Assembly (NCBI GenBank): GCA_963736655.1
Contig: CAVTPM010000015.1
Coordinates: forward strand, 1,369,755-1,433,754
Direction of reading: 5' to 3'
DNA: 64,000 bases
DNA from: an uncultured Actinomycetota bacterium
GTDB lineage: Bacteria; Actinomycetota; Actinomycetes; DATJPE01
The position numbers and the translations under genes were made by a program. The notes under the pieces are model-generated. The model ran no database searches, was not told where the DNA came from, and worked only from the letters and a program-made list of their open reading frames with translations. Positions 1 to 64,000 of the stretch are shown one piece after another (positions within the stretch are counted from its first letter, which is position 1; every line of letters begins with the position of its first letter).

Positions 1-43
1 TGCCCCGCAAGCAGGCTGCGAGGTGCTCGTCGACGGTCTTCAC
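1..43 (-). CDS. moeA: 5' end of molybdopterin molybdotransferase (runs off the window)
   Basis: GTG at 43 overlaps the galU stop (GTGA) and reads [14 protein letters not shown], a typical actinobacterial MoeA N-terminus. galU-moeA order is conserved. Only 14 codons are visible. Confidence 0.6.
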   Translation of the reverse strand, partial: MKTVDEHLAACLRG

Positions 44-970
44 GCGGTTCCCTCCCCCTGGACGAAGTCCCTCAGCCACGCGCGCAGCTCAGGACCGAGG
101 TCCTCACGTTCGCACGCCAGGCGCACGACGGCCTTGAGGTAGTCGAGTCGGTCGCCCGTGTCGTACCGCCGACCGCGGAAGACGACGCCGTGCACCCCGC
201 CACCCTCCGCCTCGGACCGGCCGGCCAAGAGCTTGATCGCGTCGGTGAGCTGGATCTCACCGCCCTTGCCCGGAGGTGTCTCGCGCAGCGCGTCGAAGAC
301 CGCCGGGTCGAGGATGTATCGGCCGATGACCGCGTAACCGCTCGGAGCCTCGTCGGCCGACGGCTTCTCGACCAGGTCGGTCACCCGCAGGACGCCCGCG
401 GTCGTCGGTGGGCTCGACGGCGGCGCAGCCGTACAGGTGGATCTGCTCGCGCGGGACCTCCATCAGGGCCAGCACGGAGCCACCCCGGCGTTCGCGGGCG
501 TCGATCATGCACGGCAGCAACGGATCACGCGGGTCGATCAGGTCATCACCCAGGAGCACGGCGAACGGCTGGTCGCCGACGTGCTGCTCGGCGCACGAGA
601 CGGCGTGGCCCAGGCCCAAGGCGTCGCCCTGCCGGACGTAGTGCACGGTCGCCAGGTCGGCGCTGGCGCGCACCTGGGCGAGCCGGGTCAGGTCGCCCTT
701 CGCCTCCAGGGCGTGCTCGAGCTCGTGGGCGCGGTCGAAGTGGTCCTCGAGGGCCCGCTTGCTGCGCCCCGTGATCATCAGCACGTCGTGCAGCCCGGCG
801 GCCGCGGCCTCCTCGACGACGTACTGGATCGCCGGCTTGTCGACGACCGGGAGCATCTCCTTGGGGGTCGCCTTGGTCGCCGGCAGGAAGCGCGTGCCGA
901 GACCCGCGGCCGGGATCACGGCCTTGGTGACCCGGACGCGTGCGACGCTGATTCGTTCTGCACCTGACAT
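40..970 (-). CDS. galU: UTP--glucose-1-phosphate uridylyltransferase (frameshift near 385)
   Basis: [31 protein letters not shown] in ORF 257..970; C-terminal half ([21 protein letters not shown]) in ORF 40..384. Confidence 0.95.
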
Positions 971-1071
971 GCGGCCGAGCCTAACGCCGGGCCGGGGTCG
1001 ACTCCCCGCGCCGGCCGCGCGTGCCCCGTTCGGCCGAGTGCGTCCGGGCCGAACGGGGGCACCATGGGGTC

Positions 1072-1665
1072 ATGGAGCTCGATGAGACCAAGGCCGGACT
1101 GCGTGCGGTGCTGCGCGATCGCCGCCGCGCCATGAGTGCTGAGACCCTCGCCGCGGCAGCCGAAGGCCTCACCCGGGCGGTGCTCGCCCGCCCCGAGGTC
1201 GAGGGTGCGCAGCTGATCGCCCTCTACGTGTCGTACGGCCCCGAGCCGGACACCACAGCCCTCCGCAAGGAGCTCCGGGCCCGCGGGGTGCGGGTGATCC
1301 TCCCGGTCGTGCTCCCCGACTACGACCTGGACTGGGCGGAGGATGCCGGCGACGCCGAGCTGTACTACCCGCTGCGCGGTCCGGCCACCCCACGCGGTCC
1401 CCGGTTGGGCTGCGCTGCCGTCGCCTCGGCCGACGTGGTCATCGTCCCCGGACTCGCCGTCGACCGGGACGGCGTCCGGCTCGGTCAGGGAGCCGGCTGC
1501 TACGACCGGTCGCTGGCCCGAGTGCCACCTGGCGTGCCGGTGCTCGTGCTCGTGCACGACGGCGAGGTCCTCGCACCCGGCGCCGTCCCCTGCGACCTGC
1601 ACGACCGCCGGGTGACCGGCTGGGTGGTGCCGGCCGACGCGCCCGCCGCCCACAGCACCCGATAA
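1072..1665 (+). CDS. 5-formyltetrahydrofolate cyclo-ligase
   Basis: K-x-x-LRAVLRDRRR N-terminus, EPDT, VIVPGLAVDRDGVRLGQGAGCYDRSL motif; divergent from galU as in other actinobacteria. Confidence 0.92.
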   Translation: MELDETKAGLRAVLRDRRRAMSAETLAAAAEGLTRAVLARPEVEGAQLIALYVSYGPEPDTTALRKELRARGVRVILPVVLPDYDLDWAEDAGDAELYYPLRGPATPRGPRLGCAAVASADVVIVPGLAVDRDGVRLGQGAGCYDRSLARVPPGVPVLVLVHDGEVLAPGAVPCDLHDRRVTGWVVPADAPAAHSTR

Positions 1666-1792
1666 CCGACGCAAGGTCACCTTCTCCCCGCTTCATTCGG
1701 GATTCCTCCACCTTCATTCCTGAGTTCCTTCGCGCCGAAGCATCCGTTCGCCGAGGCGGGGAATGCCGGTACGCCCCCGGTGGTTGACGCCA

Positions 1793-1810
1793 TTAGTTGA
1801 ACTGTCAATC
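1793..1810. promoter_or_regulatory. imperfect palindrome TAGTTGAACTGTCAATCA upstream of the nitroreductase; candidate repressor operator
   Basis: AT-rich TTGA-N5-TCAA dyad about 20 nt before the ATG at 1827. The MarR-like assignment is inference. Confidence 0.4.
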
Positions 1811-1826
1811 ACTCTCGGAGTCCTCC

Positions 1827-2454
1827 ATGACCGTCGTCAGCGACCTCCCGCTCTCGCTCCTCACCACGGTGGAGCAGGAGCCGGAACACCCTGCACCCGC
1901 TCCTTGCGGAACGCTGGAGCCCCCGCGCCTGGTCCGACGAGCGGGTCAGCGACCGGGCCACTCGCTCGGTCCTCGAAGCCGCCCGCTGGGCCCCGAGCGG
2001 CGGCAACGGCCAGCCCTGGCGGTTCGTGATCGGACAGCACGGCGACGCCACGTGGGAGCTGCTCCACGCGGCCCTGATGCCCGGCAACCAGCCCTGGGCC
2101 CGACGCGCGCCGCTCCTGGTGCTCGCGGTCGCTCTCACTGCCGACGAGGTGGGCCGACCCCGCCCCACCGCCGGCTACGAGCTCGGGCTCGCGGTCAGCC
2201 AGCTCACGGTCCAGGCCCACGCCGAGGGCCTGCACGTGCACCAGATGGCCGGGTTCTCCTCCGACGTGGTGCGCACCACGCTCGCGCTCCCCGACTCGGC
2301 GACCCCTTACGTCGTGCTCGCCCTCGGGCATCGGGGCGATCCGGAGTCCCTCGACGAGCCGTACCGGAGCCGGGAGACGGCACCGAGGACCCGGCTCCCC
2401 CTCGAGGACATCGCCTTCGCGGGCAGCTGGGGTCGGGCTGCCGACCTCGGTTGA
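1827..2454 (+). CDS. nitroreductase family protein (probable frameshift near 1880)
   Basis: HPLLAERWSPRAW, LEAARWAPSGGNGQPWRF, GLHVHQMAGF, RTRLPL motifs in the frame of ORF 2026..2454; the upstream ATG at 1827 is in another frame. Confidence 0.88.
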
Positions 2455-2573
2455 GCGGACGTCGCGCCCCGCTCGTCCGGTAGCCTTGGCACTCACGACA
2501 GGCGAGTGCCAGACGACGCGCCACCGGCCGCCGACGGCGGCAACGACGCGCACCACCCGGGAGGACCCACCCC

Positions 2574-2969
2574 GTGCCGACCTACCAGTACGTCTGCACC
2601 GACTGCGACGCGCCGCTGGAGGCCGTCCAGTCCTTCAGCGACGACAGCCTGACGGTCTGTCCCGCGTGCGGCGGCCGGCTCCGCAAGGTGTTCAGCGCGG
2701 TCGGGGTGGTCTTCAAGGGCTCCGGCTTCTACCGCACCGACTCCCGCAACGCGTCGTCGGCCGCGGCTGCGGCGAGCTCGTCGAGCTCGTCGAACTCGTC
2801 GTCGAAGGACACCAGCAGCTCCGGCTCCTCGAGCAGCGGCGACACAGCCGGCTCCAGCAGCAAGGAGAGCAGCAAGCCCTCGCCGAGCAGCGACTCCGGG
2901 TCGAAGTCGGGCGCGTCGGCGGGCTCCGGCACGAAGGGCTCGACCGGCGGATCCACCTCCGCCGCCTGA
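2574..2969 (+). CDS. FmdB family zinc-ribbon protein with Ser-rich tail
   Basis: MPTYQYVCTDC...CPACGG.LRKVFSAVGVVFKGSGFYRTDSR signature. Confidence 0.92.
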   Translation: MPTYQYVCTDCDAPLEAVQSFSDDSLTVCPACGGRLRKVFSAVGVVFKGSGFYRTDSRNASSAAAAASSSSSSNSSSKDTSSSGSSSSGDTAGSSSKESSKPSPSSDSGSKSGASAGSGTKGSTGGSTSAA

Positions 2970-3050
2970 GGCTCGCCCACAGCGCGACCGTCGCCACCTC
3001 GTCCTGTGGACGACCGCCCGAGCCGTCAGCGAGCGGGCTAGCCTCCCGCC

Positions 3051-3878
3051 ATGACGTCGCCAGCATCGACCGCACCGACCGCCGAGATCGGCGTGCTCGG
3101 GGGGTCCGGCTTCTACGCCTTCCTCGACGACACCGAGGAAGTCGTCGTCGACACGCCGTACGGCTCACCGTCTGACCCGATCGTCGTGGGTGACGTCGGC
3201 GGCCGGCGGGTGGCGTTCCTGCCCCGGCACGGCCGCGACCACCGCTTTCCGCCGCACCGGGTGCCCTACCGCGCCAACCTGTGGGCCCTGCGATCGCTCG
3301 GCGTCCGCCAGGTCCTCGCCCCGTGCGCGGTCGGCGGCCTTCGCCCGCACCTCGGTCCCGGCACGCTCGTGGTCCCCGACCAGTTCGTCGACCGCACGTC
3401 CGGGCGCGTGCAGACGTTCTACGACCAGGGCGCCGTGCACGTCTCGATGGCCGACCCGTACTGCCCGACCGGCCGCCGGGCAGTGCTCGAGGCCGGGCGC
3501 GACGCCATGTGGTCCCCCACGGACGGCGGCACGCTCGTCGTCATCGAGGGCCCGCGGTTCTCGACCCGGGCGGAGTCGCGGTGGTTCAGCGCCAACGACT
3601 GGTCGGTGGTGGGCATGACCGGTCACCCGGAGGCGGTCCTCGCCCGTGAGCTGGCCCTCTGCTACACCTCGATCGCCGTCGTGACCGACCTCGACGCGGG
3701 CGTCGAGGAGGGTCACGGCGTGACCCACGCCGAGGTCCTCGACGTCTTCGCCGGCACGATCGCGAGGCTCCGCGACGTGCTGCTCGACACGATCCCCCGA
3801 CTGCCTGGGTCTCACGAGCGTTCGTGCGGCTGCGGAGCGGCTCTCGACGGGCTCTCCCTCCCCTTCGCCCTGCCCTGA
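3051..3878 (+). CDS. mtnP: S-methyl-5'-thioadenosine phosphorylase
   Basis: IGVLGGSG, FLPRHG, PDQFVDRT, EGPRFSTRAES, VVGMTGHPEAVLAREL, VTDLDAG motifs. Confidence 0.93.
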   Translation: MTSPASTAPTAEIGVLGGSGFYAFLDDTEEVVVDTPYGSPSDPIVVGDVGGRRVAFLPRHGRDHRFPPHRVPYRANLWALRSLGVRQVLAPCAVGGLRPHLGPGTLVVPDQFVDRTSGRVQTFYDQGAVHVSMADPYCPTGRRAVLEAGRDAMWSPTDGGTLVVIEGPRFSTRAESRWFSANDWSVVGMTGHPEAVLARELALCYTSIAVVTDLDAGVEEGHGVTHAEVLDVFAGTIARLRDVLLDTIPRLPGSHERSCGCGAALDGLSLPFALP

Positions 3879-3884
3879 CCGGCC

Positions 3885-4559
3885 GTGTCCCTGTCACGAC
3901 GGTCGCGGTGGGTCCGAGCCGCACGAGCTCGGCGGCGATGGGTCGCGGCGGTCCTCGTCGCCGGCGCGGTGGCGTTCGGTCTCGAGACCCTCGCGCCCCC
4001 GGAGCCGGAGACCGCACAGCTGGTCGTCGCAGCCGACGACCTCACGGGTGGCCGCCGCCTGGACCCCTCGGCGCTCCGGATCGCCCGCTGGCCGGCCGAC
4101 CTGGTGCCTCCCGGCGCCCTACGCACCGTCGAGGAGGCAACCGGTCGCACGCTGGCCGGGGCCGTCGGACGCGGGGAGCCCGTGACGCTGCTCCGGCTGG
4201 TCGGCCCGCGCCTGGCGGACACCCTCGCCCAGGACGACCGCGTGGCAGCGCCGGTACGGCTGGCCGACGCCGACGCGGCTCACCTGCTCCGCCCGGGCGA
4301 CCTCATCGACCTGGTGGCGGCCAGCGCGGGCTCGGCCGACGTCCTGGACCCCGCGACCCGCGGGCCGGCCGACGCACGGGTCGTGGCTGCGTCCGCCGCC
4401 GTTCTCGCAGTGCCTGCCGGGGACAGCGACAGCGGCCTGCTCGGAGGGACCACCAGCACGGGAGGAGCCTTGCTCGTGGTCGCTGTGACGCGCGCTGAGG
4501 CGCTCGCACTGGCGGAGGCGGCGGTGCTCGGTCCGCTCTCGGTCATCCTCGTCGGCTAA
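3885..4559 (+). CDS. SAF/RcpC-CpaB domain protein
   Basis: N-terminal hydrophobic segment, VVAADDL.GG..L, GRTLAGAVGRGEPVT, VRLADADAAHLLRPGDLIDLVA; syntenic between FmdB and mscL. Confidence 0.8.
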   Translation: MSLSRRSRWVRAARARRRWVAAVLVAGAVAFGLETLAPPEPETAQLVVAADDLTGGRRLDPSALRIARWPADLVPPGALRTVEEATGRTLAGAVGRGEPVTLLRLVGPRLADTLAQDDRVAAPVRLADADAAHLLRPGDLIDLVAASAGSADVLDPATRGPADARVVAASAAVLAVPAGDSDSGLLGGTTSTGGALLVVAVTRAEALALAEAAVLGPLSVILVG

Positions 4560-4753
4560 GGCGGGGCGGCCCCGCGAATGAGGGGAAACGGCGCGATGTC
4601 AGGGCCCTGATCGGTCGCTACGCCGCACTGGGCCGGGCGCCTCGGCCGTGACGCTGGCAGAAACCAGCGGAACGGCCGGTTTGTCGCCACCCGCCCCGTT
4701 CGTTACCGTCGCCCGGGCACGGGGTCGACACCGTCGAGGATGGGAGCCGTTTC

Positions 4754-5140
4754 ATGCTCAAGGGCTTCAGAGAGTTCATCGTGCGAGGCAACGTGGTGGA
4801 CCTGGCCGTCGCTGTCGTGATCGGCGCTTCGTTCACCGCGGTGATCGCCGCCTTCACCAAGGGCATCATCACGCCGCTGATCGCAGCCATCTTCAGCAAG
4901 CCGAACCTCGACGACGTCGGCAACTTCACGATCAACGGCGCGGACTTCAGCATCGGCATCGTTCTCACCGCGCTGATCCTGTTCCTGTTCACGGCCGCAG
5001 CGATCTACTTCGCCGTGGTCCTGCCGATGAACAAGCTCAAGGAGCGCCAGGAGGCCCGCGCCGGAGGTCCGGCTGCGGCCGAGGAGTCCGAGCTCGACGT
5101 CCTCAAGCAGATCCGCGACCAGCTCAACAGCCAGGCCTGA
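4754..5140 (+). CDS. mscL: large-conductance mechanosensitive channel
   Basis: MLKGFREFIVRGNVVDLAVAVVIG...LKQIRDQL. Confidence 0.96.
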   Translation: MLKGFREFIVRGNVVDLAVAVVIGASFTAVIAAFTKGIITPLIAAIFSKPNLDDVGNFTINGADFSIGIVLTALILFLFTAAAIYFAVVLPMNKLKERQEARAGGPAAAEESELDVLKQIRDQLNSQA

Positions 5141-5368
5141 GCCCCTCAGTCCCCGTGGTGCGGGGGTACGTCCCTCAGGAACCGCTCCAGGTCGTCGGGG
5201 TCGGAGTCGGTACGCCCTGACGGGTCGTCACCCCAGCCGACCCCTTGCTCGTCGCTGGTCGTGTCGGGAAGGACGGGTCCGTCGCTGTCGACGGGTCCGT
5301 TCGCCCGTGTCCCGGTGTTCACGCGGTCAGCCTGTCATGCCAGCCGGCGCTGCTCGGGCGCGGCAGGG

Positions 5369-5737
5369 TCAGCGGTTCCGGAAGTGCGCGAGCCGCTCCT
5401 TGAGGAGCTCCTCGAGCTCGACGAGGGAACGCCGCTCGAGCAGCATGTCCCAGGGGGTCTTGCTGGCGACCATGGTCCGCGGCGACATGGTCGGCACGCT
5501 CAGGTCGCCCTCGGTGACCGAGGCTCGGCGGGCAGCGGTCTCGTCGCGGTGGGCGGTGCGCCCGCACTTGGGGCAGTCCCAGGTCATCGGGATCTCGTCG
5601 GCGTCGGCCGCGAAGTTGAGCGTCAGCACGTGCCCGGCGGGGCAGTGGTAGACCTCCGGGTGGGACGGGACACCGACGACGTTCACGTCGGACTCATAGC
5701 TCCGGGTCGACATCCCGTATCCACGCAGTGCGGTCAT
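5369..5737 (-). CDS. rbpA: RNA polymerase-binding protein RbpA family
   Basis: ALRG..M...SYESD, YHCPAGH...F...WDCPKCG zinc core, KTPWDMLLERRSLVELEELLKERL sigma-interaction helix; GGAGG RBS before the ATG at 5737. Confidence 0.85.
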   Translation of the reverse strand: MTALRGYGMSTRSYESDVNVVGVPSHPEVYHCPAGHVLTLNFAADADEIPMTWDCPKCGRTAHRDETAARRASVTEGDLSVPTMSPRTMVASKTPWDMLLERRSLVELEELLKERLAHFRNR

Positions 5738-5930
5738 GCTGGCGTTCCTCCTGGTCGGTTCCCCGTGTGCCTTATCGACGTAAGGCATGCCCGTTCTGTT
5801 CACCCATCAGGCTGTGACGTCGGACACGTCGATCCCTGAGGGGGTTCTCAGGGCTGATCACCAGCCGGCGCACAGCGGGCTCACAGCGGGCCTGGCGAGC
5901 CTGAGGTCCTGGGTACGAAGGAGGCCAGGC

Positions 5931-6211
5931 ATGCGACCGGATCCGGCAGACGTGAGCGCCCGCACCTGCCGCTGCGCCTCCCCGCACCACGAGCTGTCCC
6001 CGGCGAGCTCGTCCCGACGCCTGCTCAGGCTGCGCGCAGTCGCGGCGGCGCTCGCCGTCGGCGGGTTCGCCAGCCTCGCCGTGGTCCTGCTCGGGCCACC
6101 CTCGGACATCTCGGACACCTCGGACCCTCGGACGCCTCGACGGTCATCGCGATCGCCGATGCGGTCGCGCCAGGACAACGGCCCGACATCGTGCTCGGGG
6201 CCGGGGCATGA
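5931..6211 (+). CDS. small single-TM protein with Ser-Asp repeat (frameshift inside the repeat)
   Basis: Hydrophobic AVAAALAVGGFASLAVVLLG followed by CTCGGAC tandem units. The +1 frame ends TGA overlapping the next ATG (ATGA 6208-6211). Confidence 0.4.
6101..6143 (+). repeat. tandem ~9-nt repeat CTCGGAC(AT/AC/C/GC), 4 units plus a degenerate fifth
   Basis: ctcggacat ctcggacac ctcggacc ctcggacgc ctcgacgg read directly; the third unit is 8 nt. Confidence 0.8.
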
Positions 6212-6904
6212 GCCGCCCCGCTCCCCCCGGCAGCATCAGCCCCTGGGCGGCCGACCTCGCGGACCGGCCGCTGGGGCCGGTGCACGAGGTCAGCTTCGAG
6301 GTTCATGGCGTCGCCGCGCAGGTCCTCGTCGTCCGCGGCGCCCCCGAGCTGCTCGACGACGGCCGTGCCCGCGCGGCCGAGCTGCTGGACCTGTGGCGCG
6401 GGCCGGTCAACGAGCTGGTCGACCCGGGCGACGGTCGACCGACGTACGTCTCCGTCGAGACGCTCCTGCTCGCCGACCTGGCCCGGACGGCTCACGAAGG
6501 GTCCGACCACGATCGCGCCGACGACGACCCCCGGCCCGGTCGGACCTTCGTCGGCCCAGGGCCGAGCGTCGAGCTACCGGCCGGTGCCAGCAGGTTGCTC
6601 GCGACCCTGGACACCGCGCTCATCGCCGACCTGGTGGCGCACGACCTCGTCGACTCCGGAGCCCTCGGGGTGTGCGTCCGGATCGGCTCCGACGCCCGGC
6701 TGCTCGGGATCCCGCCGCGCTACCCGGGCTGGCGCGTGGCCGTGGTCGGGAGCGAGACCGACGAGCACCTCCTCGTGGCCGAGGGCGGGCTGGCCACCCG
6801 AGGCGTGGGCAGCGGCACGCACCACGGTCCGGGCACCGACGGCTTGGCAGGCGGCTCTGCGCGCCCAGCGCGCTTCGAGGACCGTGCCGCTCATCGTGGG
6901 CTGA
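6208..6904 (+). CDS. degenerate ApbE-like FAD:protein FMN transferase (3' end uncertain)
   Basis: ADLVAHDLVDSGALGVCVRIGSDARLLG.PP..GWRVAV and GGLATRG resemble the ApbE C-terminal half. The frame has no stop until 7683, antisense to fdhD, so a terminal frameshift is suspected. Confidence 0.55.
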
Positions 6905-7706
6905 GGAGCACCCGCTCGCTGCCTGCGTACAGGTTGAACGCGTTGTCGCGCACGAAACCGGCGAGCGTCACACCCGCCTCACGGGCCAGGTCGACGGCCA
7001 GCGTGGACGGCGCTGACACCGCGGCGAGGACGGGGATACCCGCCATCGCCGCCTTCTGGGTGAGCTCGAAGGAGGCCCGGCCGCTGACGTGCAGCAGGTA
7101 CTCGTGGGCGGGCAGCAGGCCCTCGCGCAAAGCCCACCCGACGACCTTGTCGACGGCGTTGTGCCGCCCGACGTCCTCGCGGATGCAGACCAGGTGGCCC
7201 TCCGGGGTGAACAGCCCGGCAGCATGCAGGCCCCCCGAACGGTCGAAGGCGCGCTGCGCCGCCCGCAGGGTCTCCGGGAGAGCCGCGAGGACCGCCGCCG
7301 TGAGGGTCGGCTGCCCGACAGGCGCGGCGGGCCCCCGTCGAGCGAGCACCGCGGCGATGGAGTCCGAGCCGCAGATGCCGCAGGCGCTGGAGGTCGCGCC
7401 GATCCTGGCCGGCGGAGCCGCGACCCCGGGCGCGAGTCGTACGTCGACGGTGTCGGCGTCGCAGGCGACCGCGTCGATCACCTCGTCCGGCCGCCGGACC
7501 ACCCCTTCGGAGACCAGCCAGCCGAGCGCCAGGTCCAGGTCGTGGCCGGGCGTGCGCATGGTCGTCGCCACCGTCACGCCGTCGATCCGCACCGTGAGGG
7601 GCTCCTCGACGGCAACCTGGTCGGGTCCCTCCTTGGCGCCGTCCACGCGCACGCGCAGGACACGCCTGCCGTCGACGAGGTGACCCACGTCCCTACCGTC
7701 GCACAC
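6891..7706 (-). CDS. fdhD: formate dehydrogenase accessory sulfurtransferase
   Basis: VAVEEPLTVR, TMRTPGHDLDLALGWLVSEG, SSACGICG, GGLHAAGLF, REDVGRHNAVDKVVG, SGRASFELTQKA. Confidence 0.93.
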   Translation of the reverse strand: MCDGRDVGHLVDGRRVLRVRVDGAKEGPDQVAVEEPLTVRIDGVTVATTMRTPGHDLDLALGWLVSEGVVRRPDEVIDAVACDADTVDVRLAPGVAAPPARIGATSSACGICGSDSIAAVLARRGPAAPVGQPTLTAAVLAALPETLRAAQRAFDRSGGLHAAGLFTPEGHLVCIREDVGRHNAVDKVVGWALREGLLPAHEYLLHVSGRASFELTQKAAMAGIPVLAAVSAPSTLAVDLAREAGVTLAGFVRDNAFNLYAGSERVLLSPR

Positions 7707-7732
7707 GCGGCTCGCTGGCGGCAGGGCGCGTG

Positions 7733-8125
7733 CTAGCCGGTCGCCTGCAGACCGGTCCGCCGTAAGGCCTCACTCAGGATCCGACCGAAACCCTCTACGT
7801 CACCCGCCACGCTGTCGAGAGCCGCCGAGTCGAGCACGTCGACGTACGACCCCGACGACAGCTCAGCGACCACGAGAGGGGTGCGTTCCCCGGTGGCGGC
7901 GAGCAACGCCGGGCTGCGCTCGTTGCGGTGCACGAGGTCGAACGGCACCGGGAGCGTCGAGCAGAGCAGGTCCCACGACCGCCGCCGACGGAGCCTCCCG
8001 TGCGTGACGTCGCACAGGGCGCAATGGGTGGTACCACGCAGTGAACCCGTGACGTACGCGAGCTCCCCGCGGAGGCCCCCGTCGGCGTGAAAGATACCGA
8101 CGAGCCGGACGACCAGAGACGCCAT
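7733..8125 (-). CDS. conserved hypothetical protein with HCxLCxxxH motif
   Basis: GIFHADGGLRGELAYV...HCALCDVTHG...LVHRNERS...TPLVV; coding-like GC bias; co-oriented with fdhD. Confidence 0.7.
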   Translation of the reverse strand: MASLVVRLVGIFHADGGLRGELAYVTGSLRGTTHCALCDVTHGRLRRRRSWDLLCSTLPVPFDLVHRNERSPALLAATGERTPLVVAELSSGSYVDVLDSAALDSVAGDVEGFGRILSEALRRTGLQATG

Positions 8126-8172
8126 GCGGACGACTCTGACAGAGGAAGACGTGGAGCGCAGCCGGGCGATCC

Positions 8173-9141
8173 TCAGGCGAAGTCGAGCACCTCGGAGACG
8201 TCCCGCCGATCAGTGCGCTCAGGCGCGGGGCCGTAGCCCAGCTGGAGCAGCAGCTGCGGCGCTCCCCACGCCGTGGTCGGATCACGCAGCCAGGGTCGGA
8301 GCGCGGGAACCTCGACCGGCTGGCTCAGCAACGTGGTCGAGACCCCTTCAGCAGTCGCTTCCAACCACGCCCGCTCCAGCGCCTGGCCGGCACGCACCCG
8401 GTCCTCCCCTGCGTCGTGGTCGGTGAGGAGCACGAGGAAGAGGCCGTCCACGGCGAAGTCCGCGGACCCGCGACCGTCGACGTGCGAGCCCATCGAGAAG
8501 TCGCGCACCAGGGCCCTGGGGTCGGTGGACTTCGGCCCCAACCGGTCGACGGGAATCCCCGCACCTGCCGGGGCGTGCTCCCCGGTCCAGGCGCGTACGT
8601 CGTCCACCACGGCGGGGTCGTCGCGCTGGTGACGCTCCGCGTCGCGGACGAGCCCCGCGAGCGCCGGGTCGTGCCACGTCGGGGGCCTCTCGAGGCGAGC
8701 CCCTTCGAGGCGAGCAGCCTCCTGCATCGCCGTCAGGACGTCCTGGGGGACGTCGGCACGCTCGAACGGGTGACGGCTGGACCGACGCGTGGGGATCACC
8801 TCGTGGAGCCGACGCTCGCGCGTCGTCGTGCGATAGGGACCACCGACGCGGACCTGAGCCACCAGCGTGGGCTGATCGGGGTCCGGAAGGATCCGGGTGA
8901 CCGTGGCGCGTCCCAGCACGCCGATCGCCAGCCGGAGGTTGAACAGCGCCGCCCCGCACGAGATGAGCAGCTCGCGCCCCTGCGGATCGAGGTGCGTGAG
9001 GCCCCGGTCGGCGTCGGCCCAGACCTCGATCACGTCGTCGCGGGCGCGGAAGCGCCACGGCTGCGTGTTGAGCACCGAGGGAGCCAGCACGGCGGCCGAC
9101 ACCACCGTGACGACCTCGTCGCCGGTCAGCCCGTTGCTCAT
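8173..9141 (-). CDS. Acg family FMN-binding nitroreductase
   Basis: [71 protein letters not shown]; start taken at ATG 9141. Confidence 0.88.
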
Positions 9142-9196
9142 CGCGACCTCCTTCCGCTGCGCCGCAGAGTACGTCACGGCGAGCGCCAGCGGGCCA

Positions 9197-9232
9197 GCGC
9201 CGAAAGGCCGTACCCGACAGGTCGAATGGCCC
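9197..9232. promoter_or_regulatory. two degenerate DosR-box-like sites between divergent acg and the response regulator
   Basis: GCGCCGAAAGGCCG (9197-9210) and AGGTCGAATGGCCC (9219-9232) resemble the 14-nt GGGAC-N4-GTCCC core. Confidence 0.45.
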
Positions 9233-9262
9233 GACCCGAGGCCGATCCAGTGCGACGATGGC

Positions 9263-9925
9263 GTGGTGACCGAGACCGAGCCCCACACCGAGATCATCCG
9301 GGTCTTCCTGCTCGACGACCACGAGGTGGTGCGCCGAGGGCTCCGCGAGCTGCTCGAGCCCGAGCCGGACCTCGAGGTCGTGGGAGAGGCAGGGTCCGCC
9401 GCCGAGGCGCTGCGCCGGATCCCGGCCATGCGCCCGGACGTGGCCGTGCTGGACGCCCGACTGCCCGACGGCTCCGGGATCGACGTGTGTCGAGACATCC
9501 GCAGCGCGCACCCGGAGATCCGGGCCTTGATCCTCACGTCCTTCGACGACGACGACGCGCTCTTCGCCGCGATCATGGCGGGGGCCGCCGGCTACGTCCT
9601 CAAGGACATCCACGGCGACGATCTCATCGACGCGATCCGCCGGGTCCATTCCGGGCAGTCGCTGCTCGACCCGGCCGTGACCGGACAGGTGCTCGAGCGG
9701 CTGCGCCACGGCAAGCCCGAGGACAAGCGGCTGGCGTCGCTGTCCGACCAGGAGCGGCGCGTCCTCAGTCTCATCGGGGAGGGGCTGACCAACCGGCAGA
9801 TCGCCGAGCAGATGTTCCTTGCCGAGAAGACGGTCAAGAACTACGTCTCGAGCCTGCTCAGCAAGCTCGGGATGGAGCGACGCACCCAGGCGGCGATCTT
9901 CGCCACGCGACTCGAGGACGACTGA
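9263..9925 (+). CDS. NarL/LuxR-family response regulator, DosR/DevR-like
   Basis: [98 protein letters not shown]. Confidence 0.92.
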
Positions 9926-9984
9926 GAGCGCGGGCCGACCTGCCTGGCACCGTCCTGACACGCGACCTCGGGCCGGGTGAGCGG

Positions 9985-9998
9985 GGGTCCTTTGACCC
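9985..9998. promoter_or_regulatory. DosR-box-like palindrome GGGTC-CTTT-GACCC
   Basis: Perfect 5-bp inverted repeat with 4-nt spacer, about 35 nt upstream of ATG 10034. Confidence 0.6.
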
Positions 9999-10033
9999 TA
10001 ACGACGGGGGGCTCGACTTGCCACGCTCGCCCT

Positions 10034-10459
10034 ATGCCCGCCTCGAGCCGTCCCGATGACGGACCCCTCGTGGAGCTCCCGCGGCACGAGTGCCTCGCCC
10101 TCCTGCGGGGGCAGTCCCTGGGCCGCGTCGCCTACACCGACCACGCACTTCCAGCCATCACACCGGTGAACTACGCCCTCGACGGCGACACCATCGTCTT
10201 CCGCACCGCACTGGGGTCGCGCCTGGCCGAGGGCACCCGCGACGCCGTGGTCGCCTTCGAGGTGGACGAGGCGGACGCCACCACCCATGAGGGCTGGAGC
10301 GTGGTCGTCGTGGGCGTGGCGAGCGAGGTGTCGCGAGCGAGTGAGACCCTGCGGGCGATCGAGCTGACGCTGACCCCCTGGGCCGGCGGGGAACGCAACC
10401 GGTTCGTCCGGATCACCCCGACCTTCGTCACCGGCCGACGGCTCACCGGCGCGGCCTGA
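10034..10459 (+). CDS. pyridoxamine 5'-phosphate oxidase-like flavin-binding protein
   Basis: ELPRHECLALLR...GRVAYT...PVNY...IVFRTA.GSRL...VAFEVDE...GWSVVVVG...PWAGGERNRFVRI..VTGRRL. Confidence 0.88.
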   Translation: MPASSRPDDGPLVELPRHECLALLRGQSLGRVAYTDHALPAITPVNYALDGDTIVFRTALGSRLAEGTRDAVVAFEVDEADATTHEGWSVVVVGVASEVSRASETLRAIELTLTPWAGGERNRFVRITPTFVTGRRLTGAA

Positions 10460-12063
10460 GCCGTCGACGGCGGGCCCGAGGGGCACGCACCCAGGAGACC
10501 GCGGTGCCGCCTTCCGGACCGGCCGCCACCTGGCAGGTGCCGTCCAGCGCCTCGGCGCGCCGCTGCATGTTGTCCAGCCCCCCACGTCGGCCGGGCTCCC
10601 CGAGCCCGCGACCGTCGTCGACGACGGTGAGGACGAGCTCGTCGCCGATCATCAGCGCGACCTCGACGGACGAGGCCCCGGCGTGGCGGGCCGCGTTCGA
10701 CAAAGCCTCCCGGAGCACCGCGTAGAGGTGCGGCACGACGGGGTCCGGCAACGACTCCACCGGGCCCTCCACCGTGAAGTCGGGCATGAAGCCCAACGGC
10801 GATCGAGCTGCGGCCACGATCCCTTCAAGGTCAGCACGGACGTCGCCCTCCCCCGGCCGCCGGTGCAGCTGGAAGATGGAGCGACGCAGCTCCTTGACCG
10901 TCAGGTCGAGGTCGTCGACCGCCTGCTCCACGCGCCGTTGCTGCTCGTCCTGCGGGAGGGCCCGACGGCTCATCGTGCGCAGAGAGAGGCCCACGGCGAA
11001 CAGCCGCTGGACGACGAGGTCGTGGAGGTCTCGCGCGATCCGGTCGCGGTCCTCGTAGACGTCGAGGCGAGCCCGGTCGCTCTGCGCCCTGGCCAGCTCG
11101 AGGGCGAGGGCAGCCTGCTCCGCGAAGCCGGCGGCCATCACGAGCTCCTGGTCGGCGCCGAACCGGTCCGCATCCTGCCGCCTGCCGAGGACGAGGACCC
11201 CGACGGCACCGCCTGGCGAACGCATGGGAGCGAGCACCGTCTCGTCCAGCCCGAGATCCGCGCCCCAGTCGGTGCCGCTGACGAGCATGGCGGTGCGCCC
11301 GCCGGCCACCTCGGCCAGCGGCCCGACGAGCGGCACCTCGTCGCCGGCGACCCAGGTACCCGGCACCCCGTCGACGACTTCGACCACCAACCCGTTCTCG
11401 TCCGCGAGCAGGATCGCCGCCATGTCGACGTCGGCGACCTCGCGGGCTCGAGCCGCCAACAACCGGAGCGCCTCCGAACGCGGGGTCTCGGAGAGCAGCG
11501 CGTTGGTGATCTCGGCTGCGACCGCCAGCCAACGCGCTCGACGACGACTCGTCTCGTACAGCTCGGCCTTGTCGATCGCGATGCCCGCTGCTGCCGCCAG
11601 CGCGACGACGACTTCCTCGTCGGTCGACGAGAACGCGGCGTCGTCGATCTTGTCGGTCAGGTAGAGGTTTCCGAACACCTGCCCCTGCACGAAGATCGGC
11701 ACCCCCAGGAACGAACGCATCGCCGGGTGGTGCTCGGGGAAGCCGACCGAGCGCGGGTGGTCGGCGAGGTCGGCGAGCCGCAACGGGCGCGGGTCGGCCG
11801 TGAGCACACCGAGGACCCCCCGGCCGCTCGGCAGCTCCCCGAGCGCGGCGCGCTCCTCCGCGGTGATGCCGTACGTCACGAACTGGGCCAGCCGCCCCGA
11901 TCGCGGGGCGAGCACCCCGAGGGCGCCGTAGCGGGCACCCACCAGCCCGCAGGCGGTCGCGACGATCTGGTCGAGCACCGCATGCCAGGTCGAGGTCGGC
12001 GTTGACCGCGACGACGGCCTCGAGGAGGCCGCGCATGGGCAGTTCGTCGGGGCCGCTCGTCAC
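10443..12063 (-). CDS. double-GAF sensor histidine kinase, DosS/DosT-like (frameshift near 11985)
   Basis: LLEAVVAVNADLDL / GARYGALGVL, GFPEHHPAMRSFLGVPI, RIARDLHDLVVQRLFA (HisKA_3), EALSNAARHA, DDGRG HATPase motifs. Confidence 0.9.
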
Positions 12064-12111
12064 GGCTCGATCCTAGGCAGGCGCGGCCCTAGGCACCGGC
12101 CCGACCGGCGG

Positions 12112-12642
12112 TCAGTCGCCGGTGGACCCGTCGATGCGCCTCGCGGATCAGGTCCGCGTGCCCGTTGTGGCGGGCGTACTCCTCGATCATGTGCACGAGG
12201 ATCCAACGCAGCGACACCGACTGCCCTCGGCGCCCCCAGACGCCTTCGACCTCGAGCGTGTCGGCCTGCGCCTCGGCGACCCGTGACGGTCCCGATGGCC
12301 TCGAGGAAGCGAGTGACGTCCTCCGCGACGTCCGCAGCGTCGACGTCGTCGAAGTCGCCGTCCTCGTTGGTGTCGGACCAGTAGAGCGGCGGGGTGTCCG
12401 CGCCCTGCAGGACGCGCTGGAACCAGTGCCGCTCGACCTCGGTCATGTGGCGCACGAGCCCCAGGAGGGACAGCGTCGAGGGCGGCACCGCCCTGCAGCC
12501 GGAGCTGGTCGTCGCCGAGCCCGACGCACTTCATCGCCAGCGTCGCCCGGTGGAAGTCCAGCCAGGCGACGAGCATCGAACGCTCGTCAGCGCCGACGAA
12601 GGGTGGGTCGCTGCGCACCGCGAGGTCTTCGAGATCGCCCAT
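12112..12642 (-). CDS. DinB/DUF664 family protein (two or more frameshifts)
   Basis: [64 protein letters not shown] pieces in three frames. Confidence 0.85.
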
Positions 12643-12661
12643 GCCGGCGATGCTCCCACCC

Positions 12662-13768
12662 CTAGCCCCTGGTGCGCGCCCACTGCGCCAGCAACGGGTC
12701 GACGACGCGGTAGCCGCCAGGGGCACTGCCATCGACCTCGAGCTCGGCGCGCTCGACCAGTGCTCCGAGGGCGGCGCGTACGGCTCCGCCCCGGGAGCCT
12801 CCCACCGAGGGCGCCGAGTACGGGCGCTGCCCCTGGGCCACCGCGACGAGGGCGCGGCGTTGACCCCCCGGAAGGCCCCACCAGAAGGCCCGGAACTCGT
12901 CGTCGAGGTCGTCGAGCACCTGGGTGCGCGCAGCGAGGAAGGTCTCCTCGTCCGCCGCTCTCCTCCCCGTCTGCTCCCACACCGCGTGGGCCAGCAGGAT
13001 CGTGCGCTGTGGATGACCCGCCGCGAGGTCGAGCAGCGGCCCCAGCGAGGTCCCTGCGTCCTTCCCGGTGTCGGCGAAGCGGGCCTCGATGAACTCGGCG
13101 CAGTCGGCAGGGGCCAACGGGGGCAACGGGACGGGCCGCGCCTGGGCATAGAAGGCCCGCCGACGATCACCGAAGAGCGCGGTCATCATGCCGACGTGCG
13201 AGCCGGCGAAGACATAGCTCGCGGCCTCACCGTGATGCTGGATCGAGGACCGGATGACGGCATCGGCCGAGGCGTCGGCGACGAGCACCTCCTGGAACTC
13301 GTCGAAGACGACGAGCGTGCGCGTGCCCCAGCGCTCGTAGACCCGGAGAGGAAGGTCGAGACGCTCCGCCAGGCTGTGACGCACGGGGGTGAGGTGGGCG
13401 GTCGCCCGGACCGGCCCAGCGCCTGCCGAGACCGTCGGCTTCAGCCCGGCCCGAACCCCGTCGAACCACCGGGCGGCGCGGCCGGTCAACGCCTGGGCAT
13501 AGGCCCGCTCGATGCGGTCGGCAACGTCGGTGAGGGTGAGGACCCCGAAGAAGTCGACGTACACACCGGTCCACCCCTGCGCGCCCGCCTCGCCGAGGAC
13601 CCGGCGCAGGACCGAGGTCTTCCCGAACCGGCGGGGAGCCACCAGACGGGAGTGGTTGCTCTCCTTGGCGGTGGCGAGGAGGAGGTCGGTCTCGACGTCG
13701 CGGTCGATGAGGTCGTCGATGCCGACGGGTCGCGTGTACCGGAAGGGGTTGGTCGGAGCGGGAGCCAT
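12662..13768 (-). CDS. stand-alone P-loop ATPase (archaeal-type ATPase_2/AAA) with probable C-terminal winged helix
   Basis: NPF...LIDRDVE, Walker [10 protein letters not shown], Walker [19 protein letters not shown]. Confidence 0.8.
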
Positions 13769-13775
13769 GCTCTCT

Positions 13776-13798
13776 ATTCTAGAGCATCTTCACTCTAG
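13776..13798 (-). promoter_or_regulatory. leaderless -10 (TAGAAT) overlapped by a CTAGAG-N8-CTCTAG inverted repeat
   Basis: The reverse complement of 13776-13781 is TAGAAT, 7 nt before ATG 13768; perfect 6-bp inverted repeat at 13779-13798. Confidence 0.55.
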
Positions 13799-13822
13799 GA
13801 TCACGAGCATTCGGTTCGGGTC

Positions 13823-14714
13823 TCATCCTGGGAACGGCCGGAGGACGTACGGCTGGACGGGCAGGCCGTCGGCCCGCAGAGCGGCGACCCGGATCACCGG
13901 ACGGACGGCCTCGACGATGCGGCCACCCCCCAGAGCGATCGCCACGTGGGAGATCGGTGACCCGTAGAAGACCAGGTCCCCGCGGCGGCGTTGGCCGAAC
14001 GGCACGTGCCGCAGCGCGGAGTCGTACAGGTACTGGGTGGTGCGGAAGTCGGCCCGTACGTGCCGGTCGGTGTCGAGCCCGGGCACGACGCGACCGCCGG
14101 CGTACATCGCCTGGAGCACGAGCCCCGAGCAGTCGAAGCCGATCGGGCCGGCCCCACCCCAGACGTAGGGCACGCCGGCACGCCCGGACGCGTAGGCGAT
14201 CATCGCCTCGATCCGCGCCCGGGCCGAGGCGCGGGCAGCGACGACCGGCTGCTGGGTGTACCGGTCGACGCAGAAGGGGTAGCCCGTGCGGAGCTTCCTC
14301 CAGGTCGCGGCGTCGACCAGCCCCGTGACCGCCAGCCGATGGGCGGCCTGGAACTCGCGCACGGCCGCCGAGGTGGCAGCGTCGTAGCGCTCGCGGTGCC
14401 CGACCAGGTGCAACGCCTTCTGGACGAGGTACACCTTGACGCCGGTGATGCCCGGACCGACGACGAGGCAGCCGTCCGGGACGCGCACCTGGGTGACGTA
14501 GACCGCGCCGGTGGACCGCGACGACGGCGAGGGCTGCAGCGTGGCCTCCGGCGCCGTGGGAGACGAAGGGGCGGCGGAGGACGGTGCAGGGGCGGTCGAC
14601 GAGGGCACCGAGGAAGCCGCCGGCGTGGTCACCGGCGGTCCTCCAGACCCTGCGCAACCCACGAGGACGGCCGTCGACGATAGCGACGGCGAGCACGCTG
14701 TGCCACCGGGTCAT
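13823..14714 (-). CDS. NlpC/P60 (C40) endopeptidase with peptidoglycan-binding domain, probable lipoprotein (frameshift in the signal peptide)
   Basis: VLVG-C lipobox-like, Ser/Pro linker, TSAAVREFQAAHRLAVTGLVD, GVPYVWGG...FDCSGL, HVAIALG. Confidence 0.85.
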
Positions 14715-16220
14715 GCCCGCACACCGCCTCTCGACCGGGCCGTCGCGGTCGCGGCGCCGGCCGCTGCCAGCAGCAGGCCGAGGCCAGCCAGGACGACCGC
14801 GGCTGGGAAGGACGCCGGCACGAGTCCCACGCCCTTGGCGTAGCCCACGCCGAGCAGGAGGCAGAGCGCCGCCGAGGCCGCGCCCACCTGGGTCACGGCG
14901 CGTGCTCCCGAGCTCAGCGCGCGCTGCAGGACGGCGGCGATGCCGACGCAGAGGAGGCCGACCAGGGGGGAGACCTCGACCGGACCGAGCACGGCCACCG
15001 GGTCGACGAGCATCGTCACGTTCGTGGCCGCCAGCGCCAGGAACCCGAGGAACAGGCACAGCACCGCTTCGACGGCGGCCGTCGCGGTCACGAGGCCCCC
15101 GGGGGCGGGAGGAGCCGGGGGAACCTGCTCGAAGCGACGCAGCGCCAGCACCACCAGACCGAGCACGATCCCGGGGACCACGAGCCAGAGCAGACGCGAC
15201 AGCCACCAGTCGAGCCCGGGGGGAGTCGGTTGCGGGATGCCGAGCGGCAGCAGGAGCCGGCTGACCGTGATGAACACCGGTTGGTGCCACAGGTAGATCG
15301 TCATGATCGACAGGTTCACCGCGACCACGGCACCGTAGAGGCGGCGGCCCTGGAGCCACGGGAGGACGTAGGGCCGCAGCGAGGACGGTGAGACCGATCT
15401 GCCCCATCGCCAGGGCGGTGAGCGCGAGGGTGGGCGGGTTCATGTTGGCGATCCGGTCGCCCGGTACCCCCACCATCCGAGCCGGGTACGGACCGATCAG
15501 CACGGCCGCCGACAGCGCTGTGAACCCGCCGATCGCGAGAGCCGCGGCGCGCGCCCGGGTGAGCGAGCCCTCGGCGTAGAGGTAGCCGAGCTGGTGCGCA
15601 GTGACCCAGACGAGGAGCACGTTGACGAAGCCTGCGGCGCCGATGCCGACCCCGAACCGCAGGACGTCGACGACCACGACGAGCCCGAGCATCGCCAGCA
15701 CGGCCGCCCAGCCCCGACGACGGTGCAACCGCAGCGTCACGGGGGTGAGGGCGATGACGACGACGTACACGCCGAGGAACCACAGCGGCTGGAGCAGAAC
15801 TCCGGCACCTGCACCGAGCCCGGCCCCGTCGAACAACGCCACAGCGACGCCGCCGAGAGTCACGACACCGAGCAGGACCCCGACCGGCGTCATCAGCCGG
15901 CGCAGACGTCGGTCGACGAAGGCGGCGTAGCTCTCACCGCGGCGCTCGACGCCCTCCCAGGACCGCCGGTTCGCGTAGCCGCCGACGAAGAAGAAGAGCG
16001 GGATGACCTGCAGCACCCACGTGAGCGGCCACAACCACGGCGCCTCGCCGAGCGCGCTGACGAGCCCGAGCTCGCCGTCGCGCCAGATCAGCTCCGTGAC
16101 CAGCCAGTGGCCCAGGACCACCCAGACGATGCTGAGGCCGCGCACGAGGTCGACATACCGGTCGCGGTCCGCCGGAACAGGCAGACCGGCCGGCGCCTGC
16201 TCCGATCTCGCGCCGTGCCA
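14711..16220 (-). CDS. membrane acyltransferase (acyltransferase_3/OafA-like; frameshift near 15350, start uncertain)
   Basis: RDRYVDLVRGLSI..VVLGHWL, TWVLQVIPLFFFVGGYAN, QPLWFLGVY, ANMNPPT, MTIYLWHQP. Confidence 0.85.
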
Positions 16221-16272
16221 CGGGCCCTCCAGGGCTCATCTTCACGGTAGACGCGAAGATCGCCGGCCGGAT

Positions 16273-16286
16273 GGGACCTTGGTCCC
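16273..16286. promoter_or_regulatory. perfect DosR-box core GGGAC-CTTG-GTCCC
   Basis: Matches the GGGAC-N4-GTCCC consensus; lies between the divergent acyltransferase and CPBP protease genes. Confidence 0.7.
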
Positions 16287-16322
16287 GGAGGTAGGTCGTC
16301 ATCCGGAGGGACTCAGCCAGGG

Positions 16323-17027
16323 ATGGCTAGGGTCGCTGACGTGCCGCTCGTCCTCGCGGTCCTGGCCCTTGCTGGTGCCAACGCGCTCGACAACCGTTTC
16401 GTGCCGGCGCTCACGTTGCCCGTCAACCTGCTCACCGCAGCCGTCCTCGTCCTGCTCGCCCGTTGGGACGGCCTCGTGGCCGCGGACCTCGGACTCTCGC
16501 GCCGGACGCTGGGACGCGGCCTGCGATGGGGCGGCTCGGCCGCCGGGATCGTCCTCGGCATCTACCTGCTCGCGTTGCTGACCCCTCCCGGCCACGACGC
16601 CTTTCTCGACCGCCGGGCCGACCTGAGCGTGGGCGGCGGGCTCTATGGAGCCCTGGTCCGGGTGCCGTTCGGGACCGTCCTCCTGGAGGAGCTCGCCTTC
16701 CGTGGCGTGCTGCTCTCCATGGCATCGCGGCGCTGGGGTGCAGTCCGCGGGGTGGTGCTCTCCTCGGTGCTCTTCGGCCTCTGGCACGTGCTGCCTGCGG
16801 CCGAGACGGTCCGGGCGAACCCCGCACTGACGCGGTTGTTCGGCAACGAGACCACGGGACTGGTGACGTGGGAAGTGGTCGCCGTGCTCGCGACCACGGT
16901 GGCGGGCGCCGCCCTCTGCTGGCTGCGGCTGCGCAGCCGCAGCCTGCTCGCCCCCGTCTGCCTGCACTGGGCCACCAACGGCTTCGGCTACCTCGGAGCC
17001 CTCCTGGCGCGAGGCCTGTTGGCCTGA
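16323..17027 (+). CDS. CPBP (CAAX/Abi) intramembrane glutamic endopeptidase
   Basis: EELAFRGVL, SSVLFGLWH, HWATN motifs; multiple TM helices. Confidence 0.9.
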   Translation: MARVADVPLVLAVLALAGANALDNRFVPALTLPVNLLTAAVLVLLARWDGLVAADLGLSRRTLGRGLRWGGSAAGIVLGIYLLALLTPPGHDAFLDRRADLSVGGGLYGALVRVPFGTVLLEELAFRGVLLSMASRRWGAVRGVVLSSVLFGLWHVLPAAETVRANPALTRLFGNETTGLVTWEVVAVLATTVAGAALCWLRLRSRSLLAPVCLHWATNGFGYLGALLARGLLA

Positions 17028-17115
17028 TCGGCCTCAGGAACGATCGCCGCCACGGTCCGGGGGAGTCGAGGCTAGTCTCGAGAACTGCGGTCGGCTCCTC
17101 CATCGAAGGCGACCT

Positions 17116-17129
17116 GGGCGAAAGGTCCT
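17116..17129. promoter_or_regulatory. degenerate DosR-box-like site GGGCGAAAGGTCCT
   Basis: Lies 3 nt before ATG 17133; several mismatches to the consensus. Confidence 0.35.
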
Positions 17130-17132
17130 CCC

Positions 17133-17552
17133 ATGGACATCTCCGTCGGACTGGCGTTCGCCGCCACCCGCAGCAAGGGCACCCTGGTGACGATCCGCCG
17201 AGACGGTCGGCCGCAGGTCTCGAACGTCCTCTACGTGCTCGACGACGACGTGCTCGGTCTGTCCGTCACCGCGGACCGGGCCAAGACGCGCAACCTCCGC
17301 GCCGACCCACGCGCCTGTCTGCACGTGACCGACGAGACCTTCTGGCAGTACGTCGTCCTCGACGGCGTCGCCGACCTGAGCCCTGAGGCAGCGGATCCGC
17401 ACGACGCCACGGTCGACGCTCTGGTCGCGTACTACCGACGGCTGAGCGGGGAGCACCCGGACTGGGATGAGTACCGCGCCGCCATGGTCGCCGAGCGACG
17501 GCTCCTCGTCTCGCTCCGCGTCACCAGCGCCTACGGCCAGGTGTCGGGTTGA
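17133..17552 (+). CDS. PPOX class F420-dependent oxidoreductase
   Basis: LVTIRRDGRPQVSNV, SVTADRAKTRNLRADPRA, EHPDWDEYRAAMVAERR. Confidence 0.9.
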   Translation: MDISVGLAFAATRSKGTLVTIRRDGRPQVSNVLYVLDDDVLGLSVTADRAKTRNLRADPRACLHVTDETFWQYVVLDGVADLSPEAADPHDATVDALVAYYRRLSGEHPDWDEYRAAMVAERRLLVSLRVTSAYGQVSG

Positions 17553-17778
17553 CCGACCCGCGTGGGTCCGCACGCTGCCCGGGACATCACCCCTCACGTC
17601 CCCTCCGGTGTCGCCCAGGACGGACTCCGCAGCACCGCTACCGAACACCGATGCCACCGCGACCCTCGCGGTCCACCTGAGGAGCCCCCCAGCCGACGGG
17701 ACGTCACCCGATACCCTTGGCGACGAGCAGGCGGCGGCGAGAGACGGGCCCATCGTCCTGCGCTTCTCGTGTTCCCCC

Positions 17779-17854
17779 GCCCTCGTAGCTCAGGGGATAG
17801 AGCATCGGTTTCCTAAACCGTGTGTCGGCAGTTCGAATCTGCCCGAGGGCACCA
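17779..17854 (+). tRNA. tRNA-Arg (anticodon CCT) with encoded CCA
   Basis: GCCCTCG acceptor pairs with CGAGGGC; D arm GCTC/GAGC; anticodon loop TTCCTAA; T arm GGCAG-TTCGAAT-CTGCC; ends ACCA. Confidence 0.95.
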
Positions 17855-17924
17855 AGCCCGCGACCGCGCGCACCCGGGAGCGGGCCGATCCCGCTACGGT
17901 CACCCGAACCGAGCGGAGGTGCGG

Positions 17925-18393
17925 ATGACCGGTCCGTCGACTGTGTCCGTCTTCGTCGCCGCGCCTCCCGAGACCGTCTACGACCTGGTCGCCGACTTGA
18001 CGCGGATGGGCGAGTGGAGCCCGGAGACGACCGAGGTCAGGTGGCTCGACGGTGCCACCCAGGCCAAGGTCGGGGCACGATTTCGTGGCACCAACCGCAA
18101 CGGTTTCCGCCGCTGGAGCACGTCTGCACCGTGGTGACAGCCGAACCGGGCGTCGCCTTGTGCTGGCGGTCGAGCTCGTTCGGCCTGGACGTCGCGCAGT
18201 GGAGCTACCAGTTCGCCCCGGACGCGACGGCGGGACCACGGTGACCGAGTCCACCCACGACGAACGTGGCTCGCTGATGCGACGGCTGGCACCACTGGCC
18301 ACCGGGATTCGGGACCGGGCGAGCCACAACGGCGTCACGATGCTCGCCACCCTGCATCGTCTCAAGGCCGAGGCTGAGCGCACCTCGACCTGA
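17925..18393 (+). CDS. SRPBCC (polyketide cyclase/dehydrase) family protein (frameshifted)
   Basis: VAAPPETVYDLVADLTRMGEWSPET...VGARFRGTNRNG..RW; WSYQF and ESTHDER...TLHRLKAEAE in other frames. Confidence 0.8.
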
Positions 18394-18424
18394 GTCCCGC
18401 ACCGACGGCACCGAGGACGTGCAC

Positions 18425-18438
18425 GGGACTTTGGTCCT
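18425..18438. promoter_or_regulatory. DosR-box-like site GGGAC-TTTG-GTCCT
   Basis: One mismatch to GGGAC-N4-GTCCC; upstream of the regulator-narGHJI unit. Confidence 0.65.
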
Positions 18439-18487
18439 GACTTTCGATCGACCTCCGTCCCGACCTCTGGCCTCGCCCTCGAGGTTT

Positions 18488-18513
18488 ATTACTACGGTCG
18501 ATTCCGTGGAAAT
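18488..18513. promoter_or_regulatory. inverted repeat ATTACTACGG-N6-CCGTGGAAAT, candidate operator
   Basis: 8/10 match between arms; AT-rich; directly adjacent to ATG 18515. Confidence 0.5.
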
Positions 18514-18514
18514 C

Positions 18515-19252
18515 ATGGGTCCGGCGTCCTCGCGCCCCGACACGCGAACGCCGCCGCTGTCTGGTCCCCGCGCACGCGTCCTCGACGCGCTCCATGCATC
18601 GCCGGCCCCCAGCACGGTCGCGACGCTCTCCGAGCAGCTCGGCATCCACACCAACACGGTGCGCGAGCACCTCGAGGCGCTGGTGACCCGGCGGCTCGCG
18701 ACCAAGCAGCTGCGCCCCCCGGTCGGCCGCGGTCGGCCTGCCTGGTCCTACAGCGCCGCCGGGTCCGCGGACCTCGACCCTCGCGTGCGTGACTACGCCG
18801 CCTTGGCGACCGCCCTCGCCGGACAGATCGCACGTACCAGCCCGGACCCGCACGCCGACGCCCTCGCAGCGGGCGAGTCCTGGGGGCGTGAGCTCAGCGC
18901 CGGCTTTCCCCCGCGCGGGCCGGCCGAGGCGCGTCGCAGCGTGGTGGAGCTGCTCGCCGACCTCGGCTTCGAGCCCGCGGCCAACGCACGCGCCACCACC
19001 ATCCGGTTGCGCTGCTGCCCGCTGCTGGAAGCGGCCAGGGCCCGCCCCGACATCGTCTGCCCCGTGCACCTGGGACTCGTCCGCGGCGTGCTGTCCGAGC
19101 TTGGTGGCGAAGCAGAAGGCGCCACGCTGACCCCGTTCTCCGAGCCCGGTGCCTGCCGGCTCGACCTGCCCGCCGCCGCGGACCCGCCGAGCCGAGGGCC
19201 GTCACGTCCTCCGCCCGCGCCCGCCACTCACCTTGGAGCGTCCCGACCGTGA
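18515..19252 (+). CDS. HTH transcriptional regulator with Cys/His sensor domain (COG2345-like)
   Basis: LSEQLGIHTNTVREHLEAL HTH, GRGRPAWSY wing, LRCCPLLEAA...VCPVHLGLVRG...GAC; stop overlaps the narG start (GTGA). Confidence 0.85.
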   Translation: MGPASSRPDTRTPPLSGPRARVLDALHASPAPSTVATLSEQLGIHTNTVREHLEALVTRRLATKQLRPPVGRGRPAWSYSAAGSADLDPRVRDYAALATALAGQIARTSPDPHADALAAGESWGRELSAGFPPRGPAEARRSVVELLADLGFEPAANARATTIRLRCCPLLEAARARPDIVCPVHLGLVRGVLSELGGEAEGATLTPFSEPGACRLDLPAAADPPSRGPSRPPPAPATHLGASRP

Positions 19253-22200
19253 ACCCCGCACCCGAAGCCACCGGTCTCGACGGTCCGCTGGCCGACGCCC
19301 TCCTGCAGACCGGCCGCTTCTTCAGCCGGTGGGACGAGTCCGACGACAAGCGCGTCGTCTACCGGGAGGGCGGCCGCAAGGGCGACGTGTTCTACCGCGA
19401 CCGCTGGAGCCACGACAAGGTCGTACGTTCCACGCACGGCGTGAACTGCACCGGTTCGTGCTCCTGGAAGGTCTACGTCAAGGACGGGATCATCACGTGG
19501 GAGACCCAGCAGACCGACTACCCCTCGGTCGGCCCTGACAGCCCGGAGTACGAGCCTCGCGGCTGCCCCCGAGGGGCCGCCTTCAGCTGGTACACCTACT
19601 CCCCGACGCGGGTGCGCTACCCCTACGTCCGCGGCGTCCTCGTGGAGATGTACCGCGAAGCCAAGGCGCGCCTCGGAGATCCCGTCCTCGCCTGGGCCGA
19701 CGTCGTCGGTGACCCCGAGCGGCGCCGCCGCTACCAGCAGGCGCGCGGCAAGGGCGGGCTGGTGCGCACCTCGTGGGAGGAGGCGGTCGAGATCGTCGCG
19801 GCCGTCCCACGTGCACACCATCAAGACCTACGGCCCCGACCGCTGTGCCGGCTTCTCGCCCATCCCGGCCATGTCGATCGTCTCGCACTGCGTGGGCACC
19901 CGGTTCATCCAGCTCATCGGCGGCGTGATGACGTCGTTCTACGACTGGTACGCCGACCTGCCCGTCGCCAGCCCGCAGGTCTTCGGCGACCAGACCGACG
20001 TCCCCGAGTCGGGCGACTGGTGGGACTCGACGTACCTGATGATGTGGGGCTCCAACGTGCCGGTCACGCGCACCCCCGACGCGCACTGGATGGCCGAGGT
20101 CCGCTACCGCGGCACCAAGGTGGTCACCGTCAGCCCCGACTACGCCGACAACACGAAGTTCGCCGACGAGTGGCTGCCCGCCCAGGCGGGCACCGATGCG
20201 GCGCTGGCGATGGCGATGGGGCAGGTGATCCTGCGCGAGTTCCTCGTCGACCGCGAGGTGCCGTTCTTCCGCGACTACGTCCGGACCTACACCGACCTGC
20301 CCTTCCTCGTCCGGCTCGACCGAGCGCGACGGCGCGCTACGTCCCGGCCAAGAACCTGATGGCGGCCGACCTCGGCGACGACAGCGAAGGCGCCGAGTGG
20401 AAGACCGTGCTGCTCGACTCGGTGACCGGCGACGCCGGTCGTGCCCAACGGCACCATGGGCTTCCGCTACACCGACTCCGGCGTGGGCAAGTGGAATCTC
20501 GACCTCGAAGGCATCACCCCGGCGCTGTCGTGCGCCGAGCTCTCCGAGCCCGGTGCCGGTGAGTCCGTCGAGGTGCTGCTTCCCTGCTTCGAGGCCCCCG
20601 ACGGCTCGGGAACGGTGCTGCGCCGCGGCGTCCCTGTCCGTCGCGTCGGCGACCACCTGGTGACGACGGTCTTCGACCTGATGCTCGCGCAGTACGGCGT
20701 CGGACGCGACGGGCCTGCCCGGTGAGTGGCCGACCGGCTACGACGACGCGACCAGCCCGTACACCCCGGCCTGGCAGGAGGAGATCACCAGCGTCCCTGC
20801 CGAGGCCTGCATCCGGATCGCACGCGAGTTCGCGACCAACGCCGAGGAGTCCGGCGGCCGGTCGATGATCATCATGGGCGCCGGGATCTGCCAGTGGTTC
20901 CACGGCGATGCCACCTACCGCGCGATCCTGTCGCTGCTCATGCTCACCGGCTGCATGGGCCGCAACGGCGGCGGCTGGGCCCACTACGTCGGCCAGGAGA
21001 AGTGCCGGCCCGATCACCGGCTGGCTCTCGCTGGCCAACGCGCTCGACTGGTCGCGGCCGCCGCGCACGATGATCGGCACGGCCTACTGGTACATGCACA
21101 CCGACCAGTGGCGCTTCGACGGCTACCGCGCCGACGCCCTGGCCTCGCCGCTGGCCGAGGGACACCTCGCCGACATGCACACGGCTGACACGATCGCCCA
21201 GTCGGCGCGGCTGGGCTGGATGCCGTTCTACCCGCAGTTCGACCGCAACCCCCTCGACCTCGCGGACGAGGCCGTCGCCGCCAACGCGGACGGCACCCGT
21301 CGACCACGTGGTCGAGGAGCTCGTGCAGGGGCGGCTGAAGTTCGCCGTCGACGACGTGGACGCGCCGGAGAACTGGCCGCGCACCCTCGTGCTGTGGCGG
21401 GCCAACCTGCTCGGCTCGTCGAGCCAAGGGCAACGAGTACTTCCTCAAGCACCTGCTCGGCACGCACTCCAACCTGATGGCCGAGGAGGACGCCGAGGAC
21501 ATCCGGCCCACCGAGGTGACCTGGCACGACGACATCCCCGAGGGCAAGCTCGACCTGCTGGTCAGCGCCGACTTCCGGATGACGTCGACGACCCTGCTGT
21601 CCGACGTCGTGTTCCCGGCCGCCACCTGGTACGAGAAGCACGACCTCTCGACCACCGACATGCACCCGTTCGTGCACGCCTTCAGCCCGGCGATCGACCC
21701 GCCGTGGGAGGCCAAGAGCGACTTCGAGACCTTCCACCTGATCGCCCAGAAGCTGTCGGACCTGGCGCGCACGCACCTCGGCGTCCGCCACGACCTGGTC
21801 AGCGTCCCGATGCAGCACGACACCCCGGGCGAGACCTCTCAGCCCGGCGGCGTGGTCCGCGACTGGCGGCGCGGCGACGTCGCCGCGATCCCCGGGAAGA
21901 CCATGCCGAGCCTGCAGATCGTCGAGCGCGACTACACGACCATCGCGGACAAGCTGGCCGCCATCGGTCCGCTCGCCGACAAGCTCGGCTTCACGGTCAA
22001 GAACGTCACCTACCGGGTCGAGGGGGAGATCGAGCGGCTCAAGCGCCTCAACGGCGTCATGCTCGGCGGCGCGGCGGACGGCCGGCCGGCGATCGACACC
22101 GACATCAAGATGGCCGAGGCGATGCTGTCGCTTCTCCGGCACCACCAACGGCGCGCTGGCCGTGCAGGGCTTCCGCACCCTCGAGAAGCGCGTGGGCAAG

Positions 22201-22964
22201 CCGCTCGCCGACCTCGCCGAGGGCACCGAGGAGAAGCGGATCACCTTCGCCGACACCCAGGCGCGGCCCGGTTCCGGTGATCACCTCGCCGGAGTGGTCC
22301 GGCTCGGAGACCGGCGGTCGTCGCTACGCGCCGTTCACCGTCAACGTCGAGCGGCTCAAGCCCTGGCACACGCTGACCGGCCGGATGCACTTCTTCCTCG
22401 ACCACGACTGGATGCGCGACCTCGGCGAGGCGCTGCCGATCTACCGACCGCCGCTCGACATGCACCGGCTCTTCGGCGAGCCCATGCTCGGCCTCGACGG
22501 CAGCAAGCAGGTGACGGTGCGCTACCTGACGCCGCACTCGAAGTGGTCGATCCACTCGGAGTACCAGGACAACCTGTTCATGCTCGCGCTCTCCCGCGGC
22601 GGCCCGACCGTGCTGGATGAGCCCGGCCGACGCCGCGTCGATCGAGGTCAAGGACAACGACTGGATCGAGTGCGTGAACGCCAACGGGGTGCTGGTGTGC
22701 CGGGCGATCGTCAGCCACCGGATGCCGGACGGCGTCGTCTACGTGCACCACGCCCAGGAGCGCACGATCGACGTGCCCAAGTCGGAGACGACCGGCCGCC
22801 GCGGCGGCATCCACAACTCGATCACCCGGCTGCTGGTCAAGCCGACGCACCTGATCGGCGGCTACGCCCAGCTGTCCTACGCGTTCAACTACCTCGGCCC
22901 GACCGGCAACCAGCGCGACATGGTCGCCACGATCCGCCGCCGGTCGCAGGAGGTGACGTACTGA
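19249..22964 (+). CDS. narG: respiratory nitrate reductase alpha subunit (many frameshifts)
   Basis: RSTHGVNCTGSCSW, PRGCPRGAAFSWY, SFYDWYADLP, GGGWAHYVGQEK, LLSDVVFPAATWYEKHDL, LTPHSKWSIHSEY, GPTGNQRD pieces in successive frames. Confidence 0.95.
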
Positions 22965-24631
22965 ATGCGCTAGTGATGGCCCAGATGGGCATGGTGATGA
23001 ACCTCGACAAGTGCATCGGGTGCCACACCTGCTCGGTGACCTGCAAGCAGGCGTGGACCAACCGCGCGGGCATCGAGTACGTCTGGTTCAACAACGTCGA
23101 GACCCGACCGGGGCAGGGATACCCGCGGCGCCACGAGGACCAGGAGACCTGGCGCGGGCGGCTGGACGCTCAACCGCAGGGGCCGGCTCACGCTGCAAGG
23201 CCGGTGGCCGGTTCAAGAAGCTGCTGGGGATCTTCGCCAGCCCGGTGCAGCCCAAGCTCGAGGACTACTACGAGCCGTGGACCTACGACTACGAGACGCT
23301 CGTCGATGCGCCCCTGGGCGACGACTTCCCGGTCGCCCGGCCCAAGTCGCTGATCACCGGCGAGGACATGAAGATCACGCTGGTCGGCGAACTGGGACGA
23401 CAACCTCGGCGGCGCCACCGAGATGGGTCACCTCGACCCGATCGTGGAGAAGGTGCGCAAGGACTCCGAGGACAAGATCCAGTTCGAGTTCGAGCAGACC
23501 TTCATGTTCTACCTGCCGCGGATCTGCGAGCACTGCCTCAACCCGTCCTGCGTGGCGTCCTGCCCGTCCGGCGCGATCTACAAGCGCGGCGAGGACGGGA
23601 TCGTCCTGGTCGACCAGGACCGGTGCCGCGGCTGGCGGCAGTGCATCACCGGCTGCCCGTACAAGAAGATCTACTTCAACCACAAGACCGGCAAGGCCGA
23701 GAAGTGCACGTTCTGCTACCCGCGGATCGAGGTGGGACTGCCGACGGTGTGCTCGGAGACCTGCGTCGGACGGCTGCGCTACCTCGGCCTGTTCCTCTAC
23801 GACGCCGACCGCGTCACGGCGGCCGCGTCAGCGACCGACGAGCACGACCTCTACGAGGCCCAGCTGGACCTGCTGCTCGACCCCAACGACCCCGACGTGG
23901 TGGCCGCGGCCCGGGCGCAGGGCATCCCCGAAGACTGGATGGACGCCGCTCGGCGCTCGCCCGTCTACGCCCTGGCCAAGATCTACCGGGTCGCGCTGCC
24001 GCTGCACCCGGAGTACCGCACGATGCCGATGGTCTGGTACGTCCCGCCGCTGTCGCCCGTGGTGGACCTGCTGCGCGAGCAGGGCCACGACGCCGAGAGC
24101 CCGGGCACCTTGTTCGGCGCCATCGACGCGCTGCGCATCCCGGTCGAGTACCTCGCCGAGCTGTTCACCGCCGGAGACACGGCGACCGTCACCGCGGTGC
24201 TGCGCCAGCTGGCCGCCATGCGGGCGTACATGCGCGACATCACCCTCGGCCGCGAGCCCGACGACGCGATCCCCGACTCGGTGGGCATGACGGCGCGAGC
24301 ATGTACGCGATGTACCGCCTGATGGCGATCGCGAAGTACGAGGACCGCTACGTCGTCCCGACGGCGCACGAGGAGCAGGCCCACGAGCTCGAGGAGCTGG
24401 GCTGCTCGCTGGACTTCGACGAAGGGCCGGGAATGTACGAGTCGGGATCCTTCGGCGAGGCCAGCGGGCGCCCCGTGCCCGTCGCCGTCGAGACCTTCCA
24501 CGCGCTCAAGCAGCGCCAGACCTCCGAGGGGATCTCACCCCCGACATCGATGCGCGGGCGGGTCAACCTGCTCAACTGGGACGGCATCGGCACCCCCGAA
24601 GGCGTGTTCCCGCCCGAAGGACGAGTCGTGA
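22965..24631 (+). CDS. narH: nitrate reductase beta subunit (frameshifted)
   Basis: MNLDKCIGCHTCSVTCK, YLPRICEHCLNPSCVASCPSG, CRGWRQCITGCPYKK, AEKCTFCYPR, YRTMPMVWYVPPLSP. Confidence 0.95.
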
Positions 24632-25297
24632 ATCGCCGCGGCCCGCGCCGGACCGAAGCACACGACACGAGAGTCGTCCACCAGGTGGCGTCCTGGTGCC
24701 TCGCCTACCCGACCGACGACCTGGTCGATCGGATCCCGCTGCTGCGCGCCGCGACGGCGTCGCTGCCTCCGAGCGACGTCCGAGACGGCCTCGAGCGCTT
24801 CCTCGACCATCTGACCGAGACGCCGATCGGTCAGCTGCAAAGCGCACTACGTCGACGTCTTCGACCTCTCCCGCAAGCACGCGCTGTACCTGTCGTACTG
24901 GACCGACGGGGACACCCGCCGTCGCGGCGAGGTCCTGCTGGCCTTCAAGGAGCGCTACCGGGCCAGCGGGTTCCTCGTCGACACCCATGGCGAGCTGACC
25001 GACTACCTGCCGCTGGTGCTCGAGTACGCCGCGCTGGCCGACCCCACGGACGGGCTCGCACTGCTCCAGGAGTACCGCGCCAGCCTCGAGCTGCTCCGGT
25101 TCGGCCTCCTCGAGTCGGACGTGACCTACGCCGCGCTCGTCACTGCCGTCTGCAGCACCCTGCCGGGGACGTCACCGGTGGACCGCGCCGCTGTGCACGC
25201 GATGGCTGCAGCCGGGCCCCCGCAGGAGGACGTCGGCCTCGAGCCCTACGACCCACGACTGCTGCCGCTGTCCACAACTGCCGGAGGAACGCGATGA
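24628..25297 (+). CDS. narJ: nitrate reductase molybdenum cofactor assembly chaperone (frameshift near 24845)
   Basis: ASWCLAYP, YVDVFDLSRKHALYLSYW, ELTDYLPLVLEY; GTGA and ATGA overlaps with neighbours. Confidence 0.88.
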
Positions 25298-26043
25298 ACG
25301 TCCTGCTCTGGGGCGTGCTGCCCTACGTCGTGCTCGCGCTCCTCGTCGGGGGCACCCTCTGGCGCTACCGCTACGACCAGTTCGGCTGGACCACACGCTC
25401 GTCCCAGCTCTACGAGTCGCGGCTGCTGCGCATCGGCTCGCCGTTGTTCCACTTCGGCCTGGTGTTCGTGCTCGTCGGTCACATCGTCGGGCTGGTGATC
25501 CCGAAGTCGTGGACCGAGGCGCTCGGGGTCAGCCAGACCCTCTACCACGTCAACGCGCTGGTGGTCGGCGGCCTCGCGGGCGTCTGCACGCTCCTCGGCG
25601 TATCGATCCTCGTCTACCGCCGGCGGACGACCGGGACCGGTCTTCATGGCGACCACCCGCAACGACAAGGCGATGTACGTCGCGCTCGTCGGCGGCCATC
25701 GTGCTCGGGCTGTTCGCCACCCTGGCCGGCTCGGGCGTGGTCGGCGAGGAGCACAACTACCGGGAGACGGTGTCCGTGTGGTTCCGCTCCCTCTTCGTCC
25801 TCCAACCCGACGTCGACGCCATGGCCGCGGCGCCGTGGACCTTCCACGTGCACGTGCTGGTCGGCCATGCTGCTGTTCGCGATCTGGCCGTTCACCCGGC
25901 TGGTGCACGCCTTCACGGCTCCGCTGCACTACCTCTTCCGCCCCTACATCGTCTACCGGAGCCGAGACGACCGACCCGGCCCAGGCAACGCCGCCCCGCG
26001 GCGCGGCTGGGCGCCCGTGGGCACCAAGGACCGGGATCGCTGA
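25294..26043 (+). CDS. narI: nitrate reductase gamma subunit (frameshifted)
   Basis: LWGVLPY, RYRYDQFGWTTRSSQLYE, GSPLFHFG, WPFTRLVHAF. Confidence 0.92.
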   Translation: MNVLLWGVLPYVVLALLVGGTLWRYRYDQFGWTTRSSQLYESRLLRIGSPLFHFGLVFVLVGHIVGLVIPKSWTEALGVSQTLYHVNALVVGGLAGVCTLLGVSILVYRRRTTGTGLHGDHPQRQGDVRRARRRPSCSGCSPPWPARAWSARSTTTGRRCPCGSAPSSSSNPTSTPWPRRRGPSTCTCWSAMLLFAIWPFTRLVHAFTAPLHYLFRPYIVYRSRDDRPGPGNAAPRRGWAPVGTKDRDR

Positions 26044-26156
26044 CCGCGCACGCCGAGCGAGTCGCGGGCGACACGCGGGCGCGGGTGACCGGGAAGCGAG
26101 TCCGGGGCCGCGATACTCCTCCCAGACGCTGCTCTGCCCCCGACGAGGAGGTCGCC

Positions 26157-26645
26157 GTGCGCGTCCGTGCGATCATCGCCAAGCTCAGCCCCAGCCAGCC
26201 ACCAAGGCCCCAGCCGCCTGAGGCTTTCACGGTCATGCACTCCGCCGACCTCGACGTGCACCTCGCCGGGGTGGCTCGCCCGCCTTCCTCGCTCCCCCCG
26301 TGGCCGACTGCCACCTGGGATCGACACGAGCACGCCCGCTCGTCAGAGCCTTCGCGACTCGCCGGGATCCTGCTGGAGACGCACCCGGCCTTCGTCGAGC
26401 CGACCTGCGACGACCGTCACTGGATGCAGGTCGAGCTCGCGGAAGCCATGGCCATGGAGTGGCTGGCCATCGGCTTCACACCCTCCAGCGCAGGTCGTTG
26501 GGCCAGCGCCCAGCCGGGGATCAGCAGCCGGCAGGCGCGTGAGCTCGCCGACGCTGGCCTCGAGCCCGGCGACCCCATGCTGGTCGAGGCCCCCCGGACG
26601 ATCGATCTGAGGGCCCGGCAGACCGACGTACCTGCCACCGGCTAG
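26157..26645 (+). CDS. hypothetical protein
   Basis: GAGGAGG RBS before GTG 26157; open to a TAG at 26645; no recognised family. Confidence 0.5.
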   Translation: MRVRAIIAKLSPSQPPRPQPPEAFTVMHSADLDVHLAGVARPPSSLPPWPTATWDRHEHARSSEPSRLAGILLETHPAFVEPTCDDRHWMQVELAEAMAMEWLAIGFTPSSAGRWASAQPGISSRQARELADAGLEPGDPMLVEAPRTIDLRARQTDVPATG

Positions 26646-26647
26646 CG

Positions 26648-27317
26648 CTACGTGGGAAGGATGTTGATCGCCCGCGCGAGGACGAGCACGGCGACCAGGA
26701 GCGAGACCATCGACTCGGCCATCAGGAGCAGCTTGGCCCAGGGCCGTACGGCTGCGACATCGGTGGGGCTGAAGGCCATCGCGGTGTTGAACGACAGCGC
26801 CAGGTAGTCGACGAAGCGCGGGAACCATCCCGGTTCGACCAGCTCAGGGTTCGTGTACTCCGGGAAGATGAAGCCGACCGGGTGGTTGGGCGAACCGTTC
26901 GCCCGCGCGGCCGCTCCGCCGGCATCCAGGTCCCAGTACCAGAGCGCGAAGGTCAGCACGTTGGTGACCCACACCACGCCTCCGACCCGGAGCAGGTCGG
27001 GAGCCGTGCTGAACGATAGCGTTCTCGAGGATCCCGATGACGAGGCGACCGACCGCGACCGCGTTCGTGACGGCGATCAGGCCGATCATGAGCTCGGTGG
27101 TGACCCGCAGCCAGGGGCGCTCCCGGTCGACCCGGCCGGGGTCGCCGATGATGAGCACGGCCAAGAAGGCCAGGAGCAGAGCCTGGAAGACCCACCCCGG
27201 CGCGAGGGTGAACCCGTCAGGCAGCGCCTTGTGCAGGGCACCGACCGCCACGACCGCGAGGGCCATCGGCCAGCGACGTTCCCGCCTGCCGCCGGCGGAC
27301 GTCTCAGCAGCAGCCAT
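26648..27317 (-). CDS. DUF1345-like membrane protein (frameshift near 27010)
   Basis: WVTNVLTFALWYWDLDAGG, FVDYLALSFNTAMAFSPTDV, MAESMVSL..LARAINIL. Confidence 0.82.
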
Positions 27318-27339
27318 GAGGGCCCCCGTCGGCACGCGT

Positions 27340-27964
27340 TCAGGTGCAGGGCCCGCGTCGGGTCGACGGCGGAGCGGAAGGAACCGCCACGGGGGCGGAC
27401 CTCGAAGTGCAGGTGCGGACCGTCGGGGGCGCCAAGGCGGTCGGAGCGCGCCACCAGCTGGCCCGTCGAGACCCTTTCCCCCGCGGAGACGTAGACGACC
27501 CCCACGTGGCCGAGCACGTAGTCGCGGCGCTCGGTGCGGATCAGGAACGCCTTGGGCCCGTAGGCGCTGCCGAGCGTGCCCTTGACGACCCTCCCGGTCA
27601 CGTTGCTGAAGATCGGGGTGCCGCGCGGCATGTCGACATCGATGCCGTGGTGCACACCACCGCGATAGCCGCAGGATGCGACGCGCGGGTAGTACGGCGC
27701 CGGCGTGCAGCCGAAGGGGATCGTCACGCGATGGGCGCCACCGAACCAAGGACTCCGGTAGCACGTCCGATCACGAGTCCAATAGCGCGGCACCCCGCCG
27801 ACGGTCGCCGGGCCGGACGGGCACGGGGTCACGACGACAGCCGCCGCAGCACGAGTCGGAGCCAGTGTCGTCGCCGGCACCCACCAGAACACGACGGCGA
27901 CCAGAGGAAGTAGTCCGAGCGCCGAGACGAGCGGTGGACCGCGGCATGAGGTGTTGTCTATCAC
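27340..27964 (-). CDS. secreted M23 family metallopeptidase (ends uncertain)
   Basis: HHGIDVDMPRGTPI (HxxxD), LGH, GPHLHFEVR (HxH); signal-like N-terminus. Confidence 0.82.
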
Positions 27965-28028
27965 GCCGTGACCGGCGGGCGGTCGTCCTGCCGGGCAGAC
28001 CCGGTCCCGCGCACGTAGGGTCGTCTGC

Positions 28029-29036
28029 ATGCTTGAGATCACCGGCACCGAGTGGGCCATCACCTTGGGGCTCATCCTCGGCTTGTTCCTCCTCGACCTG
28101 TTGATCTCCGGACGCCGCCCCCACGCAGTCGGCTTCGGGGAGGCCATCGGCTGGTCGATCTTCTACATCGGTGCCGCGATCGCCTTCGGCGTCGCGTTCG
28201 GTCAGCTCAAGGGCTGGGACTACGGGGCGGAGTACTTCGCCGGCTACCTCGTCGAGAAGTCCCTGAGCGTCGACAACCTCTTCGTCTTCGTCATCATCTT
28301 CGCGACCTTCGCCGTGCCCGAGAAGCACCAGCACAAGATCCTCACCTTCGGCATCCTGCTGGCTCTGGTGCTGCGGGCCGCGTTCATCGCCGTCGGCGCC
28401 GCACTCCTCTCGGCCTTCAGCTTCATGTTCCTGGTCTTCGGGCTCATCCTCATCGTCACCGCCGTGAAGCTCTTCCAGCACCGTGACGAGGATCCGACGG
28501 TCGAGGACAACGGCCTGGTGCGGCTGACCCGCCGCGTCCTTCCTGTCACCGACACCTACGACGAGGGCCGGCTCATCACGAAGGTGGACGGCCGACGGGT
28601 CTTCACCCCGCTGTTCGTCGTCCTCGTCGCGGTCGGGAGCACCGACCTCCTGTTCGCCCTGGACTCGATCCCGGCAGTGTTCGGCGTGACGGAGTCGGCC
28701 TACATCGTCTTCGTGGCCAACGCCTTCGCCCTGCTCGGGCTGCGGGCCTTGTTCTTCCTGGTGAAGGGCCTGCTCGACCGGCTGGTCTACCTGTCGACCG
28801 GACTGGCGATCATCCTGGCCTTCATCGGGGTGAAGCTGGTCCTGCACTGGGGCCACAAGGACATCAGCTCGGACATCCCCGAGATCTCGACCGCGACCTC
28901 GCTCATCGTCATCGCGATCATCCTGGTCGTCACGACGATCGCCAGCCTGATCAAGGCACGCAAGGACCCGAGCGCGCGGGCTCACCCCGGATCGCTGCGT
29001 GCACACCCCGACGAGGGCTCAGCGGCCCGCGAGTAG
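28029..29036 (+). CDS. TerC/Alx family metal homeostasis membrane protein
   Basis: EYFAGYLVEKSLSVDNLFVF, DLLFALDSIPAVFG, NAFALLGLRALFF. Confidence 0.93.
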   Translation: MLEITGTEWAITLGLILGLFLLDLLISGRRPHAVGFGEAIGWSIFYIGAAIAFGVAFGQLKGWDYGAEYFAGYLVEKSLSVDNLFVFVIIFATFAVPEKHQHKILTFGILLALVLRAAFIAVGAALLSAFSFMFLVFGLILIVTAVKLFQHRDEDPTVEDNGLVRLTRRVLPVTDTYDEGRLITKVDGRRVFTPLFVVLVAVGSTDLLFALDSIPAVFGVTESAYIVFVANAFALLGLRALFFLVKGLLDRLVYLSTGLAIILAFIGVKLVLHWGHKDISSDIPEISTATSLIVIAIILVVTTIASLIKARKDPSARAHPGSLRAHPDEGSAARE

Positions 29037-29076
29037 GCCACGTGCTCCCGCGTGGGCGGCCCCGCGATCGGGGTGA

Positions 29077-29865
29077 CTACGTCATCTGCTGGGACCAGGC
29101 CGCCCCGGGCCCGGTGTTGTCCAGCCCGCCGTCGACCAGGAGGGTCGCTCCCGTCACGTAGTCGCCAGCCGGTGACACGAGGTAGGTGATGGCGTGCGCC
29201 ACGTCCTCAGGGGTGCCGAGCCGACCGGCCGGCAGCACGGACGCGACGCTGTCGGGCGTCAGCCCGTACCGCTCCCACGCCTCGGTGTGAATGATCCCGG
29301 GAGCCACGCAGTTGAGCCGGATGCCATAGCGGCCCCACTCGACGGCCATCGTCCGGGTCATGTTCTCGACACCCGCCCGAGCCGCCGCCGAGTGCGCCAT
29401 GCCCGGCATGGCCCGCCGCGGGCTGATCACCACCGACACGACCTTGCCGTAGCCGCCTGCGACCATCCACCGGTTCGCGACGTTGGTGGTGAGGTTCCAG
29501 ACGGCATCGAGGTTGAGACGGGTCACCGCGCGGAACCCGTTGAGCGAGATGCCCTCGGCAGGACTCACGAACTGGCCGCCCGCGTTGTTGACGAGGGTGT
29601 CGACGGGCCCGAGCTCAGCGCCGATCCGGTCGAGCACCGCGTCGACCAGCTCGGGCTCGCGCACATCGACCGGGTACGAGCTGACGCGGCCAGCGCCCGT
29701 GGCCCGGGCGACGGTCTCGTCGAGGGTCTCGGTCCTGCGGCCCAGGACGGCCACCTGGCAACCGAGACTGGCGAGCTCGAGAGCTGTGGCTCGGCCGATC
29801 CCCGAGCCGCCGCCGGTCACCACGGCGACCCGGCCGTCGAGCAGTCCTGGGGCGAAGAGCGTCAT
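29077..29865 (-). CDS. SDR family oxidoreductase (trans-2-enoyl/2,4-dienoyl-CoA reductase-like)
   Basis: TGGGSGIG, LVNNAGGQF, HSAAARAGVENMTRT, NCVAPG. Confidence 0.9.
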   Translation of the reverse strand: MTLFAPGLLDGRVAVVTGGGSGIGRATALELASLGCQVAVLGRRTETLDETVARATGAGRVSSYPVDVREPELVDAVLDRIGAELGPVDTLVNNAGGQFVSPAEGISLNGFRAVTRLNLDAVWNLTTNVANRWMVAGGYGKVVSVVISPRRAMPGMAHSAAARAGVENMTRTMAVEWGRYGIRLNCVAPGIIHTEAWERYGLTPDSVASVLPAGRLGTPEDVAHAITYLVSPAGDYVTGATLLVDGGLDNTGPGAAWSQQMT

Positions 29866-29878
29866 CTGGGCACCTGAT

Positions 29879-31115
29879 TCATCCGGCTGACGAGAGGGAG
29901 TCGAGGGCCTCGGTGATCGCGGTCGCCAGCACGGACAGCTGACGCTCCTCGACCACGAGAGCGGGTGAGATCTGCAACGCCCCGGTGACGATGCCCCGAG
30001 TCAGCACCTGACGCTCGCGCAGGGCGGCCACAGCGGCGGGAACGTGCGCCGCATCCTTCAGCTGCACGGCCGCGAGCAGGCCCGTACCAGCACGGACGTC
30101 GGCAACCTGAAGGGTGGTCGCGGAGCGGCTCGAGCGCCTGGGCGAGCACCGACTCCATGGCCAGCGCGCGTTCAGGGAGTCGCTCGACCGCCATCAGGTC
30201 GAGGTTGGCCAGGGCGGCCGCTGCTGCCACGGCATGCCCCGAGTAGGTGTACCCGTGGCGCCAGACACCGGCGCTCGCCCAGAACGGCTCCCACACGCTC
30301 GGTGCCGCGATCACGGCGCCGAGCGGTACGTACCCGCTCGTGATGCCCTTGGCCACGAGCAGGAGATCGGGTTCGAGGCCGTACCGTCCCGAGGCGAACC
30401 AGTCGCCCAGCCGACCGAACCCGCAGATGACCTCGTCGGCGACGAAGAGCACGGCTCGTGCGCGGCACGCCTCACGGGCAGCCCGGAGGTAGTCCTCCCC
30501 GGCAGCGAAGACCCCTCCCGCCCCGATGACCGGTTCGCAGAAGAACGCGACCGCCCTGCCATCGAGCCGGTCCAGGGTCTCGGCCAGCGCGTCAGCGTCG
30601 TCCCAGGGGACCCGGACGACGTCGGGGTCAAGGGCGCCGTAGCCCGCTTGGTTGTCGTCGATACCCGCGAGCGCCGTGCCCGCGAGGTGCATGCCGTGGT
30701 ACGCCCGATCGCGGACGACGATGACGCGCCGTTCGGGGTGCCCGACCAGATCGGCATGCTTGCGCACCATCTTCACGGCGGTGTCGACGGAGTCCGACCC
30801 CCCGGACGTGAAGAACACCTTGCTGTCCGGCACCGGCGCCAGCCCGGCCACCCGTTCGGCCAGGGCCAGCGCGGGAGCATTGGCGACGTCTCCGAACGTC
30901 GAGTGCGCTGCCAGGCGCTCCGCCTGCTCGGCAGCCGCCTGCGCGATGGGCCGCCGTCCGTGCCCGACGTTCGCGAACCAGAGGCCGGCCGTCGCGTCGA
31001 GGTAGCTGCGCCCGGAGGCGTCCCACACCGTGCACCCGATACCTCGGGTGAGGACCAGCTCGCCCGACGCCTCGACCGAAGCCATGTCCGCGAACGGGTG
31101 CCACAGCGCGGTCAT
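29879..31115 (-). CDS. class III PLP aminotransferase (frameshift near 30110)
   Basis: LWHPFADM, YLDATAGLW, FTSGGSDSVDTAVK, AYHG, EPVIGAGG, DEVICGFGRLG, AKGITSGYVPLG, HGYTYSGH. Confidence 0.9.
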
Positions 31116-31167
31116 CCCTCGACGCTACCGTTGCGCCCGCCGACCTCTTGGGAGGTGGGGCGAGGTG

Positions 31168-31773
31168 TCAGACGCGCCCGAAGGTCACTCGCGAGCTGTA
31201 GATGGAGGCGAGGCCCGTGCGCTCCCCCGGCCTGCTTGCGTGGTAGAGCTTGCGACCGCCGGCGAAGATGCCGACGTGGTAGATGTGCCCGCCGCTGCTG
31301 TGGAAGAAGATCAGGTCACCGGGACGCGCGTGCTTGCGACTGACGTGCCGCACCTTGGAGTACTGCGCCGATGAGCTGTGCGGGAGCGAACGCCCGAGCT
31401 TGCCGAAGACGTACCGCGTGTAGCCGGAGCAGTCGAAACCCGCTGGCGTCGTGCCGCCGTAGCGGTAGTAGCTGCCGTCGTACTTGCGCGCGGTGCTCAG
31501 GATGCGGGTCGGGGTGAGCCCGGTCTTCTTCTTCTTCGGGAGGGCCTTAGCCCCGGTCGGCTTGGACGCCAGCGCGGCGGAGCCGACCGAGCCCGCAGCG
31601 CTGGTCGTCGTGCGCGTCACAGCGCCGATCGCCGAGATGCCGGAGCCGGCCGTCGCCGGGTCGACGTAGGCCTGAGCCGGGGACGCCCCGAGAGTCGGGA
31701 CCGCCACAGCACCAGCGAGGACGGCGACCAGGGTGAGCTCGCGCGCACGGCGCGCGGACAGACGATGGGGCAT
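31168..31773 (-). CDS. secreted NlpC/P60 (C40) peptidase
   Basis: Signal peptide ending AQA; YRYGGTTPAGFDCSG, PGDLIFF, YHVGIFAG. Confidence 0.92.
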   Translation of the reverse strand: MPHRLSARRARELTLVAVLAGAVAVPTLGASPAQAYVDPATAGSGISAIGAVTRTTTSAAGSVGSAALASKPTGAKALPKKKKTGLTPTRILSTARKYDGSYYRYGGTTPAGFDCSGYTRYVFGKLGRSLPHSSSAQYSKVRHVSRKHARPGDLIFFHSSGGHIYHVGIFAGGRKLYHASRPGERTGLASIYSSRVTFGRV

Positions 31774-31792
31774 GCGGAGCACGAAGAGTCCT

Positions 31793-31943
31793 TCTCCGAC
31801 GCCTGCGAGGTGAGCTGTCGGGTTCGGACCGGAGTTGGCCCGGCCGCACGAAGCGGCTTCACCCCAAGGTCAGGGCGGATCAGATCGACCCGTCACAACC
31901 GTAGAACCTGTGGTTCCCCCACTCCTGCCCAGCGGATGGAGCA
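31793..31943 (-). ncRNA. cyclic di-AMP (ydaO-yuaA) riboswitch
   Basis: Minus strand reads GGGGGAACC...GGGGTGAA...GGGCCAACTC...CGAACCCGACAGCTCACCTCGCAGGCG directly upstream of the C40 peptidase, the known actinobacterial context. Confidence 0.85.
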
Positions 31944-32172
31944 CGCCTGGACCTCGACGTGGGGCAGGACTCGGCGAGCACGTCGGGGCACTCCCGCCAA
32001 CAGCAGGAGCGGGACGAGGTTACGTGGACCTTCGGCCTTTGTCACGTTCCGGTCACACGCCTGCCGGAGAGTTGCGCTGACCGGGTGAAGGATCGGGGTC
32101 GACGTTCTCGCGCTGTGCGAACGACCGGACAGCTCCGGTCCCGCGGCCTCAGGCCAACCAAGGACTCGCCGG

Positions 32173-32412
32173 CTACGTGGGCGGCGCCAGCAGACGGACG
32201 AACCAGAGCTTGCAGCCCTGGCCGACCCGGTAGACAGCGGAATAGCCGTCCTTGACGGACAGCTCGATCTCGTCGTTGAGCATCAGCCGACGGTCCGTGG
32301 CGTAGGCCCAACCCTGCAACGGTCCGTCTCCGGCTACATAGGCCACCCGCAAGGGCTCACCCTCCAACGTCTCGACCACCGACGTACGTGCACGCTCGTC
32401 ACGGACCGTCAC
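32173..32412 (-). CDS. small hypothetical protein
   Basis: 79-aa ORF with atypical codon usage; no family recognised. Confidence 0.35.
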   Translation of the reverse strand: MTVRDERARTSVVETLEGEPLRVAYVAGDGPLQGWAYATDRRLMLNDEIELSVKDGYSAVYRVGQGCKLWFVRLLAPPT

Positions 32413-32430
32413 GGACCGGCACGGACCGGT
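32401..32430 (+). repeat. 10-nt tandem repeat ACGGACCG(T/G)(C/T) x3
   Basis: acggaccgtc acggaccggc acggaccggt read directly. Confidence 0.75.
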
Positions 32431-32583
32431 GGGCGGCGGCGTGGCTCACTGCACCAGGGATGTCGACGCGCGAAATGCCCGTCTTGAGTCCGGCGGAGGA
32501 ATACCCCGCGAAGGACGCGTCGCCACGTGGCCGGACGACGTGAGCCGGGCGCCGGGTCACCCGCTGTCGGGTCGGCGCCACCT

Positions 32584-32760
32584 TCACAGCGGCAGCTCGA
32601 TCACTTCCTCGCCGTCGAACCAGTCGCCCGTGAGCCTGAACCCGTAGGCCAGGTAGAAGCCCCGTGGTGAGGCGACGTGCCGGGCGCCTCGAGCACAGGA
32701 GTCACCGTCGCTGATCATGACGAACCCGACAGGGACGTCGACGGCGTAGCGGCTCGGTAC
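32584..32760 (-). pseudogene. internally deleted GNAT N-acetyltransferase relic
   Basis: In frame: VPVGFVMISDG...SPRGFYLAYGFRLTGDWFDGEEVIELPL*; the central acetyl-CoA-binding motif A is absent. Confidence 0.6.
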
Positions 32761-32800
32761 CCGGGCAGGGTCGGAGTGGCAGTCGCTCGACCGCCGACGG

Positions 32801-33082
32801 TCAGGATCGCCCTCTCACGCGAGGAGCCGCTGGGTTCTCGGTGGGCAGCTGACCGCAGGAGAAGCCCGCTCGGGTCCGCTCCGCCCTGGCCTCGGCCAGG
32901 CCGGCGACACGCGGGTCGGCCGGATGGGACGTCCGCCGCCGCGCAACCCAGAGCGCCCAGCAGGCGACGAGGATGGGGACCGAGAACACGACCAGCAGCG
33001 CCAGCACGACCCAACCACCTCCGCGCCTCCGCTCGGCGCCTCGACGACCCGGCGGCCGGCCAGAGCCGGGCCGCAGCAACAA
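32801..33082 (-). CDS. possible small single-TM protein
   Basis: Hydrophobic WVVLALLVVFSVPILVACWALWVA followed by RRR. Confidence 0.35.
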   Translation of the reverse strand: MLLRPGSGRPPGRRGAERRRGGGWVVLALLVVFSVPILVACWALWVARRRTSHPADPRVAGLAEARAERTRAGFSCGQLPTENPAAPRVRGRS

Positions 33083-33253
33083 GCCTCGTCGATGATCGAC
33101 CCCAGGTCCCGCTCAGGGCAACCCCCGGATCCTCGTACGGCCTTGATGGAGAGCGTTGAGTCGGCCGGGCGGTCCGATCACCATCCACGATCGGATCGGT
33201 GAGCAGAAAGTCTGGCGTACTCCTTCTGGGCGTGCCACCGATCGATGCTGCGA

Positions 33254-33963
33254 TCAGTCTGTCGTCGCAGGGGACTGCGGCGACGCAGACGACTCCGGTG
33301 TTGCCGTCCTGGTCGGCGATCACGGTGAGCGACGGCGCGTCGCTGTCATCGACGACGGTCCCACCCGCGGCGAGGGCGGCGGCGATTCGTTGCTCGGCCA
33401 CCTCGGGCGCCACATACACCTCGACGTGGAACCGCTGACCGAGATGTCTCGAGCTCGTCGACGTCCCCGAACCACAGGTTTGGTACCCGTCCCGTGGCGT
33501 CCCGGATCTCGTCGCTGGGGGACCCGTGTCCCTGGGCCTCGGCGTTCCCGGTCAGCAGGGCGGCCCACACCGGGGCGATGGTCGCGGAGTGCGCCGTGTC
33601 GAGGCCAAGTTCGATGACGCTGACCGAGGCAGGGTCGGCATCGACCTTGTGGGCGGCGGCGATCTGGGTGATCCGTCGCGCAAGGTCGACGTCCTGTTGG
33701 GTCACCCATTCGACGACGTGTTCGGTGCCCTCGTCGTCGCGGTAGATGGCGTCGGCGCTGACCAGCTTGAGGTCGACGTACCCATTGCCGAGCGACACGC
33801 TCGGGTGGTGTCCGAGCGCGTCGCCCGCCTCGCCCACTGCAGTGACGAACCGTGCCCCGGTGCCGAAGTCGTCGACCAGGTAGCGGGCATGCAGCCCCTG
33901 GGCCAGCTTGCGCCAGTCAGTCAGCTTGGCCCCGACGATCTCCGCGCCCTTCAGCATGTCCAT
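33254..33963 (-). CDS. pterin-4a-carbinolamine dehydratase-like plus VOC/glyoxalase two-domain protein (frameshift near 33440)
   Basis: DWRKLAQGLHARY...GHHPSVSL...DVDLARRIT; IELGLDT...VWAALL; RFHVEVYVAPEVAEQRIAAALAAGG..V..SDAPSLTVIADQDGN. Confidence 0.8.
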
Positions 33964-34933
33964 GTTCGGGGAACCTATCTCTGACTGTCTCGGTGTGGAG
34001 GGGCAGACGTGGCGAGCGGTCCACCGTGAGCGTGAAGATGTCGGGTCTCGCGTAGTGCCCTGCGACGTCCAGGGTGCGGTGCTCGTTGCTTGCTCGGGTG
34101 GCATCGATGTCGGCGTACAGGATCCCGTGCTCCTCGTGGAGTGGCCCGGCGACTACCTCTCCGTTGGGGGCGACGACCACCGAGTCGCCCGGATTGAGCC
34201 ACTTGTCCGGCCCCTCGAAGACCATCTCCCGCGAGGGAAAGGTCTCCGGTATGTCGCGTGTGGCAAGGGCACAACCCGAGCTGATGACCCAGCACCGGCC
34301 CTCGGACGCGATGTGCCGCATGGAGGCGATCCATCCGTCGCCGCTGTCCCAGGTGGAGGCGATGTAGATCTGGATACCTTCGGCGTAGAGGGTGTATCGA
34401 GCCAGGGGCATGTAGTTCTCCCAGCAGATCAGGCCACCGAGGCGACCGAATGGCGTCTCGATGACGCGGAGGCCGGACGCGTCGCCCTGGCCCCATACCA
34501 TCCGCTCGGGGTTGGTGGGCACGAGCTTGCGGTGCCGGTTGAGGATCGCGCCGTCGGCTCCGATGGTGACCAGGGTGTTGTAGATCGTCGCCCGACTGAA
34601 CGAGCCCTCCCGTTCGTGGATGCCGCAGACGACGACCACGCCCCGCTCGGCCGCGGCCACTTGCAGCGGCGCAAGGTCGTCGGTGGACAGGTCGACACTG
34701 TTGGCCAGCAGCTGGGCGTGGATCTCCTGACTGAGCCCGTAGTCGGCGCCGGGGCGCAGGGACCAGATCCAGACCGGGTAGCCGGGCAGGAAGGTCTCAG
34801 GAAAGACCACGAGCCCGGATCCGGCGTCAGCGACTTCGTGCACCGCCTCGACGGCGGTCTTCACGGTGGAGTCCCGATCCAACAGGACCGGCGGCCGTTG
34901 AACGACTGCCACCTTCACGGACTGCTCGGTCAT
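33917..34933 (-). CDS. nitrilase (carbon-nitrogen hydrolase, branch 1)
   Basis: Catalytic triad FPETFLPGYP (E), HRKLVPT (K), GGLICWENYMPL (C); DVAGHYARPD. Confidence 0.9.
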   Translation of the reverse strand: MTEQSVKVAVVQRPPVLLDRDSTVKTAVEAVHEVADAGSGLVVFPETFLPGYPVWIWSLRPGADYGLSQEIHAQLLANSVDLSTDDLAPLQVAAAERGVVVVCGIHEREGSFSRATIYNTLVTIGADGAILNRHRKLVPTNPERMVWGQGDASGLRVIETPFGRLGGLICWENYMPLARYTLYAEGIQIYIASTWDSGDGWIASMRHIASEGRCWVISSGCALATRDIPETFPSREMVFEGPDKWLNPGDSVVVAPNGEVVAGPLHEEHGILYADIDATRASNEHRTLDVAGHYARPDIFTLTVDRSPRLPLHTETVRDRFPEHGHAEGRGDRRGQAD

Positions 34934-35059
34934 GTGGACTCCTTGGACGTTGTCGGAACCGCTGCCAAGGTAGCCCTCCGACGGTCGGGAACCACGTCGG
35001 CTGGGAAAGCCCTGATACCGCGCCGAATGCCGGATATCTCTTTGCCCGACCCCCACGGC

Positions 35060-35170
35060 CACGTCGTCGATGAGGTCGACGGCGAGCTGGCGTCGGGCCT
35101 TGCCCGCGACGTCGCGGGGCCGGACGGTGCCGACGACCTCTTTGGCCCTGGTCGCGGTCAGTTTCAGTTC
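35060..35170 (-). mobile_element. internal fragment of an IS110-family transposase
   Basis: Translates LKLTATRAKEVVGTVRPRDVAGKARRQLAVDLIDDV, resembling the coiled-coil region of actinobacterial IS110 transposases; recognised from memory. Confidence 0.55.
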
Positions 35171-35485
35171 AGCGCCAGCATCTCCTGTCGCTGGAGGGAC
35201 GACGGGAGGGCATGCCTACCTCGGGCGACGCAGACCCCTCTCGAGCCACTTCCCGTCAGCGGTGACCAGCGGAACGCACTCCGTTAAAGAGCCACACGAA
35301 ACCGTGGGCAGGCACATCTGGAGCGATCCGCCGGCCACCTAACTCACAGCCTGGCCCGGCCACGAGCTGACCGAAAGTGAACAGGTAGGCACGTCTGCTA
35401 GTGCTCGGACGGTTGCGACCATCTGTCCAGCGACATCCCGAGTTAGGATCCCGCCTGCCTCCGGGTCTTGTGCCAAGGCGCGCCT

Positions 35486-36166
35486 TCACGACTGCGGAGG
35501 TGCCGCTACCCCGAACGGTGTCCACTGCCCCTCGGAGATCACCTCGACGGAGCCGTCGACGACCTTGATGGCCGTCTGCTCGTCGATGGCGTAGGCGGGG
35601 ATGCCGAGGTCAGCCGCCCACTGCTCCGCGTTGGCCAGGGTGTTGTCGGGGAAGGCGTTCAGGTGCGGGAAGATCGAGAAGTCGACGACGCCCAACGTGC
35701 GGTCGTCCGGCGCGGACGGCCACTCTACGAAGGCCGCACCGATCCTCGGCGTCATCACCATGCTCCCAGCGCTCACCCCGACCCAGACTTTGTCCGACAG
35801 CGTCGGCAGCAGGTCCGCTAACCCTGACTCGCGCATCCAATGGCAGAGGTAGGTCGCGTCGCCGCCGTCGACAAGTAGCACGTCGGCCTCTCGGACCCAT
35901 GGCACCCACCGCTCGGGACCGATCGTGGGCAGTGCGGTGAGCTCGAGGACGCCGAGGGACGCCCAGCCCAAGCCGGACAGGTAGCGGAAGTCGGGTTCGC
36001 TGGCGACCAAGCCCCGCACCGACGTCGGGCCGCACATCGGGTGACCCCACTGCGCGGTCGGGACGCAGAGCGCGTGGCACTCCTCAACCGGCTTGCCGAG
36101 AAGCTGCACGAGCGCTGAGTGAATGGTTGGGTTCGTTACGCCGCCCGACGTAAGCAGCAGTTTCAT
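35486..36166 (-). CDS. peptidase E / S51 (type 1 glutamine amidotransferase-like)
   Basis: MKLLLTSGG, LLVDGGDATYL.HWMRESGL, WVGVSAGSMV, FPHL, YAIDEQTAI. Confidence 0.88.
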   Translation of the reverse strand: MKLLLTSGGVTNPTIHSALVQLLGKPVEECHALCVPTAQWGHPMCGPTSVRGLVASEPDFRYLSGLGWASLGVLELTALPTIGPERWVPWVREADVLLVDGGDATYLCHWMRESGLADLLPTLSDKVWVGVSAGSMVMTPRIGAAFVEWPSAPDDRTLGVVDFSIFPHLNAFPDNTLANAEQWAADLGIPAYAIDEQTAIKVVDGSVEVISEGQWTPFGVAAPPQS

Positions 36167-36303
36167 GGTGCCCCCGATTCGTGTGCGGGCTCGAATACCG
36201 TCAGTAGCAGTCAAGCTCAAAGTCAGAATCAGCCGAAGGTGAACGCAGTTCAATCGCCAGAAGGCGATGCAGATCGGCACTTCGCGTGCAGTGGGACCGA
36301 AAC

Positions 36304-36768
36304 CTAGGCGCTCGTAGCGACGAAGTCTCCGTTCGCGGTGTCTCGGCCCCGCCGCAGCCGGACGTCGTGAACGACTGCCGCCACGATGGCGAGGGCGAAG
36401 GCAACGCCGAGCACGCCGCTCACGACCAGGACGCCGCGAGGAGTCGTGACGGGCTCCGGCGAGAGAGCCTCACCGAGCGAACCCACCAGCGTGAATCCCG
36501 CGATGACGACGGAGAGCGTGTCGCCGAGGTATCCAATGCGGCCGCGCGGGATGGCCAGGAGACCCGCGACGACCATCAGGACAACGAGGCCGATAGGCGC
36601 GGACAAGGCCGTCCCGGCGACGAACCAGGCAAGGAGCCCCCCGTCGGGCGTGCTCTTGTCGGACATGAACTGCGCGGGCCAGCCCGCGACTGCGGCAAGC
36701 ACGGTCGCCACCACTGCCCAGGCAGCGAGTCCGAACATCACCCACGGGGCACGAAAGCCGTTCACCAC
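36304..36768 (-). CDS. hypothetical 4-TM membrane protein
   Basis: Four hydrophobic segments; GGGGAG RBS upstream. Confidence 0.6.
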   Translation of the reverse strand: MVNGFRAPWVMFGLAAWAVVATVLAAVAGWPAQFMSDKSTPDGGLLAWFVAGTALSAPIGLVVLMVVAGLLAIPRGRIGYLGDTLSVVIAGFTLVGSLGEALSPEPVTTPRGVLVVSGVLGVAFALAIVAAVVHDVRLRRGRDTANGDFVATSA

Positions 36769-36898
36769 ACTCCCCCTCGCCTGCTCTCGGCACCGAGTGA
36801 CGGGGCCGAGTATCTCACTCGGCGTGCTCGGTCGAACGTCGAGTCACCATCCGCGCATACTCCCGGCTATTGGTCGGTTCTGGGTGGTGTTCGGGGGG

Positions 36899-37310
36899 TT
36901 AGGTGGTGGTGTTCCAGGGGTCGAGGGGGTCGGGGTTCAGGGGTCGGGGTCGGGTGGTGCCGAGGGGTTGGCCCCAGCGGTCGGTGAAGGCCCAGCTGCC
37001 GGTGTGGTCGCGGTGGATGGTGATGTGGTGGTCGTGGACGTGGGGGTGGTGGTGGTAGCAGAGCAGGATGGCGCCGTGGGTGGCGTCAGTGCCGGCGCCA
37101 CCGGCCCAGCCGCCGGGGTCGGTGTGGTGGCCTTCGCACTGGCAGGGGGGTGCGTGGCAGCCGGGGTACATGCATCCGCCGTCGTGGGCGTCCAACGCCC
37201 TCCGCCTGGGTCCGGTGAAGGTGCGTTGGGCGCGGCCGACGTCGAGGACCTGGCCCTGGGGGTCCGAGATGGCGCCGCGGGGGATCGCCAGCTCGCAGAC
37301 CAACCGGTCT
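36899..37310 (-). pseudogene. C-terminal fragment of a DUF222/HNH endonuclease (REP13E12-like)
   Basis: VLDVGRAQRTFTGPRRRALDAHDGGC.YPGC...CEGHH...W..G..T...ILLCYHHH..VH; no N-terminal DUF222 region upstream. Confidence 0.8.
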
Positions 37311-37585
37311 CAGCTACGCTGCGGGGGATCGCAGGTCCCGCGACTCCTGCAAGGTCGCGGGCGCCAACCCGGTCAGGGGTGCCTTGACCGTTAGCAGGCT
37401 TCGAGGGTAGGCGTAGGGGACGTGCACGACGAGGCTGGGTCGGACTGAGGCGTGGTCACCGACGTACCGCCGGCCAGGATGACCGAGCCAGCGCTCGTGC
37501 TCCGCCTCGGGGTGACCCCTCGGCGTCACCCCGCCCAGGAAGACAGACGACCGCCGGCGACCGCGAGGCGCGGAGAGGCCCTCGG

Positions 37586-37930
37586 CTAGGTCGCGGGCCT
37601 TCCCGCAAGCAGAGTTTCGCCAGCAGCAGACCAGGCGAAGACACCGCCCGACAGGTTCGTCACCGTCCGCCCCTCGGCGGCCAGCACACGAACGGCGAAG
37701 GGAGACCGATGACCAGTCCTGCACATCACTACGAGGTCACGACCCTCGGGGAGGGCGCCCCGCTCCCGACGCAGCCTGCTCAACGGGAGGTTCACGGCGC
37801 CCGGCGCATGACCGGAGGCAAACTCCCGCGCCTCCCTGACGTCCACGAGCAGCGCGCCCCCGGCGAGCAGCAGCAGGGCCCCGGCCACATCGGTCGAAGG
37901 GAGTGCCGCGCGCCGACGGAACAACCCCAT
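37586..37930 (-). CDS. rhodanese-like domain protein
   Basis: LVDVREAREFASGHAPGAVNLPL, MCRTGHRS, NLSGGVFAW. Confidence 0.9.
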   Translation of the reverse strand: MGLFRRRAALPSTDVAGALLLLAGGALLVDVREAREFASGHAPGAVNLPLSRLRRERGALPEGRDLVVMCRTGHRSPFAVRVLAAEGRTVTNLSGGVFAWSAAGETLLAGRPAT

Positions 37931-37931
37931 G

Positions 37932-38624
37932 TCAGGCCGTGGTGGCCACGGACACGAAGACGTGCCCCGCGGTGTCCAGGTCCAGCTCGGCGTACTCCAT
38001 GCCTGAGCCGACGAGCACCCCGCCGGCCGATGTGGTGGCCTTGACGACCTCTCCCGGACGTACCCCGGCCCGGTGCAGCGCCGCCATCATGCCCGCGTCG
38101 ACCTGCACGGGCTCGCCGATCCGCCGAACGACGAGCCGCCGAGGTTCATCGGTCACCGAGACAGCGAGGCTCACGAGCGTCTCGTCTGAGGCGACCGACG
38201 GAGCTGCGCCGAGCTCGGCCAACCCGGGGATGGGGTTGCCGTACGGCGACGTGGTCGGGTGGTCCAACAGCTCGAGGAGCCGCCGCTCGACCGCCTCGGA
38301 CATCACGTGTTCCCAGCGGCACGCTTCAGCGTGGACGTCCTCCCACGCCATGCCGATCACATCGAGGAGCAGGCACTCCGCCAGCCGGTGCTTGCGCATC
38401 ACGCGGGTGGCGAGCGCGCGGCCCTGGTCGGACAGCTCGAGGTGACGATCGCCTTCGACGGTCACCAGACCGTCGCGCTCCATCCGGGCCACGGTCTGGG
38501 ACACCGTCGGCCCGCTCTGCCCGAGCCGCTCAGCGATCCGGGCACGCAAGGGGACGACGCCCTCCTCCTCCAGCTCGAAGATCGTCCGGAGGTACATCTC
38601 GGTGGTGTCGATGAGGTCGCTCAC
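37932..38624 (-). CDS. ideR: DtxR/IdeR family iron-dependent repressor
   Basis: DLIDTTEMYLRTIFELEEEG..PLRARIAERL.QSGPTVSQTVARMERDGL, VMRKHRLAE, EACRWEHVMS, SPYGNPIPGL. Confidence 0.93.
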   Translation of the reverse strand: MSDLIDTTEMYLRTIFELEEEGVVPLRARIAERLGQSGPTVSQTVARMERDGLVTVEGDRHLELSDQGRALATRVMRKHRLAECLLLDVIGMAWEDVHAEACRWEHVMSEAVERRLLELLDHPTTSPYGNPIPGLAELGAAPSVASDETLVSLAVSVTDEPRRLVVRRIGEPVQVDAGMMAALHRAGVRPGEVVKATTSAGGVLVGSGMEYAELDLDTAGHVFVSVATTA

Positions 38625-38670
38625 GCGGGCCTGCTCCGAAGGACGTACGGCGAAGGGGGACGCCCCATCC

Positions 38671-41600
38671 TCACACGCGCCGGCGTCGACCGGAACCGAG
38701 CAGCACCAGCACCAGGCCGAGTCCGATCAGCAGGACTCCGAAGGAAACGGCTCGGGAGACATCCGCCCCGGTGTCCGGCAGGTCTCCCGGAGCAAGGACT
38801 GCGGCGGAGGCCACCCCAGCGTTGTTCGCCGGGTCGCGGTCGTACGTCGTGCCGGAGACCGACGCCTCGTTGACGAGCGTGCTGCCCGCTGCAGCGGTCA
38901 CGGTGGCCGTGAGGACGATGACCGGCGCTGACTCCCCCGCTGCCAGAGGACCCGGGCGGGTGCAGGTCACCGTCGCAGCGGCGGTGCAGGTCCAGCCGTC
39001 GCCGGACGCCTTCGGCGACGCGAGTCCGGCCGGGAGCGTGTCGGTCACGACGATCGGCCCCGTCTCGGTGGACGGACCCTGGTTGGTCACCAGCAGGTGG
39101 TAGCGGACGGGGGCGCCGGTCACGACCGTGCCCGAGATGGTCTTGGCCAGGGTGAGGTCAGCCACGGCGCGGACGTCGACGGGGTCGTCGTCGCTGTTGT
39201 TGGTCGGGTCGATGTCAGTGGTCGGTGACGTCACGGACGCCGTGTTCGTGACTGCGGGCTCCGCCGCCACGCCGACGTCGACGACCAAGGCGATGTCGGG
39301 GGCTTCGCCCACCTCGAGGCCGGCCCTCTCGCAGGTGACGGTCTGGCCGACCGCAGCGCAGGTCCAGCCGTCCCCGGTGCCGGACACGAAGGTGAGGCCG
39401 GTGGGCAGCTCGTCGAGGACGCTGACGGTGGCCGGATCGTCGGTGGGTCCGAGGTTCACCACCGCCAGGGTGTAGGTCAGCCGGTCGCCGACGGAGACGA
39501 CGGCCGCGGTGTGGCTCTTGGTGATCGCCAGGTCGACGCGTGCGGGCACCGGGGCGACGTCGGTGGACTCGTTGTTGTCCGTGTCAGGGTCGGGAGTTGC
39601 CGAAGTCACCTCAGCAGTGTTCGAGACCGACGGGTAGGCATCGGCTCCGACCGCGACCACGAGGGTGACGACGGAGGGGACGCCTACACCGAACGTGGGC
39701 CGGGCACAGTCGACCGCCGTCACGGTCGAGCCCGTGCAGTCCCAGCCGGCGCCCGTGGCAGAGACGAGAGTCAGCCCCGCTGGGAGCGGGTCCACGAGCC
39801 GCACACCGGAGGCCTCCGAGGGGCCGTCGTTGCTGACGGTCAGGGTGTAGGTGGCCTCGGACCCCACCACGAGTGGTGTCGTGCTGACCTTGACGACCGC
39901 GAGGTCAGCGGAGGACGCCACGGCGATGTCGTCGTCGTCGGAGTTGTTGGAGAGATCAGGGTCGGGCGAGTTCGGCGCCTCCACCGAGGCGGTGTTCGTG
40001 ACGGTTCCCGTCGCCAGGTCCGGGTCGACCGAGGTGACGATCGTCAACAGCGGGGCCGGGTTAGGGGCCGCGGTGGTGCCGGCACCTCAGCCCCGAAGCC
40101 AGCGTGCAGGTCAGGGTCTGTCCCGCGACCGGGTCACCCGACGCGGTGCAGGCCCACGGGGCTACGGCCGAGACGTACCGGATCCGCCCGGGGAGCGTGT
40201 CAGTGACGACCAGCGGCGACGCCGCGTCGGAGGCGCCCGCGTTCGCCACCTGGAGGTCGAAGGTCAGCAGGCCGCCAGCGAGAACCGGCGCCTCGCGGTG
40301 GGTCTTGACGATCGACAGGTCAGCCTCGACGGTGACGGCGACGTCAGCGGGATCGGTGTTGTTGCCTGGCACCGGGTCCGTGGTCGGGGAGCCGACCGTG
40401 GCCGTGTTGGTGAGTGTCCCGGCCGCAGTGCCCGGCGCCACGTCGACCGCGATCACGAGGTCACCGGCAGTCGCACCGGCCGGCAGGGTCGCCGCCCGCA
40501 GGCAGGTCACCGTCTGGCCGACCGAGGAGCAGGACGCCCAACCGTTGCTCCCGCCACCGCTCGCGAAGACCAGCCCGGTCGGGAGCGTGTCGGTGACCGT
40601 TACCGGGCCGGCGGCGTCCGAGAGCCCCGCGTTGCGCACGGAGAGCGTGAAGGACGTCGACGTACCCGCCACGACCGAGGCGTCGTCAGCGGTCTTGACC
40701 AGCGCGAGGTCTGCCTGGGTGATGACCGCGGTCGGGTCGGTCACGGTGTTGTCGGACGGATCCGGGTCGGTGGTCGCGGAGCCCACGATCGCGGTGTTGT
40801 CGTAGCTGCCCGCAGCCTGGGAGGGGTCCACGTCCACGACGACGGACACGACCGGAGCCGACGCGCCGGCCGCCAGGGAGGTCGACCGGGTGCAGGTGAG
40901 CGTTGAATCCCCGACGGCGAACGGGCAGGCCCAGCTCGCGGCAGCCGAGACCGAGGCGACCGTGAATCCGGTGGGGAGAGTGTCGACCAGCGTGACGTCT
41001 GCGGCCGCGTCCGAGAGTCCCGAGTTGCGGACGGTGAGCACGTACGTCACCTGGTCACCGGCGATCACCGGGTCAGGGCTGTGCGTCTTCGTCACCGACA
41101 GGTCGGCCTCGGTGACCACGGAGGTGGTGTCGTCGTCGGTGTTGTTGTCCGGCACCGGGTCGGACGTGGGGCTGTCGACGCTGCCGGTGTTGAGGAGAGG
41201 TGCGACCACGTTGCTGGCGACGGCGACGCGCACCGTGAAGGACGTCGTGCCGCCCTTCGCGAGCCGTGCAGCACGCGAGCAGGTCACGTCCTGACCAGCT
41301 GCCGAGCACGACCAGCCGTCCTGGCCGCCGTCAGAGACGAAGGTCAGCCCGGTGGGCAGCGAGTCGGTCAACGTCAGCACACCCTGCGCGTCGGACGGGC
41401 CGAGGTTGTCGACGACGAAGGTGTACGTGCCCTGGCTGCCCGCGAGGAACGACCCGGTGTGCGACTTGGTGAGCACCAGGTCCGCCGAGGTGTCGATCGG
41501 GGTGGTGGTGGTCGAGGAGTCGTTGACAGGGTTCGGGTCCGGCGTCGGGCCGTCCACGTCTGCCGTGTTGACCAGGTTGCCCAGGGCCGAGGGGCTCAGC

Positions 41601-44600
41601 GCCAGCACGAGCGTGATCCGCGGCGCCGAAGCCAGCGCCCCCAGGTCGGCTGACCTGGTGCAGGTCACGGTTCCGGCGTTCTCGCCGCAGACCCAGTCGG
41701 TCCCCGTCGCGGAGACGTACGTCGTGCCCGCCGGGAGGTCGTCGGTGACGACGATCGGTCCTCGCGCGACCGACGGGCCGCCGTTGCTCACGTCGAGCGT
41801 CCAGGTGACGTCGCGGCCGGCGACGACCGGACCGCTGACCGCTTTGACGATGGCGAGATCGGCCGACGTGGTCACGGTCGTCGGGTCGGTGTCGGTGTTG
41901 TTGCCTGGCACCGGGTCGAAGGTCGGGCCCGAGACGGTGGCCACGTTGTCGTAGCTCCCGGCGGTGGTCGTCGCAGCGACGGCCACGACGAGGGGGAAGC
42001 TGGTCGAAGCGGCGGCGGCGAGGCCCGTGGCGCGCGTGCAGGTGACGAGTTGTCCGACGGCCGAGCAGGCCGCCCATCCGTTCGTGGCCCCGCCCGACAC
42101 GAAGGTCATGCCGGCCGGCAGCGTGTCCGTCACCGAGATCGGGCCGGCGGCCGCTGACGGTCCCGGCGTTGGTCACCGCGACGCTGTAGGTGCCGTTCTG
42201 CCCGGCAGTGAAAGAGCCCGTGTGGCTCTTGTCGATCCGTAGGTCCGCGCTGTCGACGTAGGCCGTCGCGGTGTCAGCCGGCCCGCCGTACGGGCCGGAG
42301 GCGTTCGCGGTCGCTCCCGTGCCATCAGCCGCGGAGGGGGTCGCCGTGTTGACGTGCGGGTTGGTCGGCCCCACGCCAGGCGAGGTGACGACAGCCGCTT
42401 GGGGGGTGGCCGTGAAGCGGACGGTCAGGGTCTGCCCAGCCGGCACCGTGAGCGACGTCGCCCACGTGAGCGTCTGCCCGCTGACGGCCGGGTCGACCTG
42501 GGTGGTGGCCCCGCCCTGCGGGGTCAAGGTCGCGCTCCCCGCGTCGTAGGTCCAGTTCGGCCGGGAGGGTGTCGACCACCGAGACGGCGAACGCGGGAAC
42601 GCTCGAGGTGTTGGTGAGGACGAGCTGCCAGCCGAAGCTCGAGCCGATGCTCGCCGTGCCGGTCTCAGCGCCGGTCGACGTGGTCTTGGCCACCGTCACC
42701 CGCGGGAAGGTTGCGGTCACCGTCGCCGCCGAGGTGCCGCCGGTGTACGCGCGGCCGACAGCGCCGGGGCCACCCGGCAGCCCCGCGTAGCTCGGCAGGC
42801 TGGCTGTGTTGGTGAGGCTCTGCGCGTTCGGCACCGAACCCGAGGCGGCCAGTCGGGCGGTGTAGGTCAGCGTCACCGATCCGCCGACCGGGATCGGGCC
42901 CGGGACGGTCCACGTCACGGTGCCTCCGCCGGTCGGGGTCGCCCCAGTGAGCGCCGCGGTGCCCGGTCCGGTGAAGGACGCGGGGTTCACGACCAACAGG
43001 TTGGGGATCGGGTCGCTGACGGTCGCGGCGTAGGCCGGCGACGTCCCGCTGTTCCGCAGGGTCATCGTGTAGGTGCGGGTGTCGCCCGGCGCAAGCGTCG
43101 CGGCGTCGACGGTCTTGGTCACGGCCAGCGCGGGCTCGACGATCGTCACCGTCGCGGTGCCCGCGTTGGTGACCTGGTTCCAGAACGTGTTCGCCGGAAG
43201 ACCGGACGACGGGAAGGTGAGGTTGGTCGTGCTCCAGCGGAGCACCGCGGAGTTGGTCCGGACGACGCCGTTGACGTTGCTGGCAGCCGTGCTCACGCGC
43301 GCGGTGAAGGTCACGGTCAGGGTGTACGGCGCAGCCGCGATCGCCGGGTCGCCGAAGTACCACCCGAGCCGCTGGCCGTTCTGCCGGAAGGTCGCCGGGA
43401 CCGTCGCCGGGCAGGGAGCGACGCTGCACGTCGTCGAGACCGTCGAGACGTAGGTCAGCCCCGTCGGCAGCGTGTCGACGATCGTGGCGTCGAAGAGCCG
43501 CACGTCGTTGGGCACCGTCGACGACACGGTGAAGGTGACCAGCTCGCCGATCGTCGCCGTCCCCGGGGTGACCGACTTGACCGTCGCGGGCTTCTGGATC
43601 GTGACCGTGTTGGACCCCGTGCGGGTGTACGTGCGCTCGCCCGGCACCGCGCCCGGCATGCTCGTCGTGACACCCGTCGCCGTGTTGATGTAGGTCGCCC
43701 CGCTCAGTGCGCCGGGGTCGACGGTGACCTGGAAGGTCCGGGTCACCGCCGCGCCGGCCGCGAGGTCACCGACGGTCCACGAGAGGGTTCGGGTGCCGGA
43801 GTCGTACGTGCCGCCGTTGCTCGCGCTGCCGGCGACGTAGGTCAGACCGACGGGTACCACGTCGCTCGCGGTGGTGTCGTGAGCGATCGACACCCCCGTG
43901 GCCGCCGTGTTGGTGAGGGTCACCGTGTAGGTGAACGTCTGACCCGCGACCACCACGCCGCCTGGGGCGTTGTTCGCCTTGGTGACGGTCAGGTTGGGCT
44001 CGACGATCGGCACGTCGCGGTTCGCGACCACCGGGGTGAACGGGGTCCCGCCGGGGGTCAGGTTGCCCGTGGCGGTCGCGGTGTTGCGCCGGTTGGCCCC
44101 ACGCACGTTGACCGGGTCGTCGAGCACAGTGGTCGAGAACTGGATGACGAAGACCCGGGTCGTGTTGGCCGGATTGGCGAACGTGGTGGGGAACTGCAGC
44201 CGGACGTCAGCCGCGCTGCCGGTCAGCACGAACCCGACCGGGAGCGGGCCCCCGCCCAGCGTCGCCGTGGCGCTGCCCGCGACGTAAGCCTGCCCGGCAG
44301 GGATCGGGTCGACGATCAGCCCGTCGTACACGGAGGTGTAGGCGGGGACCGTCGCCGTGACGATATAGTTGACGGTCTCACCCACGGTTGCCTGGGTGAC
44401 CGAGTTCGACGTCTCGGTCACCGAGGTGGTGTGCGCCTTGGCCAGGATCTCGGGCGGTGTGAAGACGCGCGAGGTGTCGGTGGCCGCCGGCGTGTTGGGC
44501 GTGGGGGTGACCGTCGGATCGATGTTGGCGGTCGGCACGTAGGTGACGACGCCACCGAGGTTCGTCGGCGAGTCGTACTGCTTCACCCCGGCGGTGTTGA

Positions 44601-47145
44601 CGTAGCTCTGGTTCACCGAGACACCAGCCGGGATCGTCACGTCGTAGGTGAGCGGGGCACGGGAGGCGCCCACGGCGATCACGTCGCTCGGCCGGGAGGT
44701 TCCACACGATGACCGGCGTGGCGATCCCGCCGTTGCTCGCCTGGCAGGAGCCTGCCGTTGCTGATGGCCGAGACGTTGGCGCAGGTGATACCGGTGGGCA
44801 GGACGTCGCGGACCTGGGTCGACTGCGCAGGGGTCGAGCCGGTGTTGCGGAGGTCGAGCCGGTAGCGCACCACCGTGCCCGCGCGCACCTGGACGTTGTC
44901 GACGTTGGGCCCGTTGGAGTACGGCGGAGCGGTGCCCGCGACGCCCTTGGTGATCGCCAGTCGCGGCCCGGCGAGGATCTTGAAGTCCACCTGGTCGCGC
45001 AGCGAGTAGGCGACGCCCGCGGTCGACTCGGCGCGCATCCGCATCAGGTTGCCGACGACGTCGAAGAGCTGCCCGGCCGAGGAGTCGGTCTGCACGATCG
45101 CCGAGAAGCGCACCTCGAAGACCGCCCCGAGCCCGACGAAGGTGTTCGGCGAGCCGGTCCCGAGCAGCCACGTGGGGTTGGCAGTGCCCGCGGCCGCCGC
45201 AGCCTCGTTGAAGGTGATCGCGACCGTGTTGGCCGCGGTGGCGACCTGGCTCCCCGCCTCGTAGGTCACCCCGGGTGGCAGGTAGTCGGCGACGGCCGGG
45301 TTGCGCGTCTGGACGTTGGCGGGGAAGTTCACGCGCAGCTTGAAGCAGACCCGGTCGCCCTTCTCGTACTGCGGTCTGGTGTCCGGGCTGGCCGTGGGGT
45401 CGAGGTAGGTCGCGGTCGCGCAGCTCAGCGGCCCTGGCGGTGCCACCGCGGCCGAGATCTGCTTGTCCAACGTCGGGCCGGACGAGCTGAGGGTCGCCGA
45501 GGAGGTGTCGGAGACCGTCACCGGCGGCGCCGGGTCGGGCGAGCCGGCGGTCGGCACGCTCGTGGCCGAACCGGTGACGACGTTGACGAAGGAGTCGCCG
45601 GCCACCGTGGGGGTGCCGCCCGTGTAGGTGGCCCGCGCCCGGGCGGGGAAGGTGACCGTGGTCGTGCCGCCCGCGGGCAGGGACCCGACCACGAAGGGCA
45701 CGTTGGTCGTGCCGTCGGGGTTGACGGTCGGGGCAGGGGAGTACGGGATGCTCGGGTTCTGTCCGGGAACCGGGTCGCACTCACTGGGCGAACCGATGGC
45801 GTAGTTGGCCGATCCCAGGGGACAGAGCCCGCTGGGGAGGGTGTCGAGCAGGGTGATCCCGGTGAGGTCGCGGTACTCCCCCGCCCGGATCCGCAGGCTC
45901 CAAGGGACGATCGTGCCTTGCTGGAACGTGCCGCTCGGGGTCTTGTCGATCGCGAAGTCCTCGAGGGACACCGTCAGGGAACCCTGAGCCGTGACGTTGG
46001 GCGAGGTGGTCGGGCGCACGGGCCCCTGATAGGTGCCCGCGGCGACGGCCGTGTTGGTGGCGGTCCGCTCGGTGCCCGTCTCCGGTGCTCGAGGCGCCGG
46101 TGTTGTTCGCGAGGTTGGCCTCGTCGGGACCGACCGGACCGGGGAAGACGTTGGCCCGCAGCGGCACTCCGGCCTTGTAGCGGATCGTCACGACCTGGCC
46201 GGTGGCGAGCGTGCCCAGGTTCCAGATCACCCGGGTGTAGACGCCCGCTGGGAGGCCGGCAGGGTCTTGCACGGTGTCGACGGTGGCAGGAGTCGGGCAG
46301 TCGGTCGTGATGACCGGCACGCTGGTCATGCGGCCGGAACCGGGGTACTCCGTCGTGCCCGCCGGCGAGTTGTCCACCCCTCCGCAGCCCAGGAACTCCA
46401 GCGCGGCCGGCACATAGTCGGTCACGGTCGTGGCCGCCGTGGGATTGGCCTTGTTGTTGCTGACCGTCAGCGTCCACACCTGCGGGAATCCCCCGTGCAC
46501 GCCGCGGACGATCTCGTTCTCCGAGCTCGACATCGCCTTGGACACCTGCAACGCCGAGACCGTCGTCGTGGTGGTCGGCGACACCGCGTTGCCGGTGTAG
46601 GACGCCGGGACCGGGACTCCTGCCGCGTCGGCCCGCGGCACGGTGCGCGGGTTGCTGTTGACGAACGCCTCGCCGGTGTTGGCGAGCGGGGTGTTCACCG
46701 GATACGTGGCCGGCACCAGCGCCGCCGAGAAGCCGAGGGTGAACGTACCTCCCGCCTGGACGTCGGCCACGTTGGTCCAGATCCAGCGTCGTCTGGCCGA
46801 CGGCGGGCTGGTTGGGGATCACGGTCGGGTCGCCGACGTCGGCGGGCGTCGTCGACCCCGGCACGTAGGAGACGCCGACGGGGAGGACGTCGCGGAAGCA
46901 TCAGGTTGAACCCCGCCGGGTTGCCGTTGGGGTTGGTCGCCGTCAGCGAGAAGGGCACGGTGTCGCCGGCCAGGACCGTGGTGGGCGCGGACTTGGCGAG
47001 GCTGATGTTGGGGCTGCCCGCGGCCAGGGCAGGGGTGGCCGGCAACTACGACCAGCAGCGGGACGACCAGGAGGCTGGCGCCGAGCGCGGCGAGCGCCCG
47101 GCGGATCGTCGACGGACGAGGCGGTGCGGGGGTGGTCGACGACAC
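38671..47145 (-). CDS. giant sortase-anchored surface protein with isopeptide-type fimbrial and DUF11 repeats (~2800 aa; several frameshifts)
   Basis: Signal peptide in ORF 46819..47199; recurring ADL.(I/V).K...V.AG...TY.L.V.N.GPS.A...D.LP.G...DP...NN units across frames; C-terminal LPDTG, TM and RRRRR. Confidence 0.85.
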
Positions 47146-47321
47146 CGCGTCCAGTTCCTTTCGCCGTGCCGTTCCCCACCGGGGGACCCCGGGCGGCACT
47201 CGACCTCACGGCCGGATCGTGGTGATGACTGCTGGCTCAGCACTCTATGACGCGAGGCCGCGCGATCGGGGGAGCCGCTCCCGAGGTTGCGTGGTGGATC
47301 CAGCTGAGGAACTGTCGGTGG

Positions 47322-48693
47322 GTGTCCCCTTCCGTGCTGTGGTTCCGCCGCGACCTGCGGCTCCACGACAACCCGGCGTTGCACGAAGCCGCCCGCTCAG
47401 GAGACGGGTCGGTCGCGGCCCTCTTCGTCCTCGACCCGCGGCTCTGGGACTCCGCCGGCGCCACGCGCCGGGCCTACCTGGCGAGCTCCCTGGCCTCACT
47501 GGACGACGATCTCGGAGGTCGGCTGCTCGTGAGGTCGGGCGACCCAGCCCGCATCGTCCCCGAGGTCGTGCGGTCCCTCGGCGCTCGCTCGGTGCACGCG
47601 GCCGCCGACTTCGGCCCGTACGGCGCACGGCCGCGACGCCACGGTGGGGGCCGAGCTCGGCGACGCGTTCGTCCGCACGGGGTCGCCGTACGCCGTGGCC
47701 CCTGGTCGGGTCACCAAGCCCGACGGGTCGCCCTACCGCGTCTACACGCCCTTCTACCGGGCCTGGGTCGCCCACGGCTGGCGGGCGCCAGCCGGACCGC
47801 CCCCGGAGGGGTTGACCTGGTTGTCGGTCCCAGGCGGCGAGCGGTTGCCGGATCCACCCGATCTCGGCGGGCTGACCCTTCCCCCGGCCGGTGAGACCGC
47901 CGCGCTGGAGCGCTGGACCGCGTTCCTGACCGCTGGCGGCGTCGACGGCTACGCCGACCACCGCGACCGGGCCGACCTGCCCGCGACGTCCCAGCTGGGC
48001 GCCGCGCTCAGGTGGGGGGAGATCCACCCCCGCACGCTGCTGGCCGAGCTGGGGGACACCAAGGGCCACGAGGTCTTCCGCAAGGAGCTGGCCTGGCGCG
48101 AGTTCTACGCCGACGTGCTGCATCACCAGCCGCACTCGGCGCGACGCAGCCTGAGGCCGGAGCTCAGCGAGATCGAGGTCGACGAGGGGCCGATCGCTGA
48201 CGCGCGGTTCGACGCCTGGTGCCGCGGCCGTACCGGCTATCCCTTCGTCGACGCCGGCATGCGGCAGCTGCTCGCTGAGGGCTGGATGCACAACCGCGTG
48301 CGGATGGTGACCGCGTCCTTCTTGATCAAGGACCTGCACGTCGACTGGACCCGGGGCGCCCGGCACTTCATGAACCTGCTCCGCGACGGCGACCTCGCCT
48401 CCAACCAGCACGGCTGGCAGTGGGTCGCGGGCACCGGCACCGATGCGGCGCCGTACTTCCGGGTCTTCAACCCGGTCTCGCAGGGTCGGCGGTTCGACCC
48501 CGGCGGGGACTACGTGCGCCGCTACGTGCCAGAGCTCGCCGGCGTGCCCGGCGCGGACGTGCACGAGCCCTGGACCCAGGCCACCGGTCTCCCCCGCGGC
48601 TACCCGGAGCGGATCGTCGACCACGCGGTGGAGCGCGAGGTCGCCCTCGCCCGCTTTGCGGCGGTCCGCGGCGCGCCGGGGCCGCTCGCGTGA
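47322..48693 (+). CDS. phrB: deoxyribodipyrimidine photolyase/cryptochrome (frameshift near 47635)
   Basis: WFRRDLRLHDNPAL, PYRVYTPF, TSQLGAALRWGEI, ELAWREFY, GRTGYPFVDAGMRQL..EGWMHNRVRM, GDLASNQHGWQWVAG. Confidence 0.93.
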
Positions 48694-48733
48694 GGTCGGG
48701 CTCCCGTGCACGGCCGTGAGGGATACTCCACCC

Positions 48734-49525
48734 GTGCTCGTCGTCAGCGTGGTCAGCCTCAAGGGCGGGGTGGGCAAGACCTCCGTCGCCCTCGGGCTGG
48801 CCGGCGCGGCCTGGAACCGAGGCATCAGCACCCTGGTGGTGGACCTCGATCCCCAAGGCAATGCCTCCACGGTGCTCGACCCGCCCGAGGTGCGGTTCTC
48901 CGCCTCCGACGTGCTGGCCGACCAGGGCGCGGGACTCCTCGCCCACGCGATCGCGCGCAGCGGCTGGGGACCCTCGGTCGACGTGATCGCCGCCGACACC
49001 CTCCTCGAGCGCCACAACGTGGTGACCGGACGAGCCTCAGGGCTACAGCTGCGCAGCGCCATGAGCGGGCTCAGCGGCTACGAGCTCGTCCTGATCGACG
49101 CGCCGCCCTCGCTCGGCGGGCTCACGCGCAACGCCTTGGCAGCGGCTCACTACGCCCTCGTCGTCACCGAGCCTTCGCTGTTCGCCCTGCAAGGGGCGCA
49201 GGCCGCGCTCGAGGCCGTCGACGTCGTGCAGGGCGACAACCTGCGGCTGCGCACTGCCGGGATCCTCGTCAACAAGCTCCGCAGCCACTCGGTGGAGCAC
49301 CGGTTCCGCATGGGCGAGCTGCGCCAGGCGTACGGCGACCTCGTCCTGGAACCGCCGATCCCAGACCGCACGGCGATCCAGCAGGCTGAGGGGGCGTGCG
49401 TCCCGGTGCAGGCATGGCGGTCGCCGGGAGCGCGTGAGGTCACCGACGCCCTGGACGATCACCTCGACCACCTGTTGACCCTTCCGGTCGACGACGGACC
49501 GCTCGGCGGCAAGAGGCGACGATGA
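48734..49525 (+). CDS. ParA/Soj family ATPase (orphan)
   Basis: SLKGGVGKTS deviant Walker A, VVDLDPQGNAS, LIDAPPSLG.LT.NALAAA. Confidence 0.92.
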   Translation: MLVVSVVSLKGGVGKTSVALGLAGAAWNRGISTLVVDLDPQGNASTVLDPPEVRFSASDVLADQGAGLLAHAIARSGWGPSVDVIAADTLLERHNVVTGRASGLQLRSAMSGLSGYELVLIDAPPSLGGLTRNALAAAHYALVVTEPSLFALQGAQAALEAVDVVQGDNLRLRTAGILVNKLRSHSVEHRFRMGELRQAYGDLVLEPPIPDRTAIQQAEGACVPVQAWRSPGAREVTDALDDHLDHLLTLPVDDGPLGGKRRR

Positions 49526-49933
49526 GCGACGACACGATCAGGAATCCGGCCGCGGCCCGACACGGGAACCCCGGGCCGCGCCCCGCGCTGCGTCGCTCCA
49601 GCAGCGATCAGCTCGAGGTGGTCCGGCCGGGATCCCGGTGCACCGCTGGCCCCGGGGGCTGACCTCGTGCCCCTGGGCACGACAGTCGTCGACGGGGCCA
49701 AGGACAAGTCGAAGCACAGGTCCAAGGACGGCAAGAAGCACAAAGAGGACAAGCACAAGCACAAGCCGCACAAATCGGTGAAGACGGCCCCGGCCCCCGA
49801 GGCGGAGGGCCGGGACCTCACCGTGACCCTGCCGAAGTCGGTCCGGAAGGCGTTGACCAAGACCGCAGCCGAGCACGGGACGACGCCGGAACGGCTCGTC
49901 GCCCTCGTGCTCAGCGAGTGGCTCGACCACTGA
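49522..49933 (+). CDS. small protein with Lys/His-rich linker and C-terminal ribbon-helix-helix-like domain (probable frameshift near 49650)
   Basis: ATGA overlap with parA; DLTVTLPKSVRKALTKTAAEHGTTPERLVALVLSEWL fits the RHH strand-helix-helix pattern. Confidence 0.6.
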
Positions 49934-49974
49934 CCACACTGGAGTCACCGCTGACGACTGCCGAAGGACATCCC

Positions 49975-51327
49975 ATGAACAGCCCTCACCAACGCCGGCG
50001 ACGCACGGTGGTCCTGGGTTTCCTGACGGGCGTCGCCGCGCTGCTCGGTGCCCTCCCCGCGGAGGCATCCCCGCCGACCCCGCTCACGACGACGAGCTCA
50101 GCGAACGATCGCATCGCTCGTGTCTTGCCGGTCCGTCTTCAAGATCCGGTCCTCGGACGCGACGTCGCGGTGGACGTCTTCGACCTGGCCACGGATCGCC
50201 ACGTGTTCACCCGGCGCTCCACCGCGCCCTACCGCGTCGCTTCGAACACGAAGCTGGTGACCGCAGCCACCGCCTTGGAGACCATGGGGCCGTCGAGGAC
50301 CTTCCCGACGACGGTGGTGCTCGGTCGAGGTGGGCACGTCTATCTCGTCGGCGGCGGGGATCCCTTGCTGTCCTCGGCCACCCTGCGCTCCCTCGCCAAG
50401 AAGACGGCAGCAGCGCTTCGCGCGCGCGGCCAGACCCGGGTGTCGGTGCTCCTTGACGACACCCTCTTCGCCCCTTGGACCTTTCCCTCGGGCTTCGCGA
50501 ACCGCTGCTCGGCGAACCACCTGACGCGCGGGTACTGCATCACACCTGTGCGGGCCTTGACCGTCGACCGTCGCTCCGGGGACGACAACGCGCGGGACGC
50601 TGCCCGATCCTTCGCCCAGGCGCTCAACTCCGCTGCGGGGGTGGCGGCGAGCTACCGGGGGAGGGCCCAGGCGCCGCGGACCCGGCTCGGCGTCGGCGGG
50701 CCGACCGGAGCTGCCGACCCGATCCAGCTGGCTCGTTACGCCGGACACCGGTTGGACGAGATCATCCAAGCGATGCTGTCGGTGAGTGACGACGAGATCG
50801 CCGAGACGCTCTTCCGGCACGTGGCCCTGGCCACCGGCCGACCGGCGAGCATGGCTGGGGGCCGGGCCGCCCAACGGGCCGTTCTGCGGAGCCTGGGGGT
50901 CCCCCTTGAGGGGGTGATCACGTCCTCGGGGAGCGGCCGGAGCTCGATCGACCGCTTCTCGGCGCGTGCCCTCGTCCGGCTGCTTGCGGTCGCTGTCGAC
51001 GGCAAGCACCCCCGGATGGCAGCACTGAGAGACGGGACTGCGTTCACCGGCAGGCTGCCGCTCATGATGCGGGCAGGAATCGACGGGACCCTCGGCACCG
51101 CCTACGGGCGCTACTCGACACGCCCCAGCTCGTGCGCGCGCGGCAAGGTCTACGCCAAGACCGGCGGCCTGGCCGACGCGATCGCGCTCAGCGGGTACGC
51201 CAAGGGCAGCGACGGCAGGTGGAAGGTCTTCTCGGTCCTGGTCAACAGCCGCCCGAAGGCGTACTCCCCGCTCGCCACACGTCAGCACGTCGACCGGATC
51301 GCTGCTTCGGTGACCGGCTGCTACTGA
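49975..51327 (+). CDS. dacB: D-alanyl-D-alanine carboxypeptidase/endopeptidase (S13, PBP4-like)
   Basis: ASNTK (SxxK), LVGGGDP, SDD in place of SxN, KTG. Confidence 0.85.
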   Translation: MNSPHQRRRRTVVLGFLTGVAALLGALPAEASPPTPLTTTSSANDRIARVLPVRLQDPVLGRDVAVDVFDLATDRHVFTRRSTAPYRVASNTKLVTAATALETMGPSRTFPTTVVLGRGGHVYLVGGGDPLLSSATLRSLAKKTAAALRARGQTRVSVLLDDTLFAPWTFPSGFANRCSANHLTRGYCITPVRALTVDRRSGDDNARDAARSFAQALNSAAGVAASYRGRAQAPRTRLGVGGPTGAADPIQLARYAGHRLDEIIQAMLSVSDDEIAETLFRHVALATGRPASMAGGRAAQRAVLRSLGVPLEGVITSSGSGRSSIDRFSARALVRLLAVAVDGKHPRMAALRDGTAFTGRLPLMMRAGIDGTLGTAYGRYSTRPSSCARGKVYAKTGGLADAIALSGYAKGSDGRWKVFSVLVNSRPKAYSPLATRQHVDRIAASVTGCY

Positions 51328-51345
51328 GCCGGCACCGCTCGACGG

Positions 51346-52026
51346 TCAGGGCGACAGCCGCTCGACCGACCAGCTGGCCGTGGCGTCCTCGCGCCGGTAG
51401 CGCAGGCGGTCGTGCATACGGTCCCGACGTCCTTGCCAGAACTCCACGGTCACCGGCACGACCCGCAGGCCTCCCCACTGCTCCGGCAGGGGGACGTCGG
51501 CCGCCTCGGGGAAGCTCGCCCGCGCATCGTGCCAGCGCGCGTCCAGCACCGAGCGATCGGCGACCGGCTCCGACTGCGGGCTCGCCCAGGCGCCGATGCG
51601 CGAACCGTACGGGCGAGTCGCCCAGTAGGCCTCGGTCTCGGACCGGTCGACCCGCTCCACGTCTCCGATCACGATCACCTGACGCTCGAGGGCGTACCAG
51701 GGGAACACCAGGGACGCCTTCGGGTTCTCGGTCAGCTCACGGCCCTTGCGGGAGCCGAGGTTGGTGAAGAAGACGAAGCCGCGGTCGTCGTACCCCTTGA
51801 GAAGGACCGTGCGCGCGCTCGGTCGCCCCTCCGCAGACGCGGTGGCGACCACCATCGCGTTGGGTTCCACGAGGCCCTCGGCAAGGGCGGTCGAGAGCCA
51901 CGCGTCGAACTGCGCGAAGGGCTCGGGGGCCAGGTCCTCCTCGGAGAGCCCCGCCAGCCCATAGGTGCGCCGCAGCGCCTCGACGTCGATGGTCCTGGGT
52001 GCCCGTTCCGATCCGTTGTCATGCAC
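51346..52026 (-). CDS. pdxH: pyridoxine/pyridoxamine 5'-phosphate oxidase
   Basis: EPNAMVVAT, ARTVLLKG, FTNLGSRKG, RPYGSRIGAWASPQS, VEFWQGRRDRMHDR. Confidence 0.95.
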   Translation of the reverse strand: MHDNGSERAPRTIDVEALRRTYGLAGLSEEDLAPEPFAQFDAWLSTALAEGLVEPNAMVVATASAEGRPSARTVLLKGYDDRGFVFFTNLGSRKGRELTENPKASLVFPWYALERQVIVIGDVERVDRSETEAYWATRPYGSRIGAWASPQSEPVADRSVLDARWHDARASFPEAADVPLPEQWGGLRVVPVTVEFWQGRRDRMHDRLRYRREDATASWSVERLSP

Positions 52027-52136
52027 CTCCCGATCGTGGCACAACCGACGTACGGTTGAATCACGACTACGGGACGCAGCAGGCCGCCCGAGGATCGAAG
52101 CCACCGACGGTGGCCGGCTGATGAGGAGACGGTGGG

Positions 52137-54468
<2,332 letters not shown>

Positions 54469-54472
54469 CCCG

Positions 54473-55651
54473 TTGACCGAGCTCCGGCGCGACCGGCTCA
54501 CCTGGGTCGTCTACGCCAGCCTCGGGGTCTACGGCTTCTTCATCTACTCCTTCGGGCCCACGGTCCCGCTGCTGAGGGAGGACCAGGGCACCAGCCGAGC
54601 GGTCTCGGGGCTGCACAGCACGGCGCTCGCCGTCGGAGCCGTCGTGTCGGGGCTGCTCTTCGCCCGGCTGAGCGCTCGCGTCGGGCGCGGACGGCTGATG
54701 AGCGGTGGGCTGATCGGGGTCGCCGCCGGGATCCTCCTGTACGTCTCCGCCGACGTGCTGGCCCTGACCCTGCTGGGCGCCCTTCTGTGCGGCACGTGCG
54801 GAGCGACCGTCGTCAACGCCACCGCCCCCGTCCTCACCGACCACCACGGCCAAGCCGGCCCGGCCTCGATCAGTGAGGGCAACGCGCTCGCCACGGCCAG
54901 CGGCGCGGTCGCACCGCTGGTGGTCGGCGCCGCCGTTGCGGTCGGGCTCGGCTGGCGAGCCGGGATGCTCGTCACCCTCCTCGGCATCGCCGCGGTGCTG
55001 CTGCTCGGCCGCGGGGTCGCCGTACCGGACCCGCCCGGTGCAGGCTCGGAGGAGGGGACGCAGCTGCCGCGGGACTTCTGGATGGCGTGGGCGGTCCTCG
55101 TGCTGTGCATCGGGGTGGAGTTCTCGGTCACCGTCTGGGCGTCGGACCTGCTTCGGCAGCAGCTGGGCATGGTCGCCGCGACGGCCTCGGCGTCCTTGAC
55201 GGCGGTCATCGTCGGCATGACCCTCGGGCGGGTGATCGGCGCCCGCCTGATGCTCCGGCACTCCCTCGAACGGCTGCTGCTGCTCGCCCTGGGTGTGGCA
55301 GCCGTCGGCTTCGCCATCCTCTGGACGGCGCCCGCGGTCGGCGTCGCCGTTCTCGGGCTGTTCGTCCTCGGTCTGGGCATGGGCGCCCACTACCCGCTCT
55401 CGATCAGCCGGGCGATCGCCTTCTCGAGCGGTCGGCCGGACCTGGCGGCCGGCCGAGCGTCGATCGGGGCGGGGCTGGCCATCGGGACCGCCCCGTTCGT
55501 GCTCGGCGCGCTGGCTGACGCCTACGGCACGCGGACAGCCTTCCTCCTGGTGCCGGTCCTGCTCGGCACAGCCGCCGCGATCTTGCTCGCCACCGGCTCG
55601 GGGTGGCTCAGTGGTTCCCGCGACGGCGAGGGACGCCCAGCAGCAGGCTGA
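54473..55651 (+). CDS. MFS transporter
   Basis: About 12 TM segments; GRGRLM loop; GPASISEGNA; YPLSISRA. Confidence 0.88.
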   Translation: MTELRRDRLTWVVYASLGVYGFFIYSFGPTVPLLREDQGTSRAVSGLHSTALAVGAVVSGLLFARLSARVGRGRLMSGGLIGVAAGILLYVSADVLALTLLGALLCGTCGATVVNATAPVLTDHHGQAGPASISEGNALATASGAVAPLVVGAAVAVGLGWRAGMLVTLLGIAAVLLLGRGVAVPDPPGAGSEEGTQLPRDFWMAWAVLVLCIGVEFSVTVWASDLLRQQLGMVAATASASLTAVIVGMTLGRVIGARLMLRHSLERLLLLALGVAAVGFAILWTAPAVGVAVLGLFVLGLGMGAHYPLSISRAIAFSSGRPDLAAGRASIGAGLAIGTAPFVLGALADAYGTRTAFLLVPVLLGTAAAILLATGSGWLSGSRDGEGRPAAG

Positions 55652-57873
55652 GGCCGACCAGAACGAGGGCCAGCCCCCAGGTCGCCGTCGTACCGACCGC
55701 CGGCGCCCCGGTGTCCGGGAGCGCCGTGCTGCTGGGCAGGACTCCACCGGGAGCCGTGTAGAGGTCGTAGACGACGACCTCGACCTCGGAGCCCGCGGTC
55801 ACGTCGAAGGTCACCGACGTGCCGTCCACGGAGTCGACTTCGTCGCCGTCGACGATCACCCCGATCGAGGTGTCGACCGTCCCGCCGTCGGCGACGCCCG
55901 TCTCGGTCTCGTTCACCGTGCAGGTGGTCGGGTCGGCGAACAGGAGCGTGTCGAGGGACGCCGAGGTCTCCGTGACCGGCAGGACGAGTGATGCCAACGT
56001 GTCGTCGTCACACGTGAGCTCGACGGTGACCGGACCGGCGCGCCCGGCCTGGTCGCCCGCAGCGTTCTTCGTCACGACCAGCGAGCCGTAGGGCGCGAAG
56101 ACGTTGGTGAAGTCGCACACGACGTCGGGAGCGTCAGACTGGATCGCCACCAGCGCCGCCCCAGCATCCGGGAGGGGGATGAAGTTGTCGGTGCAGCTCA
56201 CGTCCTCGAAGCGCCACTCGCCGAGCTCGGTCGGCGGCGGCGGGAGCTCGGTGACCAGGTAGTAGGAGTCGGGCTGGTCGACACCGAGCGCGGTCAGGTC
56301 GGCTCCGGTCGCTGTGGCAGGGGTGTCGGTGCCGTCCGTGGTCGCCGACTGCCGGAACTCCGGGCCGGTGAAGGTCCCGGCGTCGTCGTCGTACTGCTGG
56401 ATGACGTAGCCGAAGGTTGCCCCCGGCGCATCACCGACCGCGATCTTGCGGATCGTGAGCGAGCCCGCAGGGCTGAAGACGTTGGTGAACACGCAGTTGT
56501 AGGACTCGCCGATCCCGATCGCCTTGACCGCGGTGCGGTCCCGACCGCTGCTCGTGAACGGCACTTCGACACCACCGCACTGGACGCTGTCGAGCTCCCA
56601 GGAACCCGTCGGGTCGCTGGCCGGCAAGGTCTCGGTCGCGGTGTACGTGCCCGCCGGCGCTGCCGCGGCCGAGGCCACCACGACCTCCACGCCCTCCTCC
56701 GTGGTCGTCACGGTGTTGCTGACGTCGGAGCCCGGGTCGGGGACGTCGACCGCGAAGTCGAAGGACCCGACCTCGCCGTACGTCACCTTGGAGCAGCTGG
56801 AGGGGACCGGTGACGGCCTGCCGGTCGACGTAGGTGCAGCGCACCGTGTCCTCGGCGGCCAAGGTCACCTCGAAGGCTCCTGGGTCCCCGCCGACCGAGG
56901 AGTCGATGACGCTGTCGCCACTGGTCGACGTGCACGTCGCGGAGACCAGGTCCCAGCCGGTGGGGACGATCTCGGTGAAGGACCACGGGTCCTCGCCAGG
57001 CCTGGTCTCGCCGCGGATGAACGTGATCGAGGCCGGGGATCCCGGGCCGGCGGGACGGAGGACGAAGTCGTTGACCCCGTTGCCGTCGTTGTCGGCGTAG
57101 GAGATGTTGCCCTCGAAGACGAAGTTCTGCCCGCCGTTGGAACCGGCCTGGATCTGCTTCGTGACCACGATGGTCCCGGCGGTGGGCGGCGGCTTGACGG
57201 CGAAGTAGTAGCAGAACACGTGCCGGGCGCCGGACGGGGAAGCCGATCCACTCGACGTTGTCGCCGTTGAGGTTGTCGATCGAGCAGCGCAGGGCGGCGA
57301 AGCCGTACTCGCTCCTGCAGGCCGTTGAGCGGCTGGCTCGGGGTTCCGCCCTGCACCCACAGGGAGCTGCCGCGCTGCGCACGCTCCGCCTGCGCGTCGG
57401 TGAGCCGGACGGTGACGGCACCCTGCAGGGAGTCTCCCGTCGGCTGGCCCTGGGCGTCGAGCAGCGGGGTGGAGGCCTTGGTCACGATCGACGTCGAGTA
57501 CGCCCCCGTGACCGTGCTCAGGTTCTGGGTGCGCAGGGGTCTTGCCGGTGATGCCGGTGCCGAGGGTCAGGCGCCAGTCAGCGAGGGGCTCGCACCCGTC
57601 CCGCTGGCTCGGGACGTTGTCCTCGACGGTGGCCTCGACGGGGTCGCTCGGCGCGTAGACCGTGTCCTGGCCGAGGTCGCGCAGGCTCTCCATGATGTTG
57701 TTGCGCGCCTTGTTGGCCATGACGTCGGTGTAGTCGTCGCAGGAGCGAGCGACGTAGGTGACGAGGAGCCCGTCGACGTCGGCGGCGGGGACAGCCGCGC
57801 TCGCGGCACCCAGCGGTGCCATGAGGACCAGCCCCCAGGTGGCCACCCCTGCTCCGACCAGCCTGCGTCGCAT
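55608..57873 (-). CDS. sortase-anchored surface protein with repeated Ig/prealbumin-like domains (frameshifted)
   Basis: Signal peptide MRRRLVGAG..., repeated I.V.K...F...E..P.GW.L.S..C units, C-terminal LPDTG, TM and RRR. Confidence 0.8.
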
Positions 57874-57994
57874 CTCGCTCTCCCGTAGGTCACGTGGGCT
57901 CGGTGTCGTCCACGGTCCCGCTGCTGCGTGCGCTTGCGACGCGCAGCCTGCGTCGAGGCTATTCCACCGCCGATCACCAGGCCAGCAAGGGCGG

Positions 57995-58943
57995 TCAGCC
58001 ACACCGGCGACAACCCGGAACTCCCCCGGTCGTCGGGGGTCGCCCCGGGGGCCGCGAGGAGCCACGGACGGGGAGACGTCGGTTGCCCGGCACGGCGGAC
58101 GAAGCCGTCGGTCTCGCCATTGACGGCACCGGCACCCGCCACACCACCGAGTTCCGGCCCTCCGAGCCCACGATCAAGGCATCCCCGTCCTCAGCCCAGG
58201 TGAGGCTCTCGCCCTGGGGCTGCAGAGGTAACGCCAGCCGACCCGCTTTCGCCCCGAGCTGGGGCGCGAGGAACGCCTGGAGGTAGTCACGCAGGGCCAC
58301 GCTCCCGTCGGGAGCGAAGGACCCGTCGGTGACCAGGGGCGGTGCCGACGCGACCCGTTCCAGGACGTTGACGCGGTCCTGGCGCAGCTCCGTCGGGGCG
58401 CGGTAGACCGCAGCGCCCTGCACGCGCTTGGACACGACATAGAGGCGGCCGTCGCGCGGATCGACGAGCAGCGCCTCGGCGTCGCGGGGACCGTCCGGGT
58501 AGCGAAGCTCGTACGCCTGCCAGCTCACGTCCCGGGCGCCGAGCGCGGAAGGCTCGACCACCCGGTAGACCCGCACCGTCGGCCAGGAGGACTGGTTGTC
58601 CCCGATGTCGCCGATCCACAGCCAGGCGCCACCACCTGGGCGCGGGCTGACGGCCACCGCCTCCCAGTCGCGGGCGCGCGCACCGCGCAGGGTGAGGGTG
58701 GCCACCGTCGAGCCGTCAGGGCCGATGCCGTAGACCCGTGGTCGATCACCGCTGTCGTTGACCGTCCAGAGAACCTCGGGGAGGGCCAGACCGGTGGCCA
58801 GGCCGCTCGACTCGACGACGCGGGGGTCCCTGATCCGGAACAGCTGCGTCGGGTCGTCGGGCGCGGCGGCCAGCGACCCCGCTGCCGCCAGCCATGAGGC
58901 CGAGGGCCAGCAGCGCAAGGACGGCAGACCGGCGCCCCGTCAC
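57995..58943 (-). CDS. secreted beta-propeller-like hypothetical protein (frameshift in the signal peptide)
   Basis: DPRVVESSGL, WTVNDSG, DWEAVA, IGDIGDN, YPDGPRDAEALLVDP, QGESL; GTGA overlap with the upstream methyltransferase. Confidence 0.72.
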
Positions 58944-60121
58944 CGGACTCCGAGGACGGGCGCGAGGTCCTCGGCCAGCAGCACGTGCAGGCGAGGGCGC
59001 ACCTGCCACTGGTCGGTGAGAGCGAGGTAGTCGCGCGCCCGAGCCGCGTCAGGGGTCGCACCCGTTCGGACCGCACGGATCATCGTGTTGCGTGGCGTGT
59101 GCTGCGACGCGACGAACTCGAGGACGTCGACCCGGTAGCCGAGCAGCCGAAGCAGCTCCGCACGCAGCGCGTCGGTCAGGACGTCCGCGAACCGCTCCCG
59201 AAGGATGCCGTCCCGAGCCAGGAGGGCGTACGGCTCCGGTGGCGACGCCGCACGCAGCTGCCGCTGCAGGTCGTGGTGGCAGCACGGCGCCGCCAGCAGC
59301 ACCGGGGCCTCCCAGCGAACGGCCCGCGCGAGCGCGTCGTCGGTGGCCGTGTCGCACGCGTGCAGGGCCAGGACGACGTCGAGCCGGGCTTCGCCGAGGT
59401 CCACCTCGGCATCGACGATCGACGACTCCACGAACGACACCTGCTCCGAGCAACCGAGCGTCGCGGCGACCTCCTCGTTGTGGCTGCGCGCTTGAGCCTT
59501 GACGTCCACCCCGACGACCCGTGCCTGGTGCCCGAGGTCGGCGGTGAGGTGACGGAGGGCGGCGAAGGTGAGCACCGCGTTGCCGCACCCGAGGTCGACG
59601 ACGCCGGTCGGCCGACCGGTTGCGGCCGGGAGCACCGGGTCGAGCAGTCGGAGGAACGCCTCCACCTGACGCCGTTTGTCCGCACCTGCCCCGAGAGCCG
59701 CGAAGAGCGGGTCATCGTCCGCGAGCACCCGTCGTCGCTTGCGGTCGTGGTCGGTCTGCTGGCTGCGATCGGCTGCCGCCCGGTGGACCTGAGCCTCGCC
59801 CTTCTTGGTCACGCGCACCTGCACGGTCGCGTCGACGGTCTCGACGTGCCAGTTGCCGTACGGCTCCGCCAGCAGCGCGTCGACTTCGGTCTCGGCGCCC
59901 GCCCCGAACTCCGCATGCCTCGTCGTGGTCTGAGTCCCGTCCCACGCCTCGAGGAGCAGGCGGCGACCACCCTTGAGGTCCACCGGTCGGAGCACGACGC
60001 GAGTGGGTTCCGGTACGGGCAGTCCCCGGCGCCGACCCGCAGCGACGGCGCGGACCAGCTGGTCCGGGTCCAGGAGGATCGCGCGGACGTCGGCCAGCGC
60101 GTCGGTGAGCTGCTCGGGCAC
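58940..60121 (-). CDS. class I SAM-dependent methyltransferase (Methyltransf_32-like)
   Basis: KRRQVEAFL, VVDLGCGNAVLTF, LALHACDTATDDALA, APCCHHDL, EFVASQHTPRNTMIRA. Confidence 0.88.
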   Translation of the reverse strand: MPEQLTDALADVRAILLDPDQLVRAVAAGRRRGLPVPEPTRVVLRPVDLKGGRRLLLEAWDGTQTTTRHAEFGAGAETEVDALLAEPYGNWHVETVDATVQVRVTKKGEAQVHRAAADRSQQTDHDRKRRRVLADDDPLFAALGAGADKRRQVEAFLRLLDPVLPAATGRPTGVVDLGCGNAVLTFAALRHLTADLGHQARVVGVDVKAQARSHNEEVAATLGCSEQVSFVESSIVDAEVDLGEARLDVVLALHACDTATDDALARAVRWEAPVLLAAPCCHHDLQRQLRAASPPEPYALLARDGILRERFADVLTDALRAELLRLLGYRVDVLEFVASQHTPRNTMIRAVRTGATPDAARARDYLALTDQWQVRPRLHVLLAEDLAPVLGVR

Positions 60122-60296
60122 GGCTACCTCAACAACGAACCGAGCAGCACGAGGAGGATCATCGAGACCCAACGCGGCCGGCACGAGCCAGCGTCGGGTA
60201 CGGGGATCCACGGACGCCGAGCGTACGTCACGGGTCGGCGCGCATGCAGCGCCGAGCCAAGGTCGTGCCCAGGCGACTCCGGCTAGGGTCGGCGAC

Positions 60297-60524
60297 ATGC
60301 CCAGCCGCGAGCTTCCCGAGGCGCCCCAGGCCGATGCCGTGGTCCCGGTCCTCCTGGGAACGGCCTGCTGGCTGGTCGCGCTGGTCGTCGGTCTCGTGAT
60401 CGACGCTGCTCCGCCCTGGACGGGCATCTGCGCCGCAGGGTTCGGCCTGGGGCTGCTGGGGAGTGCGTACGTGCTTCGCCGACGAGCGGTCTACCGGCGC
60501 GCCGGGAAGTCGGCGGGCGGCTAG
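60297..60524 (+). CDS. DUF2530 family membrane protein
   Basis: PVLLGTACWLVALV...WTGICAAGFGLGLLG; syntenic with DUF3027. Confidence 0.75.
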   Translation: MPSRELPEAPQADAVVPVLLGTACWLVALVVGLVIDAAPPWTGICAAGFGLGLLGSAYVLRRRAVYRRAGKSAGG

Positions 60525-60542
60525 CCGTACCACCGACTTCGA

Positions 60543-61421
60543 TCAGCTGTGACCGAACTCGTCGTAGCCGAGGTCGTCCACCACAGGTGCTGGCAGCCCG
60601 GCGGGCTCACGGAGCCGCCGGGTGGCCGACGTGCCCTCGGAGTGGCCCCCGCAGCCATGGTCGAAGGTCACCACGTGTCCGTCGCTCGGTGAGAACACGT
60701 TGGCGCAGAGGCCGAACGCCTGCCCGAGCGCGCCACCGATGTGCACGAGGAAGCCGCAGCTGTCGCACGAGGCGGGCGCCTGCTCGGCGAGCGGAACCGC
60801 CGGTCCACCCGCACCGTTGAGCCATCGATCAGCCGCCTCTTCGCGGCCCTCGACGGAGAGCACGCGGCGACGGGCGAGCCCCAGGTCGCGTGCGACGAAG
60901 GAGACCTCGTCGTCGTCATCGTCCGCGGCTGACGACCAGCCCGGCTGAAGGCGTACGTCGTCATCGGCAGTGTGCAGGATGTCGCCGGGCCCGAGGTCGC
61001 CGGCCTGCAGGCGATCGGCCCACGGCACCCAGGGCGGAGCCAGCAGGGCTTCCGGCCCTGGCAGGTGGACCACCTCGTCGACGGTGACGACGCGACCACG
61101 CGGCACGCGCGTCACGGTCACGGCCCATCGCCAGCCTCCATAGCCCGGCAGGAGACTCGTGAACAGATGGGTCACGAGACGCTCGTCGTCGGCCTCGACG
61201 CCGACGTGCTCGCCGACGAGATCCGCGCCGACCAGATCGACAGCCGCGGCGCGCGCCAGGTCGACGGCAGCGACGCAAGCCGCGTCCGGGCGACCGCGGA
61301 CGGCACTCGCCGGTTGCGGGCTCGGCGCGTCGGTCGGCTCAGGGATCGCCGCGTCCACAGCCTCTGCTGTCTCCGGCCCCTCGGACGTCACGGTGCTCAC
61401 AAGCGTCGAGGGTAGCCCCAC
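60543..61421 (-). CDS. DUF3027 family protein
   Basis: LPGYGGWRWAVTV, EVVHLPGPEALLAP.WVPW, CDSCGF, FGLCAN..SPSDGHVV..DHGCGGHS. Confidence 0.88.
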   Translation of the reverse strand: MGLPSTLVSTVTSEGPETAEAVDAAIPEPTDAPSPQPASAVRGRPDAACVAAVDLARAAAVDLVGADLVGEHVGVEADDERLVTHLFTSLLPGYGGWRWAVTVTRVPRGRVVTVDEVVHLPGPEALLAPPWVPWADRLQAGDLGPGDILHTADDDVRLQPGWSSAADDDDDEVSFVARDLGLARRRVLSVEGREEAADRWLNGAGGPAVPLAEQAPASCDSCGFLVHIGGALGQAFGLCANVFSPSDGHVVTFDHGCGGHSEGTSATRRLREPAGLPAPVVDDLGYDEFGHS

Positions 61422-61468
61422 CTGAGGCCCGCGCCCGACCCGCCACCGAGCGAGCCAGCGGCCGACGA

Positions 61469-61846
61469 TCAGCCTTCCATCTGGTCGGCGACGGCACGCA
61501 GCATCTTCGAGACCTTGGCGGTGTCGGCGGGGTAACGGCCCCGACGGAGGCCGTTGCCGACGTTGTCGAGCACCTTGATGAGGTCCTCGACGAGGGCCGC
61601 CATGTCCTCGGCCGGACGGCGCTGCGCCTTCACGATGGACGGGAGCGGGTCGAGCAGGCGGACGGAGAGGGCCTGCTCGCCCTTCTTGCCCTCGGCGACG
61701 CCGAACTCCACGCGCGCCCCGGTCGGCAGCGCTTCAAGACCGTCGGGCAACGCTGAGGCATGGACGAAGACATCGCCGCCGTCATCGCGGGCGAGGAAGC
61801 CAAAGCCCTTCTCGGTGTCGAAGAACTTGACCTTGCCGGTGGGCAC
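61469..61846 (-). CDS. cold-shock domain protein with C-terminal extension (CspB type)
   Basis: VPTGKVKFFDTEKGFGFL..DDGGDVFVHASAL. Confidence 0.92.
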   Translation of the reverse strand: MPTGKVKFFDTEKGFGFLARDDGGDVFVHASALPDGLEALPTGARVEFGVAEGKKGEQALSVRLLDPLPSIVKAQRRPAEDMAALVEDLIKVLDNVGNGLRRGRYPADTAKVSKMLRAVADQMEG

Positions 61847-61920
61847 GAGCGTCTCCTCGCGATCGAGAGCGTCGGTGACAGCCACCGAGCCGGATGTGCG
61901 GGCCGGACGCCCGCACGGGC

Positions 61921-63362
61921 TCAGCCTAGCCCGGGCGTGGGGCTGAGGGCCTCGTTCATCGAGCCGCTCCGGAAGCCGCGGGGGTCGACCTCGACGTGGT
62001 CGAAGCCGGCCAGGCGTACGGCCTCGGCGACCGAGGGGTCGGCGACGACGTCCTCGACGGCGTCCGCGTCCACCTCGATGCGGGCCGAGCTGCCCAGGTC
62101 GCGGACACGCAGGTCTGTCACGGCGATGCACGCCTCGTCGAGCGCGGCACGCAGCGCCGCCTCGGCCCGGTCGACGCGGGCCAGCCGGGCGGGGGTCACC
62201 TCGATGCCGTAGGCCACCCGGCTCGACAGGCAGGCCGCCTGCGGCTTGTCCCACGTCGGGAGGCCCCATCTGCGCGATGCCTCCCGGATCTGCGCCTTGG
62301 TCATCCCCACGTCCCGCAACGGGGTGACCGCGCCGCGCTCGTCGGCGGCCCGGATACCGGGTCGGAAGCCAGCCAGGGCGTCGTCGGCGTTGGTACCCGT
62401 GGCGACCGCCCGGATCGCCAGACGGTCCGCCTCCGGGCGGAGCACGTCGAGCAGCTCGGCCTTGCAGAAGTAGCAGCGGTCGGCGGTGTTGGCCCGGTAG
62501 CCGTCGCGGGCCAGCTCATAGGTCCGCGGGGCGAGATGTCGGACGCCGAGCGCGCGGGCGAAGTCCTGCGCCTGCTCGAGCTCGCCCGTGGCCAGCGAGT
62601 CGGAGACCGCCGTCGCGGCCACCACGTGAAGGGGGCCGAGCGCCTCCACGGCCGCCGCGAGGAGGAAGGCCGAGTCCGCTCCACCGCTGAAGGCGACGAC
62701 CACGGAACCGAGCGACCGCAGGTGCGCATCGAGCGCCGCAAGGCGTACCTCCAGGAGGTGCTCCTCCAACCAGCCCGGGAAGGCGTGCAGCGAGTCGAGC
62801 ACCACATCGGCTCCGGCCGCTTCCAGGTCGGCCGCCGAGGAGCCCCCGGAGGTCACTCCGACCGCGACTGCGCCCGCTGCTCGGGCGCCTGCCACGTCCG
62901 CGGGGTGGTCGCCGACATAGACCGACGCCCCGTGCTCGCGGAGTGCCTCGCCCTTGGCCTCGGCCCACCGCCACCCCTCGAGCCTGTCGACGGCGAGCCC
63001 GAGGTGGTCGAGGTGGAGCTGGGCGTTCGGCGCGTACTTCGCGGTGACCACGACGCTCGCACCGCCGGCGGCGCGCACGGAGGCCAGGGCCTCGGCCGCT
63101 CCGGGGAGAGCCGGGGAGGACTCGATGGCCAGGTCGGGGTACAGCGCGCGGAACCGGTCGGCCATGGCCGGCACGTCGCGGCCGGGAACCAGTGCGCCAG
63201 CTCGACGTCCAGCGGCGGGCCGAGCCGGGACTGCACGAGCGCGACGTCGATGACCACCCCGGTCTCGGCAGAGAGCGCCTCGAGCACGGCGCCGATGCCA
63301 GGCCGTGAGTCGATGAGGGTCAGGTCGAGGTCGAACCCCACGACCAGGGGGTGGGGTGCCAC
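61921..63362 (-). CDS. larE: HAD-superfamily phosphatase fused to LarE-type ATP-dependent sulfur transferase (one frameshift near 63180, inside the HAD part)
   Basis: HAD: GFDLDLTLIDS, VVTAK, YVGDH..D. Same frame continues to the PP-loop VAFSGGADS, RCYFCK, TGTNADD, RPG, TWDKPQAACLSSR. Confidence 0.85.
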
Positions 63363-63607
63363 ACGCCCCACCCTAACCAGTCCGCCTTCCTCGCCGTCCG
63401 CGGAGCAACCGGTCCGAACGAGTGATGTCTGGTGACCTCGAGTGACAATTTCCGCCGTCCTTGACCAGATCAACGGCAAACATTGCTGTCAGGCACCGAC
63501 TTTGGCTGCAGCCCTTGCCTCCGCTGACCGCCTGGGGAAGGATCCGCCGCAGTCGTGTCCGTGCGACCGAGACCAGGTTCGGCGGACCTACCCTTGGAAG
63601 GACTTCA

Positions 63608-64000
63608 GTGGCTCCCTCTCCCACTCGACGAACCCGAGCCCTCGCTGCCGCGGTAGCCGTCGGTCTCGCTGGCGCCGGCATGGTCGTCGTCTCCCAGCCG
63701 GCCCAGGCCGGCCACCGGGACGCGACCGCCCGTGCCTCGTCCCCGTTCACCGCGGGCCGATACATCGTGCGCCTGGACGACGCTCCTGTCGCCGCCTACA
63801 GCGGCACCGTACGAGGCCTGGCCGCGACGAAGCCGGCTGCCGGCGCCAAGCTGAGCCGGTCGGCGCAATCGGTGACGACGTACCGGAGCTTCTTGGCCGA
63901 CGAACGCGCCCGGGTCCTCAAGGCCGCCAACGTCAAGTCCACCATCTACAACTACAGCTACTCGTTCAACGGGTTCAGCGCCGACCTCACGGCGGACCAG
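63608..64000 (+). CDS. 5' part of a secreted S8 (subtilisin-like) protease with I9 inhibitor prodomain (runs off the window)
   Basis: Signal peptide ending AQA; GRYIVRLDDAPVAAYSG...YNYSYSFNGFSADLT. Confidence 0.82.
   Translation, partial: MAPSPTRRTRALAAAVAVGLAGAGMVVVSQPAQAGHRDATARASSPFTAGRYIVRLDDAPVAAYSGTVRGLAATKPAAGAKLSRSAQSVTTYRSFLADERARVLKAANVKSTIYNYSYSFNGFSADLTADQ

Follow-up and report, generated by a model that had tools for sequence, protein, structure and literature searches.

A HAD-Superfamily Phosphatase Domain Joined to a Putative Fe-S-Type LarE Domain in Actinomycetes

The HAD-LarE Gene and Its Reading Frame

A gene encoding two domains was located on the minus strand near the end of the window, by which we mean the whole 64,000-nucleotide stretch of DNA that was analysed. 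The features of this gene and its conserved neighbours are as follows:

61921..63362, minus strand: whole HAD-LarE gene, with a GTG start at 63362 and a TGA stop at 61921-61923, 1442 nt as assembled
62749..63362, minus strand: HAD-superfamily phosphatase domain, COG0546/PGP-like, with a C1 cap (Pfam HAD, HAD_2, Hydrolase_like)
61924..62748, minus strand: LarE domain, a PP-loop ATP pyrophosphatase and predicted P2CMN sulfurtransferase (TIGR00268, phmmer, Foldseek)
62716-62778, minus strand: junction FPGWLEEHLLEVRLAALDAHL, predicted as a continuous helix from the HAD end to the first LarE helix
63176..63179, minus strand: site of a one-base deletion, between ..LAHWFPA and DVPAMADRF.. (DNA alignments with relatives)
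61469..61846, minus strand: cold-shock-domain gene downstream of HAD-LarE, 125 aa, CSD with a C-terminal extension (Pfam CSD, synteny)
60543..61421, minus strand: DUF3027 gene, the next conserved neighbour (Pfam PF11228, 262 bits; synteny)

Scans of 60000-64000 for promoters, terminators, and Rfam families found nothing. As assembled, the gene is read in two frames. A 417-aa ORF (61921..63174, minus strand) covers the C-terminal half of the HAD domain and the full LarE domain with no intervening stop, and the HAD N-terminus, which carries motif I (DLDLT, 63318-63332) and starts at the GTG at 63362, lies in the other frame. Restoration of the missing base gave a product of 480 aa plus the stop, and an intact homologue, P0003, which is encoded by an NCBI metagenome-assembled genome, exhibits 95% identity to this frame-restored product. 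A sequence-only reading of the same DNA had described a HAD phosphatase fused in frame to a complete LarE, and its coordinates, its motifs, and its placing of the indel within the HAD part all proved correct. It had further reported that neither a stop nor an RBS nor a start is present at the junction. There is indeed no stop, but the statement on the RBS is not strictly right, as two GGAGG strings occur there. Both strings are encoded by Glu codons, and neither is accompanied by an in-frame ATG, GTG, or TTG at the proper spacing.

The missing base was placed at approximately 63177 by DNA alignment with four relatives and at approximately 63179 by alignment with L124, the closest DNA available (91% nucleotide identity, 1443-nt gene), relative to which it is the sole indel. 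The source assembly consists of 17 contigs (3.5 Mb, 82% complete), in which two essential genes are also split, rpoC into three or more frames and rpoB into two. The background rate of frame changes was evaluated by aligning 52 long ORFs of a same-genus genome (G143, 230 contigs) with the source genome. Over 68 kb of aligned coding sequence, the frame changed 40 times; 20 of the 52 genes (38%) were affected, and the rate corresponds to approximately one change per 1.7 kb. At this rate, a gene of 1.44 kb is expected to carry one frame change. Because rpoB and rpoC are frame-split and 20 of the 52 compared genes change frame, the one-base deletion is very probably an assembly artefact.

The alternative to this artefact is a genuine pseudogene, in which the nickel-pincer pathway is decaying in the strain and the frameshifts of HAD-LarE, larB, and larC are real. 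It is consistent with the splitting of all three lar loci, with the failure to find a LarA homologue in the genome, and with an ongoing loss of the pathway in the genus, where three genomes have lost LarC and their LarE half is gone or degraded. The lar genes together carry five frame changes in approximately 3.4 kb, for which approximately two are expected (Poisson p ~0.05), but this excess is marginal. The essential rpoB and rpoC are split too, and frame changes in 38% of the compared genes are explicable by assembly error only. Furthermore, the HAD-LarE gene keeps all of its conserved residues, the single base aside, unlike the decaying copies found in relatives of the genus (L023, L121, and L122). 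Real decay of the gene is hence considered quite improbable, with an assembly indel as the preferred reading. Pathway-specific pseudogenisation had been tried as the main reading, and it was rejected after the background frame-change rate was measured.

The LarE Half and the Nickel-Pincer Pathway

The C-terminal 272 residues scored 282.5 bits on NCBIfam TIGR00268 (cut-off 150) and matched model positions 4-259 of 259, and the same result was obtained by a genome-wide profile search. A phmmer search matched the LarE half to LarE of Lactiplantibacillus plantarum (5UDQ) with an E value of 2e-29, and Foldseek comparison of the AlphaFold2 model of P0003 with 5UDQ, 5UDT, and 6DG3 gave TM(target) values of 0.74-0.86. 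Three motifs, each invariant in 42 fusions, were located in this half:

62671-62688, minus strand: PP-loop SGGADS
62464-62475, minus strand: CYFC, the CxxC pair
62230-62232, minus strand: third Cys, in AACLSSR

A CxxC...C motif has been defined for LarE of Thermotoga maritima, a catalytic enzyme that depends on a [4Fe-4S] cluster, and its third Cys is shifted by one residue from the sacrificial Cys176 of the L. plantarum enzyme (PMC9283937). Such a shift was also observed when the LarE half was aligned with 5UDQ, where an Ala stands opposite the L. plantarum Cys and the third Cys of the present protein falls on the next residue. The same paper describes Ser180, Arg212, and Arg214 of L. plantarum LarE as binding the 5'-phosphate of P2CMN (PMC9283937). 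Their counterparts here are the second Ser in CLSSR and both Arg in RVRD, which are again invariant in the 42 fusions. Every sequence and fold criterion that was run for the LarE half pointed to a LarE of the Fe-S subtype, and the CxxC plus third Cys on which the sequence-only reading had based this assignment are present and invariant in the 42 fusions. From these likenesses we infer both the Fe-S chemistry and the LarE substrate of the actinomycete fusion. Since the three Cys of the cluster motif are all present here, the name "sacrificial sulfur transferase", which PGAP gives to its homologues, probably misdescribes the chemistry.

No larA, larB, or larC was found within the 64-kb window. 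The earlier remark to this effect was true yet misleading, as larB and larC lie next to each other at G000:C15:1847345-1848809, approximately 415 kb from the window in the same genome, where both are frame-split. The association of these genes with LarE was evaluated in an even sample of 251 Actinomycetes genomes. LarC was present in 103 of the 107 LarE-bearing genomes but in only one of 30 HAD-only genomes. The co-occurrence of LarE and LarC gave a Fisher p of 7e-54, a value that is not corrected for phylogeny. LarB was found in essentially the same genomes as LarC, usually approximately 250 nt from larC, and stand-alone LarE genes of the same Actinomycetes clade are located directly beside larB/larC (e.g., in G020, G111, and G134). 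A search for the fused architecture with a list of co-occurring lar genes had been proposed from the sequence alone; carried out on this sample, it gave the fusion in 47 genomes, 46 of which possess LarC.

Genomes of the same genus that have no LarC show what becomes of the gene. In G045 and G075, the LarE half is truncated at approximately residue 390 and has lost conserved residues (TGTNADD, FRPG, ACLSSR), and the HAD domain is intact. A decayed, truncated LarE half with an intact HAD was observed in L023, L121, and L122, which are genus relatives without LarC. In a third genome (G099, the same as L040), only the HAD is left, which ends in a linker remnant, FPEWLSGHL.... The decay of LarE beside an intact HAD when LarC is missing indicates that the rest of the pathway is needed to keep the LarE half, but not the HAD half, under selection. 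Since the source genome has larB and larC, LarE co-occurs with LarC, and the LarE half decays without LarC, this half does ordinary nickel-pincer biosynthesis on present evidence. The idea that LarE is orphaned here or acts on a substrate outside NPN synthesis is not borne out, given larB and larC elsewhere in the genome and the near-perfect tracking of LarC and LarB over the 251 genomes.

A related idea was also weighed, namely that the LarE-like domain has no part in nickel-pincer synthesis and thiolates another carboxylate or nucleotide, with the HAD domain as its partner in the pathway. The absence of lar genes from the window and the failure to find LarA in the genome would fit such a role, as would one fusion genome, G209 (98% complete), in which neither LarB nor LarC was detected. 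These observations are opposed by the near-perfect co-occurrence with LarC and LarB, by the decay of the LarE half upon loss of LarC, and by the location of stand-alone LarE genes of the same clade beside larB/larC. The full-length equivalog score and the retention of the residues that bind the P2CMN phosphate also speak against it, and a role of this kind is regarded as extremely improbable compared with ordinary nickel-pincer biosynthesis.

LarA was sought in the source genome (82% complete) both as a Pfam Lar_N (PF09861) match and as a tblastn match to a same-genus LarA-like protein, and neither was obtained. Lar_N is present in 48 of the 107 LarE-bearing genomes of the class sample, so that more than half of the sampled Actinomycetes with LarB, LarC, and LarE have no LarA-type protein. 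The neighbours of larB/larC in the source genome (an FAD-linked oxidase, a glycerophosphodiesterase, a SEC-C protein, and pheA) included no obvious client of the cofactor. The absence of LarA is a known pattern and no feature of the fusion itself. Hundreds of prokaryotes produce the cofactor without LarA, and two other users have recently been reported, a family with the AKR fold and, with a dinucleotide variant of the cofactor, an ornithine cyclodeaminase; variants of the cofactor scaffold (NPAD) are thus on record (PMC13524815). The LarA-less Actinomycetes that carry LarB, LarC, and LarE are in keeping with ongoing efforts to find further nickel-pincer enzymes (PMC13524815).

The HAD Half and the Spread of the Fusion

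The N-terminal domain contains motif I (DLDLT), motif II (Thr of VVVTAK), motif III (Lys of AEAKGE), and motif IV (GDHPAD, 62896-62913), and all four catalytic motifs are invariant in the 42 fusions. Its Pfam HAD score was 35.2 for the part in the window and 43.5 for P0003, against a cut-off of 27. Sequence matches in the PDB were uncharacterised COG0546 structures, of which 2AH5 and 3MC1 are the nearest, and, weakly, the HAD-like kinase PtkA. As judged from its motifs, the domain is a catalytically competent phosphatase of the COG0546 type. Identity as a phosphoglycolate phosphatase of the TIGR01449/PRK13222 type was not obtained (50.9 bits against a cut-off of 180); the domain fell far below the cut-off on all NCBIfam HAD equivalogs, and no pyrophosphatase or nucleotidase model was passed. 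Since the scores were 40-50 bits against equivalog cut-offs of at least 180, no substrate can be transferred to this domain.

The fused HAD was compared with stand-alone HADs using 37 fused and 23 stand-alone sequences. In this set, 56 columns were at least 90% conserved and hold the same residue in both groups, and no group-specific substitution was found inside the HAD domain. The identity between the groups was 0.59, and that within them was 0.60-0.66. By this comparison of sequences, the fused and stand-alone HADs are the same ortholog, which occurs with or without LarE and the pathway. Because the same ortholog stands alone in pathway-free genomes, the role of the HAD domain is probably independent of the cofactor. 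The sequence-only reading had stated that a stand-alone HAD gene normally sits upstream of the cold-shock gene in actinobacteria, and the orthologous HAD was indeed located there in other genomes.

A search of a large protein collection gave more than 6,500 matches, of which the best 120 were nearly all 467-509 aa long and contained HAD Pfam domains; several among these best 120 are named LarE by NCBI. The full fusion was found in Nocardioides solisilvae, N. speluncae, and N. aestuarii, isolates included, and also in assemblies of Nocardioidaceae, Frankiaceae, and Streptosporangiaceae. In the sample of 251 Actinomycetes genomes, the two halves were distributed as follows:

Fusion: 47/251 genomes
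Fusion with a truncated LarE half: 2/251 genomes
HAD and LarE matched at neighbouring places: 8/251 genomes
LarE alone, no HAD match anywhere: about 50/251 genomes
HAD alone: at least 30/251 genomes

The fusion is not rare, as is shown by these 47 class genomes and by the thousands of homologues of approximately 478 aa. Six of the eight neighbouring pairs, all from family f20, are truly two genes, each possessing a stop and a start of its own; the spacing is approximately 20-110 nt in five of the pairs and approximately 0.9 kb in one. The other two pairs are frame-split fusions in error-prone assemblies. Two separate genes in relatives, which the sequence-only reading had named as a finding that would count against it, exist in one family, f20. 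It had also named a fusion already widespread and characterised as ordinary NPN biosynthesis; the fusion is indeed widespread, with 47 of the 251 genomes, but no paper characterising it was found. In the genomes examined that contain both halves, they were always either fused or close neighbours.

The locus has a conserved order, in which HAD-LarE, LarE, or HAD is followed by the gene for the 125-aa cold-shock-domain protein and then by DUF3027. In a LarE tree, the Actinomycetes sequences were placed in one clade (100/100), within which fused and stand-alone forms are mixed. A single origin of the fusion is possible from this topology. A full-text search of the literature found no paper mentioning a HAD-LarE fusion. 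The fusion is nonetheless widespread in sequence databases, where many copies are named simply LarE, and its novelty lies in the architecture relative to the LarE enzymes that have been described.

Relation of the Two Halves and Comparison with Known Systems

The AlphaFold2 model of P0003 (pLDDT 88.8, pTM 0.83) exhibited a single helix at residues 192-218, by which the HAD domain at its end continues unbroken into the first LarE helix, and the junction is conserved in the 42 fusions. The retention of the fusion across many families, with a joint that looks rigid and helical in the model, hints at some functional coupling.

Our explanation starts from the architecture, motif conservation, co-occurrence, and synteny that were observed. 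The locus would encode one two-domain protein of 480 aa, with the frameshift as an indel of the assembly. Its C-terminal domain would be a non-sacrificial LarE of the [4Fe-4S] type, which acts alongside LarB and LarC in the nickel-pincer nucleotide pathway, and its N-terminal domain a COG0546-type HAD phosphatase whose activity is most likely cofactor-independent. Such a protein may have arisen when neighbouring HAD and LarE genes were joined helix-to-helix, and this join would then have been inherited widely in the class and undone, or reduced by the loss of one half, in several lineages. Taken as a whole, a two-domain protein made of an ordinary Fe-S LarE and an independent HAD, with an artefactual frameshift, is the probable explanation. 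The same HAD is present in LarE-less genomes, and approximately 50 genomes with LarE and LarC have no such HAD, which indicates that neither half needs the other. As a separate observation, the fusion or adjacency of the halves in all examined genomes that have both is not explained by regarding them as independent neighbours.

Biochemical coupling, in which the HAD domain serves the LarE reaction, was considered for this reason. HAD-type pyrophosphatases of the same COG hydrolyse pyrophosphate, and the HAD domain could act in this way on the pyrophosphate released from adenylylation, or it could dephosphorylate a pyridinium mononucleotide. Candidate mononucleotides could be NaMN, surplus or mis-made P2CMN, PCTMN, or P2TMN, or NPN, of which the last would lead to a nucleoside cofactor. 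The halves form a Rosetta-stone pattern, being fused in 47 genomes and encoded by adjacent separate genes in six f20 genomes, and they were never apart in the genomes examined that have both. The joint is a conserved continuous helix with a confident inter-domain model by AlphaFold2, the fusions show no variation in the HAD catalytic motifs, and variants of the cofactor scaffold (NPAD) are now known (PMC13524815). However, the same HAD, with its conserved surface unchanged, is present in at least 30 genomes without LarB, LarC, and LarE, whereas approximately 50 genomes with LarE and LarC have no such HAD. In addition, LarE retains the residues that bind the 5'-phosphate of its substrate, and the HAD domain rose above the cut-off on no pyrophosphatase or nucleotidase model. 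Coupling is on balance unlikely, and independent halves are preferred.

A particular form of coupling would make the LarE-tethered HAD a pyridinium-mononucleotide phosphatase, which proof-reads or recycles P2CMN, PCTMN, or P2TMN or releases a dephosphorylated nickel-pincer nucleoside. The sequence-only reading had proposed, as one possibility, dephosphorylation of a thiocarboxylated pyridinium mononucleotide, against which stand the unchanged HAD ortholog in lar-free genomes and its absence from the approximately 50 genomes with LarE and LarC. This form is judged improbable. If it were true, many Actinomycetes would make or regulate a form of the cofactor that differs from the NPN of lactic acid bacteria, with a client that is not LarA.

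To our knowledge, previous work on LarE has dealt only with stand-alone proteins. The present survey indicates that in approximately a fifth of the sampled Actinomycetes genomes, LarE forms the C-terminal half of a HAD fusion, and the PGAP name "sacrificial sulfur transferase" conceals both the extra HAD domain and the probable Fe-S chemistry. If the halves are independent, as we prefer to think, the significance is mainly a correction of annotation, together with a clean case of neighbour genes that were fused, split, and half-deleted. If they cooperate, a step would be added to cofactor metabolism, such as the removal of pyrophosphate, the clean-up of intermediates, or the formation of a dephospho form.

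Among known systems, LarE of T. maritima shares with the present LarE half the PP-loop SGGxDS, the CxxC with a distant third Cys, and the phosphate-binding Ser/Arg/Arg (PMC9283937). It also shares the partners LarB and LarC, which are assigned to the actinomycete form from gene co-occurrence. The T. maritima enzyme is, however, a stand-alone protein, whereas approximately 205 HAD residues precede LarE on the same chain here. LarE of L. plantarum (5UDQ and related structures) has the same fold (TM up to 0.86, ~32% identity) and belongs to the same family model, but it sacrifices the single Cys176 and has no CxxC, in contrast to the three-Cys cluster motif of the fusion.

For the N-terminal half, the closest likeness is to the stand-alone actinomycete HADs, such as those of Streptomyces chumphonensis (L060), S. 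spiramenti (L057), and Nocardioides currus (L061). These exhibit 55-65% identity to the fused domain and possess the same 56 conserved positions, the C-terminal FPxWL, and the same genomic position. They differ in that they end a few residues past FPxWL and occur in genomes without LarB, LarC, and LarE. The phosphatases of COG0546 (Gph and PpaX; structures 2AH5 and 3MC1) agree with the fused domain in the four HAD motifs and in the helical layout of the C1 cap, and they give the best, albeit weak, profile matches. Unlike the characterised enzymes of this group, the HAD domain of the fusion reached 40-50 bits where equivalog cut-offs are at least 180.

HAD/LarE junction and frame changes in the assembly

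The HAD and LarE genes were separate and in different frames in six genomes of the family f20 (G019, G060, G089, G226, G194, and G242; loci L113–L118), each gene having its own stop and its own start, with a spacing of approximately 20–110 nt in five pairs and approximately 0.9 kb in the other. Close to the position at which these separate LarE genes start, the HAD/LarE junction of the fusion contains two GGAGG strings (window 62740–62775, minus strand), which are encoded by Glu codons. As judged from the sequence, internal initiation of LarE at the junction is not predicted, because no in-frame ATG, GTG, or TTG occurs at the usual spacing after the GGAGG strings in this interval.

Frame changes in the coding sequence of the window's genome (G000) amounted to approximately 1 per 1.7 kb and affected 20 of 52 genes compared, and rpoB and rpoC were frame-split (C2:298503–305760). 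Any "frameshift" or "pseudogene" in this genome should be regarded as a likely assembly error.

Gene order next to the conserved neighbor DUF3027 was also compared with that of L124, the closest available DNA. In this relative, DUF3027 is separated from the Methyltransf_32 gene by DUF2530 and a gene for a GNAT acetyltransferase (L124:4389–5250), neither of which is present in the window (60490–60545).

Pathway partners and loss of the LarE half

The contig that holds the window also carries the partner genes of LarE, which are adjacent to each other and approximately 415 kb downstream of the window:

G000:C15:1847345–1848809, minus strand, larC and larB

This pair is flanked by a SEC-C-motif protein and by DUF4446/pheA, and larC and larB each occupy two frames in the assembly. 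Among the 47 fusion genomes, the sole exception was G209 (locus L123; 98% complete), in which no match to LarB or LarC was obtained despite an apparently intact fusion. In the sample of 251 Actinomycetes genomes, more than half of those having LarB, LarC, and LarE lacked a LarA-type (Pfam Lar_N) protein, including both the window's genome and its closest relative, G143.

HAD remained intact in same-genus genomes without LarC (L023/L121/L122 of G045 and G075; L040/L093 of G099), in which the LarE half was either degenerate and truncated at approximately residue 390 or deleted to a linker remnant. A LarB-like match is still present in G045 and G075, but it is weaker (approximately 195 versus 265 bits). 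These loci are a natural series of loss within the genus of the window.

Database naming of the fusion proteins

P0003, an intact fusion homologue, and other such homologues are named "ATP-dependent sacrificial sulfur transferase LarE" by NCBI, a name from which the HAD domain is missing. The P0003 record is labeled Candidatus Limnocylindria, yet the gene and its neighbors are actinomycete-like. Judging from their CxxC...C motif, the word "sacrificial" probably mis-states the chemistry of these fusion proteins.
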